From assembly GCA_964351865.1 (NCBI GenBank), contig CAYGPJ010000003.1, forward strand, positions 73,553 to 137,552: a DNA stretch of 64,000 nucleotides. The letters run 5' to 3'. Numbering within the stretch: the stretch's first letter is position 1; every line of letters begins with the position of its first letter. The position numbers and the translations under genes are program-made. This DNA comes from an uncultured Blastochloridaceae bacterium (GTDB taxonomy: Bacteria > Verrucomicrobiota > Verrucomicrobiia > Methylacidiphilales > JBCBYL01). Shown here in pieces: positions 1-64,000 of this stretch. A model generated the notes under the pieces. It was not told the origin of the DNA. It saw nothing but the letters and a program-made list of their open reading frames with translations, and made no database searches.

Positions 1-1486
1 TGTGGTCCTGCACGTTGCAGATCGGGTTGTCGGCCCAACCGTAGCGGACGGCAACCGGTTTCGACACCTCAGGACAGGTCAGGGTGATTTCGTTGTTAGC
101 GGTGATTTCCGCTGCGGCAGGATGAAAAACCTGGTCGGCTCCTGCCATCACAAAACCGATCACTTCTTGGGAATCATAGCAGCGTAATCCGTCTGCGCTG
201 ACATTTGAAAATTTCAGTACCACGCGTGAATCCTCTATTTTCATGCTAGCAAAGGATGGGCTGCGGTAATTCATATCGAATCCATAGTCGTTAGCGAGGG
301 CCCAACGGGAGAGGCGTGAAGCCACGGTGTATTTATCTCGCGGGTGGATGTCGTTAGTCTCTCCGGAGTCAATGATCACAGCCTGCCCTGTGTGAGGCAC
401 ATCCAAGGTTTGACTTTGTGCTTCGCGCAGGAAGGCCCAGGTGCTGTTATCCTGATGGAGTTGGGGTTCCCGGTAATCGGCCAGTTGCACCCAGTAAAAC
501 GGGAACTCACCCACGCCCCACTGATCCCGGTAGGTTTTGATCAACACCGTCATGAGTTGGCGGTAGGTTTGATGGCGGGAGGAATTGCTCTCGCCCTGAT
601 ACCAGATGAAACCGCGGATGCCGTATCCGATAATCGGATGGGCCACTCCGTTGTAAATATTGGCGGGGCGATGACGATCGTAACGCGGATCGTGGGGTTC
701 ACGTGGCTTGCGGCCTTGCTTGCCATTGGACTTCCATTCTTCGACTTTTTGTTTCCATTCGCGGACCTCTTGCTGGAAAGAGTCGTCGGTGTAATCTGCT
801 AATCGCGTTTTCCACTCTTCCAGATACGGACTAAATTCAGAGTACTGTTCCAGCACGTCGCGTGGCACCCAGGCCTCGGCGGATGATCCGCCCCATGGGG
901 TATCAATCAGGCCGATGGGAACGTCGAGAGCACCTTGCAGGGTGCGACCGAAGTAATACGCAATCGCAGAATGGTCGGCGACGGCTTCCGGACTACAGAC
1001 ACTCCATGCCCCCTCGAAGTTGTCCTGAGGTTGCTGGGAGCCAAGGCGGGGGACGGTGATGAGACGAATGTTCGGGTGGTTGGCCGCGGCGATTTCTACC
1101 TCGGCGCCTTTGGCTCGGACCAGCGGCCATTCCATGTTAGATTGTCCGGCAGCAACCCAGACCTCTCCCACCAGCACGTCTGAGAAGGTGGTTGCATTGA
1201 CGGTCAACGTGTGGGGACCACCGGCAGGCATCGGTTCCAGGAAGGCTTTCCATTTTCCGTCTTCGTCAGCCTGAGTGGTTACGGTCTGTTGAGCCAGTTT
1301 CAGCTTAATGCTGGCGCCGGGGTCGGAACGCCCCCAGACCGGGATCGGCGCATCCCGTTGCAGCACCATGTGATCAGAGAAAATATTGGGCAGCGAAACT
1401 TCAGCCTTGGAAGTCTTGGTGCAAGAGGAGAGGAATAGGGCAACTGCGGCTACAATTGAAAAAACGAATATACGTTGGGGATTCAT
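1..1486 (-). CDS. SGNH-type carbohydrate esterase, sialate O-acetylesterase-like (DUF303-like); 3' end runs off the left window edge
   Basis: Absent from the supplied ORF track because it is open to the window edge. My translation from ATG at 1486 gives MNPQRIFVFSIVAAVALFLSSCTK, a lipoprotein-type signal. It then shows VWVAAGQSNMEW, DTPWGGSSAEAW, FIWYQGESN and DIHPRDK, which are SGNH-hydrolase blocks as in sialate 9-O-acetylesterases. Confidence 0.8.
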   Translation of the reverse strand, partial: MNPQRIFVFSIVAAVALFLSSCTKTSKAEVSLPNIFSDHMVLQRDAPIPVWGRSDPGASIKLKLAQQTVTTQADEDGKWKAFLEPMPAGGPHTLTVNATTFSDVLVGEVWVAAGQSNMEWPLVRAKGAEVEIAAANHPNIRLITVPRLGSQQPQDNFEGAWSVCSPEAVADHSAIAYYFGRTLQGALDVPIGLIDTPWGGSSAEAWVPRDVLEQYSEFSPYLEEWKTRLADYTDDSFQQEVREWKQKVEEWKSNGKQGRKPREPHDPRYDRHRPANIYNGVAHPIIGYGIRGFIWYQGESNSSRHQTYRQLMTVLIKTYRDQWGVGEFPFYWVQLADYREPQLHQDNSTWAFLREAQSQTLDVPHTGQAVIIDSGETNDIHPRDKYTVASRLSRWALANDYGFDMNYRSPSFASMKIEDSRVVLKFSNVSADGLRCYDSQEVIGFVMAGADQVFHPAAAEITANNEITLTCPEVSKPVAVRYGWADNPICNVQDH

Positions 1487-1526
1487 GATAACTGTAGATT
1501 AATGCGATTAGCAATTGGCGGGGAGA

Positions 1527-3413
1527 TTATTCTTTCGGTTTCTCCTCTTTCTTTTTCCGGTAATATTCCTGTAGCACATAGAAGGCATCCTTCTTCTGGC
1601 CTCGTTCGGAGATGAGCCCTTTGCGATTAAAGTAGTCTTGCACGCGAGGGAGCATCCGGCGCGGAGAACGGAAATCCATCAACAACCACGGTGCCGTGCC
1701 CCGGATAAAGGGGATTTTATCGATCATTGTTACCTGGTTTTTATAAAGCTCGGCCAGAAACTCCTCACTCCATACCGTATCCTTGTCGGCCCGATAGCCT
1801 TGCAAGGCACCGCCTCCGAATTCACTGAAGACCACGGGTTTTTGGTAAGGGGTTTCCCAGACCACATCCCAGACCGACGGATCATTGCGCTCTCCATACC
1901 ATCCTTGATATTGGTTGCAGCCGATCACGTCGAGGTATTTGCCCAGCGGATCATTAATGACAATTTTACGGATGGCACCTTCAAAATTATCGGTGCGACC
2001 ATCGACGTATCCTTTTTCTGCCAGAATGGCCGCAGTGATCAGGCGCGTGGGGTCCTGTTGGCGTGCCAGATTGGCCAGGTTACCCAGAAACTTTAGCCGG
2101 GCATCGCTTAAGCGTGTTTCGTTGGCCACAGACCAGAGCACCACCGAAGCTCGATTTTTGTCGCGGGTGATCATCTGCGACAACATCTTGCGTGCGTTGC
2201 GATCCACCACCGGATCTTCCCAACTGATGGCCCAATAGAGCGGAATTTCGGACCAGACCATCAGCCCCATCTCATCCGCCATCCGCACCATATGTTCGTT
2301 ATGCGGGTAGTGGGCCAGCCGCACAAAGTTACAGCCGAGTTCCTTCGCCCACCCCAGTAAAATTTTAGCATCTTCCGGAGAATGGGCGCGTCCGGTCCGA
2401 ATAGGGGCTTCTTCGTGAACACTGATGCCGCGAATGAAAATCGACTCGCCATTCAGCAGAATATCGCGTCCCTTGACCTGAATGCAGCGGAAACCGATCT
2501 TATCCTCGATCGTGTCGGTCTGGGCGCTGAGTTGAACTTGATAGAGTTTCGGGTTCTCCGGCGACCACAAATCCAGCTTGGCATCGAATTCGAATTCCGC
2601 CCGGCCCTGGCTGTTCGTTTTGCCGGAATATTCAATGTCCGCTTCCGGAATGCGAATGGTAAATTCCTGATTCTTTTTTTCACCGTCTAATTGAATCCAT
2701 CCGGCAATGCGCTCCATGGAGTCTTTCTTAAGTTGCACTTTGTAATCGTGGATGAAGGTCTTTTCTTCTTCGATCAGCATGACGCGGCGGGTCAAGCCGC
2801 CGTAGTTCCACCAGTCACGCATCAGGGTCGGGATGGCTTTCGCCATCCGGGTATTGTCCACCAGAACCACCAGGGTGTTGCCTGTGGGCTTTACCTTATC
2901 CGTGATCTCGTAACTGAAAGGAGTGAATCCTCCCTCGTGGCGACCCAGTTCTTCGGCATTCAGGTAAACAATGGACTTGTAATTGGCGGCTCCAAAATAG
3001 ACGAATAAACGTTTACCTGCTTCCAGATCGTAGTCGAAATTTCTTTTGTACCAGATCGCTCCTTCGTAGAAGAACAGCCGCTCATCCTGCGTGTTCCAAT
3101 CTCCTGGCACTTGCAGCGTCTCACCATTTTCAAAGCCGTATTCCATCTTATCGTATTTTTCTTTAGCCACCGCCGCGTAGCTGAACTGCCCTTCGCCTCC
3201 CACTTTACGCTCTGCGAGATCATTGCTGAGAAAGCCGCGCAGGTAGCGATCGATAATCACTTCCCAGGTGCCGTTGAGCGAAGTGGTCTTGCGGTGATCT
3301 ACGTTGATCATCGCCGCATCATAAGTGCTTTCCTGCGCACACGCTGAAAAAACCAGCGGATACAGCAGCACGATGATTAATTTAAGTGGAAAAATAACTA
3401 AGGAGTGTTTCAT
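1527..3413 (-). CDS. glycoside hydrolase family 2 (beta-glucuronidase/beta-galactosidase-like), secreted
   Basis: 628-aa ORF with signal MKHSLVIFPLKLIIVLLYPLVFSACA. GH2 motifs are NFVRLAHYPHNE, the acid/base-type WSVANE and the nucleophile region VFSEFGGG. Confidence 0.85.
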   Translation of the reverse strand: MKHSLVIFPLKLIIVLLYPLVFSACAQESTYDAAMINVDHRKTTSLNGTWEVIIDRYLRGFLSNDLAERKVGGEGQFSYAAVAKEKYDKMEYGFENGETLQVPGDWNTQDERLFFYEGAIWYKRNFDYDLEAGKRLFVYFGAANYKSIVYLNAEELGRHEGGFTPFSYEITDKVKPTGNTLVVLVDNTRMAKAIPTLMRDWWNYGGLTRRVMLIEEEKTFIHDYKVQLKKDSMERIAGWIQLDGEKKNQEFTIRIPEADIEYSGKTNSQGRAEFEFDAKLDLWSPENPKLYQVQLSAQTDTIEDKIGFRCIQVKGRDILLNGESIFIRGISVHEEAPIRTGRAHSPEDAKILLGWAKELGCNFVRLAHYPHNEHMVRMADEMGLMVWSEIPLYWAISWEDPVVDRNARKMLSQMITRDKNRASVVLWSVANETRLSDARLKFLGNLANLARQQDPTRLITAAILAEKGYVDGRTDNFEGAIRKIVINDPLGKYLDVIGCNQYQGWYGERNDPSVWDVVWETPYQKPVVFSEFGGGALQGYRADKDTVWSEEFLAELYKNQVTMIDKIPFIRGTAPWLLMDFRSPRRMLPRVQDYFNRKGLISERGQKKDAFYVLQEYYRKKKEEKPKE

Positions 3414-3551
3414 AAGAATATCGGGTTGGAATATGTTCGCAAATAGATTGCAATGGGTTGTTTAATAAATATTATATTATTCATCATTTCCCGCAAGCGT
3501 ATTTTACAGGATAATAAGAGGGTAGAGAGTGTTGAAAGATATTACGAGTTT

Positions 3552-4955
3552 ATGAATCGACTTAAATACGGGCTTAGTCTGATGCTGCTGGGGCTGCTGA
3601 TCCAGTGTGCCCCGGCTGACGAAAGAACGAACATTATTCATATTGTGGTGGATGACCTGGGGGTGATGGATGTCGGGTTTATGGGAGATAAGCGATATCA
3701 CACTCCTCACATCGACCGGTTGGCTGGACAGAGTATGGTCTTTACGGAAGGCTATGCTCCTGCGGCCAATTGTGCGCCTAGTCGCGCCTGTGTCCTGACC
3801 GGTCAGAACCCGATGGTGCACGGGGTGTACACCGTGGGAAGTTCAGAACGAGGTCAGGTCGCGACGCGTCAACTCATCCCGACGGTTAATACCCCCTATG
3901 TGGCCGACGAACTTACGCTGTTACCTGAGGTCTTCAAACGTGAAGGCTACTTGACCGCTCAAATCGGAAAGTGGCATGTCGGGTATGATCCGGAAACGCA
4001 AGGGGTTGATATCAATATTGCAGGCACCCATCGGGGCGGTCCGGGCAACAAGGGCGGTTATTTCAGCCCCTACCACAATCCGAAATTACCGGATGGACCG
4101 GCAGGAGAGTATCTGACGGATCGCTTGACCTCGGAAGCGATTCAATTTCTGGAACAGCATCAGGACCAGAAGTTCTTTCTATATTTCCCCTTCTTTACGG
4201 TGCATACGCCGATTCAAGGCAAACCGGAGTTGGTGCAAAAATATACAGGCCGAACCGACGTGAATGCAGAGTATGCAGCGATGGTAGAAAGTCTGGATGA
4301 AAATATCGGCCGATTAATGAACGCGCTGGACCGTCTGAAGTTGTCAGAAAATACCGTGGTCGTCTTTACCTCGGACAATGGGGGTATCCGCAAGTTCTCT
4401 AAACAGGATCCCTATCGTGCTGGTAAGGGATCATACTATGAAGGGGGCGTGCGCGTGCCGTTTACCGTTCGATGGCCCGGTCAGATTCCAGCCGGAAGCC
4501 GATCCGATGTGCCGGTCACGGGGTTCGACTTCTATCCGACCTACCTGGAAATACTGGGAGTAGAGGCGGATAAACCGCTGGACGGGGTCAGCCTGCTGCC
4601 GCTGCTAAAACGAAGTGGAACCATTGAGCCGCGACCACTTTTCTGGCATTTCCCGGTTTATCTTCAGGCTTATGATCCGAAAACGGATGATGGCCGTGAT
4701 CCGTTATTCCGGACAAGGCCGGGTTCCACCATGCGATACGGGCATTGGAAGCTGCACCAGTATTTTGAGGACGGTGCTTACGAGCTCTATAATCTGAGCA
4801 GCGATGTGGGCGAAAGGAATAACCTGGCGCCATCCATGCCGGAAAAAGTCGAAGAACTGGCAGCGATGCTGGATGAGTGGAGAGCAAAAAACAACGCCCC
4901 GGTTCCCACGCAAAAAAATCCGGCTTTTCAGCCTGACGCTGACCCGATGCCGTGA
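3552..4955 (+). CDS. Cys-type (formylglycine) sulfatase, secreted
   Basis: C-x-P-x-R motif CAPSRACVLTG, plus IVVDDLG, GKWH and FTSDNGG. I moved the start to ATG 3552 (MNRLKYGLSLMLLGLLIQCAP signal) instead of the track start 3453. Confidence 0.9.
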   Translation: MNRLKYGLSLMLLGLLIQCAPADERTNIIHIVVDDLGVMDVGFMGDKRYHTPHIDRLAGQSMVFTEGYAPAANCAPSRACVLTGQNPMVHGVYTVGSSERGQVATRQLIPTVNTPYVADELTLLPEVFKREGYLTAQIGKWHVGYDPETQGVDINIAGTHRGGPGNKGGYFSPYHNPKLPDGPAGEYLTDRLTSEAIQFLEQHQDQKFFLYFPFFTVHTPIQGKPELVQKYTGRTDVNAEYAAMVESLDENIGRLMNALDRLKLSENTVVVFTSDNGGIRKFSKQDPYRAGKGSYYEGGVRVPFTVRWPGQIPAGSRSDVPVTGFDFYPTYLEILGVEADKPLDGVSLLPLLKRSGTIEPRPLFWHFPVYLQAYDPKTDDGRDPLFRTRPGSTMRYGHWKLHQYFEDGAYELYNLSSDVGERNNLAPSMPEKVEELAAMLDEWRAKNNAPVPTQKNPAFQPDADPMP

Positions 4956-5100
4956 AGTAGCAAATGGGTTCCACGTTCACCGAGGTAGTGGTGTGCTCTC
5001 TCCTTGCATATGACCTGAGAACGGTATTAGCGTAAATAGGTGTTTTTTCATTACTTCACTTACTGACTTGATTATCTTAAAACTATCGAATTTTCACCGC

Positions 5101-6975
5101 ATGAAGCACCCGCTCCAAACTTCTTTCTTTGCCTGCTCTTGGGGACACGGAGCCGTGATTTGCAACCCGCGACAGGTAATTCGGAAGCTTGGTGCAGGGT
5201 TTTGCTGCGTTTTAATTTTATTCGGTTCCAGCTCGCAGGCCCCTGCCATGGGTGCGAAGCCGGCGATCAACCCGCCTGAAATAGGGAGTGGCCCTAATGT
5301 CATCGTGATCATGACGGATGATCAAGGGTGGGGCGATCTGAGCTTTCATGGAAACACGAACCTCGAAACACCCCACCTTGACTCGCTCGCAGAAAACGGT
5401 GTGGCATTTAAGTATTTCTACGTCTCCCCGGTTTGTTCGCCGACCCGGGCCGAGTTCCTTACCGGGCGTTATCATAGGCGAACCGGAGTGACCAGCACCA
5501 GCCAGGGAGGAGAACGCATCCATCATGACGAGACAACCATTGCCGACGTCTTCAAGGCAGCCGGATATGCGACGGGTGTCTTCGGAAAATGGCACAACGG
5601 CAGCCAGTGGCCCTACCATCCTAATGCCCGTGGCTTCGATGAGTTCTACGGTTTTACCTCGGGACACTGGGGTTATTACTTTGATACGGAAATGGAGCAC
5701 AATAGCCGTTTCGTTCAAGGAGTGGGTTACATCGTCGACGATCTCACGAACCGGGCCATTCAATTCATCAGTGAAAATCGCAATAGACCGTTTTTTTGCT
5801 ACGTTCCCTATAACGCGCCACACACGCCAATGCAGGTGCCTGATGCGTATTGGGATTCTTTCAGAAGCGCTGAACTGTCTCTGCGCCACCGGGATCCAGG
5901 GAGGGAAGACCTCGACTTCACCCGGGCCGCCTTGGCCATGTGCGAGAACATTGACTGGAATGTGGGGCGGCTTCTGAAAGCGCTGGATCAATTGGACATA
6001 ACACAGAATACGGTCGTTCTCTTCCTGAGCGATAACGGGCCGAATTCCTTGCGGTGGAACGGAGGGATGAGGGGTAGAAAAGGTTCCACCGACGAAGGTG
6101 GCGTTCGGTCGCCGCTTTTCATCCAATGGCCGGGAACCATTCCGGCGAAGACACAGGTATCGGAAATCGCTGGAGCGATTGATCTTCTCCCGACCCTGGC
6201 CGACCTCTGCGGGATACCAGTCCGCACTCATAAAACTTTGGACGGCGTGAGTTTGAAACCGCTGATCCTGCACAGCGATAGGCTCCCTCCTTCAGAGAGG
6301 CTTCTTTTCAGTGCCTGGCGGGACCGCGTTAGTGTTCGCACCCAACAATACCGACTCGATTATCAAGGGCGGCTGTATGACATGGAGAACGATCCGGGAC
6401 AACGCAGAGACATCAGCGCGGAGCACGCGGAACTAACCAGTCGACTCAAACAAGCTGTGGAAATGTGGCAAAGAGAATCACTCGGCCCTTCAAGTCTAGA
6501 CATGCCTTTCACGGTTGGCCATCCGGACGAACCTGTTACCAATCTTCCTGCCCGCGATGGAGAAGCGACGGGAGGGATTAAAAGAAGCAGTCCCTATCCC
6601 AACTGTTCCTTTTTTACCAACTGGCAGAATACAGAAGACTCGATCACTTGGAATGTCGAGATCCTTACCCCCGGTAAGTATGAAGTCAAAATTGACTACA
6701 CCTGCGAGGAAGCCAACACAGGAGTTGTCTTGGAACTAACGTTTTTAGAAGCCAGGGTAACGAGCAAGATCAATGAAGCTCACGACCCGCCCTTGCTCGG
6801 GGAAGCTGCCAATCGTGTGCCGGGAAGCGAATCCTATGTAAAGCGATTTAAGTCCAAAACATTGGGGGCACTCACTCTCCCTTCAGAGGAGGGACTGCTG
6901 ACACTGCGGGCGACCGAGATTCCTGGTAGTGGGGCGATTGATCTGAGACGACTGATTCTGACCCGTTTGGATTGA
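5101..6975 (+). CDS. Cys-type sulfatase with ~157-aa non-catalytic C-terminal extension
   Basis: CSPTRAEFLTG formylglycine motif, plus IMTDDQGWGD, GKWH and LSDNGP. The probable start is ATG 5101 (MKHPLQ...). The C-terminal tail runs from MPFTVGHPDEP (6502) to the end. Confidence 0.85.
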   Translation: MKHPLQTSFFACSWGHGAVICNPRQVIRKLGAGFCCVLILFGSSSQAPAMGAKPAINPPEIGSGPNVIVIMTDDQGWGDLSFHGNTNLETPHLDSLAENGVAFKYFYVSPVCSPTRAEFLTGRYHRRTGVTSTSQGGERIHHDETTIADVFKAAGYATGVFGKWHNGSQWPYHPNARGFDEFYGFTSGHWGYYFDTEMEHNSRFVQGVGYIVDDLTNRAIQFISENRNRPFFCYVPYNAPHTPMQVPDAYWDSFRSAELSLRHRDPGREDLDFTRAALAMCENIDWNVGRLLKALDQLDITQNTVVLFLSDNGPNSLRWNGGMRGRKGSTDEGGVRSPLFIQWPGTIPAKTQVSEIAGAIDLLPTLADLCGIPVRTHKTLDGVSLKPLILHSDRLPPSERLLFSAWRDRVSVRTQQYRLDYQGRLYDMENDPGQRRDISAEHAELTSRLKQAVEMWQRESLGPSSLDMPFTVGHPDEPVTNLPARDGEATGGIKRSSPYPNCSFFTNWQNTEDSITWNVEILTPGKYEVKIDYTCEEANTGVVLELTFLEARVTSKINEAHDPPLLGEAANRVPGSESYVKRFKSKTLGALTLPSEEGLLTLRATEIPGSGAIDLRRLILTRLD

Positions 6976-7139
6976 ACACGGCAAAAGAATCCCAAAGATA
7001 TTACACAGCAAACTGGATTCGCTTATTTTTTAGAATGTCAAAATAGTGTCCCAATATTTTCCGTTGCAAGTCATGGCCGGTCGTTGCGAGTGAAAAAACG
7101 CTAGATACGTAAGCTGTTGGTTAACAGTTGAAAAGAGGG

Positions 7140-7605
7140 CGGACAGGGTGGGATGGTTCTGAAAGGCTAGCTCCTTTCATTAGTCGCTATGAGGACTACG
7201 TCTTGTTTGATATGTCACTTATGTGACAGCGACCAAACCCACATTTCGTCTTCGATTCAAGGTGGGTGAGGAACCAACCCAGACAGATTATGGCCCTAGT
7301 AGAATCGACACGGACAGGGTGGGATGACTGATTACCTTTGGTACTCATTGCGGGGAGTTTGACTTTGTTATTTGGAGCTTCGTTGGCACGAAGACCGCCA
7401 AACCCACGGGCTGCATTCAGCCTATGGCTGAACGTGGGTTCTGTGACACGGACAGGGTGGGAATGAATGATTACCTTAGGTAATCATTGTGCAAAGGTTG
7501 AGCATAGCTTATTTGAATCTTCGCTTACGCGAAATGCACCAAACCCACGGGCTGCATTCAGCCTGCGGCTGAACGTGGGTGCGAACACACCCTGTTCGAG
7601 GTAAT
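7140..7605 (-). repeat. three tandem ~140-170-bp units downstream of tRNA-Ser, each beginning with a copy of the tRNA 3' terminal 15 nt
   Basis: CGGACAGGGTGGGAT occurs at 7140-7154, 7311-7325 and 7449-7463 (the last with 1 mismatch) and in the genuine tRNA end at 7606-7620. Each unit carries an ACCCAC...GTGGGT hairpin (7237-7267, 7401-7440, 7542-7580). Confidence 0.75.
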
Positions 7606-7690
7606 CGGACAGGGTGGGATTCGAACCCACGGGACCTTGCGGCCCAATAGTTTTCAAGACTATCGCGATCGACCACTCTGCCACCTGTCC
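7606..7690 (-). tRNA. tRNA-Ser (anticodon UGA), class II with long variable arm, no encoded CCA
   Basis: The reverse complement is GGACAGGTGGCAGAGTGGTCGATCGCGATAGTCTTGAAAACTATTGGGCCGCAAGGTCCCGTGGGTTCGAATCCCACCCTGTCCG. It has acceptor GGACAGG/CCTGTCC, anticodon stem-loop ATAGT-CTTGAAA-ACTAT and T arm TGGGT-TCGAATC-CCACC. Confidence 0.9.
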
Positions 7691-7697
7691 GAGGTAA

Positions 7698-7725
7698 ACA
7701 ATAGGGAGTGCAGGCCACTGGGCAA
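7698..7725 (-). promoter_or_regulatory. candidate sigma70-type promoter of tRNA-Ser
   Basis: The minus strand reads TTGCCC (7725-7720), a 16-nt spacer, TATTGT (7703-7698), then 7 nt to the tRNA 5' end. Confidence 0.3.
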
Positions 7726-7848
7726 GTAGGAAATCTTAGGGTCTAAGAACGAGTGGTCGATTCCATCTCCCATTACCGCCCCGTCACCCGCTCGGTCTGC
7801 AGTAAGTGCCTCCGGCATGATTGGGGAATCGCTTACGCGATATGCAGG

Positions 7849-7912
7849 CTGCCACCTGTCCGAGGTAAAAATAGGGAGTGCAGGCCACTGGCCAAGGAGG
7901 AAATCTTAGGGT
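7849..7912 (-). repeat. duplicate of the tRNA-Ser 5' end (~14 nt) plus its upstream promoter region
   Basis: 7849-7912 aligns with 7678-7742 with 2 substitutions and 1 single-nt indel over ~64 nt; CTGCCACCTGTCCGAGGTAAA is identical. A further shared block TTACCGCCCCGT lies at 7773 and 7942, giving a period of ~170 bp. Confidence 0.75.
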
Positions 7913-8021
7913 GTGCGGAGGAGCCCTGAACGCATTCGGGGTTACCGCCCCGTTCCCCAAACGATGGGTTGTTTCATTTATTGCTTTGCGAGCAGGTGTG
8001 TATTTGTATGCTTACCAAACT

Positions 8022-9107
8022 ATGTCAAAAGATGGTCACAATTATGCCCCCAGCAGTTCAACAACACCGAAAGTCGTGGAATCTGGAGAATTTGTCTTCG
8101 CGGCAGCTCATCTGGATCACGGGCATATTTTTGGTCAGGTGAATGGTCTGCTGGAAGCCGGGGGAACGTTGAAATATATCTACGATACCGACCCGGAGCG
8201 ACTTAAAGGGTTTCTGGAAAAGTATCAGGACTCAGGGGTGACGGCTGTGGATTCGTTGGAGGGAATTTTAGATGATCCCGCGATTCAGATGGTGGCAGCG
8301 GCGGCCATTCCTTCGGAACGCGGCCCGTTGGGATGCCGGGTGATGGAGGCGGGTAAGGATTACTTTACCGACAAGTGTCCGTTTACGACGCTGGAACAAC
8401 TGGAACAGGCCCGATCCGTCGCGGCTCGAACCGGGCGGAAATATATCGTCTATTATAGTGAGCGCGTGCACGTCGAGGCGGCATGGTATGCGGATGAACT
8501 GATTCAAGCTGGTGCCATCGGGGATATCGTTCATATGGCGATCACCGGTCCACACCGACTGAACAAACCAGTGCGCCCGGAGTGGTTTTTCAAGAAAGCT
8601 CAGTATGGTGGAATCTTAACCGATATCTGTTCGCACCAGGTGGATCAGTTTTTGCACTACGCGCGGGCTGAGGATGCCGAGGTGCTGCACGCACGAGTGG
8701 AGAACTTTGCGAATCCGGCAGAGCCGGAGTTTGAGGATTTCGGGGAGGCCGTGTTGAAACTGGATACCAATGCTTCCTGCATCAGTCGGGTCGACTGGTT
8801 CACTCCGGACGGACTTTGCAGTTGGGGCGATGGTAGAACCCAGATTATCGGAACCAAAGGATTTATGGAAATTCGCAAATATCTGGATCTGGCACGTTCC
8901 ACGGTTGGGGACCGACTCTTTCTGGTCGACGGCGAGAAAGAAGTGGAAATCGAATGCCATGGTAAAGTCGGGTTTCCGTTTTTTGGTCAGTTGATTCTGG
9001 ATTGTTTGAATCGCACCGAAAATGCCATGACCCAGGCACATGCCTTTAAGGCCGCCGAGTTGTCATTGCAAGCACAAGAATTTGCGGATATAAAACGTGG
9101 CAAATGA
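8022..9107 (+). CDS. Gfo/Idh/MocA-family oxidoreductase (atypical N-terminus)
   Basis: Typical Gfo/Idh/MocA length and layout. I moved the start to ATG 8022 (MSKDGHNY) because the track's 7878 extension covers the tRNA-promoter duplicate. Confidence 0.7.
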   Translation: MSKDGHNYAPSSSTTPKVVESGEFVFAAAHLDHGHIFGQVNGLLEAGGTLKYIYDTDPERLKGFLEKYQDSGVTAVDSLEGILDDPAIQMVAAAAIPSERGPLGCRVMEAGKDYFTDKCPFTTLEQLEQARSVAARTGRKYIVYYSERVHVEAAWYADELIQAGAIGDIVHMAITGPHRLNKPVRPEWFFKKAQYGGILTDICSHQVDQFLHYARAEDAEVLHARVENFANPAEPEFEDFGEAVLKLDTNASCISRVDWFTPDGLCSWGDGRTQIIGTKGFMEIRKYLDLARSTVGDRLFLVDGEKEVEIECHGKVGFPFFGQLILDCLNRTENAMTQAHAFKAAELSLQAQEFADIKRGK

Positions 9108-9958
9108 AATCAAGTTGCCTGATCGTCGGCTGCGGATATGTAGGCCGGGCGCTGGCGGATGTGCTGGTTCAACAGAACTGGCGAGTGGGTGGAGTCATCA
9201 AAAGCGATGCCTCATGCGCTGAATTAACCGGGGAGGGCCTCAAGTTGTTTCAAGGTGATGTGGCTCAGAAAATTTTTTGGGAAAATCTTCCCTCGAATTG
9301 GGATCATGTGATTTATTGCCCGTCCACCGGTGGCGGGGGACTTGCCGCCTATCAACAGATTCATGATGTCGGATTGAGACACTGCCTGAAGTGGATCAGG
9401 CCGAAAGCTCGTTTATTCTATACCTCATCCACGTCTGTTTATAGCCAGAATGATGGCGAGTGGGTGGATGAAACCTCCGACCTGAAACTTGGGTTCGCGT
9501 CGGCGCAGGTGTTGGTGAAAGCCGAGCAGCGTGTCACATCAGCTGGATACACCGTATTGCGGCTGGGGGGGATTTACGGGCCTGATCGCGGAGTGTTGCT
9601 CAAACGGCTGCAGACCGGTAAAGCCATCATGCCCGAACAGGATCCGAAATGGCTGAACCTGATATATCTTGCAGACATTCTGGCGGCCATTCAGCACGGC
9701 TTGAACGGCAAGCTGCATTCAGGTGAAGTCTACAACGTGATTGATAATGAACCGGCAGCCTATCAGGATATTTATCAATGGCTGTGTGATCAACTCGACC
9801 TGCCACTCCCGCAGGTCGGAACTCCGGAGTATTTCGGGAAACGAGGTATTACCAATAAACGGGTTTCGAATAAGAAATTAAGAGCGACCGGCTGGCATCC
9901 GCAGTATCCCAGTTTTCGGGACGGGTATGAGCAAATGCTAAATGCAGATAAGATCTGA
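9104..9958 (+). CDS. SDR-family NAD(P)-dependent epimerase/dehydratase-like protein
   Basis: N-terminal Rossmann motif LIVGCGYVGRAL in a 284-aa protein. Its ATG overlaps the upstream stop (ATGA at 9104-9107). Confidence 0.7.
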   Translation: MKSSCLIVGCGYVGRALADVLVQQNWRVGGVIKSDASCAELTGEGLKLFQGDVAQKIFWENLPSNWDHVIYCPSTGGGGLAAYQQIHDVGLRHCLKWIRPKARLFYTSSTSVYSQNDGEWVDETSDLKLGFASAQVLVKAEQRVTSAGYTVLRLGGIYGPDRGVLLKRLQTGKAIMPEQDPKWLNLIYLADILAAIQHGLNGKLHSGEVYNVIDNEPAAYQDIYQWLCDQLDLPLPQVGTPEYFGKRGITNKRVSNKKLRATGWHPQYPSFRDGYEQMLNADKI

Positions 9959-10036
9959 AGAAGCTTTAACTCCGAAAACGGAGATTAAACTAAACAAATT
10001 TGAAGTCTATCTGGACGCATTGCCATGCTGTAGTTT

Positions 10037-10585
10037 TCTTATCCTACAGTATTGTGTAGGGTGAGAATATCCGTAGGATTTCTTACCACCGCCAATCGAA
10101 CGAGTGATAAATTTCCATGGCGCAACCGCCCAGACTACATTCAATCTATGATAGAAAATGCGAAATAACGTATTTTTTGACATATGGTGTGGCAGCAAAG
10201 AAAAATGTGCTGAATAACAGCCACTATTTCGAAGCTTTACAGCAAGCAATCCAACAGGCTGATCGCTGGCACATTGAGTGTGTCATTGTGATGCCGGATC
10301 ATGTGCATTTACTGACGGCTCCGTTTAATCGCGATGAATCCGTTGGGAAATTGGCCGGATTTCTAAAGAAGAGATCTAAATTTTTATGTAAAGGCAGCTG
10401 GGATTGGCAGCCGGGATCATTTGATCATCTGTTACGATCCGCCGAGTCTGCTGAACAAAAGTGGAAGTATATTCGCGAGAATCCGGTTCGGGCAGGTCTA
10501 GTGGAGCGTTGGCAGGATTGGCCGTATCGGTTTGGGTATGGCGACTGATAAGATCAACCCGGCTGCTGCCGGATGGAATCTTATC

Positions 10586-10591
<6 letters not shown>
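10037..10591 (+). mobile_element. putative minimal IS200/IS605-type (RAYT-like) unit bounded by a 13-bp direct repeat
   Basis: TCTTATCCTACAG occurs at 10037-10049 and 10579-10591. The left end has hairpin ATCCTAC(10041-47)/GTAGGAT(10073-79) and the right end has hairpin CCGGC-TGCT-GCCGG (10559-10572). The unit encloses only the Y1-transposase gene. Confidence 0.45.
10117..10548 (+). CDS. IS200-like Y1 (HUH) transposase / REP-associated tyrosine transposase (RAYT)-like
   Basis: HUH motif in VMPDHVHLL and a catalytic-Tyr region KWKYIRENPVRAGLV, in a 143-aa protein. Confidence 0.8.
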   Translation: MAQPPRLHSIYDRKCEITYFLTYGVAAKKNVLNNSHYFEALQQAIQQADRWHIECVIVMPDHVHLLTAPFNRDESVGKLAGFLKKRSKFLCKGSWDWQPGSFDHLLRSAESAEQKWKYIRENPVRAGLVERWQDWPYRFGYGD

Positions 10592-11629
<1,038 letters not shown>

Positions 11630-11635
11630 CTTGCC

Positions 11636-12877
11636 CTATGCCTGAGCTTTAGTCGGCTCCGGGATGCCCAGCAATAGACCCAGTGAAACAGTCATTAGTA
11701 TCATTACAATCACGCAACTAAGGACAATGGAGCCGGTGGTTTCATGCAACACTGAAGCCAGTATGGTTGCTATGACTAGACTCGGAACGCTCAGGAATGA
11801 AACGATGGCCATGAAGGTCGGACGTCGTCGTTTGGGAGCCAGGGTGGTCATGAGTGTCGTGGCACAAATATGATCCGTATAAAATGCGTAACCGAACAGA
11901 AAATAAATCAGGTAAAATCCCCAGGTGGAAGTATTGAATATTACAGCGACTGACATGATTAAAAATAGGACCTTTGCAACCAGTAGTGGAATCTTGGATC
12001 CAACACGATCACCCACTATTCCTGCGGTCACATTCCCAGCCATACCGCCAATCATATGAGCCACCAGCAGGAGGCCGACAAAACTTTCTGTTGCGCCGGT
12101 TTCATTCATGGCATGGAGTCCCAGAAAAGGAATGATCAGCAGGAAACTCACTCCCGTGCTCCGCATCAGGATAAAACGCAGCAAATGCGGTTGAGATTTT
12201 ATGAGAGGAATCAAGCTATGCAAATAGGCCCGGTAGGTCGTCGGTGAGTCCTCTGGTCGATGGTTTCGGTTGACTTCTTTGATGGTACAGAACAGGGCGT
12301 AAGACAGCATCATCAGGCTGAAGGTGATCAGATGCAGAATGCCGTAACCGACGGTGCCGGGAAATGCTTCGAGGATGAATTTGACAACGAGCCCAGCGAC
12401 GACGCCGAAGCTGCCTGCGACGACGTAGCGCACGGCCAGACTGGAATTGCGTCGGTTGGCGGGAACGACGCGCGAATAGAGTTCAAAGAATGCACTGATG
12501 GTGATGCCTCCCATCAGACCACTGACAAAAGGAGCGCTCAATACGATCGCCAAGGTGAGCCCCGGACGTGCTTCACCGATGAATAACAGTGACAGTCCAG
12601 CTATCAGGTAAGGCAGTCGTTGCAGCATACTGAAGAGCATGATGACGGGTTTGACTTCTTTACGTCTTTCAAACCAATGAGTCGTAAAAACAGAGGGCAG
12701 CATCAGACCGGCGACCATTAAAATCGGAACGATGGATACCATCCAGCTTGATCCCCCTAACGAAGCGACGATGATCGGGAGCACCGTTTCAGCGGACAGA
12801 AACGCGGCGCCGCCCATATACAATCCTCCCTCCACGGAAATGGCCCAGTAATTACGTTGGAGGAGTTTCTTTTTCAT
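11636..12877 (-). CDS. MFS transporter
   Basis: Polytopic hydrophobic protein of about 12 TM segments. I moved the start to ATG 12877 (MKKKLLQRNYW). It lies directly upstream of dinB on the same strand. Confidence 0.75.
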   Translation of the reverse strand: MKKKLLQRNYWAISVEGGLYMGGAAFLSAETVLPIIVASLGGSSWMVSIVPILMVAGLMLPSVFTTHWFERRKEVKPVIMLFSMLQRLPYLIAGLSLLFIGEARPGLTLAIVLSAPFVSGLMGGITISAFFELYSRVVPANRRNSSLAVRYVVAGSFGVVAGLVVKFILEAFPGTVGYGILHLITFSLMMLSYALFCTIKEVNRNHRPEDSPTTYRAYLHSLIPLIKSQPHLLRFILMRSTGVSFLLIIPFLGLHAMNETGATESFVGLLLVAHMIGGMAGNVTAGIVGDRVGSKIPLLVAKVLFLIMSVAVIFNTSTWGFYLIYFLFGYAFYTDHICATTLMTTLAPKRRRPTFMAIVSFLSVPSLVIATILASVLHETTGSIVLSCVIVMILMTVSLGLLLGIPEPTKAQA

Positions 12878-12999
12878 GCAGGGGAGATAAGGAATTAGCT
12901 CAGGATACAGGTCATGTCGACGATCAAACCTACAGCTGCAACATGGATTTAACATGCTCCGGCATTGACGGATGAGTGCAGACAGACCAGCATGTCGAC

Positions 13000-14343
13000 A
13001 TGAAATCCCTCATTCGCATCGTTCTTTCGCTGGTGGTCATTCTCGTGCTGGTTGCTGTAGGTTTTTTGGTGGTGCCCAAACTGTTGTATATGTTGCCACC
13101 GTTTCAGTCCTGGGTCGCTGGTCAGATTGATCAGCAAAGCGGAGGAAAGTTTTCCTTCGATTCGATCAAGGGGGATGCTTTTGAAGCTCAGTTAACCGGC
13201 GCGTGGTTGGATATGGGTGAAGGTAATTCGAATGTCTTTCAGGCGAAGTTCGATGATTTGACGGCGACCTTTGAGTTGCTGCCAGTGGCCATGTTAAAAT
13301 TGGATCTGAAAGAACTCAACGCCACGGGCGGGGAAGTCGTACTGAACTTGAGTGGGGGTGACTACGAGCATGTCCGGATGCCGGTGAGCGCCGAGAGCCT
13401 GGTGATGCAAGGCGGACGGCTGGTGATCCGAAATCTGCAAGGTTACGAGTGTGCGCTGGAAGATTGTAACTTATCAGTCGATGCGACCGAGACTGGTAAA
13501 AAGGGAAATTTTACAGCAGCTACCGGAAAAGTTGGCGTGGTTGATCTCAGTGGTATTGCTGGTGAATTTGAATTCAGTGAACAGGGCCTGAAGGTGACCG
13601 CGTTCAGTGCCACCATTCCGGGGGAGAGCCAACTATCACTGGATGGATGGCTGGTTTTGAGTGAAGAGGGAGCACCGATCAAGGATGCGGACATGCAAGT
13701 GAAGACCGAGAATGTGCAGGCATTGCTGACGGCACTGGGTTATTCAGATCGTTTTAATGGCAGTGCGGAAGTAAACACGAAGTTCTCCGGCAGCTTCCGG
13801 CCGGAGTTGAAGGATTTGACGGGTGAGGGCACGGCTGCGGTCTCCGGCATCTCGGCTAAAGTTAAATTGCCCAGCTACCCCGGATTTGAAGGCAGTGGCA
13901 TTCTGTCGGATCTGAAACAGATTGACGGATTGGAAGGCTCGGTGCCCTTCAAGTTGGCGGGCGACCAGATTGTGGTCGATCAACTGACTCTGAAAAATGA
14001 GACCATGGACGTCAGTGGCAGTCTACAGGTTGGCTATGATAAGACCATTCGTGGCGATCAGACGCTGCTGGCGGCTCCGTCACTGGCGGCCGGTATTCCT
14101 GACGTGGCGCAAGGGGTGTTTAAGAAAAACGAATCCGGGTGGACGATTATTCCGTTTACCTTTCAGGGCACCTCGAATGCGCCTGCTGCCAACGCAGGTT
14201 CCGTGGTGAGTAAAGCACTGATGAATCCGGTCAATGCGGTGAAAGGCGTGGGCGGTATGTTCGGTGGTTTGTTCGGGGGTGGGGATAAGAAGAAGCCGGA
14301 GCAGGAAGCGGTCGCACCTGCCGAGCCAGCGCCAGAGAATTAG
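13000..14343 (+). CDS. membrane-anchored hypothetical protein, AsmA-like organisation
   Basis: N-terminal anchor MKSLIRIVLSLVVILVLVAVGFLVV, then a long beta-rich Gly/Ser/Thr-rich region and a Gly-rich, charged tail. The family call is tentative. Confidence 0.4.
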   Translation: MKSLIRIVLSLVVILVLVAVGFLVVPKLLYMLPPFQSWVAGQIDQQSGGKFSFDSIKGDAFEAQLTGAWLDMGEGNSNVFQAKFDDLTATFELLPVAMLKLDLKELNATGGEVVLNLSGGDYEHVRMPVSAESLVMQGGRLVIRNLQGYECALEDCNLSVDATETGKKGNFTAATGKVGVVDLSGIAGEFEFSEQGLKVTAFSATIPGESQLSLDGWLVLSEEGAPIKDADMQVKTENVQALLTALGYSDRFNGSAEVNTKFSGSFRPELKDLTGEGTAAVSGISAKVKLPSYPGFEGSGILSDLKQIDGLEGSVPFKLAGDQIVVDQLTLKNETMDVSGSLQVGYDKTIRGDQTLLAAPSLAAGIPDVAQGVFKKNESGWTIIPFTFQGTSNAPAANAGSVVSKALMNPVNAVKGVGGMFGGLFGGGDKKKPEQEAVAPAEPAPEN

Positions 14344-14406
14344 TCGTGTATCGAAGCGCTTAAGGAGGTGGAGAACACCAACTTAAGGATTTTCCTGTAG
14401 CCCGAC

Positions 14407-14521
14407 GGAACGCGACCGTCTCGGACGCACAGTTTGGCGTCCCGCCGAACTGCTTCCCGAAGAGAGACTTGGGCGAGATCCCGATACCCTGCGTGATCGG
14501 GAAGCAAGATGCTCGCGTTCC
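14407..14521. other. 115-nt GC-rich multi-stem element in a convergent intergenic region (possible ncRNA or composite REP)
   Basis: Closing stem GGAACGCGA (14407-15) / TCGCGTTCC (14513-21). Internal stems are GGACGC (14423-28)/GCGTCC (14437-42) and GCTTCCCGA (14452-60)/TCGGGAAGC (14497-505). Confidence 0.3.
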
Positions 14522-14570
14522 AGGCTAACGCCGGCAGCCATCTTAAAACGCTCTTATGTTAGTGCCATTC

Positions 14571-14615
14571 GGGACGGAGGTAACCCCGAAAGCATTCGCG
14601 GGTTACCTCCGTCCC
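14571..14615. terminator. 16-bp-stem hairpin between convergent genes (bidirectional terminator candidate and member of a repeated hairpin family)
   Basis: GGGACGGAGGTAACCC (14571-86) pairs with GGGTTACCTCCGTCCC (14600-15). A T-run (catttttta) follows. The same GGGACGGAGG..CCTCCGTCCC core recurs at 54672-54718. Confidence 0.5.
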
Positions 14616-14631
14616 CATTTGTGGGCATTTT

Positions 14632-15291
14632 TTATAGAAGTTCCGAGGGGTGCTCGATGATGAAATCTGCGCCGGTGCGTTCTAGTTCTGCCCGATCACG
14701 GAATCCCCACAGTACGCCGACGGCGGTCATGCCGGCACGTTTAGCAGTAAGCATGTCGACATCCGTATCTCCGAAATACAGGCAGGATTTCGGCGCGGCT
14801 CCCAAGGTGGCGGCAACCTGTAATGCGCCTTTGGGATCCGGTTTTTTCGGAACATGATCGCCGCTGCCGAGCACGATCTGCCAGCGCCACTGAGACATAA
14901 AACGTTCGACACACAGTTCGGCATGCGGTTGAAGTTTATTCGTCAGTATGGTGAGAGGAATATCGTATTGGTTCAAGGCCGTCAGCAATTCCGGTATACC
15001 ATCATAGAGTGAGGTGGATTTATCGTCCTGGACGGTGCATTCGGTTTGGTAAGTTTCCACCAATCGGGTAACACGGGGGTCATCGACTGACTCGGCCTGA
15101 ATGGCTCGCTGAAACAAAACATCCGGCCCATCACCGACAAAATGACAGAAGGCTTCCTGCGGGTGCATATCGTGGCCGTGTTGTTGCAGCGAGCGGTTGG
15201 CCGCTTCGGAGATGTCTTGCAGAGTATCGAGCAGCGTGCCGTCCAGATCGAAAACAGCGGCTCCGTAGTTACTGAGTTTAAAGTCCTTCAT
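14632..15291 (-). CDS. HAD-family hydrolase (phosphoglycolate phosphatase-like)
   Basis: Motif I is VFDLDGTLLDT and motif IV is GDTDVDMLTAKRAGM. Confidence 0.8.
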   Translation of the reverse strand: MKDFKLSNYGAAVFDLDGTLLDTLQDISEAANRSLQQHGHDMHPQEAFCHFVGDGPDVLFQRAIQAESVDDPRVTRLVETYQTECTVQDDKSTSLYDGIPELLTALNQYDIPLTILTNKLQPHAELCVERFMSQWRWQIVLGSGDHVPKKPDPKGALQVAATLGAAPKSCLYFGDTDVDMLTAKRAGMTAVGVLWGFRDRAELERTGADFIIEHPSELL

Positions 15292-15428
15292 GATGATTGG
15301 CTCCGTAGCATAATGCGCTTAAGTGTCTCATCCCAGTTCAAAAGACAATTTCCACGACTCGAGATCGCCTTAAGTTAACCTTTGCATTTTATGCCATAAA
15401 TATAGGGTAGTGCTACAGATAACTTTCT

Positions 15429-16406
15429 ATGGGCGAACATCAGCAGAATACGCAGGAATTTGGCGACAAGTTGGAACAGGTGCGCCAGGCCGTGGGCAAA
15501 GTCGTGGTCGGCCAGCAGCAGACGATCGACCGCTTGTTATTGGCTTTGCTTTGCAATGGGCATGTCTTGCTGGAAGGCGTGCCCGGAGTGGCCAAGACGT
15601 TGATGGCCAATTCGCTGGCCCGCACCGTTCAAGCTGAGTTCAGTCGGATTCAGTTTACCCCGGATCTGCTTCCCAGTGATCTGACCGGAACGCTGGTATA
15701 TGATCCGCGCGATCACAGCTTTAATCCGGAAAAGGGCCCCATCTTTACCAATTTTCTGCTGGCCGATGAGGTCAATCGTGCGCCGGCTAAAGTGCAGAGT
15801 GCGTTGCTGGAAGCGATGCAGGAAAAACAAGTGACGCTCGGTAAAGTCACTTACGCCCTGCCGAAGCCGTTCCTGGTCCTAGCCACCCAGAATCCGGTCG
15901 AACAGGAAGGCACCTATCCGCTGCCGGAAGCACAGGTAGATCGCTTCATGTTTAAATTAAAAGTGGATTATCCCGACATGGAGCAGGAGTTGCTGGTGAT
16001 GCAGCGGATGGCGAAGCCGCAGTCTGACACCGAGGTGGACGCCGTATTAACGGTGGATGAAATCATGCGCATGCGTGATGCGCTGGCGCAGGTCTTCATC
16101 GATGAAAAGGTAGAGCGCTATATTTTAAGATTGGTCGATGCCACCCGGCATCCGGCTACCTACGGGTTGGATTTTGAGCGATTTCTTCGCTTTGGCGCTT
16201 CGCCGCGGGCATCGATTTATCTTTCACTGGGAGCACGTGGCTATGCGTTGATGCAAGGGCGTGATTATACCGTCCCGCAGGATGTAAAAGATGTCGCGCA
16301 TGACGTGTTGCGTCACCGCATGGCGCTATCGTATCGGGCCGAAGCTGAGAACCTGACTTCGGACCATCTGATTCAACAGATGCTGGATAACGTTCCGGTC
16401 GAATGA
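15429..16406 (+). CDS. MoxR-family AAA+ ATPase
   Basis: Walker A is GVPGVAKT and Walker B is LLADEVNR. 325 aa, first gene of the Bat-type operon. Confidence 0.9.
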   Translation: MGEHQQNTQEFGDKLEQVRQAVGKVVVGQQQTIDRLLLALLCNGHVLLEGVPGVAKTLMANSLARTVQAEFSRIQFTPDLLPSDLTGTLVYDPRDHSFNPEKGPIFTNFLLADEVNRAPAKVQSALLEAMQEKQVTLGKVTYALPKPFLVLATQNPVEQEGTYPLPEAQVDRFMFKLKVDYPDMEQELLVMQRMAKPQSDTEVDAVLTVDEIMRMRDALAQVFIDEKVERYILRLVDATRHPATYGLDFERFLRFGASPRASIYLSLGARGYALMQGRDYTVPQDVKDVAHDVLRHRMALSYRAEAENLTSDHLIQQMLDNVPVE

Positions 16407-16437
16407 ATTGAAACAGGGTGAATACGGACCCTAGATT

Positions 16438-17325
16438 ATGTTAGCTGATTTCGATCTCGATCTTGATCTCGATCTCCGGTTGAAAACGCTGGAGCTGAAA
16501 TGCCGGTTTCCGGTGCAGCACATGCTGGCCGGGGAGTATCACTCGATCTTCAAGGGGCGCGGCATTGAGTTTGAAGATGTGCGCCTGTATGAACCCGGGG
16601 ATGATGTGCGCATGATGGATTGGAAGGTAACGGCCCGCACCGGCAAGCCGCATATCAAGCGCTACATCGAGGAACGGGAACAGTATATCTATCTGATCGT
16701 TGATGTATCCGCTTCCATTCTGGATGATGCGGATGGAGTGCGGCGCAACACCATCGCCGAGGTGTGCGCGCTGATCACGATGGCGGCACTCAATAACAAC
16801 GATCGGGTAGGACTTATCCTATTTACTGATCAGCTTGAGTTGGTGTTGCCACCGGCGAAAGGCAGGCAGCATGCGTTACGCCTACTGGAGGCGCTGATGA
16901 CGTTTGAACCGGTCAACCGTGGCACCCGTTTTGCGGCTGCACTGGATGCCATTGGACACATGGCACGCAAGCGATCGGTATTTTTCATTGTGTCCGATTT
17001 TCTGGCAGAGGATCACCTGGCAGAAATGGGGGCATTGGCGACTCGGCACGATGTCAACGCGGTGCATCTGGTGGATCAGCGTTTTGCTGTCGAAGATCAG
17101 GATGGGTTGTTGCGGATCCGTGATGCGGAGAGCGGCTCGGAGTCATTGGTCGACCTGAAGCTGAGTTGCGATGAAAAGGTGAATCACCGGCAGGCGTTGC
17201 GATCTTCGTTGATGAACCACGGAGTGAACCTGATGGAGATTGGGGCAGGGCAGGACTGTGTGCTGGCTCTGACGTCCTTCTTTCAGTCACGCCAGCATCG
17301 TATCGATGAGGAAACCGGAGGGTAA
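16438..17325 (+). CDS. DUF58 (VWA-like) protein
   Basis: FKGRGIEFEDVRLYEPGDDVRMMDWKVTART is the hallmark DUF58 block, followed by a VWA-like VDVSAS. Confidence 0.85.
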   Translation: MLADFDLDLDLDLRLKTLELKCRFPVQHMLAGEYHSIFKGRGIEFEDVRLYEPGDDVRMMDWKVTARTGKPHIKRYIEEREQYIYLIVDVSASILDDADGVRRNTIAEVCALITMAALNNNDRVGLILFTDQLELVLPPAKGRQHALRLLEALMTFEPVNRGTRFAAALDAIGHMARKRSVFFIVSDFLAEDHLAEMGALATRHDVNAVHLVDQRFAVEDQDGLLRIRDAESGSESLVDLKLSCDEKVNHRQALRSSLMNHGVNLMEIGAGQDCVLALTSFFQSRQHRIDEETGG

Positions 17326-17327
17326 TC

Positions 17328-17885
17328 GTGAGGCGGTTGCGGATGCTCTGGTGGGTTCTGTTGACGGGAACAGGCATGTTGACGATCATCATATCGCCCC
17401 TGCGAGCCGCTGAGGTGGAGTTGGGGTTGACGCCGCAAGAGGTATATCCGGGAGATCTGATAACACTTATAGCCACTTGTTCCAGTAGTGAGTATGCAAC
17501 GTTTACGATTGCACTACCGCAGAGTGAGCAATTGCGAGTGATTTCGATCGAGCCGGGAGTGGTGCAATACCAGCCGGACCGGTACGTGCAGCAACACGTT
17601 TGGGTTCTGCAGCCTAAGTTTTCTGGAATGATCCAATGGAACGAATTGCAAGCGATCGTCGCTTATCGAGATCGAGAAGAAACGCTTCAACTGGAACCGA
17701 TGACTGTAAACGTGCAGGCATATCCGGATTCAGCTTCGGATTCCGGGCTGTCGAATGCCCCGGCACCGTTGCCCTCGGAACCGCGAACACTGGTGACTAC
17801 GGCTTGGAAGTGGATGTTGGGAACAATGCTAGTGGTATTGATGGTAGCCGGATTTAAGTATTATAAACGTAAGGGGCAGGCATGA
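17328..17885 (+). CDS. hypothetical secreted/C-terminally anchored protein (small BatD-like)
   Basis: Signal LLTGTGMLTIIISPLRA and C-terminal TM segment WKWMLGTMLVVLMVAGF. It sits between DUF58 and BatA in the operon. The start is GTG 17328 or ATG 17343. Confidence 0.55.
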   Translation: MRRLRMLWWVLLTGTGMLTIIISPLRAAEVELGLTPQEVYPGDLITLIATCSSSEYATFTIALPQSEQLRVISIEPGVVQYQPDRYVQQHVWVLQPKFSGMIQWNELQAIVAYRDREETLQLEPMTVNVQAYPDSASDSGLSNAPAPLPSEPRTLVTTAWKWMLGTMLVVLMVAGFKYYKRKGQA

Positions 17886-18943
17886 GTTTCGTCTGGCCAT
17901 ATTTGCTGTTGTTGTTACCGCTGGCGATTTGGATCTTTTATCGCAAGAAATCGACCCGCCAATCGCTGACGGTGCCGGCGGTGTCATTGTGGAAAAATGC
18001 GGATGCGGGTCGTGGTCGTTTTCTGTATCTGATTCCGCTGTTGTTTGCGGTCGGAAGTGGTTTGCTGGTGATTGCTCTGGCGCGACCTCAGGCGGGTTCC
18101 GAGGAGAGTGTGGAGGTGAAGGAGGGGATCGCGATTGAAATGCTGATTGATGTTTCCAGCAGTATGGACATGAATTTACAGTCGAAAGTCGGGGACTCCG
18201 TAGAAGTCAAAGCGGGGGCGGCTCCCGGGGTGGATCTCAATCGCACTCGCATGGAAGTGGCCAAGGAACTGGTGGTGCAGTTTATTCAGGGCGACGAAGA
18301 GTCGTTGCCGGGGCGTCCATCCGATCTGATCGGACTGATTACGTTCGCGCGCTATGCGGATACTCGTAGTCCTTTGACGAGCGGGCATGCGGCGTTGGCG
18401 CAGATTGTGAGGAATCTGGAGATCCAGGAACGCCCCAACGAAGACGGCACCGCCTATGGGGATGCGCTGGCATTAGCTGCGGCGCGGTTGCGACATCTGG
18501 ATGAATTAAAGCAGGGAGGGGGTGGCCGAACGGTGGGTGAGGTGGCTAGTAAGGTGATTATTCTACTGACGGATGGAGAGAATAATTCCGGGAAACACCT
18601 GCCTGAAGAAGCGGGGGGGCTGGCCAAGGAATGGGGCATTAAAATTTACGCCATCAGTCTCGGAGACGGGCAAGGCACCACCGAAGCGTATCTGAAGTTA
18701 TCCGACGCCGAGCGAGTGCTGGATCACATCGCTACGGAAACCGGGGGGATTTTCCGGCAGGCGAATGATTACGAAAGTTTGCAATCGGTTTATCGTGAGA
18801 TTGATGAGCTGGAGCGAACCAGGATCACCACGCGTCAGTTGAACCGGGTGCACGAGTGGTTCTGGTTGCCACTGATGTTGGGAGCAAGCTGCTGGCTGGC
18901 GGGGATGGTGCTGGAAGCCACCTGGTTGAGGACGGCGCCATGA
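17882..18943 (+). CDS. VWA domain membrane protein, BatA-like
   Basis: N-terminal TM segments and a MIDAS motif DVSSSM. ATGA overlap with the upstream gene. Confidence 0.85.
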   Translation: MSFVWPYLLLLLPLAIWIFYRKKSTRQSLTVPAVSLWKNADAGRGRFLYLIPLLFAVGSGLLVIALARPQAGSEESVEVKEGIAIEMLIDVSSSMDMNLQSKVGDSVEVKAGAAPGVDLNRTRMEVAKELVVQFIQGDEESLPGRPSDLIGLITFARYADTRSPLTSGHAALAQIVRNLEIQERPNEDGTAYGDALALAAARLRHLDELKQGGGGRTVGEVASKVIILLTDGENNSGKHLPEEAGGLAKEWGIKIYAISLGDGQGTTEAYLKLSDAERVLDHIATETGGIFRQANDYESLQSVYREIDELERTRITTRQLNRVHEWFWLPLMLGASCWLAGMVLEATWLRTAP

Positions 18944-21072
18944 GTGAATTGGTCATTCAATGGCCGCTGGCCCTGGTGTTGCTGATCGGGATTATTCCTT
19001 TGTGGCGTTTATTGTGGCATGCACGCCGTCAGCGCGAGGAAATGGTGCGACAGTTCGGCGGGAAAGCGGATGGATTGCGACGACTGAAAGATCATTTACG
19101 ACTGGTGGGGATTTTTTTATTGCTACTGGCCTTAGCGCGTCCGGGCATCGATCCGCAACGGCAGTCGGTGGTCAACCTCGGACGGGATGTGGTGTTTGTG
19201 CTGGATGTCTCGCAGAGTATGCTGGCCGAAGATGCGGCGCCCTCGCGGCTGGAAGTCGCTAAGCAGGGGGTGCGGGATGCCCTGAAGAATTTTCAATCGG
19301 CGCGGGTGGGATTGGTGATCTATGCCGGCAGTGCGAATATTCTTTGCCCGTTGACGCACGATTATGATTTTGTGCGATACATGTTGGAACAAGCCACACC
19401 GCGCAGTGTGGATTTTGGCGGAACCCAACTGATCTCAGCGATTGAAAAAACGGTGGATCAGGTATTCAGCGAGGGACGAGCAGGTTATCAGGATATGGTG
19501 CTGCTGACCGATGGGGAAGATCATGCGGCAGAATTTGACCGGATCGCGGATCTACTCAAGCAGGCGGATGCCGGACTGTTGGTAGTGGGAGTCGGAGATG
19601 CCGAGCGGGGGGCGCGAATCCCGGTGGCAGGGGAAGAGGGCAAGCGGGATTGGTTGCGGTATGAAGGTCAGCCGGTAGAGACGAAATTGAACCGTCAATC
19701 GTTACAGCAACTGACCGTAGCTTACCGGGATGCACATTATGAGGAGGTTGGCACGGCACCATTCGATCTCGGGGCCATCTATCTTTCCTATGCGCGGCAG
19801 CGGCCCGCAGGTGGCAGCGATGAGGTGGGAGATACGATTGTGGTTTATCGGGAGGTGGGCTTTTTCCTGTTGTCGCTGGGGTTGAGTTTGTTGTTGCTGG
19901 CGGAATTTGATGTGAAGTCCGGGTGGCGGAAACTGCGGCCAGTGACGGTGATGCTTTTAATCGGGGCACTACTGCTGCCATCCGGATGGGGAGCGGAAGC
20001 TGTCGCCGAGCTGGAGCAATCGGCTAGTTTTGATGAACTCTTTAAGACCGCAGTGACACAACAGCAGCAAGGCAAGCTGGATGCCGCGCTGGAGACCTAT
20101 TACGAAATCCGCGCGAGTTCAATGGAGATACCGCAACAGGAGTTGGCAGTGGTTTACTTTAATATGGGGCTGTGTCGCTTTCAGTTGGCCCACCAGCAAA
20201 AGGAGCTTTCGTCTAGCAATGCGTTAGCGGATGTTCGCGGCGCGCAGTTGTATTTTTTGAAGGCGAAGCAATTAGTGCCGAATTTTGAGCGGGCAGGTCG
20301 CCGATTGGATTCGGTAGCCGTGTTCATGATGAATCTACAAAAGCAGGTGGAAGCCGAGGAAAAGCAGGATGCCGAGTTAAACCAGCGGGTGCAGGAAATG
20401 TTGCAGCAGCTACAACTGCTGGTGGAGGCAGAACAGCTGTTGTTGCAGGAAATTCCGCAACCGGTTCAACGCAGAAAGAAAAATCGCCAGGAAAGCCCGT
20501 TACCGGTGATTGCTGATCCGCCGCAATTTTCCCAATGGCCGCAGCGACAGCAGGCGATGACGCAAACGGGGCTCGAAATTCAGGCGGAGCTAGCTGAGTT
20601 GGATCAACTGACCACGATTGAGATCGAAGGCATGCCGCCGCTTGCCAGCGTTTTTAAGGAACCGCTGTCGCTGATGGAGAATGTGGTCAAGGCACAGCAA
20701 CAGGCAATTGGCGAGTTAACCACCAAAGAGCAGTGGCCGCTAGCACGGCGCGAGCTGTCCACGGCGGTGCGGTTGATGCAGGAAATTTTGCAAATGTTAT
20801 CCAGCCAGAATTCATCTCCTGCAGAAGAAGGTGATGAAGAGGGGGATATGGGGGATGAGGAGTGGGATATGTCTGAATTGGGGGAATCGGATGAGAGCCA
20901 GTCGTCCAGTATGCCGATGAATGGCGATATGGCGCAGACATCCGAAATGCAGCCGTTACCGAAACCGAATTATTTAGCGGAGGAAATTTTAGGCGAAGAG
21001 ATGGAAAATCAGCAGTTTCGTTCACAGAAACGTTCTGCGGCGCAGGCCGGTAAAGTGGAGAAAGACTGGTAA
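18940..21072 (+). CDS. VWA domain protein fused to TPR/coiled-coil region (BatB plus BatC-like)
   Basis: MIDAS motif DVSQSM, a central TM pair, a TPR-like segment, then a Q/E-rich region and acidic tail (EEGDEEGDMGDEEWD). I moved the start to ATG 18940, which forms an ATGA overlap. Confidence 0.8.
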   Translation: MSELVIQWPLALVLLIGIIPLWRLLWHARRQREEMVRQFGGKADGLRRLKDHLRLVGIFLLLLALARPGIDPQRQSVVNLGRDVVFVLDVSQSMLAEDAAPSRLEVAKQGVRDALKNFQSARVGLVIYAGSANILCPLTHDYDFVRYMLEQATPRSVDFGGTQLISAIEKTVDQVFSEGRAGYQDMVLLTDGEDHAAEFDRIADLLKQADAGLLVVGVGDAERGARIPVAGEEGKRDWLRYEGQPVETKLNRQSLQQLTVAYRDAHYEEVGTAPFDLGAIYLSYARQRPAGGSDEVGDTIVVYREVGFFLLSLGLSLLLLAEFDVKSGWRKLRPVTVMLLIGALLLPSGWGAEAVAELEQSASFDELFKTAVTQQQQGKLDAALETYYEIRASSMEIPQQELAVVYFNMGLCRFQLAHQQKELSSSNALADVRGAQLYFLKAKQLVPNFERAGRRLDSVAVFMMNLQKQVEAEEKQDAELNQRVQEMLQQLQLLVEAEQLLLQEIPQPVQRRKKNRQESPLPVIADPPQFSQWPQRQQAMTQTGLEIQAELAELDQLTTIEIEGMPPLASVFKEPLSLMENVVKAQQQAIGELTTKEQWPLARRELSTAVRLMQEILQMLSSQNSSPAEEGDEEGDMGDEEWDMSELGESDESQSSSMPMNGDMAQTSEMQPLPKPNYLAEEILGEEMENQQFRSQKRSAAQAGKVEKDW

Positions 21073-22880
21073 TGAAAGCTGCCGCCTTATTCCTGAGCTC
21101 GCTCATGCTGCTCTCTATGCTGGGTCAAAATCTGACGGCTGAAGAGACCAAGCCGCAAGTGGTTTTGGATTTACAGATCGAGAATGTTTCTTTGTTTGAA
21201 GGCTTGCCTGCACGGGTGGACGTCGTGTTTCCCGAGAATGAGGTGGAGTTAGAAAATATGATGCTGCCGCGGGATACGGACGACATTTCCTTTTTGCGGC
21301 AGGAGGTCACGCAAGTGTTGACTGGTAAGGTGACGGGCACGGAGGTGAGTCTGATGATTTTACCGCGCAAGGCAGGTCTGGTGATGATTCCTGCGCTGAG
21401 TTGGGAAACGGATGTGGCCCTATATCGGACGCAACCGAAACAGGTCAGTATTGGGGGCCTTAAAAAATCGGACGCGATGCAATTGCGCGTCACCCCCGTT
21501 AAGTCGGCAGTGTATGCCGGCGAGCCGTTGCGAGTGGATGTGGAATGGTCGAGTCGCTTGCCGGCAGCATCACTGCGGCAGCTGATTTTTAATCCTTCGT
21601 TTATGCACCGCGCGGGAGTGGAAATGGATATTCCGCGCCAGGACGGGCCGGAGGAGTTGCAGGTGGGACTGCCGGTGGCAGGTCGCCGCATCATTGCACG
21701 GCGTGTGGTGCCGGAGAAATCGGATGAACTGGGTCGGATTCAGTTTTCCATTTATCTAAAATTTAGCGAAGCGGGGGAAGTGGCTTTTGATGCAACGCGG
21801 TTGGAGGTGTTCCGTTTATTAGGATCTGGCGGACGCTTTGCTCCCTATGCCGCTTATTTCAATAATACGCTGTTTGAATCGGTAGCAGCTGACGTAAGGT
21901 GCGAATATCTTTTTGTCGAAGCGGAGCCGTTTCAAATCAATGTGTTGCCCCTGCCGATCCCGGCGACGGGAACAGAACAAGCTTTCAGCGGCTTGTTTGC
22001 TCCTTGCCGATTTGAGACAAAGATCAATACATCGAAGTGCGATGTGGGGCAGCTCATGGAACTGTCCGTGCGGGTGTATTCAGACGCCAGTGCCGGATTT
22101 CTGGAGTTGCCCGACCTCCGCCAGCAGGTCGGCCTGCAGCATCGGTTTTGGGTGGAAAGTGAGCCGCGTCGAATCTGGCATCCGGACGGGGCTGAGTTTA
22201 TTTTCAGGTTTCGCCCGCTGACCACGACGATTCAGGCATTTCCTGCGCTGGGCTTTCAGGTTTTCAATCCGCAATCCGCACGCTATGAATACCTGCAGAC
22301 TTCGGCGATCCCGTTGGAAGTTCTCGAGGTGGACGGTCGGACCTATTTTGAACTGGAACCGGCTAGTATAGAGAAAGCCGGTCTGACGGATCAACCGGAT
22401 GGAATTTGGCATAATGAATCAGCGACTCGAACCAGTGATTTAATGAATACGATCATCAACAGCATGGCAGACGGCTTTTGGCTATGGCTGCTGGTAACGA
22501 CTGGGGTGGCAGCTGCTTTAGTGCCATGGCTGAAAGAACGGCGCCGCCGCGCTATCGACCCGGTTTATGGCGGCCAAGTGAAGGCATATGCCGCATTTTC
22601 CCGTTTGTCGAATAACACGACTCCTGAATCTAAAAGAGCGGCGTTCCGTGCCTATCTGGCTGCATTGGGTCAGAAGTCGGAACGTGCGTACACGGTCGGG
22701 GATGCACGTGAATGGCTGACATCGCATGGCGCCGCCACCGCAGATATCGAGACGGTGATGGATTTATTTCAGCAGGAAGATGCGGCGAAGTTTGACCGCA
22801 AAAAATCAACGATCACTTCGCCGGAACTCGACGCCCTCGCAAAACGAATTTTCAAACCCGTGCAGCAGGAGGTTAAATGA
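21072..22880 (+). CDS. BatD-like protein
   Basis: Signal peptide, a long beta-rich ectodomain, a late TM segment FWLWLLVTTGVAAALVPWL, and the operon position after BatB/C. Confidence 0.7.
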   Translation: MKAAALFLSSLMLLSMLGQNLTAEETKPQVVLDLQIENVSLFEGLPARVDVVFPENEVELENMMLPRDTDDISFLRQEVTQVLTGKVTGTEVSLMILPRKAGLVMIPALSWETDVALYRTQPKQVSIGGLKKSDAMQLRVTPVKSAVYAGEPLRVDVEWSSRLPAASLRQLIFNPSFMHRAGVEMDIPRQDGPEELQVGLPVAGRRIIARRVVPEKSDELGRIQFSIYLKFSEAGEVAFDATRLEVFRLLGSGGRFAPYAAYFNNTLFESVAADVRCEYLFVEAEPFQINVLPLPIPATGTEQAFSGLFAPCRFETKINTSKCDVGQLMELSVRVYSDASAGFLELPDLRQQVGLQHRFWVESEPRRIWHPDGAEFIFRFRPLTTTIQAFPALGFQVFNPQSARYEYLQTSAIPLEVLEVDGRTYFELEPASIEKAGLTDQPDGIWHNESATRTSDLMNTIINSMADGFWLWLLVTTGVAAALVPWLKERRRRAIDPVYGGQVKAYAAFSRLSNNTTPESKRAAFRAYLAALGQKSERAYTVGDAREWLTSHGAATADIETVMDLFQQEDAAKFDRKKSTITSPELDALAKRIFKPVQQEVK

Positions 22881-23776
22881 AGCAGCTGCTCGTATCCCAT
22901 ACCGCAAGAAATGGAACGGTTCGGATTGTAGGCCGAGATTGTATCTCTGCTGGGTTGAATTACCGGGATACCATCCAGGCCCACAGTTGTGCGTCAACTA
23001 TCATGCAAGTTGCAGTTATGACGGTGCTGCTGTTATCTTGTGCCGGCTGGCTCCATGCAGGTGAAACCGATCCAGTGGCAACGTGGGCTGAGGCCGAAGC
23101 GTTGTTCCAACAAGCTGCGCAAGCCGAATCCGGTAGTGCTGGTGCGGTAGCTGCCTATTCGAATGCGGCCTTAAAATTTGAATTCGTGGCACGTGAACAC
23201 TACCGACCGGGGGTTGCCTGGTATAATGCGGGGAACGCCTGGTTTGAAGCAGGAGAGCTAGGGCGCGCTATCGCTGCGTATCTGCATGCCAGAATCTACC
23301 GTCCACTGGATAGCAAAGTGACGGACAGTCTGCAGGTCGCGCGCGCGCTGCGCGTTGAGCGAGTCGAGGATGGAAGCTGGAACCGATTGCTGGACTGGCC
23401 GGTGCGGTGGGTGCAGGCGTTGGTCGTGAGCTTGTTTATTCTGCTGACCGTATTCGTACTGTGTCATATTCGCTACCGGAGTCGCTGGAGCCTGATGACC
23501 ATTGGTGGTTTTGGGTTATGTATTTTGCTAAGTCTGTGCTTGCTGGTGAAAGTGAAAATCACTCAAGGAGAGCAAGGGGTGTTGATTGCTCAAGCGGTGG
23601 AAGCCCGCAAAGGTCCGGGCTATCAATACCAGGCCGCATTTATGGAGCCGCTGCACAACGGTTTGGAGTTTAAGTTGGCTGAAACACGTGGAGACTGGTG
23701 TCGTGTTGCACTGGCTGATGGTCGCGAGGGTTGGATTCCAGCCCGCATGGTGAGGTGGATCCATACGGATCATTGA
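22877..23776 (+). CDS. TPR plus SH3b protein, BatE-like
   Basis: A TPR-like segment (YSNAALKFE...AWYNAGNAWFEAGELGRAIAAY), TM segments, and a C-terminal SH3b-like GDWCRVALADGREGWIPARMV. The alternative start 23003 (MQVAVMTVLLL) gives a cleaner signal. Confidence 0.7.
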   Translation: MKQLLVSHTARNGTVRIVGRDCISAGLNYRDTIQAHSCASTIMQVAVMTVLLLSCAGWLHAGETDPVATWAEAEALFQQAAQAESGSAGAVAAYSNAALKFEFVAREHYRPGVAWYNAGNAWFEAGELGRAIAAYLHARIYRPLDSKVTDSLQVARALRVERVEDGSWNRLLDWPVRWVQALVVSLFILLTVFVLCHIRYRSRWSLMTIGGFGLCILLSLCLLVKVKITQGEQGVLIAQAVEARKGPGYQYQAAFMEPLHNGLEFKLAETRGDWCRVALADGREGWIPARMVRWIHTDH

Positions 23777-23781
23777 TTAAC

Positions 23782-24831
23782 TCATTGAATCAACTTGATG
23801 CGCTCACCGCCATTTTTGGCGGACTGATATATCGCCTGAATCAGGGCAACACTTCGGCGTGCTTCGGCGGCGGAGGTGGAAGGTGCTCGGCCGGCTTGAA
23901 TGGCTGTGACGATTTCTTCGAAGTTGCGTTGGTGTTGCGTGTAGTCAATCGCGCCAGGATCGTTGGCACCGAGTCCAGCTGTCACTCCCTGCATGTATTG
24001 CGAGCGGATCTGTTCGTCGGCTTGGGTTTCGTGCATGAATTCCCAAACTTCAAAGGCTTCATCCGCCAGAAAGACCGAGCCTTCGGTGCCGGAGAGTTGA
24101 ACGCGGGCAGCATGACCGGTTTTCGACCACGTGCAGGTGCTGCCTTCAATAACACCACGGGCACCATTTTCAAATTCCAGCATCGCGACCGCGATGTCCT
24201 CGACTTCGATGTTCTCGTGCGCGAGACATGCGGTGTCGGCCTGGACGCTTTTCACCGGACCGGCAAGGTAGAGGAGTGCGTCGATGGTGTGGATAGACTG
24301 ATTCATCAACGCTCCGCCACCGTCGAGTGCCCAAGTGCCACGCCATGCGCCGGAATCGTAATACGCTTGATCGCGATACCATTTGACGTAAGCGGAGGCG
24401 GAAGTGATTTTACCGAACCGTCCTGCCTCAGTGGCTTGTTTGAAGGCATTCATGCCAGGGTGGAAGCGGCGGTTGAGCACCGCGGCGATAGTCACGCCTT
24501 TGGCTTGAGCGGCAGCTACCATTTGGTCGATACGCTCGGTGGTGATTTCCAGGGGTTTTTCGATAACGACATGCTTACCGGCTTCAATGGCCGCCATAGC
24601 GGGTTCCAAATGAGCGCCGGAGGGCGTGCCGATGGTGACGATGTCGATTTGAGGATCGGCCAGCATGGTTGCCACTGAGTCATACGCTTGGGTGTTGTAT
24701 TGGTCGGCGAAAGCCTGTGTTCGTTCTGGATTGCGATCTGCTGCACCGATGAGTTCGCCGCCCGCCATGGAGGCAATCGCCTGGGCGTGAAACCCCCCGA
24801 TCATTCCTGTTCCTATAATACCAAAGTTCAT
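23782..24831 (-). CDS. Gfo/Idh/MocA-family oxidoreductase (cytoplasmic)
   Basis: MNFGIIGTGMIGGFHA Rossmann motif and the EKP motif VVIEKPL. Confidence 0.85.
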   Translation of the reverse strand: MNFGIIGTGMIGGFHAQAIASMAGGELIGAADRNPERTQAFADQYNTQAYDSVATMLADPQIDIVTIGTPSGAHLEPAMAAIEAGKHVVIEKPLEITTERIDQMVAAAQAKGVTIAAVLNRRFHPGMNAFKQATEAGRFGKITSASAYVKWYRDQAYYDSGAWRGTWALDGGGALMNQSIHTIDALLYLAGPVKSVQADTACLAHENIEVEDIAVAMLEFENGARGVIEGSTCTWSKTGHAARVQLSGTEGSVFLADEAFEVWEFMHETQADEQIRSQYMQGVTAGLGANDPGAIDYTQHQRNFEEIVTAIQAGRAPSTSAAEARRSVALIQAIYQSAKNGGERIKLIQ

Positions 24832-26444
24832 GAGTTAGAATTTCCTGTTGTTAACTGTGATTCATTTTTCAGGAATGAGCGGATGCCGATGATAAAGAGC
24901 ACGACCAGTCCGATCAATCCGAGGAGGGGAAAAACACCTTTCCAGTTATCGCTGTTGGCTTGAAACTTTCCGGTGAGTGCCCAGGCGGAACCGAAGGTGG
25001 CGATGGCGGTGGCGAAACCCATCAGGCTATTCCAGATCCAGCGCGCGCGGCCCTGTGGTCGGTGCTCACCCAGAATTTTTTTGGAGTTCATGATTAGGAA
25101 GAATGTCAGGTAGGCGATCGGGATCAGGGAGCCGCCGATGACGGAGGTGGGGATCGCGAGTGCTGCGGCGGCACCCCCGGTCCAGATAAACGGTCCGGCC
25201 AGTCCGGCTAATCCGGAGACGGTACAGCCGAGGTAGTAAGCCTTTTTATCGCCCGGACGGTTCAGGAGTTCCTGAAAGGCCAATCCGTTCATCAGCATCA
25301 GGATGATGATGGTGGAGAGCGCCATACCGAGCACACCAATGCCGAAGATCGTCTGGGACACGACGTGGCCCGCCAGTGGCTCGAGCGTGGTGGCGAGTTG
25401 AAAGTTGTCGCGTTTGACCAGCATGAGTGCCAGTTCCTGATCCGCTGCGTTAGCGACGACGCTCTGGGATTCGACCAATTTTGCGATGGTGGCTGCTCCC
25501 GCTCCGGGTGGAACGTCAGCGGTTTTGGTGTGGAATTGAGAAGCAGCGGCGATGACCACGCAACTGGTGGCTAGAAAGAAGGGAATAAACAGCCCAATCG
25601 ACAGGTCAAAGATGGAGAGCTCGCGATGAGTGCGGTTCCAGCCTTTTTTGAGCAGCGAGTAGGGCAGCAGCCAGGTCATGTTGATCCCGACGGCGGTGCC
25701 GAATGCGGCGATGATGATGTCGCGCTGGTCGGAGCTGATTTTGGCCTGCCACCATTCCGGAGCAGAGGAGTTGGCGATCAGATCGGTGTAACCGGAGGCA
25801 GGGTTGAAGAGCAGCGAGAGGTTGGGAACCAGTCCTTTGAGAATGCTGCCCCAATTGATGGCTCCGCTGGTGGTGAGGGTGAAGACAACGGCGAAGAACG
25901 AGAGCACGATGATGCCGACGATGATTTTAATGAAGTTGTCGAAAATGCGGGTGCCTTTGCCTTCGGACTGGTAGAGCACATTGATCCAGAAGGCGATTGC
26001 GAAGAGCACGATGCAGATGGCCAGGGTGGAAAGGTGGCTGCTGCCGAGTGCAGGCAGCAGGTTCTGCTGCAGCGCAGCACGGCCTAGGTTGAACTGAGGC
26101 ATGCACCAGACGATGTTGGCCATAACGGTAGCGATCAACCAGGACCAGCCGAGGACGGGTGAGAGGTTCTGGTTGATCAGACCGAAAGGTCGCTTTTCAG
26201 TCGTCAGGGTGACGTAAGCGATGGCGGAGAGCATGATGATCCCGCAGATCATGGCCAGCGGCTGTAGCCACATCAGGCCAAATCCGGCGATCACGCCGAG
26301 ATAGAGGGCCCCGGCTAATGAGCCGCCGCCGAGGGTAATGGCGCCTTGCAACCAGCCGGGACCGGAGAGTTTGGCGTAGCCGATGAATTTACCACCGGCG
26401 GATCGCTGGCGGATTTCTGCGAGAACTTCTGGAGTTGCTTTCAT
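24828..26444 (-). CDS. NRAMP-fold transporter lacking canonical metal-binding motifs
   Basis: GPGWLQGAITLGGGS lies where NRAMPs have ..DPGN.., and GTAVGINMTW lies where ..MPH.. is expected. There are about 11-12 TM segments plus a C-terminal extension. The stop overlaps the start of the downstream oxidoreductase. I moved the start to ATG 26444. Confidence 0.7.
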   Translation of the reverse strand: MKATPEVLAEIRQRSAGGKFIGYAKLSGPGWLQGAITLGGGSLAGALYLGVIAGFGLMWLQPLAMICGIIMLSAIAYVTLTTEKRPFGLINQNLSPVLGWSWLIATVMANIVWCMPQFNLGRAALQQNLLPALGSSHLSTLAICIVLFAIAFWINVLYQSEGKGTRIFDNFIKIIVGIIVLSFFAVVFTLTTSGAINWGSILKGLVPNLSLLFNPASGYTDLIANSSAPEWWQAKISSDQRDIIIAAFGTAVGINMTWLLPYSLLKKGWNRTHRELSIFDLSIGLFIPFFLATSCVVIAAASQFHTKTADVPPGAGAATIAKLVESQSVVANAADQELALMLVKRDNFQLATTLEPLAGHVVSQTIFGIGVLGMALSTIIILMLMNGLAFQELLNRPGDKKAYYLGCTVSGLAGLAGPFIWTGGAAAALAIPTSVIGGSLIPIAYLTFFLIMNSKKILGEHRPQGRARWIWNSLMGFATAIATFGSAWALTGKFQANSDNWKGVFPLLGLIGLVVLFIIGIRSFLKNESQLTTGNSNS

Positions 26445-26467
26445 AAATGGTAATGGGTTAATTTCGT

Positions 26468-27118
26468 CTATCGGAGTTTCCGTATCATCACGTTGCGGAA
26501 CCAGACTTCGTCTTTGTGATCCTGTAGTAAGATGGGACCGGACCAACTGCCGAAGCCTTCATGTGCTGCGTATTTACTGTCGGAGAAGCGTTGTTGCCAG
26601 TCGGGGGATCCATAGGTGACCGAGACGACTTTTTCACCGTTGAGCCAATGTTCAATCTGGTTGCCCTGAACTCGAATGAGCCCCTTATTCCATTCACCCG
26701 GCGGGAAGAGGGGTTTCGTGTCCGGAGCGGCTGCCAGATCATAGAGCGCGGCGGAGCGACGTGAGGCTTTCTGACGGTCGGGGTGTTTTTCATCATCCAG
26801 AATCTGGTATTCCAGTCCAAGTTTCCCCCGTGTGCGGTATTTGATTCCACTGTTGCCAGCGGTTGATATTTTCCATTCGAACTGCAGTTCGAAATTGAGG
26901 TAATGCTGGCGGGTGACAATATTTCCGGCTTTTAACCCCTGGCGGTGGACGACTCCATTTTGAATGCTCCAGCCCGCCCCGACCTCATTCTGGTCCAGTT
27001 GCTGCCACAGTGCAAAGGTGTCATCCGGGAAAAGAGGAGTCCATGCTTCCGCGCCTGCGTTGAGTGGGGAGGTGGCACTCAGTCCCAGCAGTAAACTAAA
27101 AATGAAACAAACGCGCAT
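26468..27118 (-). CDS. DUF1080 (3-keto-disaccharide hydrolase family) protein, secreted
   Basis: Signal MRVCFIFSLLLGLSATSPLNA and C-terminal LLQDHKDEVWFRNVMIRKL, typical of DUF1080. Confidence 0.85.
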   Translation of the reverse strand: MRVCFIFSLLLGLSATSPLNAGAEAWTPLFPDDTFALWQQLDQNEVGAGWSIQNGVVHRQGLKAGNIVTRQHYLNFELQFEWKISTAGNSGIKYRTRGKLGLEYQILDDEKHPDRQKASRRSAALYDLAAAPDTKPLFPPGEWNKGLIRVQGNQIEHWLNGEKVVSVTYGSPDWQQRFSDSKYAAHEGFGSWSGPILLQDHKDEVWFRNVMIRKLR

Positions 27119-27130
27119 GGGGAGGGCAGA

Positions 27131-27886
27131 TTACTTAAGCTCTTTAACTTTGATGTTTCGAAAGTGGACGGTGCCTTTGGAGCCGGAGTGAATTTGCAGG
27201 CTGAAGAAGCCTGCAAGATATCCGTCATTCTCGATGTAATATGCGGCGGGAACGCCATTGATCCATGTCTTAACTTCCTGACCGACGGCCCGGACGGTGA
27301 TGCGATTCCAGTCGTCTTGCTTGAGAGCGGCCCGTGCCTCCTGGTGGGCATCCAGCCAGAGTGGGTAGATCCACCCGCTGTAGCCTTGGCCGTAAATTCC
27401 CCCCGACCACTTGCGCTTTCCGTCATGGCCCTCAAAGCCTTCCATCTCGGCTTGGGGACCTGCTGCCGTATCAGCATCGTTTTGAGGTTTACGCTTTCCT
27501 CGAAAGATGACACCCGAGTTGCCATCCACTTCCCACTTTAATTCAGCGGTGAAAATAAAATCGCTGTAGTCTGCTTTGTCAGTGGACAGGTAGGTGCTGG
27601 GGGAACCTTTGACGCAGGTGCCCACAATCGCTTCACCGCGCGCTTCGAAGGTGCAGTCGCCACCCAGCGGAGTCCAGCCGTCCAGATTTTTGCCGTTATA
27701 GAGGCTTACAAAACCTTGGGTCAGGTCAGGTTCGGGATCCGAATTGATCAGGGCATCTGCAGGCGCAATAATGGAACTCTGATGTTTGTATTTTTCGATA
27801 AACGGTTGCTGGTCTTCCGATATTTGGTTGGCGTAGGAGGCCGAAACGGATGCCAGTAGGATAGTGAACAGGGCGGTAGTTTTCAT
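27131..27886 (-). CDS. DUF1080 (3-keto-disaccharide hydrolase family) protein, secreted
   Basis: Signal MKTTALFTILLASVSASYA and C-terminal FSLQIHSGSKGTVHFRNIKVKEL. Confidence 0.85.
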   Translation of the reverse strand: MKTTALFTILLASVSASYANQISEDQQPFIEKYKHQSSIIAPADALINSDPEPDLTQGFVSLYNGKNLDGWTPLGGDCTFEARGEAIVGTCVKGSPSTYLSTDKADYSDFIFTAELKWEVDGNSGVIFRGKRKPQNDADTAAGPQAEMEGFEGHDGKRKWSGGIYGQGYSGWIYPLWLDAHQEARAALKQDDWNRITVRAVGQEVKTWINGVPAAYYIENDGYLAGFFSLQIHSGSKGTVHFRNIKVKELK

Positions 27887-27919
27887 AAATCGATGAATAG
27901 GGGGTATCTGGTTGTCGGG

Positions 27920-29371
27920 TTAGAGTTGGTAGTAGGATTCCCATCCTTTACGTGGTGCAGGATCGAGTAGTGCTTTTGCCCGTTCGCTGCCTTGCAGTTG
28001 TTTGGATTGGGAGTCGTATTTAACTTCTTCATTCAATCGTTGAGCGATCATTCCCAAATTAAATACTTGCGAGAGCGGCGCACTGATGGAGAAGGGGGAT
28101 CTGGCTTCTTCTTCGCCCTGGCACGCCAGCAAAAAGTTGGCGTAGTGGTCGGAGTTTTTTTGGGGGAATCTGGGTAAAGATTTCCGCATATCCATAAATT
28201 TATCTTTGGGAAGAACGGTCAGTACACTGGCCTTGGCTCCACGCTGTAAAACCAGGTCTTTGGAGTAAAGAATCGTTCCCGGTCCGTTTTTCGGATCAAT
28301 GATGTAAGGTTGGCGAACTTCTTTGCCGGAGGTCGAATCTTTTTCGAGTGGCCCTAGTTCCGGTTCGACGGCAGGGATATTGTCCACTCCGTCATACCAG
28401 GTGACATTGCATTCCGGCAATTTTGGTCCGCGTTTCGGGAAATGGAATTGAATGGTGCTGGCTTGCGGGTAGATCAGGTTGGCAACATTGCGCCCTGCCA
28501 GCGCAACCGGAGTCACTACATCGGGCAGGCCTAATTCGAGAAAACGATGAGCCATGTCGAGAACATGCGGACCCCAATCTCCGAAGGCACCGCTGCCATA
28601 TTCAAACCAGCTGCGCCATTCCTGTGGATGTAACTTGTTGCTGAATGGGCGTTGCACGTTGACGACATCATGCCACTGATCCCAGTTGATCCCTGCCGGC
28701 ATGGGATCTTCAGGGTATTCAGAAGCTGTCGTTCCCCAACCATGCCAACGCCGTCCCATGTTCATGTAAGCCGTTACGCGGGTAATGTCATTGAGCAGAC
28801 CAGCTTCTTTATACGCCTGATGCTGAAAGTAGGCGGCTCCCGAATGTCCCTGGTTCCCCATCTGGGTCGTTAGTTCAGGATGTTTTGCCGCCATCTGGAT
28901 CAATCGTTCAGATTGGCCGAAGGTGTGAGCGAGTGGTTTTTCGACGAAGACGTGTTTGCCGAGCGACATCGAGAGCATGGTTGCCGCAAAATGGGCATGA
29001 TCCGGAGTGGCGATGATGACCGCATCAATTTCCGACTCCATTGCATCGAACATCTTACGGAAGTCGGTGAAACGTTTGGCTGCGGGAAATTTTTTGAGCG
29101 TCTGTTGCACGTGCTTGCCCTGTAAGTCGACATCACACAAGGCAACGATATTGGCGAGTCCGGAAGCTGCGCACGTCTGGATGTCTCTTTCTCCCTGATG
29201 GCCAATACCAATGGCCGCGACATTGACTTTTCTATGAGGACCCACTCCGGCTTTGGACTGGTTGCCTAAGGCAATGTAAGACGGTAGAAAAGTGATCGCA
29301 CCGAATGCCGCTGACTGCTTGAGAAAGCTGCGGCGTGAAAAGGAGCGAGCAGGGGGATAGGTTTTCTTCAT
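27920..29371 (-). CDS. Tat-exported Gfo/Idh/MocA oxidoreductase (GH109-like architecture)
   Basis: Twin-arginine signal SRRSFLKQSAAFGAITFLPS, then AAIGIGHQG and VFVEKPL. I moved the start to ATG 29371. Confidence 0.85.
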   Translation of the reverse strand: MKKTYPPARSFSRRSFLKQSAAFGAITFLPSYIALGNQSKAGVGPHRKVNVAAIGIGHQGERDIQTCAASGLANIVALCDVDLQGKHVQQTLKKFPAAKRFTDFRKMFDAMESEIDAVIIATPDHAHFAATMLSMSLGKHVFVEKPLAHTFGQSERLIQMAAKHPELTTQMGNQGHSGAAYFQHQAYKEAGLLNDITRVTAYMNMGRRWHGWGTTASEYPEDPMPAGINWDQWHDVVNVQRPFSNKLHPQEWRSWFEYGSGAFGDWGPHVLDMAHRFLELGLPDVVTPVALAGRNVANLIYPQASTIQFHFPKRGPKLPECNVTWYDGVDNIPAVEPELGPLEKDSTSGKEVRQPYIIDPKNGPGTILYSKDLVLQRGAKASVLTVLPKDKFMDMRKSLPRFPQKNSDHYANFLLACQGEEEARSPFSISAPLSQVFNLGMIAQRLNEEVKYDSQSKQLQGSERAKALLDPAPRKGWESYYQL

Positions 29372-29385
29372 CGTGAGATCGGTGA

Positions 29386-30882
29386 TTACAGTTTGTAAAA
29401 TTCTTCCCAACCTTTACGCGGGGCGGGGTCGAGCAGGGCATTCGCCTCTTGGTGGTTGGTGATTTGCTGTGTCTGGCGGTCGAACTCAAGTTCACCGCCG
29501 AAACGTTGAGCCAGGATGCCGATGCTGAAGACCTGAGTGAGGGGTCCGCTGATGTGGAACGGAGCGCGGGTCTCTTCTTCTCCCTTACAGGCCAGAATGA
29601 AGTTTGCGTAGTGAGAAGAATTTTTCTGTGAAAATTTCGGCAGGTCCTTCCGCATTTCGAGCATCTTGTCGCGCGGAATGATCTGCAAGGCACTGCCATG
29701 TGAACCTCCACTGAATACGAGGTCTTTGGAGTAGAGCGTTTTGCCGGGGCTGATGAGTTTCGACGGCTGGCCGGTTTCCCGGTCGATCAGCATTGCTTCG
29801 AACTCCGGTTCGATGGCGGGCCAGTTTTTCTGGCCGTCAACCCAGGTGACTTCACAGGCAGGAAGATCGGGTCCGCGTTCCGGAAAATTGAATTGGATGG
29901 TAGAGGCTTGTGGAAAAACGAAATCATTCGGTTCATCCCGCTTTACGGCGATGACTTTTTCCGGCAAGCCGAGTTCCAGAAACCGGTGGCAGGTGTCGAG
30001 AATGTGTGGTCCCCAGTCACCGAAGGCACCGCTGCCGTAGTCAAACCAGCTGCGCCATTCCTGCGGGTGGAGTTTATCGCTGAAGGGATGAACCGGCGCA
30101 CTGGCGACCCAGGTGTCCCAATCGATCCCGGCCGGCAGGGGCTGTTCCGGATAGGCGGTGACATCCTGTCCCCAACCGTGCCAACGCCGCGGGTTATTCA
30201 TGGCGGCAGTAATCTTGGTGATATTTTTGATCAGTCCAGCTTCGCGCCAGGCTTTGAACTGAAAGTAGTTGGCTCCGGAGTGACCCTGATTGCCCATCTG
30301 GGTGGCAACGCCGCTGCGTTCGGCCATTTCTATCAGGCGAGAACATTGACCGTAAGTGTGAGCCAGCGGTTTCTCCACATAAACGTGTTTGCCCAATGAC
30401 ATGGCAAGCATCGCGATGACGAAGTGGGAATGATCGGGCGTGGCGATTAATACGGCATCTATTTCATCGCCCATGACATCGAACATCTTGCGGAAATCGG
30501 TAAAGGTTCTGGCTGAGGAGATGAGGTGGTAGGTTTTCTGAGGCTTGTCACCTTCCGCGACGGGTTCGGGATCTGGCTGGGGGATCGGGGTGACGCCGTG
30601 CTCGTAACGGGCCTGCGCGGTGTGTGCCCCGTTGAGATCGATATCGCAGAGGGCGACGACGTTACAAAATCCGGAGGCGATCATGGCCCGGCGGTCGCCG
30701 TTGCCTTGGTGACCGATACCGACTACCGCGAGATTGACCATTTCGCTGGGAGCATTGCCCGCACTGGATTTATTTCCTAATGCAATATACGAAGGGAGAA
30801 AGGTGATGGCACCAAATGCGGCGGACTGCTTCAAAAAGCTGCGACGGGATACATGGTTGGAAGGGGAATATGTCTTCTTCAT
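29386..30882 (-). CDS. Tat-exported Gfo/Idh/MocA oxidoreductase, tandem paralog
   Basis: SRRSFLKQSAAFGAITFLPS is identical to the neighbour's signal. It also has VVGIGHQG and VYVEKPL, plus a ~30-aa insertion (EHGVTPIPQPDPEPVAEGDKPQKTY...). Confidence 0.85.
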   Translation of the reverse strand: MKKTYSPSNHVSRRSFLKQSAAFGAITFLPSYIALGNKSSAGNAPSEMVNLAVVGIGHQGNGDRRAMIASGFCNVVALCDIDLNGAHTAQARYEHGVTPIPQPDPEPVAEGDKPQKTYHLISSARTFTDFRKMFDVMGDEIDAVLIATPDHSHFVIAMLAMSLGKHVYVEKPLAHTYGQCSRLIEMAERSGVATQMGNQGHSGANYFQFKAWREAGLIKNITKITAAMNNPRRWHGWGQDVTAYPEQPLPAGIDWDTWVASAPVHPFSDKLHPQEWRSWFDYGSGAFGDWGPHILDTCHRFLELGLPEKVIAVKRDEPNDFVFPQASTIQFNFPERGPDLPACEVTWVDGQKNWPAIEPEFEAMLIDRETGQPSKLISPGKTLYSKDLVFSGGSHGSALQIIPRDKMLEMRKDLPKFSQKNSSHYANFILACKGEEETRAPFHISGPLTQVFSIGILAQRFGGELEFDRQTQQITNHQEANALLDPAPRKGWEEFYKL

Positions 30883-30980
30883 ATATTGTGATAGTAGCAG
30901 CTTACATTAATTAGATCTATGACGCCAGCTGTCAAATGTTTATTAAATAAACAAACTGAATTATGCCTGTGAACTGGGGT

Positions 30981-31958
30981 TTACTTTGTTTGAGTCGAGC
31001 GCGGCGGAGTGGCATCATCACAGGCCAGGTCGCCTAAGGCGTATTGCATCCCATTCAGGATGAAGCCGAGCAGTTCCGGTCGCTCGAAGCTTTGGGCGTT
31101 GTGGGATGGCGAACAGAAGAAGACGCGACCTTGCTGGTAGGGCTTGATCCAGGCGACGTAGCGGGGGAGGTCTGGTAATGCTTCGATCCGGTTTTTTTTG
31201 TCGGGTTTAAGCTTGCTGACGTCCATCTCGAGTAAAGGGTGGAAGTCTAAATCCGCATAGGCACGGTTCATAAAGTAGGGCTCGTCGAAATGAGTGAAGG
31301 GTTTTCCGTGAAAGGGTTTGAGCATCGGATGGCCGGGACTGGCGGGAATCAAGGTGACGTCTTGTTGCTGCGGATGAAAATCAAAGCTGCCACCGACCAT
31401 GCCACTGAATTCATCGGAGTACATGAAGTTGGTGATGGCTCCATGCAACAGCACCAGCCCGCCACCGGTTTCGACGTAGTCGATCAGGTTGCGGTAGAGT
31501 TGATCGGCCAACGCTGTTCGTTCTTCCAGCGGCATCGAGGCGTATTTTGCTCCGTACTCGTCCATTTTGTGGATCAGCACATCGCGGAAGAGGTCGCGAT
31601 CTTTGCGATCGGGGCAATTGTTGTTGAGCACGATGGCATCGTATTGTTTGAGTGTTTCAGGGCGGAATACTTCAATGTCGGTGCTCTCTGTGGTGGAGTA
31701 GGCTCCGGTGGTGGCTCCCAGAATCTCGACGACGGCGGTGGTGTGGGGAATGCACCAGTGTTTGAAACCGGTGTTGAGCGAAAAGATGAGCACCTTGCGG
31801 TCCTGTTGCGGTGGGGCGGTGGGAGTCGCAGGTGCCGTGTTTTGGATTTTCTCTTTCCATTCCGGGGTGAGCTCGAAGGCGGATACCGCTGCATGCGAGT
31901 GGTGAGTCATCAGGGTAAGTAATGAGAGGAGGAACAGGGGAGATGATTTTATTTTCAT
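30981..31958 (-). CDS. ThuA-domain protein, secreted
   Basis: Signal MKIKSSPLFLLSLLTLMTHHSHA and the ThuA-type block GGGLVLLHGA. Confidence 0.8.
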   Translation of the reverse strand: MKIKSSPLFLLSLLTLMTHHSHAAVSAFELTPEWKEKIQNTAPATPTAPPQQDRKVLIFSLNTGFKHWCIPHTTAVVEILGATTGAYSTTESTDIEVFRPETLKQYDAIVLNNNCPDRKDRDLFRDVLIHKMDEYGAKYASMPLEERTALADQLYRNLIDYVETGGGLVLLHGAITNFMYSDEFSGMVGGSFDFHPQQQDVTLIPASPGHPMLKPFHGKPFTHFDEPYFMNRAYADLDFHPLLEMDVSKLKPDKKNRIEALPDLPRYVAWIKPYQQGRVFFCSPSHNAQSFERPELLGFILNGMQYALGDLACDDATPPRSTQTK

Positions 31959-31964
31959 TTTAAT

Positions 31965-32525
31965 TTAAATATCGGTTGCGAGGTATGCTCTGGTGGAGGG
32001 TTCGAGAATTTTTTCATCGCGGTAGGCGGGCAGTTCTTTGGGCGCCAAACCGGGGCTGAATGTCATGAGCACTTTCAAGGGAGTCTCGCCCATCGAACAA
32101 GCTCCGTGCCGGACGCCGGGGGGCAAGGTGACAACGACCCCTTGGCTCAGTTCTACCACTTCATCGCCTACCAACATCTTGCCTGCGCCAGAGAGGATGA
32201 TGTAGGTTTCTACGGTTTCTCCGTGAACGTGGATGGGGGAGTCCATGATTTCCAGACAGGCGATTGCGGCGCAATTCACTTGTTCTTCTCCACCGGTTCC
32301 GTCATCGAAGACTCTCACTTCGTCCGTCATGAAGCCTTTGACGCCGCAGACACTGACGTCTGCACCGTCGAGGTTTTCCGGAATATGGGAAACCACCCCA
32401 CCAGCCTTCATCGCTTGTCCCCGGACGCAAAAACCAAGTCGCCTGGACGTGGCGAAAACCTCACGCGTATCCAGTTGATCCATTGCGTGTTGGTGTTTGG
32501 GTTGATCCATATTAAGGCATTTCAC
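31965..32525 (-). CDS. cupin-domain protein
   Basis: Cupin_2-type HVHGETVETYIILSGAGKMLVGDE...LPPGVRHG. The start is uncertain because several in-frame ATGs are available. Confidence 0.65.
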   Translation of the reverse strand: MKCLNMDQPKHQHAMDQLDTREVFATSRRLGFCVRGQAMKAGGVVSHIPENLDGADVSVCGVKGFMTDEVRVFDDGTGGEEQVNCAAIACLEIMDSPIHVHGETVETYIILSGAGKMLVGDEVVELSQGVVVTLPPGVRHGACSMGETPLKVLMTFSPGLAPKELPAYRDEKILEPSTRAYLATDI

Positions 32526-32611
32526 AGGTTCGTTTCAGGCGCCACGTGTGGGCTTATACTGTCACAAAATCGACCGCACAGGCAGCTAATCTTATTGACC
32601 ATACCATGACC

Positions 32612-32632
32612 ATTGTTTAGTGGTAAAACAAT
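32612..32632. promoter_or_regulatory. candidate operator: perfect 7-bp inverted repeat in divergent promoter region
   Basis: ATTGTTT (32612-18), a 7-nt spacer, then AAACAAT (32626-32), located 19 bp upstream of the 32651 start in an AT-rich divergent intergenic region. Confidence 0.25.
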
Positions 32633-32650
32633 AATAAATATTAAATTCAA

Positions 32651-34144
32651 ATGAAAAATAGAACGGATTCCAACAAGTTATCTCGCCGCCAATTTCTACG
32701 CACTTCAGGTGTGGTGTTATTGGGGACCGCTTTAAGCTCTTGTCGCGTTCGCGGCGCCAATGATCGGGTCCGCATCGGGATGGTGGGAATGGGGAATCGT
32801 TCTCGGAATTTGTTATCACAATTTCTTAAAGTGCCGAGTGTCGATGTGGTCGCAATTTGTGATCCGGATACGGCTCAGATGGAGAATCGCCTGAAGACCT
32901 TTCAAAAGTTAAAAGATGCCGCTACGGCAGAGGGTCGTCCGTTTTCTGCGGTCACACCTGAACTCATTCAGGATTATCGCAAACTTTACGACCGAAAAGA
33001 CATCGATGCGGTCGTGATCAGCAGCACCAATTACTGGCACACCTTGCATGCGATTCAGGCGGTGCAGTCCGGAAAGCATGTCTTTGTGGAAAAGCCGGTG
33101 ACCTTTACCCATTGGGAGGGATTACAGCTGGAAGCGGCTGCCACCCGATACGGCAAAGTGATTGCTCCCGGCTATCAGAACCGCTCCGATCCCGGTCCGC
33201 AAGATGGCATCCGTTTTGTGCAGGAGGGAAACCTGGGGAAAATTCGCAAGGTGCGGGCGCTTTGTTATCGCAACCGTGACTCCATCGGCAAGCAGAGCAA
33301 ACCGCTGCAACCCCCGGTGACCATGGATTATAATTTATGGTTGGGGCCAGCATTGGAACATTCAATCTGGCGTCCGCAACTGCACTACGACTGGCATTGG
33401 GATTTTCATACGGGCAACGGGGACATGGGCAACCAGTGTGTTCATGAAATCGATATGGTGTATTGGCTGCTGGGGCATCCGGGATTACCAAGTGAGGTGC
33501 GTTGTTTCGGTAACCGCTTTGCCTGGGACGATGCTGGCAACACTCCCAACATGCAGACAGTCTGGTGCCGTTGGGGTGGAGCTGAAGTCATCTTCGAGAC
33601 TAACGACCTGAAAATGAGTCCTGATCGTAATGTGTCACCGCATCGTTTGGGAACCCGTGTCGGTATTCTCGCCGAGTGTGAACGGGGCATCCTTAAAGGC
33701 GGGCGGGGTGGAATGGTTGCAGTGGAGTTAGATGGAAAAACGGTGATACAGAAGTTTGAAGGTAACGGTGGGAAAGAGCATCAAGCCTCGTTCATAGCTG
33801 CGGTGCGGGCCAATAACAGTTCTCATTTGCCTGTCACGGTGGCACAAGCGCATATCTCAGAATCGGTGATGCATTTAGGAAATGCCAGTTATCGTCTGGG
33901 GCAACTCCATAGCACGGGAGAATTGAAGCAGGCTATCTCCAACGATGAAGATCTGAACGAAATTATTGACGACCAGAATAAGCAGTTGCAGGCATGGGGA
34001 ATTGAGGATTCACAATACTACTGTGGGCCCAAAATTCAGGTGGATCCGGAGACGCAACAGGTAACGACCCCGGGGGTCGGTCGTGAATGGATCGGGCCTG
34101 ATTATCGAAAAGGATTCGAAGTGCCCAAGTTGGCAAAACGCTGA
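32651..34144 (+). CDS. Tat-exported Gfo/Idh/MocA oxidoreductase
   Basis: Twin-arginine signal SRRQFLRTSGVVLLGTAL, then GMVGMGNRS and VFVEKPV. Confidence 0.85.
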   Translation: MKNRTDSNKLSRRQFLRTSGVVLLGTALSSCRVRGANDRVRIGMVGMGNRSRNLLSQFLKVPSVDVVAICDPDTAQMENRLKTFQKLKDAATAEGRPFSAVTPELIQDYRKLYDRKDIDAVVISSTNYWHTLHAIQAVQSGKHVFVEKPVTFTHWEGLQLEAAATRYGKVIAPGYQNRSDPGPQDGIRFVQEGNLGKIRKVRALCYRNRDSIGKQSKPLQPPVTMDYNLWLGPALEHSIWRPQLHYDWHWDFHTGNGDMGNQCVHEIDMVYWLLGHPGLPSEVRCFGNRFAWDDAGNTPNMQTVWCRWGGAEVIFETNDLKMSPDRNVSPHRLGTRVGILAECERGILKGGRGGMVAVELDGKTVIQKFEGNGGKEHQASFIAAVRANNSSHLPVTVAQAHISESVMHLGNASYRLGQLHSTGELKQAISNDEDLNEIIDDQNKQLQAWGIEDSQYYCGPKIQVDPETQQVTTPGVGREWIGPDYRKGFEVPKLAKR

Positions 34145-34150
34145 AACGAA

Positions 34151-35074
34151 ATGGTGATGCATGGATCGGAGAGAATTAAGAATATTGGCAGGCGTCAATT
34201 TCTTTGGATGGGGGTGAGTAGTGGATTGGCGCTTGCGGGGTGTCAACCTAAGGTGGTTGACTCGGCCTCGCTCTCGATCGGAACCGAGCGGTTATTCAGC
34301 CGGATGGGGGTGAAGGCTTCATTGGATCAGGCGGAGCAAGTGGCCGCCGCCGGGGCTGAATTTTTGCTGATCAGCGTGGGAAAATTCCTGATGCCGGATC
34401 AGCCCGAAGCTGAGTTTGAACAACAACTCAAACGGGCGGCATCTTTACCGATTCCTGTGCTCAGCTGTAACAGTTTCCTGCGGGGCGAAGCACTCCGGTG
34501 TATCGGGCCGGATGCTCAAATCGAGCATGTGATGCGGTTTGCGAAAAAGACCTTTGAACGAGCCAGACGCGCCGGGGTGGAGCGAATTGTTTTCGGCAGC
34601 GCTGGTTCACGGAAACAACCGGAGGGTTGGAGTAAGGCCCGAACCGATGAGGCATTCATAGACGTTCTGAAACAGATGGGAGATCTGGCAGCAAACGAAG
34701 GGGTGACCGTATCGGTTGAAAACCTGCGGGTTCAGGAATGTAATTACCTGACCCGACTGGCAGAGGTGGGGGAAATCGTCAGTGCAGTGAATCACCCGAA
34801 TGTTCGCATGCTGGCTGATCTGTATCATGCTTCAGTGATGAAGGACAGTCCGGAGGAGCTGACACAATATGCTGATTGGATTGAAATGGTCGAAATCGCA
34901 GAAGCGAAGGGGCGCAAGGCGCCCGGAGTCCATGGGCAGGATTTTCGCCCTTATTTTGCAGCCTTGCGTGCGGGTGGATATCAGGGGCCGATTGAAATTG
35001 AGGGAAATTGGGAAATCGTGCAGTTGCCTCAAGCCTTCCAAACCATCCGCCGGCAAGCCGCCGGACAACTATGA
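34151..35074 (+). CDS. xylose-isomerase-like TIM-barrel protein (sugar phosphate isomerase/epimerase family) with Tat/lipoprotein signal
   Basis: GRRQFLWMGVSSGLALAGC combines a twin-arginine motif with a lipobox. TIM-barrel blocks are VSVENL and LADLYH. Confidence 0.8.
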   Translation: MVMHGSERIKNIGRRQFLWMGVSSGLALAGCQPKVVDSASLSIGTERLFSRMGVKASLDQAEQVAAAGAEFLLISVGKFLMPDQPEAEFEQQLKRAASLPIPVLSCNSFLRGEALRCIGPDAQIEHVMRFAKKTFERARRAGVERIVFGSAGSRKQPEGWSKARTDEAFIDVLKQMGDLAANEGVTVSVENLRVQECNYLTRLAEVGEIVSAVNHPNVRMLADLYHASVMKDSPEELTQYADWIEMVEIAEAKGRKAPGVHGQDFRPYFAALRAGGYQGPIEIEGNWEIVQLPQAFQTIRRQAAGQL

Positions 35075-35155
35075 TCGCAGGGGTTCGAGTGCGGGCAAAG
35101 GGCGCAACCGAGTTTTGCTTTTCGTAATTCGCTCAGCCACCTAAGTTGAAACCCT

Positions 35156-36352
35156 ATGGCAAACCAAGCGAAGTATGACCGCAGTGATATCCGCAGGCTG
35201 AACGGAATCAGTGTGCTGGATCAGTTGCGCCGCAACGGGCCGATGTCGCGGGCTAACATTGCCGCCCAACTGGGACTGACGCGTGCCACGGTTTCGAATA
35301 TCGTGGCTGAATTTATTGAAGCCTCATTGATTCAGGAAACTGAATACGTGGGAGGCGGCGCAGGTCGACCAGGACTGATGCTGAATCTCGATGCCAACTG
35401 CGGCAGCATGATCGGCTTAGAGATCGATCTGGATCGGATTTCCATCCTGCTGACGAATGTAGGGCAGCAGCAGATCTGGGCGAAGCATGTGCCGCTGCCG
35501 TTGAACTCTCCACCCGATACCGCTTTGGGAATTGCTGAAGATTTGTTGCAGCAGGCTTTACAGATTTCTAAACACAATAAACTCGAATGCTTCGGGATTT
35601 GCGTGGCTTTAGCCGGTCTGGTGAATCGCGAGCTGGGTCAACTGGCTTACGGACCTACTTCCGGTTGGGAGCATATCCCGTTGAAGGCGGATTGGGAAAA
35701 GCGTTTTAAGGTGCCGGTCTACATTGAAAACGAGGCCCATGCCGGGGCGATCGGAGCCTATCATTTCGGACCCGCGCGTGGTAAACGGAATATAATTTAT
35801 CTAAGTATGGGAGTTGGACTGGCGGCCGGGATTTTTGCCGATGGATCATTGTTAAGGGGAAAGCAAGGATTTGCGGGGCAGGTCGGGCATACGCGCTTTA
35901 CCGAAAACGCCATCACCTGCGGTTGTGGCAAGCAGGGATGCTGGGTCACCGAAATTGGTGCGGCCGCGGTCTATCGCAAACTGACTGCTGCGGGGGTGGA
36001 ATTAGCGGATGAAAAAGACTCGGGCATCGATTGGCTTGAGCGCGCCTGCCAGCTAGCCGGGCAACAGGATGCGGTGGTGTTGGAGGTGCTGGATTCTGTC
36101 GGCAGGCAAGTGGGGCAGGGCTTAGCTAAAATGGTGCTGACTTTCAACCCTTCGCTATTGATCGTGGGAGGGAGAATGGGGGGCTTAATGAAGCATGCGG
36201 AATCCGGTATTCGCCAGGGATTAATGGAGGATGTGCTGCCGTATATGAAGGAGTCACTGGAGCTCGTGGTGAGCGATGACCGTGACGAACAGCTCAAAGG
36301 CTGTCTGGCGACCGTTTTTGATTTTATCATGAAGAATCCGAAACTGAAGTAA
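35156..36352 (+). CDS. ROK-family transcriptional regulator
   Basis: N-terminal HTH MSRANIAAQLGLTRATVSNIV and the ROK zinc motif CGCGKQGCWVTE. Confidence 0.85.
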   Translation: MANQAKYDRSDIRRLNGISVLDQLRRNGPMSRANIAAQLGLTRATVSNIVAEFIEASLIQETEYVGGGAGRPGLMLNLDANCGSMIGLEIDLDRISILLTNVGQQQIWAKHVPLPLNSPPDTALGIAEDLLQQALQISKHNKLECFGICVALAGLVNRELGQLAYGPTSGWEHIPLKADWEKRFKVPVYIENEAHAGAIGAYHFGPARGKRNIIYLSMGVGLAAGIFADGSLLRGKQGFAGQVGHTRFTENAITCGCGKQGCWVTEIGAAAVYRKLTAAGVELADEKDSGIDWLERACQLAGQQDAVVLEVLDSVGRQVGQGLAKMVLTFNPSLLIVGGRMGGLMKHAESGIRQGLMEDVLPYMKESLELVVSDDRDEQLKGCLATVFDFIMKNPKLK

Positions 36353-36400
36353 GCTTTCAGCGATTGGAATTATCAAGTTTTACTGTAGTGTGATGCTGCC

Positions 36401-37093
36401 ATGAGAGTGAGACGATTACTGGATTTAGCCGCTCGGATTTCATTGTGGTGGCTGATGAGTATGGGCTGGACGGCATGGGCAGAGTTATCTGTTTCCAAGG
36501 CTTTATTAGAATTGGAGCCAGTCGTGGGGGATACCTTTGCGGACTTCAGCTTTCCCTTTAAGAATACGGGTCCGCAAACGATTCAAATTGTGGAAATAGT
36601 CAGCTCCTGTGGCTGCACGACGGCTGAACTGGAGCAGCGGAGCTACCAGCCGGGGGAATCAGGCGAACTTAAGGGGCGGTTTGTTTTTGAGGGACGGACC
36701 GGCTTTCAACATAAGAAAATCACACTCAAGACGAATGATCCGCAACAGCCGCTTATTCAGCTGTCGATCCATCTCGAAATACCGCAGTTGGTGAGCGTGA
36801 CGCCTCAATTTGTTTATTGGCAGCTGGGAGGTGAATTAGAGGAAAAGATCATCACGCTTAAGCTGAATGAACAAGTGCAGGCCAGCGCACCGCAACTCAA
36901 CTATATGGAGTCACTATGGCAGGTTCAGGTCCATACCATTCTTCCGGGCCAAACGTATCAAGTGCGGATTAAGCCGATTGATTTAGAAAAGAAAGTGATC
37001 TCACCCATTGAAATTTCACTTACATGGACGACTCATTCAGGTGAGAAGGTGAAGCACACCCAAAAGCTTAAAGCTTATGCCGCGATTAAGTAA
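36401..37093 (+). CDS. DUF1573 domain protein, secreted
   Basis: Signal/anchor ISLWWLMSMGWTAWA and the characteristic VSSCGCTT motif. Confidence 0.75.
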   Translation: MRVRRLLDLAARISLWWLMSMGWTAWAELSVSKALLELEPVVGDTFADFSFPFKNTGPQTIQIVEIVSSCGCTTAELEQRSYQPGESGELKGRFVFEGRTGFQHKKITLKTNDPQQPLIQLSIHLEIPQLVSVTPQFVYWQLGGELEEKIITLKLNEQVQASAPQLNYMESLWQVQVHTILPGQTYQVRIKPIDLEKKVISPIEISLTWTTHSGEKVKHTQKLKAYAAIK

Positions 37094-37547
37094 CCTGCGC
37101 CTGTTGCGGTTGGCCGCGTTGCTTTGGCTGCCCGTTATTCCGGCAATGCTAGCCGCTTTCCTGCATCCGGTGGAGCTCCCATGGAATCCAGAGGAACTGA
37201 AAGCGGGAGAAGTATTGCTGGAAGATGTCGCCACCTGGAAGCACGTAGTATGGATTGACGTTCGTAGTGAGCAGGAATACCTCGCAAGTCATGTGGCGGA
37301 TGCCTTGTGGTTGTCTCAGTCCCGGTGGGAGGAAAAATTGCCGATGGTGCTTCAGCACTGGCAGCCGGAAGTCAAAGTGTTGGTGTATTGTGCTTCCGAT
37401 GCCTGTCAGAGTAGTCGGGAAGTAGCTGCACGCTTACGTAACGAGGTGGGGCTGGAAGAGGTTTATACTTTAAAGGGCGGATGGCAAATGCTGGTGCGTC
37501 AAGCGAAGCCATGGGGGTTGCCCTTAACAGGGGATGAATCTCCATGA
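37077..37547 (+). CDS. membrane-anchored rhodanese-domain protein
   Basis: N-terminal hydrophobic segment LRLAALLWLPVIPAMLAAFL, the rhodanese block VVWIDVRSEQEYLASHV and the active-site loop VYCASDACQSS. It overlaps the upstream gene by 17 nt. Confidence 0.75.
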   Translation: MPRLSNLRLLRLAALLWLPVIPAMLAAFLHPVELPWNPEELKAGEVLLEDVATWKHVVWIDVRSEQEYLASHVADALWLSQSRWEEKLPMVLQHWQPEVKVLVYCASDACQSSREVAARLRNEVGLEEVYTLKGGWQMLVRQAKPWGLPLTGDESP

Positions 37548-37951
37548 TCTCTAAACTGGATGTGATTCTTCGAGTGATTCTTGGTGGGCTTTTTGTGTAT
37601 GCCGGAATCCTGAAAGCATGGCAGCCAGATCAATTTCTGCAGGATGTACTTTCGTATCAGATACTGCCGCATGGAATCGCAGTGGCCGTTGTCTGGTATT
37701 TACCTTACCTGGAAATGGTTTGCGGATGCTTACTATGGACTCGTCAGTTTAGAAATGAAGCCGCACTGGTGCTGCTGGGATTATTGGCGGTTTTTATCTC
37801 AGCCTTGAGCGCCGCGTGGTGGCGTGGTCTGGATATCAGTTGCGGATGTTTTGGTGGAGGCGGCGACGTGAATATTATCTGGCTTATCTTGCGTGACTTG
37901 ATGATGGCTGCGGGACTCTTGTGGGTGATGTGGCGCTCTAAATCATCGTGA
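37544..37951 (+). CDS. MauE/DoxX-family membrane protein
   Basis: Four TM segments and the ISCGCFGGGG motif typical of MauE-like proteins. ATGA overlap with the rhodanese gene. Confidence 0.7.
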   Translation: MISKLDVILRVILGGLFVYAGILKAWQPDQFLQDVLSYQILPHGIAVAVVWYLPYLEMVCGCLLWTRQFRNEAALVLLGLLAVFISALSAAWWRGLDISCGCFGGGGDVNIIWLILRDLMMAAGLLWVMWRSKSS

Positions 37952-38009
37952 ATATTCCATGCTTAATGTCTTAGCATCAAAATGATCAGATTAGAAATAG
38001 AACGGATAG

Positions 38010-38078
38010 TTAGGGCGAGATTGCATCTCGCCGTTTATTCTTCCGGCAAGATACAATCTTGCCCTACAGTCGCCCTAC
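38010..38078. repeat. BIME-like pair of inverted REP hairpins with GTAG-type heads
   Basis: TAGGGCGAGATTGCATCTCGCCG (38011-33) faces CGGCAAGATACAATCTTGCCCTAC (38044-67), whose reverse complement is GTAGGGCAAGATTGTATCTTGCCG. A third partial head GCCCTAC lies at 38072-78. Confidence 0.65.
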
Positions 38079-38210
38079 AAAAATGACCCAGCTTTGCCAA
38101 AATTGGCTCAGTCAATTTGATTTGTTATTACTCAAATGCTAAGGCCTGCGATTCCAAGCAGGATACAGAGTACCATGCTGTTTGGCGTGAATTATCATTC
38201 ACCAATCAGG

Positions 38211-38990
38211 CTATTCAACCAGGTGCTGTTGGATGTATTCGAAGCTCAAGCGCAGGGATTCAAACGGGTCGCCGGGGCACTGATCTTGTTCGACGATGAA
38301 CCACTCGCATCCGGATGCTTCTGCGGCGGCGATGATGCCTTTGAAATCCAGGTTTCCATATCCGATCTCGTGCATGATAGGCGTATTGCCCTCACGAATA
38401 CCGAGATCCTTCATGTGCAACAGCGGCAGACGTCCTGCCAGACGTTGACACCAGTCGATCGGGCTAGCGCCGCCCATCTGAACCCAGTAGGTGTCGATTT
38501 CACCCTGTAAGTTCTTGGGGTCCGTATCTGCGTAGATGCGGTCTAAGTGAGTGCGACCATCGAGCTTGCGGAATTCTAATGCGTGGTTGTGGTATGTGAG
38601 CACCATGCCTGCCTGTCGTAGGACTGAGCCGGCATGGTCGAGTGCGGCGATGAAGTTCTTAAGTTCTGCGGGGTCATCTATGTTGTAGCCGTTGGGATGG
38701 GGATAGGCGGTGTAGCGGGTGCCGAGTGTTTTAAGCGTTTCGACTACAGCTTCCGGAGTCTCTGTGATGCTGGCGGCGGGTTCGTGCGTGGCGCAAATGG
38801 TGAGACCGGCATCCGCACAGGCTGCGGCGACTTCCGCGTCATTCATTTGATCGCGGGGTGGGCGTGCGCTCACTTGCACGGCTTGATAGCCGATCGCGGC
38901 CAGTTTGTGCATGCTTTGCTGGAAGTGCTCTACGGTTTGACAATGGTCCCGGATGGTCCAGGTGATGGCGGCTACTTGTTCAATTTTCAT
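38211..38990 (-). CDS. xylose-isomerase-like TIM-barrel protein (sugar phosphate isomerase/epimerase family)
   Basis: LTYHNHALEF, LLHMKD and CEWFIVEQD blocks, 259 aa, no signal peptide. Confidence 0.8.
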   Translation of the reverse strand: MKIEQVAAITWTIRDHCQTVEHFQQSMHKLAAIGYQAVQVSARPPRDQMNDAEVAAACADAGLTICATHEPAASITETPEAVVETLKTLGTRYTAYPHPNGYNIDDPAELKNFIAALDHAGSVLRQAGMVLTYHNHALEFRKLDGRTHLDRIYADTDPKNLQGEIDTYWVQMGGASPIDWCQRLAGRLPLLHMKDLGIREGNTPIMHEIGYGNLDFKGIIAAAEASGCEWFIVEQDQCPGDPFESLRLSFEYIQQHLVE

Positions 38991-39023
38991 AATGATGAGC
39001 GTTTAAGTTGAGTATGGATCATT

Positions 39024-40181
39024 TCAATAAGTGCCGCTTAAGTCGGCGACACCTGAAGTGACGGTTGCTGATTTAACGTGGGTTGATGTGGCGATCTTTT
39101 CTTTAAGTGCCGCTTCATAAAGAGCGGCATCCAGCGGCAGCTCGACTGGAGTGTTTTCGAAGCCTGAGTAGAGCATTGCGTTGGCGAGTTCGACGGAGTG
39201 AATGCCTTCGGCTGCGGGAGCGATCAGTTCAGCACCGTTGAGAATCGCGTCGACGAAGTTTTTTAAGATACCGACATGTTGTTCGCCGACGCCGTCGATG
39301 GGTATGGTGACATCCCATGTAGGTGGCTTGGTAAAACCTTGCTGGCAGTTGGCCATGTGCTCTGGCACGGTTTCTTCCGTGCGGTAAAACTTGAAACTGC
39401 CATTTTCGATCACGACTTTACCGCGATCAGCCGCGACTTCGAGGCGATTGGTGCCAGGTGCTTCACCTGTGGTCGTGACGAAGACACCGGTAGCCCCATT
39501 GGGGAATTCGAGTAATGCGGTGACCGCATCTTCGACTTCAATATCGTGGAAACGACCAAATTGGCACAATGCGGTAATTTTTTGAGGCATGCCAAAAAGC
39601 CATTGCAGCAGATCCAGATTATGCGGGCACTGATTCAGCAGCACGCCGCCGCCTTCACCACCCCAGGTGGCACGCCAGTCCCCCGAGGCGTAGTAGTATT
39701 CGGTGCGATACCAATCGGTGATAATCCAGTTGATACGCTGGATTGCTCCCAGTTCACCATCAGTGATGAGTTGACGTAACTTGCTATAGCTGCGGTCGGT
39801 GCGTTGGTTGAACATGGCACTGAAAACCAGATCCTTATTGGTATGGGCATCAATCAAGCGCTGACAATCGGCTTTGTGTACGGAGATGGGTTTCTCAACC
39901 AGCAGGTGCAGGTTAGTTTCTAGCGCCTCAATACCTAAGGTGGTGTGACTGTAGTGAGGCGTTGCGACCAGGACAGCATCCACTTCGCCCGATTGCATCA
40001 GCTCGCTGGCATCGGTAAAACACTTGATGTCACTGAATTTTTTCAGGCGTTCTTCGACTAGATCTGCAACTGCAGTGAGGGTCAAGCCCGGCACTTTTCC
40101 CTCACGGACACTTTGCGCATGCATGGTGCCCATATTCCCTAACCCGATGATACCTAAGCGGACTGACTTTTCATTTTTCAT
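39024..40181 (-). CDS. Gfo/Idh/MocA-family oxidoreductase
   Basis: VRLGIIGLGNMG and LLVEKPI. I moved the start to ATG 40181 (MKNEKSV). Confidence 0.85.
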   Translation of the reverse strand: MKNEKSVRLGIIGLGNMGTMHAQSVREGKVPGLTLTAVADLVEERLKKFSDIKCFTDASELMQSGEVDAVLVATPHYSHTTLGIEALETNLHLLVEKPISVHKADCQRLIDAHTNKDLVFSAMFNQRTDRSYSKLRQLITDGELGAIQRINWIITDWYRTEYYYASGDWRATWGGEGGGVLLNQCPHNLDLLQWLFGMPQKITALCQFGRFHDIEVEDAVTALLEFPNGATGVFVTTTGEAPGTNRLEVAADRGKVVIENGSFKFYRTEETVPEHMANCQQGFTKPPTWDVTIPIDGVGEQHVGILKNFVDAILNGAELIAPAAEGIHSVELANAMLYSGFENTPVELPLDAALYEAALKEKIATSTHVKSATVTSGVADLSGTY

Positions 40182-40258
40182 GCGACAACGATAGCAAAAT
40201 GAGGAGCAATGGTGCAATGGACAGATGAGTGAATGTATGCACTATTGTAACATAATCT

Positions 40259-41071
40259 ATGAGTGACCTGACTTTCCCATTTGTAGCGATACGAAGTTTG
40301 CGCGATCCGATCATCTACGTGAATGAAACTCCATGGCGTTGGGATTCACCGAGTCGCAGGCATTATAATCTGTGGATTTGTTTGGAGGGAGAGGCTGAAA
40401 TGACGTGTGGAGGAGTGACCTATCCCGTCTCTCCATGGACCGCGTTCCTGCTGCCACCGGACGTTTCGGTATCCGGGCGATCATTGAAAGGCACGGTGCA
40501 TAATTTTACGGCCCATTGGCTGCTCAGGAAAACAGATTCAGCCATGCCTGATTTGGGATTATTGAGTGTGCAGATTCGAGAGGTAGACCTAGCGATGTCT
40601 TTGATTCAGTATATGCTACGGATTCCGCTCTTTGTTGATACTCATGCGTCACGGCAGGTAGAGCATTTGATTCTCACCCTGTTGGGAATCATGTGGCGGG
40701 AGCATTTGTCACCTAAAATAGGCCCCTTTGATCGAGTCATTAATAGTCAGGTTGAGCGACTTCGTTCAGGTCAGGATTTGTTTGTATCGGTGGATAAACT
40801 CGCTGCGGAGGCGAAGTTATCGCGGATGCACTATACTCGTTGTTTTACTGAGTTAATGGCTATTTCACCTAACCGTTTTTTAATCAAGCAGCGGGTGCAG
40901 CGTGCCTGCGGGTTGTTGCGTGATACGGATTGGACGATTGATACGATCGCCTCGGTCATTGGATATGCCGATGCGTATTTCTTCAGTCGCCAATTTAAGC
41001 GAGTGACAGGGCAAACCCCGGGGCAATATCGCTTAGCTAAAAGCGTGGTATCGACTGAAAGGTGGCAATAA
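40259..41071 (+). CDS. AraC-family transcriptional regulator
   Basis: C-terminal double HTH with IGYADAYFFSRQFKRVTGQTPGQYR. It is divergent from the 39024-40181 operon. Confidence 0.85.
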   Translation: MSDLTFPFVAIRSLRDPIIYVNETPWRWDSPSRRHYNLWICLEGEAEMTCGGVTYPVSPWTAFLLPPDVSVSGRSLKGTVHNFTAHWLLRKTDSAMPDLGLLSVQIREVDLAMSLIQYMLRIPLFVDTHASRQVEHLILTLLGIMWREHLSPKIGPFDRVINSQVERLRSGQDLFVSVDKLAAEAKLSRMHYTRCFTELMAISPNRFLIKQRVQRACGLLRDTDWTIDTIASVIGYADAYFFSRQFKRVTGQTPGQYRLAKSVVSTERWQ

Positions 41072-41119
41072 ATTACCGTCCTGTTCAAGGCTTAGCGTGA
41101 GCGGTGTGGTGTTATCAAA

Positions 41120-41938
41120 TTAGACAAATTGAGTTTTGAGCCAATCGAGCAAGGCTTGACCATAGGGGTGATTGGCACCAAGGCCAATGCCATGCTCCAC
41201 TTTTTCATAAAGATGCATTCTGGTCGGGACGTGGTTTTGAGTTAAAGCCCGGTAAAGCAGGAGCGCGTTCTCAGGTGGAACCGCGCCATCCGCTTGTCCG
41301 TGGAAGATGAAGCAGGGCGGAGTTTTTTCAGTGACGGCATTCTCGATCGACAACTGCTGAGCTAAGGCTTCATCGTGCGCGGGGCCGAGTAAATTATTCC
41401 GCGATCCTAAATGTGCACACGCATTGACGAAGCTGACGACCGCATAAATCATGATGAAAAAATCCGGACATGGCGAGACGGCATCCAGCGGATCACCGAT
41501 TAAACCTTCAGCGTGTGACGGTTGGGTAGCCAGCATGCCTGTCAGATGTCCGCCGGCAGAAAATCCCATGGCTCCGACTTGAGAAGGGTTGAGGCCGTCT
41601 GTTTCAGTGGCTTTTTGGCGCAGCAGGCGCAACGCACGTTGGGCGTCCAGCAGGGGAACCGGATAGCGTTGCGGGTTGTGTCGATATTCCAGCACCGCCG
41701 CTGCGATTCCGTGGCTGGCGAGCATCTGGGCAGGTCGATGGCCTTCTTTGGGAGTGGATACCATTTCGTATCCACCACCCGGGAGAATCAGCACCGTCTG
41801 ACCGGTGCGAAATTCATCACTGGGCAGGTAGTAAGTCAGACGTGGTAAGCTGCCCTCATCGGGGATGGCGTGAGGTTTTTTCCCTTCAGGCCAGAGGGGA
41901 AGCACTGTGGGTAGATTAATAGATTCGGCGGTGTTCAT
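41120..41938 (-). CDS. alpha/beta hydrolase (esterase/lipase-like)
   Basis: Nucleophile elbow GFSAGGH, plus IFHGQADGAVP and a late His (VEHGIG). Confidence 0.8.
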   Translation of the reverse strand: MNTAESINLPTVLPLWPEGKKPHAIPDEGSLPRLTYYLPSDEFRTGQTVLILPGGGYEMVSTPKEGHRPAQMLASHGIAAAVLEYRHNPQRYPVPLLDAQRALRLLRQKATETDGLNPSQVGAMGFSAGGHLTGMLATQPSHAEGLIGDPLDAVSPCPDFFIMIYAVVSFVNACAHLGSRNNLLGPAHDEALAQQLSIENAVTEKTPPCFIFHGQADGAVPPENALLLYRALTQNHVPTRMHLYEKVEHGIGLGANHPYGQALLDWLKTQFV

Positions 41939-42066
41939 CGGCTTGATGGTTATATCAAATATAGGGTGGAGTGTAACGGTTACTTACCTCATACATGGCG
42001 GATTAAACATCTAGTCAAGCTCGGTGGGTCCGCGATTTCATACCCAGCCACTGAAGGTCATGGTGC

Positions 42067-43188
42067 TTACAAGACCAAACGTCCTTCAATGAGTCCCAGC
42101 GGCAGCGGCGCGGGTTGATCCGGTTTTGATATGATTGACTCACGTTTACCGGAGTTGGAGGATTTTTCGAAAGCATGCATCACCTCAAGAGCATGGTAAG
42201 CCAGTGCTCCACTGGTGCGATGCTGGTGAGTTCCCCCGCTGAGAATGGCGTAGGCCATGTCGGCGGCACCGATGCTGCGCATATTTTTTGAATAGGGATG
42301 GCTGCAGGCTTGCTCCTGCCATTCGTCGCCACCAGAGCCGGAAGTCCAGAGTTTGACGGGACCGCCAAAGGTATTGGGATCAGGGACCTGCAGTGAACCT
42401 TCGGTGCCATAAAGTTCGATTGGATGATGCGCGTGCTTATGAACATCAAAGGAGATCGTTACATTAATGACGGCACCGGAATGGAAGACGAGACTGCCGG
42501 TGTAGTGGGTAGGAACTTCGACCGGTAGTTTCTTACCGAACTGTTCTTTGCAGGTGGCGGTACGTTCCGTGAAGGCGCGGATGGTAATGGCAGAAACTTC
42601 TTTGATCGGGCCTAATAAATGAACCAAGGCCGTGATGTAATAAGGTCCCATATCAAACATAGGGCCCGCACCCACCTGATAAAAGAAAGAAGGATTCGGG
42701 TGCCAGCTTTCGGGCCCGTGTGACATCATAAAGGCCGTACCTCCAATCACGTTTCCAATCCAGTTGTCATCAATCAGTTTGCGGCAGGTTTGCAGTCCGG
42801 CTCCCATGAAGGTGTCGGGCGCACATCCTACCAATAGATTTTTTTCCTGTGCCAGATCGAGAACCGCCTTGCCATCTGCGAGGTGAACTGCGAGCGGTTT
42901 CTCACAATGCACATGTTTACCGGCCCGCAACGCATTCATGCTGACCTCAGCGTGTACGGCGGGGAGGGTCAGGTTGATAACCAGATCAACATTCGGATTG
43001 GTAAGGAGTTCCTCAACGGTTTGTGCCTGACAGCCATTTTCTTCGGCTTTGGCTTTGGCGGTATCCATGTTGATGTCTGCACAGGATACGATTTCCATCA
43101 CCTCAAAGGTAGTGGCTCCATTGAAATAGGCTTGAGAGATATTACCGCATCCGATGATGCCAATGCCGATTTTATTTTTCTTACTCAT
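42067..43188 (-). CDS. Gfo/Idh/MocA-family oxidoreductase
   Basis: IGIGIIGCGNIS and VHCEKPL. Confidence 0.85.
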   Translation of the reverse strand: MSKKNKIGIGIIGCGNISQAYFNGATTFEVMEIVSCADINMDTAKAKAEENGCQAQTVEELLTNPNVDLVINLTLPAVHAEVSMNALRAGKHVHCEKPLAVHLADGKAVLDLAQEKNLLVGCAPDTFMGAGLQTCRKLIDDNWIGNVIGGTAFMMSHGPESWHPNPSFFYQVGAGPMFDMGPYYITALVHLLGPIKEVSAITIRAFTERTATCKEQFGKKLPVEVPTHYTGSLVFHSGAVINVTISFDVHKHAHHPIELYGTEGSLQVPDPNTFGGPVKLWTSGSGGDEWQEQACSHPYSKNMRSIGAADMAYAILSGGTHQHRTSGALAYHALEVMHAFEKSSNSGKRESIISKPDQPAPLPLGLIEGRLVL

Positions 43189-43222
43189 AAGGTTTTAATG
43201 TAAAAAGGTGAGTGGTTAGTCG

Positions 43223-44038
43223 TTATTGGGTGCCTTGAGCAATGCCTTGGCTGGTGAGGTAGGTGTAGCTCTCCTGAATGGCCTGCAGCATGTCGCCAGT
43301 GTAAGTATCGAGTTCAACCGCGATGTATTCTGCATGTGTGGCAGCCGCTGAGGCCGCCACGAGATCAACCTGACCGGTTCCCGCCGGCAGGAACGGGGAG
43401 GTGTCACTCACCATAATTTTTCCGTCCTCAGTTTCAGCTTCGGTGAAAGCGCCAGTGGAATTGAGCACGCCATCTTTGAAATGAAGCGCTTTCCCGCGTG
43501 GTCCAATTTCTTGCAGGAAATCGACAGGATTACGTCCGGCTTTGGCGACCCAGAAAACGTCGGCTTCCCACAAGACGGTCTCGGGAGTGTTCTCAAGAAA
43601 AAGCTGATAACCGGGAACTCCATCAACATCGGCTAAATCCCAGTCGTGGTTGTGGTATCCGATTTGCAGTCCGTGCTTGGCCGCATTTTCTGCGGCTTGG
43701 CAGTAAAGTTCCGCTGTGGCCAAAATAGTATCGCGGGAAGCAAAGCTGGCCTGAAATTCTGGTGGGCAGCCGGTAATCAGGTAACGATGTCCACAGGTTA
43801 AAGCCGTTTCAATCATCTCGTTTGCTTGATCACCCAGCGGCAGTGAGCAGTGGCAGGTGGGCGCTTTCAGGCCGAGCTCTGCAAACAGTTTTGCCGCCTG
43901 ATCGGGGCTGCTGCCGGGGAATCCGGCGGGTTCGACACAGCCGAATCCCATGGCGGCTATCTTGCGGATCGTTCCCTCGTAGTCGGCTTTGGCTTGTTCT
44001 CTGACGCTGTATAATTGGACCGTAATCTCTGGAGTCAT
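43223..44038 (-). CDS. xylose-isomerase-like TIM-barrel protein (sugar phosphate isomerase/epimerase family)
   Basis: IGYHNHDWDL, ALHFKD and AEYIAVELD blocks. Confidence 0.8.
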   Translation of the reverse strand: MTPEITVQLYSVREQAKADYEGTIRKIAAMGFGCVEPAGFPGSSPDQAAKLFAELGLKAPTCHCSLPLGDQANEMIETALTCGHRYLITGCPPEFQASFASRDTILATAELYCQAAENAAKHGLQIGYHNHDWDLADVDGVPGYQLFLENTPETVLWEADVFWVAKAGRNPVDFLQEIGPRGKALHFKDGVLNSTGAFTEAETEDGKIMVSDTSPFLPAGTGQVDLVAASAAATHAEYIAVELDTYTGDMLQAIQESYTYLTSQGIAQGTQ

Positions 44039-44115
44039 AATTTTTCGAATATTGATTAAAACAATGGGTTATTTAATAAAGATACGATGCTATACAACCA
44101 AGCGATATCCTGCAA

Positions 44116-44931
44116 TTGACAATAACCATGATTTATAGTGAAAAACATAATGAGCAAGTAATGCAAGACGTCTTAGAAGCTATCGGTTTTTACAGGAGTG
44201 AAGCGGGTGGGGCTGATTCGCCGGTGAGCATTCAAAGTCATCGAATTTACTTTGAATTAATCACCGAAGGCGCGGTCTACGCGCCCGGAGAAAATGTGCT
44301 CAGAGGGGTAGGCACTATTTTTGTGCATCGTGCGGGACAGGAGACCGTTGCTCGGACTGAGGGCGGAGGGAAATACGCCTGCGTGACGGCAAGGTATAAG
44401 CTGAGTAGCAATCATTCCAAGGTAGAGTGGCCGCGCTGGGTTTTATGGGAAGATGTGAAGGAATTTTCCCGTTTCACCGAAGATGTGCTGCATGCTTACC
44501 ACCGCAGTGAGAGGGATCGTCAAATAATTGGTGACTACGTCTGGAGTCAGTTGCGCTATCGTTTAAATCAATATCAGCACCAACCACACCGATCTGGAAT
44601 TCCTCCACGCTTAGCGCATGTGCTGACTTATATTGAACGGCACTATCATGAACCGATAGACACCGATGTGCTGGCGGCGCAAGTTGAGCTAAGTGGTTCC
44701 CATTTGCATACGGAATTTCTGAAACACCTCAGAGTTACTCCCTATCAGCATGTGATCCGGCAGCGCATGCATGCGGCCCGCCACCGTCTGGCGACCACAA
44801 ACGACCCGGTCAAACAAGTGGCGGTGGAGGTGGGATATGCCAATACCGAAAATTTCTGCCGTGCGTTTAAAAAATTGACTGGAATGACAGCCGCCGGCTA
44901 CCGCCAAAAATATCGGGTCTATGAGAACTAA
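44116..44931 (+). CDS. AraC-family transcriptional regulator
   Basis: C-terminal HTH VGYANTENFCRAFKKLTGMTAAGYRQ. It is divergent from the 42067-44038 operon. Confidence 0.85.
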   Translation: MTITMIYSEKHNEQVMQDVLEAIGFYRSEAGGADSPVSIQSHRIYFELITEGAVYAPGENVLRGVGTIFVHRAGQETVARTEGGGKYACVTARYKLSSNHSKVEWPRWVLWEDVKEFSRFTEDVLHAYHRSERDRQIIGDYVWSQLRYRLNQYQHQPHRSGIPPRLAHVLTYIERHYHEPIDTDVLAAQVELSGSHLHTEFLKHLRVTPYQHVIRQRMHAARHRLATTNDPVKQVAVEVGYANTENFCRAFKKLTGMTAAGYRQKYRVYEN

Positions 44932-44945
44932 CCCCGACCAACTGG

Positions 44946-45239
44946 CTCAAGGCGAACGGTGTTCACATTTCTTCAGGGAATGACTTGGTGTCGGGTTCAG
45001 AGGAAATGGCGGTTGCGAAATGAATGTCCGGATCCGGATTTGAAATAGGTCTCAAAAGCGAGTGCCTTCGATTTCGAGGGGAAAGCCGAATATCACGCCA
45101 GTTTCCACGGACGGTAAGGTGAAGTTGTTGGTTCAGAACCAGAGTTATGCGACTGTACTCTGGCCTTCAAACCCCGACGGTAGCCTACGTAATATTGGGT
45201 AGGTTTTTTCTCAGACTGCAAAATGTAAACATACTGCAT
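44946..45239 (-). pseudogene. GIY-YIG nuclease-family gene interrupted by an in-frame TGA (codon 49, 45093-45095)
   Basis: Not in the ORF track because both halves are under 60 aa. My translation is MQYVYILQSEKKPTQYYVGYRRGLKARVQSHNSGSEPTTSPYRPWKLA*YSAFPSKSKALAFETYFKSGSGHSFRNRHFL.... It is colinear with the intact paralog at 47204-47446 on both sides of the stop. Confidence 0.7.
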
Positions 45240-45483
45240 GGGTTGTTTGTAACTGACACCCCTCCTTTGGTCTATAGACAGAATACAGCATTGAGTAACG
45301 CGAGGGTTCTAGAACGGGCCGTGCCTTCCATAGCTTTAGCAAAGGAGGGAGCGGACCGACATATACCTTTATACAGAGCGCTTGTCTTGATTTGCAGCGT
45401 CTTTGCAACTTTTTCAATATCATCAAACGTCCTCCAATGTGAGTAGTTTTGTTGGTATTATTGAAGTTTTTATCACGTTAGTT

Positions 45484-46704
45484 TCATTTAATTCGCTTTT
45501 GTATCTGGAAGTGCCTCTCTCGCACTTCATCAATAATGCCTTGAGGGATATTTTCTTGAGTAGCTAAATCGGGCCAATGATTGAGGGCCTGTTCAGCCTT
45601 TTTGAAGATCTCCATAAATTCCTCATTGGGAATACCAACTTGTTCAGATAGAGATTTCATGACTTGTATCGGCGGCCAGACTTCACCCGCAATAGAAGTG
45701 CCTCTTTCGAGGTATCCCTCTCCGTAGGTCATATCATAAGCAGGGGTTAAAGACCACGATTTATGAGCTTCATCATACGCAAAAGAATGGTTCTTTCCAT
45801 GATCGTCATGATTGGACGAAAGAACATTAAAGACCATTCTTCGAGTTAACTCACGAAGCTCTTCCGGATCGCATCCCAGTTTGATAATGATGCGGAAAAG
45901 ATCACTGTAATCCATGCCTGCAGGGTCCTTATGTAACATGCCGCTGGACGTATGGAAATGGAGCCGCCTCTCAGGTGTCTTGGGGTCTGGTACATCAAAG
46001 CGTTTCACCAGTAAGTGACTGCGACCAACAGAACTGTCTTCAGAAATAAGTTTCGTCGAGACAGAGCGGATACCAGCAATTTCTGCCATTTTGGCATAAA
46101 CGTGTTCTTCGGCAGCTTTGCTGTTATTGGGAGATTGGTCAAATTTAAGGATGCTAGGCTCACCTTTACCGTCAGGAGAACCGACTTTCAATGTCCCGTC
46201 AGGATAGTGGAGGATCAGGATTTTAGGAAAGGCCCCCCCGGGTGTTCCTCCTCCTTTAGCCAATTGAGGGATCACCTCTTCTGCTTCACCACGCTCAATT
46301 TCTGCAGCATTCTTCGCTAGAGCGGCAGCGCCGATTTCCTCTAGTTTTTTAGAGTTAGAATCATCTAGTAATGCAGGAAAACACTGCAAGGCACCTAGGC
46401 CTCCGGATCCACGCCATGCCAGTAGCGGCATAGCAGTAGGCTTCCCCCATTTATTTTTAGCGAATTCCCTGCGCGCGATTTTTTGACCCCATGCATCCGG
46501 CAGGCAGTCTGTGATCAGCCCCGGAAGTTCATCAATGCCTTTGCTGCCATGATACGCCTCTGGTGTAAATGGGAGGCTGATCGGAGATAGGTTATGCCCT
46601 TTCCGTAACCAGTCTTCGTCATAGACAAAATAGATAGGTCCGCGCTGGATTAGGTGCCCGACTACTGATCCATCCCACCAATGGACCTCCAACTTTTTGT
46701 CCAT
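45484..46704 (-). CDS. hipA: HipA-family serine/threonine kinase toxin
   Basis: N-terminal coupling domain (LEVHWWDGSVVGHL...LPGLITDCLPDAWG) and kinase core with SSNHDDHGKNHSF, 406 aa. Confidence 0.9.
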   Translation of the reverse strand: MDKKLEVHWWDGSVVGHLIQRGPIYFVYDEDWLRKGHNLSPISLPFTPEAYHGSKGIDELPGLITDCLPDAWGQKIARREFAKNKWGKPTAMPLLAWRGSGGLGALQCFPALLDDSNSKKLEEIGAAALAKNAAEIERGEAEEVIPQLAKGGGTPGGAFPKILILHYPDGTLKVGSPDGKGEPSILKFDQSPNNSKAAEEHVYAKMAEIAGIRSVSTKLISEDSSVGRSHLLVKRFDVPDPKTPERRLHFHTSSGMLHKDPAGMDYSDLFRIIIKLGCDPEELRELTRRMVFNVLSSNHDDHGKNHSFAYDEAHKSWSLTPAYDMTYGEGYLERGTSIAGEVWPPIQVMKSLSEQVGIPNEEFMEIFKKAEQALNHWPDLATQENIPQGIIDEVRERHFQIQKRIK

Positions 46705-46705
46705 T

Positions 46706-47011
46706 TTAGACCCCTCTCGGGTGAGAGGCCCGCTTGCGCTGTGGCGCGGTTAGATCTCTAAGCCGTAATTCCGGAGTGGTCTCTGGAATGATTGCCCCCA
46801 ATTTATCCGCATATCCCAAAACTCCCAAAGCTCTTACCGCATGGCGTAACTCAACTGTCCCATCGCCAGCCTCAATCTTTCGGTAGGTGGGAATACTGAT
46901 GCCTAGAATTTTACACATATGAGCCTGGGATAAATTTCTGCGCAACCGCTCTTTTTGGATGCGATTACCCAATTCTTCCATAGCTTCATTTTCACCTAAT
47001 ATAGAAAACAT
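46706..47011 (-). CDS. hipB: XRE-family HTH antitoxin, HipB-like
   Basis: LGNRIQKERLRRNLSQAHMCKILGISIPTYRKIEAG. The stop lies 1 nt upstream of the hipA ATG. The start is uncertain: 47074, 47011 and 46981 are all in frame. Confidence 0.8.
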   Translation of the reverse strand: MFSILGENEAMEELGNRIQKERLRRNLSQAHMCKILGISIPTYRKIEAGDGTVELRHAVRALGVLGYADKLGAIIPETTPELRLRDLTAPQRKRASHPRGV

Positions 47012-47203
47012 GGTTTCTATAAGATGGCTATAAATGGTTTTAATGCAACTAAAATTTGTATTAAAACGGTTCATCTGCAGCCGAAAACGGCAGTGATGAC
47101 CATGTCCAGCACCGTAGCGGCGGTGGTGGTGGGCGCGACTGAAAACAGATTGAGGCAGGTGTTAATGCTTACTAAGACCGGACCTACCAATTTCCAGTGG
47201 CGA

Positions 47204-47446
47204 TTAAAGCAGGTGTCGAATGGTGAATGATCTTCCTGAACCTGATTTGAGATATCTCTCAAAGGCGTCCGCTTTTTCTTTTTCCGGGAAGGCCCAGTAG
47301 AAAACGATTTTCCAGGGCATGAAATTTTTCGTTGCGGTATCTGCACCTGCATTGTGCCGGGTGAGTCGTTTCTTGAGATCCGAAGTGGAACCTTTGTACG
47401 TTTTATCGGGGTGAGATGTGGAGCGGAGGATGTAGACGTAGTGCAT
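47204..47446 (-). CDS. GIY-YIG nuclease-family protein (small stand-alone type)
   Basis: MHYVYILRS...YKGSTSDLKKRLTRHN...PWKIVFYWAFPEKEKADAFERYLKSGSGRSF, 80 aa. Confidence 0.85.
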   Translation of the reverse strand: MHYVYILRSTSHPDKTYKGSTSDLKKRLTRHNAGADTATKNFMPWKIVFYWAFPEKEKADAFERYLKSGSGRSFTIRHLL

Positions 47447-47464
47447 AGGTTGATCCTACGTCGT

Positions 47465-48044
47465 GCCCGCCTTCGCACAAGGCTTCGGCGCGAGCCTTCG
47501 TCATGATAGAAATATCGCAAATCTAATGAGTTATCGGACATTAAAACTAGAAGGCGAGCTTGCTAGCCGAAGCCTTGGCGAAGGCTAGCGGGTGACCGGA
47601 CTACGCCTAGGCTACGTCCCGGCAGGCGAGATTATCCTTACAGGTTGCACCTGTGACGCTCTGCGGAAAGCACGTTGTGATGGTTGGATTGCCTTTCAGG
47701 CATAGCAGTTCCTCCGTCGCAGAGGCTATGGAGGACACGCGAAATAGGTTCTCATTTCTTTGGCAATGATTTCCCGCCTACGCACAAGGCTACGGCGCGG
47801 ACCTTCGCCAGAAAAAGAGATTGCGAGAGTGAGTTAGGAGAGTTGCAACCAGAATCAAAAGGCGAGCTTGCTGGCCGTAGCCTTGGCGAAGGCCAGCGGG
47901 TGACGAGAGGTTATCCTCACAGGTTACACCTGTGACGCTCTGCGGGGTGCACTTCGTGGGATTTGTACTGCCGTTCCGGCATGGCAGTCGAACTGCGTTC
48001 TCATCTCGTCAGGAAATGATTTAATACCAGAAAGGTATTAAATC
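47465..48044 (-). repeat. two tandem ~280-310-bp structured repeat units between the GIY-YIG gene and tRNA-Gly, each containing a copy of the tRNA-Gly 3' end
   Basis: Unit landmarks: A motif at 47469-89 and 47776-96; B motif (inverted complement of A) at 47566-85 and 47874-93; tRNA 3' copy AGCGGGTGAC at 47587-96 and CAGCGGGTGACGAGA at 47894-908; hairpin ACAGGT-nnn-ACCTGT at 47640-54 and 47919-33. Confidence 0.75.
48018..48044 (-). terminator. hairpin immediately 3' of tRNA-Gly
   Basis: GATTTAATACC-agaaa-GGTATTAAATC forms an 11-bp stem abutting the tRNA 3' end. The U-tract is weak (ATTTCC on the minus strand). Confidence 0.45.
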
Positions 48045-48116
<72 letters not shown>

Positions 48117-48182
48117 ATCATGCGAGCTAGAAATATGGTGGAGCCTCTGAATTCTGGCAAGGGGAAAATCGGCTAATTTTCA

Positions 48183-48911
48183 TTGCTGGTATTTAAGCCC
48201 CAATCCGGTCATAACTCTTGGGTGAATACTCGCCGTCAATTGTCGCTGGCCGCATTGGTCCTGGCCAACCTGGTTCCGCTGGCCGGATGTTTTTGGTGGG
48301 AGTGGGATGCGGGTCTGATCGTGCTGTTTTTTTGGATTGAAAATCTGGTGATTGGGGCATTTAACCTGATTAAAATGGCGGCGGCTCCGGTGGATTCATC
48401 ACTTCATCATGCAGGCAAGTTATTCATGCTGCCGTTTTTCTTAATTCATTATGGCGGGTTTTGTGCGGTGCATGGGCTGTTTCTGATGGTTTTCATTAAT
48501 GGCGGGCAGGGGCCGTCTGCGCTGAATAACCTGGATGTCTCCTTTGCCTGGGGGCCGTTTGTGTTTGTGGCTCTCCTGATTGAGGTGGTGCAGCAGGCGT
48601 GGGCTCTGCTGCCAGCTGGAGCGGCATGGGGAATTGCCTCGCTGATCTTTAGTCATGGCGTTTCCTTCGTGACGCATTATTTGCTGGGTGGTGAGCGCGA
48701 GAGACTGAGGCTGAAAGATCTGATGAGCTTGCCCTATAAACGCATCGTCTTACTGCATATCGTGATCATCGCGGCCGGTGTGCCAGTCATGGCCATGGGG
48801 TCGCCGCTGCCCTTGCTGGCGTTACTGGTGCTGGCCAAGCTGGTGATGGATGCGGTGATGCATCTGCGCGAGCACCGCGAACCTGAGGTGGCGGTTACAG
48901 ATCCGCGCTGA
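48183..48911 (+). CDS. polytopic membrane protein of unknown function (DUF6498-like, tentative)
   Basis: About 6 TM segments with N-terminal LSLAALVLANLVPLAGCFWWEWDAGLIVLFFWIENLVIGAFN. There is no ATG start; the candidates are TTG 48183 and GTG 48222. Confidence 0.5.
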   Translation: MLVFKPQSGHNSWVNTRRQLSLAALVLANLVPLAGCFWWEWDAGLIVLFFWIENLVIGAFNLIKMAAAPVDSSLHHAGKLFMLPFFLIHYGGFCAVHGLFLMVFINGGQGPSALNNLDVSFAWGPFVFVALLIEVVQQAWALLPAGAAWGIASLIFSHGVSFVTHYLLGGERERLRLKDLMSLPYKRIVLLHIVIIAAGVPVMAMGSPLPLLALLVLAKLVMDAVMHLREHREPEVAVTDPR

Positions 48912-49767
48912 TCTGTTTTAGATATTTTCTCAGCCCCGGCCCGACGTCGTCTCGCTTCAGGGCAAAGTGGATATTGGTTTTGAGAAAATCGAGTTTGTTC
49001 CCGATATCGTGGCGCATACCGTCGAGTTTCAGACCATAAGCTGCTCGTTTGCCTAGGAGTGCCTGCATGGCATCGGTGAGCTGGATTTCCCCGTTTTTTC
49101 CTGGTTTGGTTTTTTCGAGAAATTCGAAGATTTCGGGATTGAAGACATAGCGGCCCGCAATGGCCAGATTGGAGGGAGCCTCGGCTAGCGGTGGCTTTTC
49201 CACAAATTTCTCAACGAGGTAAAGTCCTTCTTCGATCTCGTTTCCTCCCATGATGCCATAACGGTCTACCTTGGCGGGGTCGACTTCTTCCAGCAGTACG
49301 GCGGATTCCTGGTAGCGATTGAAGACATCGATGAGTTGTTGGGTGGCGTGACCGCGGGGGGATTCGATGAGCGTGTCTCCGAGTAATAGCACAAAAGGTT
49401 CGTGACCGACATGTTGGCGGGCGCACAAGACGGCGTCGCCGAGACCATTAAGTTCTTTTTGCCAGACGAAATGAATGTTCGCGAGGGTTGAGATGGATTT
49501 GATGAGCTCCAGTTCTACGAATTTATTTTTAGCCTCGAGTTCCGCTTCCAGTTCAAAGCTGCGGTCAAAGTGTTCTTCGATTGCGCGTTTACTTTTACCG
49601 ATGACCATCAGGATATCGGTGATCCCGGAGGCCACGATTTCTTCCACCACGTATTGAATGGTGGGCGTGTCGACAATGGGCAGCATTTCTTTCGGCTGCG
49701 ATTTAGAGGCAGGCAGGAATCTGGTTCCGTAGCCTGCGGCGGGGATGACGGCTTTTCGTACTTTCAC
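48895..49767 (-). CDS. galU: UTP--glucose-1-phosphate uridylyltransferase (GalU-type sugar-1-phosphate nucleotidyltransferase)
   Basis: KAVIPAAGYGTRFLPASKSQPKEMLPIVDTP and LGDAV blocks, 290 aa. Confidence 0.9.
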   Translation of the reverse strand: MKVRKAVIPAAGYGTRFLPASKSQPKEMLPIVDTPTIQYVVEEIVASGITDILMVIGKSKRAIEEHFDRSFELEAELEAKNKFVELELIKSISTLANIHFVWQKELNGLGDAVLCARQHVGHEPFVLLLGDTLIESPRGHATQQLIDVFNRYQESAVLLEEVDPAKVDRYGIMGGNEIEEGLYLVEKFVEKPPLAEAPSNLAIAGRYVFNPEIFEFLEKTKPGKNGEIQLTDAMQALLGKRAAYGLKLDGMRHDIGNKLDFLKTNIHFALKRDDVGPGLRKYLKQISADL

Positions 49768-50771
49768 TGGGGGCCTCCGATAATGTGGGGTTTGATGACT
49801 AAGATGTGAAGTTTTTCTAGTGCTTCACACAGTCGCTCATACATGGCTTCATCCTCGTAGGTGCCAACGATGGCGCCTCCGGAACCACTGAATTTGGCGC
49901 TGGCTCCAACACTGCGTGCGGTGTCGACCATGGTCAGGTTGCCTTCGCTGAGTTGGTAGAGGCGTTTGCGCTGATCGAAATTGGCGTCCAGCAGCGGACC
50001 GAGTTCGGAAGGTTTGCCATCGAGGATTAATTCGCGGGCGCGACCGGTGAGATTCGTCCAGTGTTGCATTGCTGCCAGGATCTCTTCGTCGCCTTTTTCA
50101 AAGCGGGCCCGGATGTTGTTGTGGAAAATTTCACTGCCTTCGGATAAATCCTGACGATAGGCGATGTAGATCTTGGGCAGCGCATTGCTCGGGAGGTATT
50201 CGTATTGGCCGTGGCCGTGCTCCTCCATGAATGTTTGTTCGAAGTCCATGTAAACCAGACCTTCGTAGACTTGGGCGACCCGGTCTTGCAGGCCGGCGGA
50301 GATGCCGAGTTCGCGGGTTTCCACAGCCAGAATCAGATTAGGCAGATTGACTTGCTTAATTTCAATATCAAAAAACTCCATCAAGGCTCGCATGGTCGCG
50401 GTAATGATTGCGCTGGATCCGGCCAGGCCGACCTGGCCGGGGATGTTGGTGTGATAACGGATTGTGAAGTTTTTATCATGCAATGGCAGTTCGGCTTGCT
50501 GGCAATATTCATAGAAGCACTTGATGGTGGCCTTGATCAGTCGGATGCCGCCGTAGTAGCCGAACTGGTTGACGTCTTCCACCATGTGGTGGATATCGTC
50601 ATAGACTTCGTGATCGCGTTTTTCGGGCAAAATAGCCAACTCCGGTGTCTCGTAGAGCTGGATTTTGGCACGGAAGGCATCGAAGGTGAAGCTGATGGTT
50701 TTTCCGAAGTAGCCATCGGAGGGATTTCCGATCAGGCCGACGCGCGGATAAGCTTTTGTTTGAATGATCAT
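49764..50771 (-). CDS. GHMP-family sugar kinase, glucuronokinase-like
   Basis: GHMP motif NIPGQVGLAGSSAI, N-terminal RVGLIGNPSDGYFGKTIS and AGLQDRVAQVYEGLVYMDF. These resemble my recollection of plant glucuronokinase. ATGA overlap with galU. Confidence 0.7.
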   Translation of the reverse strand: MIIQTKAYPRVGLIGNPSDGYFGKTISFTFDAFRAKIQLYETPELAILPEKRDHEVYDDIHHMVEDVNQFGYYGGIRLIKATIKCFYEYCQQAELPLHDKNFTIRYHTNIPGQVGLAGSSAIITATMRALMEFFDIEIKQVNLPNLILAVETRELGISAGLQDRVAQVYEGLVYMDFEQTFMEEHGHGQYEYLPSNALPKIYIAYRQDLSEGSEIFHNNIRARFEKGDEEILAAMQHWTNLTGRARELILDGKPSELGPLLDANFDQRKRLYQLSEGNLTMVDTARSVGASAKFSGSGGAIVGTYEDEAMYERLCEALEKLHILVIKPHIIGGPQ

Positions 50772-50894
50772 AATTTAGCGATAAACGAAAATGCTGCCCG
50801 CGTGGGAGCTGTCTGCCAATCAGGAAATGTGACTTGATTGTCGGGCAGGTGTTGAGTGTTGAATGCAGGGCGTAAGGGCAGTAGGGTCTGGTTT

Positions 50895-51215
50895 ATGAAT
50901 TTGATCCGAAAAGCATTTGTCATGTCCTTAAATAAAGGCCAACGAGAGGAATACGCTAAGCGGCATGCTCCGATCTGGCCGGAACTGGAACAGGTGCTGA
51001 AAAGTCATGGCGCACATAACTATTCCATTTTTTATGATGCAACGACTCGTCAGTTGTTTGGTTATGTAGAAATCGAAGATGAAACGCGCTGGCAGGCGAT
51101 TGCTGACACCGAAGAGTGTCGTCGATGGTGGGCACATATGCAGGAGATTATGCCATCGAATGCTGACAATAGTCCGATCTCGGTTGAGCTGGATGAGGTC
51201 TTTCATCTGGATTAG
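50895..51215 (+). CDS. rhaM: L-rhamnose mutarotase-like protein
   Basis: [29 protein letters not shown] and RWWAHM blocks. I moved the start to ATG 50895. Confidence 0.75.
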
Positions 51216-51236
51216 ATCTATCGAGGAGATTTAAGG

Positions 51237-51821
51237 ATGAAAACGATTTGTGTTTATTGTGGGTCGCGGATGGGGGCGAATCCCGCTTATCAGATCGCGG
51301 CCAAGGCGTTGGGAACTGAGTTGGTTCGGCGTGGTTATGGGTTGGTGTATGGCGGGGGCGATGTCGGGTTGATGGGGGTAGTCGCGCATACGGTGATGGA
51401 TGCCGGGGGGACGGTGACCGGGGTGATTCCAGAAATACTGATGCACCAGGAATTGGGTTTGGATGCGGTAACGGAACTAGTGGTGGTGAAGTCGATGCAC
51501 GAACGCAAACTCACGATGGCTGAGCGTGCGGGTGGGTTTATTGCACTGCCGGGCGGGATCGGAACGCTGGAAGAACTATTTGAAATTCTGACTTGGGGTT
51601 ATCTGGGGCTGCATCGCAAGCCGGTTGGTCTGCTTAATATAGACGGATATTATGAATCACTGATGTCCTTTTTAGCTAAGACCGAAGCGGAGGGATTTAT
51701 GCATCAGCCACTGGATCGCTTTCTGAGCGTCGAAGCGGAAGCGGCACCTTTATTGGATCGGTTGGAGACAATGGTGCTGCCGGAAGTCGAGACGATCATT
51801 GAAAAAGCGGATCAGACATGA
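51237..51821 (+). CDS. LOG-family (TIGR00730) nucleotide phosphoribohydrolase
   Basis: VYCGS...VYGGG...PGGIGTLEE motifs. Confidence 0.85.
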   Translation: MKTICVYCGSRMGANPAYQIAAKALGTELVRRGYGLVYGGGDVGLMGVVAHTVMDAGGTVTGVIPEILMHQELGLDAVTELVVVKSMHERKLTMAERAGGFIALPGGIGTLEELFEILTWGYLGLHRKPVGLLNIDGYYESLMSFLAKTEAEGFMHQPLDRFLSVEAEAAPLLDRLETMVLPEVETIIEKADQT

Positions 51822-52258
51822 AGCTGCGCATCATTACGGTAGGTAAGCCAAAGTTGAAATTTATTACCCCGGGGGTGGAGATGTATCTCCAGCGCTTGCA
51901 GCCCTACGGAGCCTGTGAGTGGGTGACGGTAAAATCCGGAACGAAAACATCGGAAGGCGAGTTACTGCTGAAAGCTTCGACGGCCGGAGTGCGTGTGATT
52001 CTGGATGAATTTGGGAAAACGATCGGCAGTGTTGAGCTGTCAGAGAAGATCAACAACTGGGAGTTCGAGGCAATCAGAGAGGTGAACTTTCTGATTGGTG
52101 GAGCGGATGGTCATTCGGATGAAGTGAAGTCAGTTGCTGATTGGAAGTGGTCGCTGAGCAAATTGACGTTGCAACATGAACTTGCCTTACTGATGCTGAT
52201 GGAGCAACTCTATCGCGCCCAGACGATTCGCCGCGGAGAACCCTACCACCGGTTCTAG
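51818..52258 (+). CDS. rlmH: 23S rRNA (pseudouridine1915-N3)-methyltransferase
   Basis: MKLRIITVGKPK N-terminus, SPOUT-type C-terminus, ~146 aa. ATGA overlap with the upstream gene. Confidence 0.85.
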   Translation: MKLRIITVGKPKLKFITPGVEMYLQRLQPYGACEWVTVKSGTKTSEGELLLKASTAGVRVILDEFGKTIGSVELSEKINNWEFEAIREVNFLIGGADGHSDEVKSVADWKWSLSKLTLQHELALLMLMEQLYRAQTIRRGEPYHRF

Positions 52259-52270
52259 CGGACGGCAGCT

Positions 52271-52837
52271 TTACATCTTCGGGATGGTGATGCCGGTTTG
52301 GCCCTGATATTTGCCACCGCGATCTTTGTAGCTGGTTTTACAAGGTTGGTCGGCGCGAAAGAAGAGGACCTGAGCCAGACCTTCGTTGGCGTAAACTTTG
52401 GCGGGTAGCGGAGTGGTGTTGCTGATTTCCAGCGTGACGTGGCCTTCCCATTCCGGTTCGAAGGGGGTGACGTTGACGATGATACCACAGCGGGCGTAAG
52501 TGCTTTTCCCGAGGCAGACGGTGAGCACATCGCGCGGGATGCGGAAATATTCGATACTGCGAGCGAGGGCGAAGCTGTTGGGCGGGACGATGCACATGTC
52601 GGTAGTCATATCTACGAAGGAGTCGGCACAAAATTCTTTGGGATCGATCAGGCTGTTGTTGACGTTGGTGAAAATTTTAAATTCGTTGCTGACGCGCAGG
52701 TCGTAGCCGTAAGAACTGGTGCCGTAAGAAATGACCCGGTTGCCGGTTTCATTCTGCCTGACTTGGCTAGCTTCAAATGGTTCGATCATTCCATTTTGCG
52801 CCAGTTCGATAATTTGCTCGTCACATAAAATACTCAT
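52271..52837 (-). CDS. dcd: dCTP deaminase
   Basis: [29 protein letters not shown] and EISNTTPLP blocks, 188 aa. Confidence 0.9.
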
Positions 52838-52884
52838 GACGGCATGCTATGAATCCATTGAGGAATGCCAACGAAAATGTCACC

Positions 52885-52924
52885 CCCAATCTTGAATGTA
52901 TCACGTGATACACTCAAGATTGGG
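52885..52924. terminator. 40-nt near-perfect palindrome between mgtE and dcd
   Basis: CCCAATCTTGAATGTATCAC (52885-904) pairs with GTGATACACTCAAGATTGGG (52905-24) with one mismatch. On the minus strand ...CATTTTCG follows it. Confidence 0.4.
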
Positions 52925-52932
52925 AATCTGCC

Positions 52933-54291
52933 TTACATCATTTCCGGAAACATGGAGATGGCGCCGGCGGCCATGCCGAGGAAGAGGAAGAATCCGACGA
53001 CGTCCGTGACGGTGGTGACCATGATGCCGGATGCCAGTGCTGGGTCAATTTTCAGCGTTTTCAGTCCTATGGGGACCAGCACGCCGGCCACGGCAGCAGC
53101 CAGCATGTTCAGCACCATTGCCAGGCAGATGACGATACCGATGATGTAATTGCCTTTCCAGAGCCAGCAAGCCAAACCGACCGCGATGCCGGTGGCCAAG
53201 CCAGTGCAGAGACTGACGAGGGTTTCTTTAAGTAGAATCCGGTTGCGGTCGATCAGTTCGATCTCACCGAGGGCCAGAGCTCGCACCACAATTGTCAGTG
53301 TCTGGCTGCCGGCATTGCCGCCCTGACCCGCCACGATCGGCAAGAAGACGGCCAGCAACGCATAGCTGGCAATGGTCTCCTCAAACAGAGAAACGACCGC
53401 TGCCGCCAGGAAAGCGGTGAAGAGATTGACGAACAACCACGGGGTGCGGTTGGCGACGGAGGTCTTCCATGAGCCATCGATCATTTCCTCTCCACTCAGA
53501 CCCACCAGACGTTGCATATCCTCGGTGGCTTCGTCCTGAATGACTTCGATGACGTCATCGTGAGTGACGATGCCTGCCATGCGGCCGAAGTCATCGACTA
53601 CTGGAACCGCCAGGTAGTGGTAATTCTGCACCAGTTCTGCGATTTCCTCCTGGTCTGCGTAGACCGAAACGCAGCGGACCTCTTTAATCATCACGTCTCT
53701 GACGAGGCGGTTGGGGTCGCGAAACAGTAAATCCCGGATGCGCAGGATGCCGCGCAGTCTTCCGCCGTCATCGGTCACGTAAACATAAAGGATGCCCTCG
53801 TTATCCGATTCATCTTCTTTACGGATGTCTTCACGAGCTTCACGCAGCGTCTGAGATTCACGCACCGAGATGAACTCGCTTTGCATGATACCCCCGGCGG
53901 TGTCATCATCGTATTTAAGCAGGTCTGTCAGGTTGGTGGCGTCCTCTTTCGGCAGTGCCGTCATGATTTCACGCAGTCGTTCCGTCGAGAGCTGCCCCAG
54001 GACGTCGGCAGCATCATCACTGAACATTTCTGTAATAATGCCGGAGAGTCGGTGTACTCGCATCGAGTCGAACAGTTCCACCTGAGTCTCTTCCGGTAGC
54101 TCGGTCAAGACTTCCGCGGTCAGTTCGTCGGGTAACCCCTGAAAGATTTTGCGAATACTGAGCGGCTCGAAGTGTTCGATCTGGCGCGCAATATCATGCG
54201 GGTGCTCTTTTTTGAGTCCCTCGATGAAATTGCTGTCAATCAAGTCAGTTTGGTGGTGAGTCTGCGCAGCCATGCGACAGAGCATAGTCAT
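52933..54291 (-). CDS. mgtE: magnesium transporter MgtE
   Basis: N-domain, tandem CBS region and a C-terminal TM domain with GNAGSQ and ASGIMVTTVTDVVGF. Confidence 0.9.
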   Translation of the reverse strand: MTMLCRMAAQTHHQTDLIDSNFIEGLKKEHPHDIARQIEHFEPLSIRKIFQGLPDELTAEVLTELPEETQVELFDSMRVHRLSGIITEMFSDDAADVLGQLSTERLREIMTALPKEDATNLTDLLKYDDDTAGGIMQSEFISVRESQTLREAREDIRKEDESDNEGILYVYVTDDGGRLRGILRIRDLLFRDPNRLVRDVMIKEVRCVSVYADQEEIAELVQNYHYLAVPVVDDFGRMAGIVTHDDVIEVIQDEATEDMQRLVGLSGEEMIDGSWKTSVANRTPWLFVNLFTAFLAAAVVSLFEETIASYALLAVFLPIVAGQGGNAGSQTLTIVVRALALGEIELIDRNRILLKETLVSLCTGLATGIAVGLACWLWKGNYIIGIVICLAMVLNMLAAAVAGVLVPIGLKTLKIDPALASGIMVTTVTDVVGFFLFLGMAAGAISMFPEMM

Positions 54292-54293
54292 TT

Positions 54294-54560
54294 TTAGCGC
54301 TTCGCCAAGACTGAGAATAGGAGATATAAAAGCGCGCCCGCCAGCAGCGCCAGCACGTCATTAAAATCAGCATAGCCCCAGCCTGCCAGCGGAGCGATAC
54401 CCTCAAATACAATCACTGCCGCAAGGGTGCCGATGGTGACATTTCTCCAACCAACCGGTTGTCCATTATTTCCTCCCACCGAGGAAGGCAGGACGGCAAC
54501 CAGTGAAAAACAGACGAGGGGGAACAGGAAGCTTGGGAGTGAGTCACGCAGCAGATTCAC
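54294..54560 (-). CDS. small membrane protein, VanZ-like C-terminus; N-terminus uncertain
   Basis: The track ORF starts at GTG 54560. The frame stays open upstream to 54708 and encodes a further TM segment (IKTRTPHLILLATSWLAYAL) with no ATG or GTG; only ATT 54647 and CTG 54626 are available. The stop lies 2 nt before the mgtE ATG. Confidence 0.4.
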   Translation of the reverse strand: MNLLRDSLPSFLFPLVCFSLVAVLPSSVGGNNGQPVGWRNVTIGTLAAVIVFEGIAPLAGWGYADFNDVLALLAGALLYLLFSVLAKR

Positions 54561-54671
54561 GCCACCGGGCGGACGATGGTAGCGATTCAGCGCGTAGGCC
54601 AGCCAGGACGTGGCTAGCAGAATCAGGTGAGGGGTTCGAGTTTTAATGAGGGAATGGCTCCGCTGTGCGCT

Positions 54672-54718
54672 AATGAGGGACGGAGGAAATTTAGACGAAT
54701 TTACCTCCGTCCCTCATT
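54672..54718. repeat. REP-like hairpin, second copy of the GGGACGGAGG...CCTCCGTCCC family
   Basis: AATGAGGGACGGAGGAAATTT (54672-92) pairs with AATTTACCTCCGTCCCTCATT (54698-718). It shares its core with 14571-14615. Confidence 0.6.
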
Positions 54719-54720
54719 GA

Positions 54721-54780
54721 TTAACAACCCCACAAAGTGACGGTAGTGATGATCAGGAGAATCAGAGTAATTTGAGTCAT
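54721..54780 (-). CDS. possible 19-aa hydrophobic micro-protein downstream of pspC-domain gene
   Basis: My translation is MTQITLILLIITTVTLWGC*. The ATG lies 14 nt after the upstream stop. There is no supporting homology. Confidence 0.25.
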   Translation of the reverse strand: MTQITLILLIITTVTLWGC

Positions 54781-54794
54781 ATTGAAGTGGTGGG

Positions 54795-54983
54795 TTAATG
54801 CGCAGGTTTAGAGGGCATGATGATCCAGAGTGCGATGTAAACGATGATGCCGGGAAAAGCAGCGCTTAAGACGCTGATCAGTACAAATAGCACCCGCACC
54901 AGTGTGGCGTCCCAACCCAGGAATTCAGCCAGTCCTCCGCAGACACCACCCAGCATACGGTCAGTAGATTTAATCAGTGGCAT
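54795..54983 (-). CDS. PspC-domain membrane protein
   Basis: RMLGGVCGGLAEFLGWDATLVRVLFVL is the PspC-domain signature, 62 aa. Confidence 0.8.
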   Translation of the reverse strand: MPLIKSTDRMLGGVCGGLAEFLGWDATLVRVLFVLISVLSAAFPGIIVYIALWIIMPSKPAH

Positions 54984-55050
54984 GCAACACAGATAACCTC
55001 ATCTTGCGCCGATTGACAAGGCTAGGAATTTAAGAGTCGGCGGGCCTGCT

Positions 55051-55923
55051 CTATTTGGCTCCAGCGATATTCATTTTCACCGCGTAGACTCCGGTGCGGG
55101 CGGTAGCGTAGAGGGTTTTGTGGTCGGTCCCGCCGAAAGTTATGTTGGCGGGGTTTTCGGGTAGCTCGATTTCAGTCAACGGTTCGCCAGTCGGGCTGTA
55201 GATGGCGATGGTTCCGTCGGTGAGATAGAGATTACCCAGAGCATCCAGCGCCATTCCGTCTGAGCCGCGGTCGATGATCCACTCCGGGGCTCCGATACTG
55301 CCGTCAGTTTTGATGGGAAACTTATAAGTTAGGGATGCCCCGTGATCAGTGATGTAAAGCGTCTTGCCATCCGGGGTGCCAACAATGCCGTTGGGGCGAA
55401 TCATGTCATCCACCAATCGCAAAACCTGTCCGGTATCCGGGTTGAGCAGATAGACGCCTTCGGTTTCCATTTCCATACTGTCGCGTTTCCCGTAACGGGG
55501 ATCGGTGAAATAAATGGTGCCGTTCGGATGAATCCAGAGATCATTCGGACTGTTGAAGCGGGTGCCTTTGAAGTTATCTGCCAAAACGGTGAGGCTGCCG
55601 TCTGCCTCGAGTCGCGATAACTGCCGGTCGCCACCCTGACAGAGATGCAGTCGTCCGGACGAATCAAAAATCAGTCCGTTGGAATTCCCGGAAGGTTCAC
55701 GGAAAATTTTTACGCCTTCGGCGGGCGACCAGCTATGAATGCGATTGTTCGGAATATCACTGAAGTAGAGTCGTCCGTCGGGACCGTAAGCCGGGCCTTC
55801 GGTGAAGCGGAATCCGTCGGCAATTTTCTCGATCTGGAGGGCTTGCGGGGTGATCGGTTCCGGTGAGGAGACCGAGCATCCGGACAGGGTGCTTAAAAGG
55901 ATCAGTAGCGCAGATATTCTCAT
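55051..55923 (-). CDS. SMP-30/gluconolactonase/LRE-family lipoprotein
   Basis: FTEGPAYGPDGRLYFSDIPNNRIH and beta-propeller repeats. I moved the start to ATG 55923 (MRISALLILLSTLSGC lipobox), which overlaps the upstream stop as TGATG. Confidence 0.8.
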   Translation of the reverse strand: MRISALLILLSTLSGCSVSSPEPITPQALQIEKIADGFRFTEGPAYGPDGRLYFSDIPNNRIHSWSPAEGVKIFREPSGNSNGLIFDSSGRLHLCQGGDRQLSRLEADGSLTVLADNFKGTRFNSPNDLWIHPNGTIYFTDPRYGKRDSMEMETEGVYLLNPDTGQVLRLVDDMIRPNGIVGTPDGKTLYITDHGASLTYKFPIKTDGSIGAPEWIIDRGSDGMALDALGNLYLTDGTIAIYSPTGEPLTEIELPENPANITFGGTDHKTLYATARTGVYAVKMNIAGAK

Positions 55924-56900
55924 CAGGAAGGCTCTTTTCGATAATCTTTGAGTCGCCAATAACCGGCCAGAAAGCTGCCGATGATGGAGTGAAAGGTCGC
56001 TGAGATGGCGCAGGGCACCAGCGTCAACGGTTCTGTCGGAAAGTTCAGTCGGGCCAAGCCGGAGGCCAGGCCTGAGTTCTGCATGCCGACTTCGATGCTG
56101 ATGGTGCGGCGGATCTGAACTGGAAAGCCGAGGGCTTTCGCGAATCCGTAACCGAATGCGAAGGCGAAACTGTGCAGCAGGAAGACACCTAACAGTAATT
56201 TGCCGCCGGAATGCAGCGCGGCGTCCGCATTAGCGCCGATGATCGCTGCGCAGATCAGGGTGATGGCGATGACCGCGACCAGTGGAGCGATGGTGGTTAT
56301 TTTTTGTATTCGGTTGGGAAAGAAATGATGGAGTGCAATGCCGATTCCGACCGGCAGCACCACGATTTTGATCATGTTGAGAAACATCTGTGCGGCATCT
56401 ACTTCGACGTAGTGACCGGCCAGCGCCTTGGTCAACAGCGGGGTGAGTGCCACGGCGACTAGGGTGGAGACGCTGGTCATGACGACCGAGAGGGCGACAT
56501 TCGCCTTGGCGATAAAGGTGACGACGTTGGAGGCGGTGCCGCCCGGGCAGCAGGCGGTCAGGATGAGTCCGACGGCGAATGGCGTGGGCAGATCCAGCCC
56601 GCGGGCTAAGGCCCAGCCCAGTAACGGCATGATGATGAATTGTGCGATGACGCCAGCGAGTGCTGCTTTGGGCAGTTTCAACGCTGCTTTAAAATCTTCG
56701 AAGCTCAGCGTGATTCCCATGCCCAGCATAATGATGGCCAGTCCGGGGATGATGTAGGGAATGAACCAGGTGAAAAGGGGCGGATGAATCAGCGCCAGGA
56801 TGGCGCCAAGGGTGACCCAGACGGGAAACGCGTTGGCCAGAAATGTGAGTAGGCGATTCAAGCAAAGAACTTTGAACCACTCATTTACACTAATAAACAC
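55923..56900 (-). CDS. bile acid:sodium symporter (BASS) family transporter
   Basis: ACCPGGTASNV motif and about 9-10 TM segments. Confidence 0.8.
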   Translation of the reverse strand: MFISVNEWFKVLCLNRLLTFLANAFPVWVTLGAILALIHPPLFTWFIPYIIPGLAIIMLGMGITLSFEDFKAALKLPKAALAGVIAQFIIMPLLGWALARGLDLPTPFAVGLILTACCPGGTASNVVTFIAKANVALSVVMTSVSTLVAVALTPLLTKALAGHYVEVDAAQMFLNMIKIVVLPVGIGIALHHFFPNRIQKITTIAPLVAVIAITLICAAIIGANADAALHSGGKLLLGVFLLHSFAFAFGYGFAKALGFPVQIRRTISIEVGMQNSGLASGLARLNFPTEPLTLVPCAISATFHSIIGSFLAGYWRLKDYRKEPS

Positions 56901-57032
56901 TAATATTCGGGAACTGCGGGAACATTTTTACCGGAAGCCGGTCGAACGGCCTTCGGTAAAAATAGAATTTTGGTCGCTATTTTCTTCTTCTCGCTTGCTT
57001 ACTTGTGACATCTCCGGTGTTGTAGATGATCT

Positions 57033-58322
57033 GTGAAAACACTTGGAATAGGACTGGTGGGATGTGGCGTCGTCGGTGGCGGCGTGGTGAATAATCTCAA
57101 GAAAAATGCGGACCTGATTGCATCCCGAACCGGGATTCAGATGCAGGTGCGTAAGGTGGCGGTGCGCGACCTCTCCAAGCCCCGCCCGGTGTCAGCGGAT
57201 TTACTGACCGAATCCTGGCAGGAAGTGGTGTCAGATCCGGAAGTAGACATCGTGGTGGAACTGATGGGGGGGATTGATCAGCCACTTGAAGTGGTGTTGG
57301 CAGCCATCGCAGCCGGCAAGCCGGTAGTCACCGCGAATAAGGCACTCCTGGCTGAGCGGGGAGAAATAATTTTCAGTCAAGCGGCGGAAGCCAAGGTGCC
57401 AGTATTCTTCGAAGCGAGTGTGGCGGGCGGCATTCCGATCGTGAAGGCTCTGAGTGAAGGGCTGCGGGCGAATCGCATTGAGCAACTTCATGGCATTATT
57501 AATGGCACCTGTAATTATATCCTGACTCGAATGGAAGCCGAGAAGTTGGATTTCCAGACGATTCTGGATGAAGCTAAGGCACTCGGTTATGCGGAAGCGG
57601 ATGAGAGTCTGGATGTGGATGGAATCGATGCGGCGCATAAGGCGGCGATTCTGGCGGGTCTGGCTTACGGGTTTGTGGTGCCATTTGAAGATGTTTATGT
57701 GGAAGGGATTCGTGAGATCACACCGCTGGACATGGAGTTTGCCGCCAAAATGGGATACACCATTAAACTGTTGGCGACGATCCGACCGCATGCGGATAAA
57801 CGAGTTGAAGTGCGGGTGAATCCGGCGCTGGTCTCGCGCAGTCACGTGCTGGCCAGTATCAATGGCGTGTTTAATGCCGTGCAGGTGAAGGGTGATGTGG
57901 TAGGCGAGACGCTGTTTTACGGACGCGGCGCGGGTGCGGATCCGACGGCCAGTGCGGTGTTGGCTGATACCATTGAGGCCGCGTTGGGCGTGGCGGGAGC
58001 TAGTTGTCGCACGGCACCAGTTTTCAAGCGCGATGGTGTCACCGTATTGCCGATGGATGAAGTGATCGTGGCCTATTATGCCAGATTGACCGTGCGGAAT
58101 ACACCGGGCGTGTTGGCTCAGGTGGCGGCTATTTTCGGTCAGCATGACATCGGGGTTTCTTCCGTCTTTCAACCGGAAGATCACGTGGATCCGGATGTGC
58201 CGTTGGTCTTTTTGTTAGATAAAGCTAAAGAAGCTGATATGCAGTCGGCGTTAAAAGAAATTAAACAGTTGGATGTGGTGGGAAGCCCGTGCCAACTGAT
58301 TCGGGTGGAGGATTTATCATGA
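57033..58322 (+). CDS. hom: homoserine dehydrogenase
   Basis: GTG start. [30 protein letters not shown] and a C-terminal ACT-like domain. Confidence 0.9.
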
Positions 58323-59395
58323 AAAATGTGAATGGTGGATGGCCTGGCGTTGTAGAACGCTATCGTGAATTTTTACCGGTAACGGATTCGACCCCGGTAG
58401 TGACGTTGCTGGAAGGCAACACCCCGTTGATTCCCGTGCCGCAACTGGCGGATGCATTGGGGGGCGGGTTTGAATTATATCTTAAGTATGAAGCCATGAA
58501 TCCGACCTGTTCGTTTAAAGATCGCGGCATGACGATGGCGATGACCAAGGCGAAAGAGCGCGGTGCGCGGGTGGTGGTCTGCGCCAGCACCGGCAATACC
58601 TCAGCTGCTGCCGCAGCGTATGCGACGCGTGGCGGGATGAAGGCGGTCGTCATTCTGCCCCACGGGAAAATTGCCATGGGTAAACTGGCGCAAGCGCTGG
58701 CGTATGGCGCCAAAATCATCGCGATCGATGGAAACTTTGATGAAGCCTTGAATTTAGTGCGTGCGCTGGGTGAGCGCGACGATGTGGAAGTGGTTAATTC
58801 GATTAATCCATATCGGATTGAAGGCCAGAAAACGGCGTCGTTTGAGATATGTGATGTTTTGGGGCGCGCCCCGGATTTTCATTTTATTCCGGTCGGTAAT
58901 GCGGGAAACATCACCGCATACTGGAAAGGTTTCAAAGAATATCATGCTAAGGGTGAGATTGCATCCCTGCCGAAGATGATGGGATGGCAGGCCGCAGGCT
59001 CGGCTCCGATCGTTGACCGTAAAGTGATCGAGCAACCGGAAACGGTCGCCACCGCGATCCGTATCGGTAACCCGGCCAGTTGGAAACAGGCTGAAAACGC
59101 AGCTGAGGAATCCGGGGGGCTGATCGACAAGGTAACTGACGAAGAAATTCTGGAAGCTTATCGGATGGTCGCGGCGCATGAGGGAGTCTTTGTGGAACCG
59201 GCTTGTGCCGCACCGCTGGCGGGACTTAAAAAAGCTGTGGAGCGCGGATTGATTCCCAAAGGTTCTGTCATTACCGCCACGATGACCGGTCATGGATTGA
59301 AGGATCCGGATACTGCCATCAGTCAGGCCGGACAGGATCTCACACCGGTCAAGGCAGATGTGGATTCGGTGTTACGCGCGATTGATCAGCAGTAG
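58319..59395 (+). CDS. thrC: threonine synthase
   Basis: PLP-lysine motif [12 protein letters not shown] and [15 protein letters not shown] moved the start to ATG 58319, which forms an ATGA overlap with hom. Confidence 0.9.
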
Positions 59396-59428
59396 TCAGA
59401 TAGATCTAAGTTCATCACTGAAGATATT

Positions 59429-60211
59429 ATGGCATCTCTTATTCCCGGATTGGTTTCGATTACCTTTCGGGATCTGCAACCTCGAGAAATTGTAGACTTG
59501 TGCCAACAAGCCGAGTTGAAAGCGATTGAGTGGGGAGGAGACCTGCATGTTCCGCATGGTGATCTGGCGAGCGCAGAATCAGTGGCTGCCATGACCGCTG
59601 AGGCAAGCATGGTGACGTCAGCTTATGGCTCGTATTATCGTGCCGGCACCAGTGAGCATGACGGGCTGGCCTTCGAGACGGTACTGGAGACGGCGCAACA
59701 TCTTCAGACGGATTGCATCCGGGTCTGGGCGGGGAATCGCGCTTCAACAGTGGCCGATGCCTCTTATCGCAAATGGGTGGTCGAAGAGCTTCAGCGCATC
59801 TGTGAAATTGCCCAAGCAGCAGGTATACGAATTACTCTGGAATATCACGTGGGAACGTTGACCGACACGCATACCTCGGCGCGACAGTTACTGGATGAGG
59901 TCGCGCATTCGAATTGCCGCACCCTATGGCAGCCGCTACTGGGGAGTGATTTTGTCAGTAACCTGGAAGGGCTCAAGTCGGTATTGCCTGAGTTATCTGG
60001 GCTGCATGTCTTCCACTCGGGCAAAAAGCCGTCGGAACGGTATGTTCTGGCAGATGGGGAGGATCATTGGTTAAATTATCTCGAACTGGCGAGTGATAGT
60101 GAGTATGGTGTTTGCGCTTTGCTGGAGTTTGTAAAGGATAACACGCCAGCGCAGTTCCTGCAGGACGCGGAAGTTCTGCGGCAATGGATCTGTCAGATAG
60201 ATCAGAAATGA
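59429..60211 (+). CDS. xylose-isomerase-like TIM-barrel protein
   Basis: IEWGGDLH, ITLEYHVGTLTD and ALLEFV blocks, 260 aa. Confidence 0.7.
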   Translation: MASLIPGLVSITFRDLQPREIVDLCQQAELKAIEWGGDLHVPHGDLASAESVAAMTAEASMVTSAYGSYYRAGTSEHDGLAFETVLETAQHLQTDCIRVWAGNRASTVADASYRKWVVEELQRICEIAQAAGIRITLEYHVGTLTDTHTSARQLLDEVAHSNCRTLWQPLLGSDFVSNLEGLKSVLPELSGLHVFHSGKKPSERYVLADGEDHWLNYLELASDSEYGVCALLEFVKDNTPAQFLQDAEVLRQWICQIDQK

Positions 60212-60309
60212 TGCTCGGGTGGCATATTTCCTGCGGCAAAAAATAGTGCTTAAACCGCTGCTCGAATCGCGCTATGGTAAGTTCAAGGTTATTGAAATAA
60301 CGAATCATT

Positions 60310-61749
60310 ATGGAATTTAAAGATTATCAACTAGAAACATTTTTTGATGAAATGTTCGAAACGCCGGACCAGGTGCGGCCGCATTACCGTCATTTATTCG
60401 AGCGGTTTAAAGAGCTGAGCGAACGTGAGTTTCACGACAAGCGGCAGGCCGTGGATTTATCCTTCCTACGGATGGGCATTACCTTCACGGTGTACGGGGA
60501 CGAAAAAGGAACCGAGCGTATTTTCCCTTTCGATATGGTGCCGCGGATTATTCCGAATAAGGAGTGGGAGACGATTGAAAAAGGTCTCGAACAGCGGATC
60601 ACTGCGCTGAACATGTTTCTGCACGATCTCTATCATGATCAGAAAATTCTCAAGGACGGGGTGATCCCCGCTCATTACATTCATTCAGGGAAACACTTTC
60701 GTCCGGAATTTATGGGCATTGATGTGCCTAAGAACATTTACATTCATATCTGTGGAACCGACCTGATCCGGGATAATGATGGTCAGTATCTGGTGCTGGA
60801 AGACAACGCCCGTTGTCCCTCCGGAGTCTCGTATGTTTTGGAAAACCGGCAGGCGATGAAGCGTGCCTTTCCGCATTTCTTTGATCGGATGGCGGTGCGT
60901 CCGATTGATACGTATGCAGAGGATTTGCTGCAGACGCTCAGGCACGTCTCGCCGCAGGGGAAAGCGAATCCACGTGTCGCGGTGCTGACGCCGGGGATTT
61001 ATAACAGCGCGTATTTCGAGCACTGCTTTTTAGCCAAGGAAATGGGAGTGGAAATCGTCGAAGGGCAGGATCTGCTGGTGCGCGATCAGAAGGTTTATAT
61101 GCGCACGACCGAGGGGTTGGAGCAAGTTGATGTGATTTACCGACGGATCGATGATGACTTTATTGATCCGGTCACCTTCCGTCGTGATTCTTTACTGGGA
61201 GTTCCCGGATTGGTGAATGCTTACCGGGCAGGAAATGTCAGTCTGGCCAACTCAATCGGAACGGGGATCGCAGACGATAAATTGATGTATTACTTTGTGC
61301 CGCGGATGATTAAATATTATCTGGATCAGGATCCGATCCTGCCGAATGTCGATACGTATCTCCCCACGGAAGAGGATGATATGAAATATATCATGGAACA
61401 TCTGCCGGAACTGGTGGTGAAGGCGGCGAATGAAGCCGGTGGGTATGGTATGTTGATCGGGCCTAAAGCGACCAAAGAAGAAATTGAAGATTTCCGCGCC
61501 AAGATTAAGGCCGAACCTCGTAACTTTATTGCGCAGCCGACGATCTCACTGTCCCGTCACCCCACTTACTGTGACAAGGAATTCGGGGGGCGTCACGTCG
61601 ACCTGCGTCCATATATTCTCTACGGAGATAAGATTCGGATCATGCCTGGTGGGTTAACGCGAGTGGCACTCAAAAAGGGTTCACTTGTCGTCAATTCATC
61701 ACAAGGTGGCGGCAGTAAAGACACCTGGGTACTCTATGGAGATGAGTAG
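60310..61749 (+). CDS. circularly permuted type-2 ATP-grasp protein (COG2308-like)
   Basis: 479 aa with characteristic blocks [40 protein letters not shown] and [10 protein letters not shown]. Confidence 0.85.
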
Positions 61750-61791
61750 AGCTGACTCCAAAAATCAAATATCTAAATTCGAAATAAAATT

Positions 61792-62811
61792 ATGTTAAGT
61801 CGAAACGCAGACTCACTGCTCTGGATGAGCCGTTACATTGAACGGGCGGAAAATATTGCCCGTATCGTGGATGTTAATTTACAGATGCTGCTGGATTACC
61901 AGCGGCTGGATGATCACCAACTGGGGCAGCACTGGGAGCCGTTGGTTTTGAGTTTAGGCGAAGAGGAGCTGTTTGAAGAGCTTTACGATAAGGCCGATAG
62001 TACGACGGTTACCGAGTTCCTTACGTTTGATGAGAGAAATCCGAATTGCATTATCAACTGTGTGGATGCCGCCAGAGAAAATGCCCGCAGTATCCGCGAT
62101 CAGATTTCCGATGAAATGTGGGAAGAGATCAATCGGTTATACCTCTTTCTGCATTCACCGGCCGCTCGCGAGGTTTGGCGCAAAACGCCGACGGAATTCT
62201 ACAAGGAAATGAAGCAATGTTCCTACCTGTTCCAAGGTTTGACGAATGCGACACTCGTGCATGATGAAGGTCGCGATTTTACGCAGATCGGTCGCTTCAT
62301 GGAGCGCGCGGATAAGACGAGCCGCTTGCTGGATGTAAAATACCATATTCTGTTGCCCGCGGGGGATGAAGTGGGAGGAACGATTGATTCGGTGCAATGG
62401 GCGGCGGTGTTGCGGTGTTGTTCGGCCTTTGAGGGGTATCAGGATCATTATGGATTTGATATTAAGCCCATGCAGGTCTCGGAATATTTAATCTTTGCTG
62501 AATCCTTTCCGCGCTCGATTCGATTTTGTCTCAGGACGTTGGATGCCTCTTTACGGCGCCTCTCTGGCAGTCCGGCCGGACATTTCAGTAATGATGCTGA
62601 AAAACTGACGGGGCGCTTACTTTCCGAGATTAACTACAGTACGATGGATGACATCTACGCGATCGGGCTGCATCAGTATCTGGATAAATTGCAACTCCAG
62701 CTCAATGACATCGGAGAAAAGTTCTACCAGTCGTACAATGCTGTTCCGGCAGGTGATTTAGAGGAAGAAATTGAGTTACAGTTGGTGCAGCAGCAGCAAA
62801 TCCAGCAATAA
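61792..62811 (+). CDS. alpha-E domain protein (COG2307-like)
   Basis: MLSRNADSLLWMSRYIERAENIARIVDV N-terminus and FMERADKTSRLLDVKYH, 339 aa with a Q-rich tail. Confidence 0.85.
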   Translation: MLSRNADSLLWMSRYIERAENIARIVDVNLQMLLDYQRLDDHQLGQHWEPLVLSLGEEELFEELYDKADSTTVTEFLTFDERNPNCIINCVDAARENARSIRDQISDEMWEEINRLYLFLHSPAAREVWRKTPTEFYKEMKQCSYLFQGLTNATLVHDEGRDFTQIGRFMERADKTSRLLDVKYHILLPAGDEVGGTIDSVQWAAVLRCCSAFEGYQDHYGFDIKPMQVSEYLIFAESFPRSIRFCLRTLDASLRRLSGSPAGHFSNDAEKLTGRLLSEINYSTMDDIYAIGLHQYLDKLQLQLNDIGEKFYQSYNAVPAGDLEEEIELQLVQQQQIQQ

Positions 62812-62857
62812 GCGGTTTTTGCTACACATTTAGAGTGTTTCCGCTAAGACGGATGCC

Positions 62858-63790
62858 ATGCCTCGTACATTAATCACCGGCGCCGCCGGATTTTTAGGAT
62901 CGCATCTTGCTGATAAGTGTTTGGCCGCTGGCCATGATGTGATCGGAATGGACAACTTCCTGACCGGCAACATGGAAAATCTCGAGCATCTGGCTGGTAA
63001 TGATAAGTTCCATTTTATCAAGCAGGATGTCACGGAATACATCTATGTGCAGGGAGAATTAGATTATATCTTCCACTTCGCTTCCCCAGCGAGTCCGATC
63101 GATTATCTCGAAAAACCGATCCAGACGATGAAAGTTGGATCACTGGGAACTCACAAGACACTGGGATTAGCGAAAGAAAAAGGAGCTGCCTTTCTTTTAG
63201 CATCGACTTCTGAATGTTACGGCGATCCGGAAGTGCATCCACAGAAAGAAGATTACTGGGGGCATGTCAACCCGATCGGACCGCGCGGCGTGTATGATGA
63301 GGCGAAGCGTTTTGCGGAAGCATTGACGATGGCTTATCATCGTTATCACGGCGTCAATGCCCACATTGTTCGCATTTTTAACACCTATGGTCCGCGCATG
63401 CGACTGCGGGACGGGCGAGTCGTTCCGGCTTTTATCGGTCAGGCCTTGCAGGGCCAGCCGTTGAGTATTTTCGGCGACGGATCTCAGACCAGAAGCTTCT
63501 GTTATGTTTCCGACCTGATTGACGGCATTTTCCGGCTTTCGCAGTCCGATTACCATGAGCCGGTCAATATTGGGAACCCGGGTGAAATGACCATCAAGCA
63601 ATTTGCTGAAAAAATTCAGGAGATCATGCAATCGGATTCACCGATCGAGTATCACGATCTGCCAGTGGATGACCCGAAGCAGCGCAAGCCGGACATTTCG
63701 CTTGCTAAGAAGTTGCTGGGTTGGGAGCCAAAGGTTTCGCTGGATGAAGGACTTCGTTCCACTATCGAATATTTCAAAGGTAAAGTCTAG
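62858..63790 (+). CDS. UDP-glucuronate decarboxylase (UDP-xylose synthase-type SDR)
   Basis: [51 protein letters not shown] and [10 protein letters not shown]. Confidence 0.9.
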
Positions 63791-63817
63791 CGGCTGAAAG
63801 CTCTGCAATCTGTGTAC

Positions 63818-64000
63818 GTGCGATTTAAAAACCTGTTTCTGCTGATGGCGGTGGCGGTCTGCTTGCCGGGAAGTCTTTCGGCGCAGCAGGAAAATCCGGC
63901 AGATGAGCGCTACCGGAGTTCCTTGCTCTTCGCGCGGGTGCTTGAAATGGTGCGGGATGACTATGTGGATGCTTCAGGAATTGATTATGATCAACTGACT
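63818..64000 (+). CDS. S41 C-terminal processing peptidase, N-terminal fragment (runs off right edge)
   Basis: My translation is VRFKNLFLLMAVAVCLPGSLSAQQ... (signal), then LLFARVLEMVRDDYVD, typical of S41 N-termini. The start is one of GTG 63812, GTG 63818 or ATG 63845. Confidence 0.55.
   Translation, partial: MRFKNLFLLMAVAVCLPGSLSAQQENPADERYRSSLLFARVLEMVRDDYVDASGIDYDQLT

Follow-up and report, generated by a model that had tools for sequence, protein, structure and literature searches.

The tRNA-linked repeats (TLRs) of Escherichia coli have been known since 1978 (Egan & Landy 1978 and Rudd 1999, as cited in Stenum et al. 2021, PMC8144298). [quoted passage not shown] A role has been proposed for only three of the 22 E. 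coli TLRs, namely RrA, RrB, and RrF, which bind Hfq and CsrA, whereas the stringent-response claim for rtT was later retracted and, owing to this retraction, is not used here (PMC8144298). The unit of tyrT/tyrV consists of the inverted copy GGGGAAGGAT, a GAGAA junction, AAGGTTCGA, hairpins of ~65 nt, and the last 19 nt of tRNA-Tyr. The annotated rttR RNA (171 nt) starts 8 nt past the annotated tyrV end and finishes at the end of the first copy, and the number of RtT copies per E. coli strain ranges from 1 to 14, with a median of 3. Behind 5S rRNA, rrB contains GGATTTGAAC and the GCCCGGAGGG hairpin, as in the tRNA-linked units, and ends in the 3' end of 5S.

In the window, the whole 64,000-nt stretch of DNA analysed here, the locus of tRNA-Ser(UGA) is probably such a TLR array, in which three structured units of ~140–170 nt are arranged head-to-tail in the 3' trailer of the gene. 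The locus has the anatomy of such an array, is preserved across related genomes in which compensatory changes have occurred, and matches the TLR hallmark; the location and strand, the identical 3' end, and the number of tandem repeats (within 1–5) agree with the published criteria (PMC8144298). The arrangement is not new in kind and matches the E. coli TLRs.

The tRNA-Ser(UGA) gene and the copies of its 3' end

A single tRNA-Ser(UGA) gene is called on the minus strand at 7606–7690 by both ARAGORN and the Rfam tRNA model (54.8 bits), with its ends placed at 7605/7606 and 7690/7691. The discriminator G is situated at 7606, and CCA is not encoded. The 14-mer CGGACAGGGTGGGA (plus strand) has four exact occurrences in the 64 kb, at 7140, 7311, 7449, and 7606, with spacings of 171, 138, and 157; allowing up to two mismatches yields the same four sites only, and none of 100 shuffles gives four. 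The repeated 14 nt are tRNA positions 60–73, from the last T-loop base to the discriminator, and this tRNA-end copy is identical in all three units and ends at the discriminator. The original prediction described a 15-mer recurring three times downstream; its spacings are correct and 14 nt are exact everywhere, but the 15th base at 7449 is A instead of T, so that the 15-mer is exact in three copies and the copy at 7449 departs at its last position. Within the 64 kb, copies of the 14-mer and of the units are restricted to stable-RNA loci.

The array is not an assembly artefact: a contig assembled independently from this genome (Logan L037) agrees without a difference with window positions 2380–7422 and breaks off within the second unit. 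The tail copies of tRNA-Ser and the promoter duplicate are genuine.

Structure of the downstream units

Each downstream unit reads as a rebuilt copy of the 3' third of tRNA-Ser. An inverted copy of the T-arm and acceptor strand is followed by a variable-arm-like hairpin and by the T-stem 5' strand in direct orientation; an insertion of 74–80 nt with two hairpins comes next, and the T-stem 3' strand, the acceptor strand, and the discriminator complete the unit. U1 (7449–7605, 157 nt), delimited by repeat search, sequence reading, and folding, begins 1 nt past the tRNA-Ser discriminator and is located on the minus strand, as are U2 and U3. It contains a leader-like TTACCTC (7598–7604), an acceptor-5'-like GAACAGG (7591–7597), an inverted T-arm-like hairpin GGGTGTGTTCGCACCC (7577–7592), a variable-arm-like hairpin (7557–7573), a direct copy of CCCGTGGGTT (7542–7551), hairpin H2 (7520–7533, within an outer stem at 7489–7539), hairpin H3 (7466–7488), and the tRNA-end copy (7449–7462). 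The degenerate tRNA 5' end plus leader expected in the gene-proximal unit is present, with TTACCTCGAACAGG (7591–7604) matching the tRNA leader and 5' end TTACCTCGGACAGG at 13 of 14 positions. In the predicted fold of U1, a 4-way junction closed by 5'/3' end pairing (−55.6 kcal/mol, z = −4.98), this leader/acceptor-like segment is joined to the tRNA-end copy, consistent with the proposed pairing of the pseudo-5' and pseudo-3' ends. U1 folds equally well on both strands (z = −4.98 sense, −5.75 antisense), and the fold is therefore silent on the relevant strand and on RNA versus DNA as the relevant molecule.

U2 (7311–7448, 138 nt; TRF period 141 with 81% matches) is ~81% identical to U1. Its 5' inverted copy is mostly deleted, leaving CAGAACCCACG alone, and its H3 (7329–7347) contains one mismatch, both of which represent some decay; its H2 (7378–7393) is unlike that of U1 in sequence, and its tRNA-end copy lies at 7311–7324. 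U3 (7140–7310, 171 nt; fold z = −3.05) is far more diverged in sequence from U1 and U2, but its predicted architecture is alike, with a predicted closing helix GGGTTGGTTC/GAACCATCCC (7271–7280 with 7150–7159), H2 (7213–7228), H3 (7160–7179), and the tRNA-end copy (7140–7153). Between U1 and U3, the sequences of both H2 and H3 differ, while pairing is kept in the predicted folds.

The ACCCAC...GTGGGT hairpin, conserved in the stem and variable in the loop as the original prediction stated, exists in all three units; the loops of U1 and U2 differ at only 2 nt, and that of U3 is unlike them throughout. CCAAACCCAC is confined to 7233, 7398, and 7539, one per unit. The conserved hairpin is itself tRNA-derived: GTGGGTT repeats the T-stem 5' strand directly, and ACCCAC repeats that strand in inverted form. 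The similarity among units extends well beyond the 15-mers, a lack of such similarity having been named as fatal to the prediction. A D arm and an anticodon arm are absent from every unit, and the only traceable tRNA parts are the leader/5' acceptor strand, the variable-arm-like hairpin, the T-stem strands, and the 3' acceptor strand. In the tRNA-calling check of the region, ARAGORN reports one tRNA only and the Rfam tRNA model finds none in the units at E ≤ 10; compared with a tRNA pseudogene array, which would be recognisable as tRNA over most of its length, the units are not.

Upstream duplicate of the promoter region and tRNA 5' end

The proximal upstream region of tRNA-Ser (7691–7789, minus strand), delimited by sequence reading, is conserved in three related genomes, L162, L164, and L169. 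It contains a putative −35 element TTGCCC and −10 element TATTGT with 8 of 12 consensus matches, under the cut-off of the scanner; the sigma-70 promoter scan reported no site in this region and is uninformative. The distal duplicate (7849–7958, minus strand), found by repeat search, contains a copy of the promoter region together with the 8-nt leader and 13 nt from the tRNA start, the last of these forming a pseudo-5' end at 7849–7861. Positions 7678–7698 are identical to 7849–7869 (21/21), 7697–7753 shares 86% identity with 7867–7923, and 7773–7789 shares 88% identity with 7942–7958. The duplication of the promoter and tRNA 5' end 171 bp upstream is thereby borne out, with two substitutions and one indel in the first ~64 nt. 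Between the two promoter copies lies a 59-nt remnant (7790–7848, minus strand; repeat search), conserved in L169, in which TGCATATCGCGTAAGCGA (7829–7846) shares 17 of its 18 positions with the H2 region of U1. The upstream duplicate is also present in L169, with 173-bp spacing and 83% identity, and is absent from L162 and L164. No terminator-like site was found on the tRNA strand in 6900–8100, a scan that is uninformative.

A second array behind tRNA-Gly(GCC)

A second array (47587–48116, minus strand) is situated behind tRNA-Gly(GCC) (48045–48116, minus strand) and, judging from its parts, is probably of the same type as the tRNA-Ser array. On the same strand, the gene is followed by a hairpin (48018–48044), by unit G1, which carries TGACGAGATGAGAACGCAGTTCGAC, an inverted copy of the tRNA-Gly T-arm with an RtT-type junction (47987–48011), and by an exact 14-nt copy of the tRNA-Gly end (47895–47908). 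A second, more decayed unit has its end at 47587–47597 (minus strand), and a hipBA module comes next after the array.

Conservation in related genomes

Homologous units exist behind tRNA-Ser(UGA) in the three related Verrucomicrobiota genomes L162, L164, and L169, and the stems of these orthologous units are preserved through double changes. In an alignment of the units (A2), 85% of cells pair, compared with 33–38% when partners are slid; nine pairs have changed on both sides, a number reached by 1 of 500 shuffles, and the covariation score is 0.167 versus 0.092 ± 0.018. In the H2 region, 28 nt are identical between the window and L164, whereas the flanking protein is just 80% identical. The U1-type and U2-type H2 'alleles' each occur in a different relative and are therefore older than the lineage split. 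Compensatory stem changes in same-tRNA units of three genomes, together with the upstream duplicate kept in L169, contradict the original view of the array as simply decaying. The neighbouring sulfatase was tried as a synteny probe and set aside, its best relative being 73% identical and not syntenic.

The RtT-like junction consists of an inverted T-arm copy with the loop TGAGAA in place of TTCGAA, followed by a direct GTTCGA. One relative, L169, carries this RtT-type junction as GGGATGAGAAC; its unit opens with GGTGGGATGAGAACCCACG, the same junction as in E. coli RtT and in the units of Acidobacteria and Alphaproteobacteria. The junction is found in the L169 orthologue of U1/U2 and in the tRNA-Gly unit of the window, while U1 has GTGTGTTCGCAC and U2 only CAGAAC.

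Searches in other sequences

The window-type unit GTGGGTTTGG..CCCACCCTGTCCG gave no matches in viral contigs and one in metagenome contigs, which lies within a coding region without a tRNA and was dismissed as chance. A genome scan for two tRNA-Ser ends 124–154 nt apart returned 36 loci, of which ~15, mostly from Gemmatimonadota, are merely two adjacent tRNA-Ser genes and were put aside. The junction motif has at least 120 matches in viral contigs; among the matches listed, almost all are chance occurrences in genes, and only L055, L067, and L087 are unit-like, near contig ends, the units of L055 and L087 being on the host side of prophage ends. The RtT unit matched only a mis-filed Salmonella contig in a phage collection. 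Between two Asticcacaulis species, identity reaches 98% in the unit, compared with 64% for the adjacent terminator and 46–80% for the flanks, which suggests selection on the units in other lineages. Several other identities were rejected: the core does not fit a hammerhead ribozyme, ARAGORN is negative for a tmRNA-like domain, the inverted copy stops short of the CCA end required of a retroelement primer-binding site, and no genes associated with integron attC sites or IS200/IS605 ends exist in the window.

Alternative explanations

If the tRNA transcription unit had been tandemly duplicated, the extra copies could be functionless, decaying pseudogenes and their hairpins leftovers of tRNA arms. 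The 13/14 copy of the leader and 5' acceptor strand that opens U1, its variable-arm-like hairpin with CCCGTGGGTT, the upstream duplicate with the first 13 nt of the tRNA, the lost 5' segment of U2, and the far divergence of U3 from U1 and U2 all agree with such a history, and E. coli tyrT–tyrV shows that tRNA-plus-unit blocks are duplicated; however, the missing D and anticodon arms, the silence of ARAGORN and the Rfam tRNA model (E ≤ 10), the pairing of H2 and H3 in U1 and U3 despite their different sequences, the stems held by double changes in three other genomes, the 28 nt shared with L164, and the age of the two H2 'alleles' render it unlikely. Elements with a tRNA-targeting integrase may instead have entered the tRNA-Ser T-loop repeatedly and been deleted later, leaving an arm remnant and a displaced 3' fragment. 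The att identity blocks of tRNA genes usually lie in the stretch from the last T-loop base to the discriminator, as Williams reportedly described for tRNA att sites in 2002, and the repeated block of the window occupies this place; furthermore, tRNA-Ser serves integrases elsewhere (L087), and mobile-looking genes are near, namely hipBA after the tRNA-Gly array and a truncated fic gene adjoining a partial unit in L164. Against this, no integrase occurs among the flanking ORFs scanned (Pfam/NCBIfam) at either tRNA, the neighbours of tRNA-Ser being sulfatases, a GFO/IDH/MocA oxidoreductase, an epimerase, and DinB; no integrase or element gene accompanies the repeats, and neither an occupied site nor an intact element between two copies is found in L162, L164, or L169, the last having 443 bp between two copies without an ORF of an element. 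In L087, an integrase-like 3' coding end, a displaced tRNA 3' fragment, and a terminator precede the unit, and in L055, where no integrase was identified, the unit directly follows the displaced fragment; in both, the unit is on the host side of the fragment and is therefore older than those insertions. Integration would not bring an inverted T-arm, a leader/5' acceptor copy, a variable-arm-like hairpin, or a T-stem 5' strand, a single junction motif recurs across phyla behind different tRNAs, and the window-type unit is on no viral contig. Such scars are thus highly improbable as the source of the array, in line with the original judgement that serial integration is insufficient, given that no relative shows an element between two copies and the units are similar well past the 15-mers.

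A small non-autonomous mobile element that inserts behind stable-RNA genes could also be considered, with a similar core behind different tRNAs and E. coli 5S rRNA because the last 14–19 nt of the target are copied or kept by gene conversion. Units with the ATGAGAAC...GTTCGA junction lie behind tRNA-Tyr, tRNA-Ser, tRNA-Gly, and two other tRNAs, and their closing helix suits the local tRNA every time, while rrB shares GGATTTGAAC and the GCCCGGAGGG hairpin yet ends as 5S. In addition, the unit order in tandem arrays of rumen Clostridia varies among genomes, and the tRNA-Gly of L162 is without any unit. However, the units are accompanied by no transposase or recombinase, copies off stable-RNA genes are absent from the 64 kb, no pair of empty and filled sites with clean boundaries was found, and the junction motif is two substitutions from a plain inverted T-loop, making convergence possible. 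This origin is improbable, slightly more so than decaying duplicates and less so than integration scars. The remaining option of the original prediction, a small element mimicking the tRNA end, is close to what the evidence supports.

Possible mode of action and distribution

As a TLR array, the units would be co-transcribed with the tRNA, no intrinsic terminator being predicted from the gene to the array end. Each unit may fold into a multi-branched structure whose closing helix pairs the inverted copy with the tRNA-end copy, and the copied end could prompt the tRNA 3'-end maturation machinery to cut after each unit, generating discrete small RNAs; by analogy, such release would resemble that of E. 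coli rtT and RrB. The array may grow and shrink via unequal recombination or slippage between copies, and the upstream promoter/5'-end copy is plausibly the relic of a duplicated tRNA-plus-unit block that later suffered an internal deletion.

Units were observed behind tRNA-Tyr, tRNA-Ser, tRNA-Gly, and other tRNAs in Proteobacteria, Clostridia, Acidobacteriota, Verrucomicrobiota, Gemmatimonadota, and Saccharibacteria, and this apparent breadth across phyla is the point of interest. Among the papers covered by a full-text search, the term TLR occurs in only two. It is quite possible, and tentatively proposed here, that TLRs are widespread, selected structured elements rebuilt on the 3' third of any stable-RNA gene that they follow, with a closing helix co-varying with tRNA identity; they would then be RNAs of one family that mimic tRNA ends and share a function, or else a cryptic mobile element copying the end of its target. 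If the arrays of the window and the units of at least six phyla form one class, comparative genomics can be used to test their function and origin, through the parts that co-vary with the tRNA, the constant parts, and the genomes that gain or lose units. Meanwhile, arrays of this type interrupt short-read assemblies (a contig from this genome and another from a relative stop within or just beyond the array) and can be mistaken for att scars in genomic island mapping.

Comparison with known systems

Covariance models place a limit on the likeness to the E. coli repeats. Membership of Rfam RtT (RF00391) requires at least 45 bits; the E. coli units score 133–137 bits, whereas no match is obtained at E ≤ 10 in 6500–8500 or 47300–48300. 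A second model (R1) was trained on units of E. coli and Alphaproteobacteria and on two prophage-flank units, and represents the closing helix, the GAGAA junction hairpin, and the CCCGAAGGG hairpin. This model, weak with 4.4 effective sequences, does not find U1–U3 and gives the tRNA-Gly unit 9.7 bits (E = 2.3); held-out tRNA-Ser units from other phyla score 17–27 bits, sharing the tRNA-Ser tail with the training set. An nhmmer profile of the unit cores, based on a poor alignment, finds nothing in the window. As both Rfam RtT and the R1 model miss the window units, the likeness shown is one of architecture only, and homology is not demonstrated by it.

The displaced tRNA 3' fragments that integrative elements leave at attL and attR are likewise direct repeats of the 3' part of a tRNA downstream of the intact gene, in a block that stops exactly at the tRNA 3' end. 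Unlike them, the window repeats have no element or integrase between or beside them, add inverted and 5'-derived parts of the tRNA, and show compensatory changes in relatives. The regulatory RNAs cut from spacers and trailers of tRNA and rRNA operons, such as RrA, RrB, RrF, and 3'ETS-leuZ, the last reportedly described as an sRNA sponge by Lalaouna and colleagues in 2015, are by-products of stable-RNA operons freed by processing enzymes. Such release is, speculatively and by analogy, the most plausible way for the window units to act.

Compared with the E. coli TLRs, the window copy is 14 nt instead of 18–19, three of the missing bases being explained by a genome that encodes no CCA. The insertion hairpins are of unrelated sequence, the GAGAA junction is missing from U1–U3 but present in the L169 orthologue, a promoter/5'-end relic exists upstream, and the host belongs to the Verrucomicrobiota, not the Enterobacterales. 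Nevertheless, in both systems the units follow a tRNA gene immediately, on its strand and in tandem (three in the window, with spacings of 157, 138, and 171, compared with 1–5), and every unit terminates in the 3' end of the gene, copied exactly. A helix between the inverted copy and that end closes the unit, a hairpin insertion lies between the copied 5' strand and the 3' strand of the T-stem, and duplication can extend to the whole tRNA-plus-unit block, tyrT–tyrV being an example. The arrangement is of a known but obscure kind, here in a distant phylum and kept in relatives.

Architecture of the units behind tRNA-Ser(UGA)

The array behind tRNA-Ser(UGA) is of the tRNA-linked repeat (TLR) type, a class described in E. 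coli; it lies in a Verrucomicrobiota genome and is kept in relatives with compensatory changes. The tRNA gene (7690..7606, minus strand), the only tRNA-Ser call at the locus by ARAGORN and Rfam, is followed by three tandem units, U1 (7605..7449), U2 (7448..7311), and U3 (7310..7140). The original prediction placed copies of the last 15 nt of the tRNA at 7140, 7311, and 7449; the last 14 nt, TCCCACCCTGTCCG in the tRNA sense, are exact in all three (7449–7462, 7311–7324, and 7140–7153), but the 15th base deviates in one copy. Allowing up to two mismatches, the 64 kb contain no further match besides the tRNA and these copies, and four matches were reached in none of 100 shuffles. U1 and U2 form a 141-bp repeat with 81% matches (Tandem Repeats Finder), and U3 is far more diverged than either. 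A second, independent assembly of the genome is identical to the window up to 7422 and breaks inside U2.

On the minus strand, U1 begins one base past the tRNA 3′ end with TTACCTC GAACAGG, a 13/14 copy of the tRNA leader and 5′ acceptor strand, which bears out the degenerate tRNA 5′ end plus leader predicted beside the gene. This segment is followed by an imperfect inverted copy of the T-arm (GTGTG-TTCGCAC-CCACG), by TTCAGCC-GCA-GGCTGAA, which resembles the tRNA variable arm (GGGCC-GCAA-GGTCC), and by CCCGTGGGTT, which repeats, in direct orientation and at 10/10 positions, the variable-arm end, the T-stem 5′ strand, and two bases at the loop start. Next come TGG and approximately 75 nt of inserted sequence with two hairpins, H2 and H3, and the unit is closed by T-CCCAC-CCTGTCC-G, comprising the last loop base, the T-stem 3′ strand, the acceptor 3′ strand, and the discriminator. 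Since U1 contains both the inverted and the direct T-stem strands, the ACCCAC...GTGGGT hairpin represents these two strands paired. U2 and U3 have the same plan, the distance from GTGGGTTTGG to the end copy being 77, 74, and 80 nt across the three units. H2 (TTCGC/GCGAA in U1, CTTCG/CGAAG in U2, TGTCAC/GTGACA in U3) and H3 (AATGATTACC/GGTAATCATT in U1, the same type with one mismatch in U2, TGAAAGG/CCTTTCA in U3) vary in sequence among the units, with their pairing kept.

U1 is predicted to fold into a four-way junction, in which the 5′ segment pairs with the tRNA-end copy (z = −4.98). The predicted fold of U3 is a four-way junction closed in the same manner (z = −3.05), its closing helix being formed by non-tRNA bases, TGGTTC with GAACCA. 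In U2 most of the 5′ segment is gone, and the fold has z = −2.83. Sense and antisense strands of U1 fold equally well, so the active strand cannot be told from folding energy. By analogy with the E. coli TLRs, the units would be transcribed and processed; what supports this directly is only the absence of a predicted terminator from the tRNA strand.

The promoter/5′-end duplicate predicted upstream is also present: 7678–7698 and 7849–7869 are identical (21/21), the next 57 nt match at 86%, and another 17 nt at 88%. This relic suggests that the tRNA-plus-unit block was once duplicated.

Conservation in relatives

The window was assigned to Verrucomicrobiota by MgtE and an oxidoreductase. Among the Verrucomicrobiota relatives, L162 (MgtE 87% identical) contains tRNA-Ser(UGA) followed by a unit with a U2-type H2, visible for 122 nt past the tRNA, where the contig ends. 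In L164 (oxidoreductase 80% identical), 28 nt of the H2 region are identical to U1. L169 (oxidoreductase 77% identical) contains one unit, which starts with GGTGGGATGAGAACCCACG, the RtT-type junction (a T-arm copy, inverted and with the loop TGAGAA in place of TTCGAA, before a direct GTTCGA), and continues with clear homology to U1 and U2; its closing 14-mer lies 443 bp beyond the one in the tRNA itself. The upstream duplicate recurs in L169, where its copies are spaced 173 bp apart and it matches the window at 83% identity; it is absent from L162 and L164.

In an alignment of five related units, the proposed helices are paired in 85% of cells, versus 33–38% with slid partners; nine pairs have both sides changed, and none of the 500 shuffles reaches the observed covariation score. 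As the five sequences are related and the helices derive from U1, this covariation is supportive rather than decisive.

The scanned neighbours of tRNA-Ser, comprising two sulfatases, a glycosyl hydrolase, a GFO/IDH/MocA oxidoreductase, an epimerase, DinB, and an MFS transporter, include no integrase. The L164 unit is broken off by, and fused to, a 5′-truncated fic gene with the HPFEDGNGRIGR motif (~260–790, minus strand), which suggests that the locus has been rearranged or keeps the remnant of an island. In L169, a 33-bp inverted repeat (91% complementary) around 188 nt takes the place of H3 (190–443) and resembles a miniature inverted-repeat element; a weakly matching IS200/RAYT-like Y1_Tnp gene (3221–3652) sits between the epimerase and DinB genes, at a distance of approximately 2.5 kb. 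In L162 (11400–16800), at most ~4.5 kb lie between the mgtE block and DinB; in the window (~11600–52900), the distance from mgtE to DinB is ~41 kb, with both tRNA loci near the edges of this stretch, suggesting that the two tRNA loci bound a large insertion or rearrangement.

A second array behind tRNA-Gly(GCC)

Behind tRNA-Gly(GCC) (48116..48045, minus strand), an array reaching 47587 consists of a hairpin, TGACGAGATGAGAACGCAGTTCGAC, more hairpins, an exact 14-nt end copy, and a second, more decayed unit ~308 bp further on. TGACGAGATGAGAACGCAGTTCGAC is an inverted copy of the tRNA-Gly T-arm with the loop TGAGAA, followed by direct GTTCGA, giving the first unit the RtT-type junction ATGAGAAC-GCA-GTTCGAC. 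The end copy covers tRNA positions 60–73, and the block boundaries are equal for tRNA-Ser and tRNA-Gly. In L162, tRNA-Gly has no such unit. Directly downstream of the array is a hipBA-like toxin–antitoxin pair (45484–47074, minus strand), formed by a protein with HipA N- and C-terminal domains (45484–46704) and an HTH_3 protein (46706–47074); no integrase was found near the pair or the array.

Breadth across bacteria

Among 36 loci with two tRNA-Ser ends 124–154 nt apart, approximately 20 contain a single tRNA-Ser, a terminator hairpin, a structured unit of ~100 nt, and a tRNA end, some with two or three tandem units. They occur in Clostridia, Alphaproteobacteria, Acidobacteriota, Verrucomicrobia, Saccharibacteria, and Gemmatimonadota, and many units of this set start with the ATGAGAAC...GTTCGA junction. 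Nine aligned units, whose preceding tRNA 3′ ends are of at least four kinds, show six double-change pairs in the closing helix that track the tRNA. Between two Asticcacaulis species (L002 and L028), the unit is 98% identical, the adjoining terminator 64%, and the flanks 46–80%. With the rumen Clostridia pair L006 and L020 included, orthologous units are 98–99% identical between species, and the terminator hairpins between tRNA and unit are 64–72% identical, with compensatory substitutions.

In other rumen Clostridia (L016, L031, L036, and L001), two distinct types of unit lie behind tRNA-Ser(CGA), each with a bidirectional terminator of its own in front, and their order differs by genome; the central hairpin loop CCGGNGG is kept and the stem sequence is wholly different. 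Two prophage contig ends carry TLR-like units on the host flank side of the att site: in L087 (~9789–10340), the 3′ coding end of an integrase-like gene is followed by a displaced 3′ fragment of the tRNA, then by a terminator and by a unit ending in the same tRNA end, and in L055 (~5790–5950), where no integrase was identified, the displaced fragment directly precedes the unit. Taken alone, the window array is moderately interesting; what deserves to be followed is that such units seem to be spread across the bacteria.

Comparison with the E. coli tRNA-linked repeats

[quoted passage not shown] The same authors suggested that the repeated end serves RNase E recognition, and an early stringent-response claim for rtT was retracted (PMC8144298). 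For RtT, a preprint has described covariation as well as a tandem G-A motif (10.1101/2020.02.04.933952). Rfam finds four RtT units at the tyrT-tyrV locus (133–137 bits); the number of RtT copies per E. coli strain ranges from 1 to 14. Each unit reads as GGGGAAGGAT, an inverted T-stem/acceptor copy, then GAGAA and a short hairpin, then AAGGTTCGA, the T-stem 5′ strand and loop start, followed by ~65 nt of hairpins and AATCCTTCCCCCACCACCA, the last 19 nt of tRNA-Tyr. In the Rfam consensus structure, the inverted copy pairs with the tRNA-end copy to close the unit, and the annotated rttR RNA (171 nt) runs from 8 nt past the annotated tyrV gene end to the end of the first copy. Behind 5S rRNA, terminators T1 and T2 flank the rrB unit, which finishes with the 3′ end of 5S; this TLR is part of the rrnB T1-T2 terminator region in wide use (L175, 258–425). 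The rrB core, comprising GGATTTGAAC, GTTGCGAAGCAAC, and a GCCCGGAGGG hairpin, is similar to the tRNA-linked units despite following a 5S rRNA gene.

The Rfam RtT model has no match in the two window regions scanned (6500–8500 and 47300–48300, E ≤ 10), and R1, a covariance model built here from E. coli, alphaproteobacterial, and two prophage-flank units, misses U1–U3 and scores the tRNA-Gly unit at 9.7 bits (E = 2.3), so sequence membership in the E. coli family is not shown. An RtT-type junction like that of E. coli RtT is seen in the L169 unit and the window tRNA-Gly unit, but not in U1–U3; being just two substitutions from a plain inverted T loop, it may have arisen by convergence. The window arrays share with the E. 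coli TLRs the defining hallmark, a copy of the gene 3′ end, and the architecture. The tRNA-Ser array is a variant of the TLR type, a kind already known, albeit poorly understood.

Follow-up and report, generated by a model that had tools for sequence, protein, structure and literature searches.

The two approximately 300-bp repeats beside the tRNA-Gly gene of the analyzed DNA, a stretch of 64,000 nucleotides referred to here as the window, are best understood as a reiterated cassette junction rather than as locus-specific repeats that mimic a tRNA end. The cassette links a GIY-YIG gene to a tRNA, is widespread and has apparently not been described. In its canonical form it consists of a tRNA or tmRNA 3' end, a palindromic module which we call H, and a gene encoding an 80-aa GIY-YIG protein. 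We consider it probable that the region represents the 5' junction of such a cassette, reiterated by insertions at the tRNA end, with H acting as its cis element.

Layout of the tRNA-Gly locus

The reported repeats constitute the 3' flank of tRNA-Gly because this gene lies on the minus strand (Table 1). Read in that direction, the order of elements is tRNA-Gly, an AT-rich hairpin (T), a structured spacer (X2), a 15-nt tRNA end joined to module H2, a second copy of the spacer (X1), an approximately 12-nt tRNA end joined to module H1, and the GIY-YIG gene. The start codon of the latter lies 18 nt beyond H1 and is preceded by AGGA at a distance of 9 nt. Module H2 has no open reading frame (ORF) behind it; it is followed by X1, which has no similarity to the GIY-YIG gene.

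The 80-aa ORF next to unit 1 did not figure in the original prediction, and it is key to the identity of the element. Pfam matches of the neighboring ORFs were to GIY-YIG, HTH, HipA, AraC, DUF6498, sulfatase and oxidoreductase families, and no recombinase gene was found among the ORFs near either the tRNA-Gly or the tRNA-Ser locus. The contig of a relative sharing the neighboring DUF6498 gene ends before any tRNA.

Table 1. Features of the tRNA-Gly locus and its surroundings, in window positions.
Feature	Position	Strand	Description
tRNA-Gly(GCC)	48045..48116	-	functional copy, CCA not encoded; ARAGORN; Rfam tRNA 70.3 bits
Sigma-70-like promoter match	48132..48160	-	TTGCCA-17-CATATT, upstream of tRNA-Gly; consensus match only
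T	48019..48043	-	AT-rich hairpin atttaatacc tttct ggtattaaat; starts 1 nt past tRNA-Gly
X2	47909..48018	-	structured lineage-specific spacer; hairpins CTGCC/GGCAG and TCACAGGT/ACCTGTGA
att2	47894..47908	-	perfect 15-nt copy of tRNA-Gly 3' end; starts at last T-loop base
H2	47772..47896	-	full-length module; covariance model R1 46.3 bits, E 1.8e-8; hairpin scan
H2 hairpin a	47871..47896	-	
H2 segment b	47800..47810	-	
H2 hairpin c	47773..47799	-	
X1	47598..47771	-	copy of X; core 78% identical to X2
X1 extra solo hairpin	47710..47735	-	a/c type
X1 extra solo hairpin	47596..47621	-	a/c type
att1	47586..47597	-	degenerate copy of tRNA-Gly 3' end, ggtcacccgcta; 29-nt hairpin insert separates tctc part
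H1	47465..47588	-	full-length module; covariance model R1 54.4 bits, E 3.2e-10
H1 hairpin a	47563..47588	-	
H1 segment b	47493..47503	-	
H1 hairpin c	47466..47492	-	
GIY-YIG gene	47204..47446	-	80 aa, stand-alone, Slx1/YhbQ-UPF0213 type; PF01541 5.7e-16
HTH (HipB-like) + HipA pair	45484..47074	-	toxin-antitoxin pair between two GIY-YIG genes; context only
Remnant hairpin	45322..45349	+	same type; ~85 nt upstream of second GIY-YIG gene; R1 17.6 bits, E 0.027
Second GIY-YIG paralogue	44997..45239	-	in-frame TGA at codon 49; PF01541 4.1e-13, stop masked

The two units and all of the motifs originally listed for them lie at the positions given. The units share three pairs of direct repeats, D1 (47628-47709 and 47907-47988, 79% identity), D2 (47551-47596 and 47859-47904, 93%) and D3 (47466-47503 and 47773-47810, 87%), with 77% identity over the alignment of the whole units. 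The units start 307-308 nt apart in their palindromic part but 279 nt apart in their X part, since unit 1 holds two extra inserts of 29-30 nt. The short hairpin ACAGGT-nnn-ACCTGT is present in both units, at 47640-54 and 47919-33. Copies of the tRNA-Gly 3' end had also been reported, and they are real: CAGCGGGTGACGAGA at 47894-47908 matches the tRNA-Gly gene (48044-58) in 15/15 positions, and the degenerate copy TAGCGGGTGACCGGA at 47586-47600 contains att1, which matches the tRNA end in 10/12. The number of such copies in the region was not reached by any shuffle. In the direction of transcription these copies precede the palindrome, whereas they had been thought to follow it. At the tRNA-Ser locus, the repetition of the tRNA 3' end was confirmed as three perfect 14-nt copies downstream of the gene.

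Structure and covariation of module H

Module H is built of a hairpin (a), a long-range helix (a5:b) and a second hairpin (c). It starts at CCA or, behind genes that do not encode CCA, at the last bases of the tRNA. The sequence of hairpin a follows the pattern [outer stem]-TTC-GC..GC-TWC-[outer stem'], where TWC stands for T(T/A)C; the hairpin is followed by CA(A/G)GCC, a variable spacer and segment b. The latter is a perfect or near-perfect complement of the 5' half of hairpin a, with GAA facing TTC. Hairpin c is the hairpin a motif in inverted orientation, YCCKCC-G(A/T)A-GC..GC-GAA-GGMGGR. The long inverted repeat of the original prediction is present; its two arms are hairpins c and a, whose complementarity stems from their being inverted copies of a single motif. 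In 32 of 37 parsed modules, 1-6 nt of the tRNA take part in the outer stem of hairpin a, and thus the tRNA end and the module form one unit.

A covariance model (R1) built from 22 modules of other genomes, none of them from the window, matched both H1 and H2 at full length (Table 1). Covariation across the family supports the outer and inner stems of hairpin a (for example columns 12:26: CG 9, UA 7, GC 6), the stems of hairpin c (120:168: CG 12, UA 10; 132:156: UA 11, CG 9) and helix a5:b (8:113: UA 15, CG 5). In an ungapped scan, a5:b formed at least 11 of 14 Watson-Crick pairs in 43 modules. Both strands of the region fold far better than shuffled sequences (z ~ -6). The fold of both units is under constraint and is not incidental. 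Searches of Rfam 15 found only tRNA in the window, at the gathering threshold and at E<=10, and gave no match on the module in ten related loci.

A functional fold had previously been argued from a T:A to A:T change between the two stems of the long inverted repeat. This change exists, as does a single uncompensated change in the same stem, and the conclusion of a constrained fold holds on the grounds of the R1 matches and the family-wide covariation. The pair cited for it is not an example of covariation. The two bases (alignment columns 30:128) are the middle bases of the internal-loop triplets TWC of hairpin a and GWA of hairpin c. Among 22 independent modules they are U:A in 6, A:U in 5 and unpaired in 11, so that only half are paired and the columns represent two independent T/A polymorphisms.

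A constrained fold may act in RNA or in DNA. One possibility, close to the original prediction and in our view rather unlikely, is that the units function as structured RNAs, transcribed by read-through from the promoter of tRNA-Gly. Hairpin a would then clamp the tRNA 3' end or trailer, H would be a processing and translation-control leader for the GIY-YIG mRNA, and the tRNA-end copies would be pseudo-3' processing sites. The strand of the module and its position between tRNA and ORF are always the same, which agrees with such a role, and so does the way in which hairpin a pairs, through its outer stem, with the terminal nucleotides of the tRNA, whichever these are. The sole sigma-70-like match in 47000-48300 lies upstream of the tRNA, and neither an internal promoter nor a minus-strand terminator-like site was detected in the window. 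In about 11 loci the 3' strand of hairpin c reads AAGGAGG and lies 2-8 nt ahead of the start codon. Moreover, a5 can pair with either a3 or b, in the manner of a switch. Also consistent with an RNA is the 5' end of X2, tgacgaga (48011-48004), which complements tctcgtca of both the real tRNA and att2 and, according to RNAfold, closes a multi-branched fold by pairing with att2.

Other properties of the module speak against a role in RNA. Being inverted copies, hairpins a and c would give chemically different RNAs, with UUC/UWC loops in one and GAA/GWA loops in the other. Stem mismatches show no excess of G:T over A:C, and hence of G:U, on either strand, although this spectrum is compatible with DNA and RNA alike. 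Helix a5:b is perfect over 14 nt in 13 of the 43 modules and looks templated rather than slowly compensated. Finally, there is no ORF behind H2 to regulate, and no Rfam family matches. A role at the DNA level is supported by the occurrence of one motif in both orientations as hairpins a and c together with the often perfect a5:b helix, and by the solo hairpins, nested variants and arrays that are typical of palindromic DNA. By analogy, the activity of the protein's homologues, which cut branched DNA, would also argue for it. A type III toxin-antitoxin system, in which a repeated RNA precedes a nuclease gene, was considered and rejected: most loci carry a single module and the protein has a DNA-nuclease fold.

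The GIY-YIG cassette across genomes

The closest relative (contig L002) encodes a protein 81% identical to the GIY-YIG protein of the window. There, an intact T-arm and 3' end of tRNA-Gly, module H, 20 nt and the ATG are contiguous; its H has the same arms as H1 but an unrelated loop. An alignment of the protein family was scanned against one genome per species, yielding 80 loci from about ten phyla, including Verrucomicrobiota, Acidobacteriota, Alphaproteobacteria, Planctomycetota, Lentisphaerota, Dependentiae, Parcubacteria, KSB1 and others. Cultured carriers include Bradyrhizobium sp. 149, Mesorhizobium, Aquisalinus luteolus and Reyranella soli. In 57/80 loci the ATG is preceded, at a distance of no more than 235 nt, by the end of a tRNA or tmRNA gene on the same strand; these loci represent 14 amino-acid identities in addition to tmRNA. 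Linkage rises to 64/80 when seven loci are included whose longer gap holds module arrays. Taking a genome of ~4 Mb with ~50 tRNA genes as a basis, we estimate the chance of a random position lying so close downstream of a tRNA as ~0.1-0.2%. The search for further copies succeeded for the module, detected by R1 in 73/80 loci, and returned no copy of X from the collections searched. Hairpins of the a/c type concentrate between -300 and 0 of the ATG in the 80 loci and are at background level elsewhere.

The cassette has been rearranged repeatedly, and some loci bear traces of earlier mobility. Fragments of tRNA or tmRNA 3' ends without a tRNA body precede the module in five loci (L009, L012, L025, L038 and L062). 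In L016, a 1.7-kb segment containing H, the GIY-YIG gene and small genes is flanked by repeats that comprise the tRNA-Ala 3' end together with the start of hairpin a; in L085, the cassette has copies of the tRNA-Gln end on its two sides. Tandem arrays of modules were found in L008, L029, L040, L058 and L077, with near-identical units in L008 (4 x 171 bp) and L029 (5 x 101 bp); nested hairpin variants occur in L043 and L047. One metagenome-assembled genome has two copies of the cassette, at tRNA-Arg and at tmRNA (L041 and L043), and in Alphaproteobacteria one module subtype is found behind Val, Tyr, Ser and Leu tRNAs. Identical proteins have a single context across 24 contigs each and so do not point to recent movement. 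The cassette, although it has come to occupy various tRNA loci, is stable within species.

The 80-aa protein consists of a catalytic domain only. Judged by profile comparison with PDB, where the family profile matched 1zg2 (UPF0213 protein BH0048, E 9.4e-10) and chains of the structure-specific endonuclease SLX1 (E 9e-7 to 1.6e-4), it belongs to the UPF0213/SLX1 type; no NCBIfam model matches it. The family comprises 3,636 representatives of 50%-identity clusters at E<=1e-10 and is absent from plasmid and phage collections. Many of its members are listed at 100-130 aa, gene callers having translated the module as a spurious N-terminal extension. We found no description of small GIY-YIG genes at tRNA ends or of the motif in the literature that we searched, which is no proof of absence.

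Origin of the reiterated junction

The tRNA-end copies are best read as displaced relic junctions between tRNA and H, because in L002 the tRNA-Gly end abuts H directly. Their interpretation as mimics within a locus-specific repeat does not survive this arrangement, nor the tRNA fragments found before the module in at least five other genomes. In the course that we favor, new DNA would have been inserted twice between the tRNA body and the resident 3' end. The breakpoint would coincide with the boundary of the T-loop, as it does when elements integrate site-specifically into tRNA genes, and each insertion would have moved the older junction downstream. Alternatively, a single insertion may have been followed by duplication of the X-att-H segment. 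The end of the T-loop is the crossover position of many tRNA-targeting integrases; the 15-mer starts at the last T-loop base, as do the tRNA-Ser copies.

A simpler possibility is a plain tandem duplication, by which an approximately 300-bp X-att-H segment was doubled once through slippage or unequal crossing-over favored by the palindromes, leaving units without a role. Slippage clearly does occur in the module elsewhere, amplification with near-identical units recurring in unrelated lineages (L008 and L029), and the window has an 8-nt microhomology, aaatcatt, at the start of X2 and after H2. Yet such a duplication leaves the 15-nt tRNA 3' end inside the unit unexplained. It also agrees poorly with the uneven divergence of the units, which are 92% identical in the a arm, 87% in b and c together and 78% in the X core, versus 41% in the H spacer. 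The copies must therefore be old and selectively maintained, or separate in origin.

The conserved arms of H1 and H2 differ at eight positions. Two of these compensate each other within the outer stem of hairpin a (CTAGCC/GGCTAG to CTGGCC/GGCCAG), the A to G change in a5 being compensated by T to C both in a3 and in b (GGCT to GGTC in b), and three are polymorphic loop bases. H2 is as well conserved as H1 despite lacking a downstream gene. The arms of H1 match those of the L002 orthologue exactly, yet they are only ~90% identical to H2 and the spacers are saturated, and therefore H2 is old or of separate origin. As far as can be judged from these comparisons, an old or separate H2 favors insertion over recent slippage, and we find the plain tandem duplication rather unlikely.

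Spacer X forms two hairpins and includes a block of 38 nt in which the units show 92% conservation. No relatives of X were found in the fetched loci, in the window (blastn), in viral contigs or in JGI metagenomes. In searches for further copies of X or of the tRNA-Gly-H junction, a scan of viral sequences returned one chance match inside a coding sequence, and two metagenome scans returned no match and one chance match, respectively. We considered X as a decayed GIY-YIG gene, for which local alignments were no better than with shuffled sequences, and as an inverted or direct pseudo-tRNA-Gly, for which colinear alignment reached only p ~0.02 to 0.04 and neither ARAGORN nor Rfam saw a tRNA. The former reading was rejected, and the latter is at most a weak lead. 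In X1, one of the solo hairpins splits att1 and was therefore inserted after att1 had formed.

The segments between tRNA-end copies are only 135 and ~290 bp long. Another possibility, in our view unlikely, is that T-X2 and H2-X1 are attP-sized remnants or non-autonomous miniature integrative elements, with X as a recombinase-binding arm, that they entered the T-loop of tRNA-Gly through a tyrosine integrase encoded elsewhere, and that the same process built the tRNA-Ser array. Besides their size, this would account for direct repeats beginning at the last T-loop base at both loci, for the tRNA-Ser 14-mers being perfect in 3/3 copies while the units are at most 81% identical, and for the conservation of X beside each displaced tRNA end. 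It is weakened by the failure to find an integrase in the regions tested or another copy of X in any of the collections named above, and by the difference between the left arms of the two segments (T and H2). A distal att copy marking a larger island was looked for as well; a match of 12/15 positions at 38713 falls within an ORF, and no more such matches occur than chance would give.

In the favored reading of repeated insertion at the tRNA end, H would be the cis element of the cassette, folding as hairpins in DNA and possibly also in a tRNA read-through transcript. We infer that H is a likely substrate or landmark for the Slx1/YhbQ-like nuclease, which may keep or place the cassette at tRNA ends. 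Hairpin c may in addition mask the ribosome-binding site in part of the family. Several observations count against this favored reading: the lack of a recombinase gene near both tRNA loci, the shortness of the segments separating the tRNA-end copies, the failure to find relatives of X in the collections searched, the good conservation of H2 with no gene behind it, the single context of identical proteins and the absence of the family from plasmid and phage collections. More tentatively, the cassette may be a previously unrecognized chromosomal selfish element, whose Slx1-like nuclease would read the hairpin together with the last nucleotides of the tRNA or tmRNA and would insert or maintain its own gene at tRNA 3' ends with neither integrase nor transposase. 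The repeats in the window would then be scars of repeated activity at tRNA-Gly. We hold this larger proposal to be possible and rather doubtful.

Significance and comparison with known systems

Genes for tRNA and tmRNA are classic landing sites for mobile DNA, so far explained by recombinases. Here, a small nuclease gene with a palindromic leader is placed precisely where tRNA or tmRNA genes end on their 3' side, with at least 14 tRNA identities and tmRNA represented across roughly ten phyla. If the cassette is mobile, or if it guards its site, it would be a new player at tRNA hot spots and would offer a testable substrate for uncharacterized YhbQ/UPF0213-like nucleases. Studies that interpret intergenic repeats in the vicinity of tRNAs should also mask the module.

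Duplicated att sites and tandem island remnants at tRNA genes are known from integrase-mediated islands, non-autonomous elements of the CIME type and arrays of the tycheposon type. Like the tRNA-Gly locus, these have direct repeats that reproduce the 3' part of the tRNA exactly, a breakpoint at the T-loop and older junctions downstream of an intact tRNA. Unlike them, the locus has neither integrase nor cargo, its segments are 135-290 bp long, and a palindromic module, conserved and associated with a GIY-YIG gene, forms one of the arms.

The module also resembles integron attC sites, which are imperfect palindromes with short conserved cores, unpaired bases, variable stems and centers, and a tendency to form arrays. 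In contrast to attC, module H has no integron integrase, is fixed at tRNA ends and always has one type of gene attached. A GIY-YIG gene beside tRNA genes has a precedent in SegB of phage T4, a free-standing homing endonuclease in the phage tRNA gene cluster (PMC2330249). As in Seg-type systems, conserved tRNA DNA is a plausible target for the window protein. Unlike Seg and I-Tev type enzymes, this protein has 80 aa and no DNA-binding domain, is chromosomal and of the Slx1/UPF0213 type, and its family is absent from the phage and plasmid collections, whereas the homing enzymes belong to phages and introns. No unoccupied sites, which a homing enzyme would cleave and be copied into, were recovered.

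Inverted pairs of short GC-rich palindromes near a small single-copy nuclease-type gene, with local proliferation as solo hairpins, recall REP/REPIN sequences and their RAYT proteins. In contrast to REPs, the stems vary here, the loop triplets are conserved and the elements are anchored at tRNA or tmRNA ends; RAYT is an HUH Y1 transposase (IS200/IS605-like), and the window gene encodes a PF01541 GIY-YIG protein. Genome-wide dispersal of the REP kind was rejected: all six real a/c-type hairpins in the 64 kb fall within 430 bp (47466-47896), other matches equal the shuffle background, and the 80 loci follow the same pattern.

The repeats of the Escherichia coli tyrT locus, which give rise to RtT RNA (RF00391), are tandem units downstream of a tRNA gene, each with the last nucleotides of the tRNA. 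The units in the window have the same layout but no sequence or model match to them, and they differ in holding a module that recurs in many phyla and accompanies a nuclease gene.

Structured repeats at tRNA-Ser

The tRNA-Ser(TGA) gene of the window is followed on its 3' side by three repeat units (Table). Each unit contains three hairpins and terminates with 14 nt identical to the tRNA-Ser 3' end (tcccaccctgtccg), the first of which is the last base of the T-loop. GTGGGTT, the 5' strand of the T-stem, is unchanged across the units. The stems of the middle hairpin are wholly different between them yet fully paired (TTCGC/GCGAA, CTTCG/CGAAG and TGTCAC/GTGACA). These units have no sequence relationship with the two repeats 3' of the window's tRNA-Gly, and model R1, a covariance model of the palindromic module H built from 22 modules of other genomes, did not match the tRNA-Ser units.

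The region upstream of tRNA-Ser, together with the initial ~15 nt of the tRNA, is also present twice (7850-7895 versus 7680-7722, minus strand; ccagtggcctgcactccctatt..tacctcggacaggtggcag), the second copy lying ~170 nt upstream of the real gene. A 15-nt stretch shortly before tRNA-Ser (7779-7793, minus strand) agrees at 12 positions with the complementary sequence of the tRNA-Gly 3' end (GAGCGGGTGACGGGG); the number of matches of this kind within the window is at chance level.

Features of the tRNA-Ser and HipA regions of the window
Feature	Position	Strand	Size
tRNA-Ser(TGA)	7691-7605	minus	
Three repeat units 3' of tRNA-Ser(TGA)	7140-7604	minus	124-157 bp each
Second GIY-YIG gene (same family as the first)	44997-45239	minus	
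Remnant hairpin near second GIY-YIG gene	45322-45349		
HipB-like HTH and HipA toxin-antitoxin pair	45484-47074	minus	

GIY-YIG genes and cassette variants

Over its 80 codons, the second GIY-YIG gene is intact apart from codon 49, an in-frame TGA in place of the family's Thr or Val. It is a case of read-through, or else a pseudogene of recent origin. Between the two GIY-YIG genes of the window, within a stretch of lower GC content (0.45-0.47), lies the HipB-like HTH/HipA pair; genes of toxin-antitoxin type likewise adjoin the cassette of tRNA or tmRNA 3' end, module H and GIY-YIG gene in two related loci from other genomes, L016 and L093 (HicAB). Many family proteins (among P0241-P0388) are recorded in databases as 100-150 aa long, the conserved 80 aa forming their C-terminal part. 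The N-terminal surplus of 25-60 aa most likely reflects start codons miscalled within the palindromic module.

Variant layouts were seen in three other related loci. An Acidobacteriota MAG (L008, 2325-3010) carries four nearly identical 171-bp tandem units, each beginning at the CCA of tRNA-Ala, taking in the module and ending 14 nt into the GIY-YIG ORF; the amplification junction is therefore inside the gene start. In a Parcubacteria MAG (L085, 2760-3320), the GIY-YIG gene stands between hairpin a, on its upstream side, and a c-type hairpin downstream, the only such bracketing among the loci seen; copies of the tRNA-Gln 3' end stand on both sides of the whole arrangement, and the tRNA 5' end is partly repeated upstream. 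The module of L023 (3237-3347, minus strand) adjoins the tmRNA 3' end as usual, with the GIY-YIG gene on the opposite strand and convergent with tmRNA.

L003 and L090-L092 have in common the order rpmA-rplU (on the opposite strand), tRNA-Ser(CGA) (seen in L003) and GIY-YIG. The GIY-YIG proteins of these loci fall in different clusters, and the common arrangement suggests that GIY-YIG has been kept vertically for long at tRNA-Ser(CGA) in one lineage.
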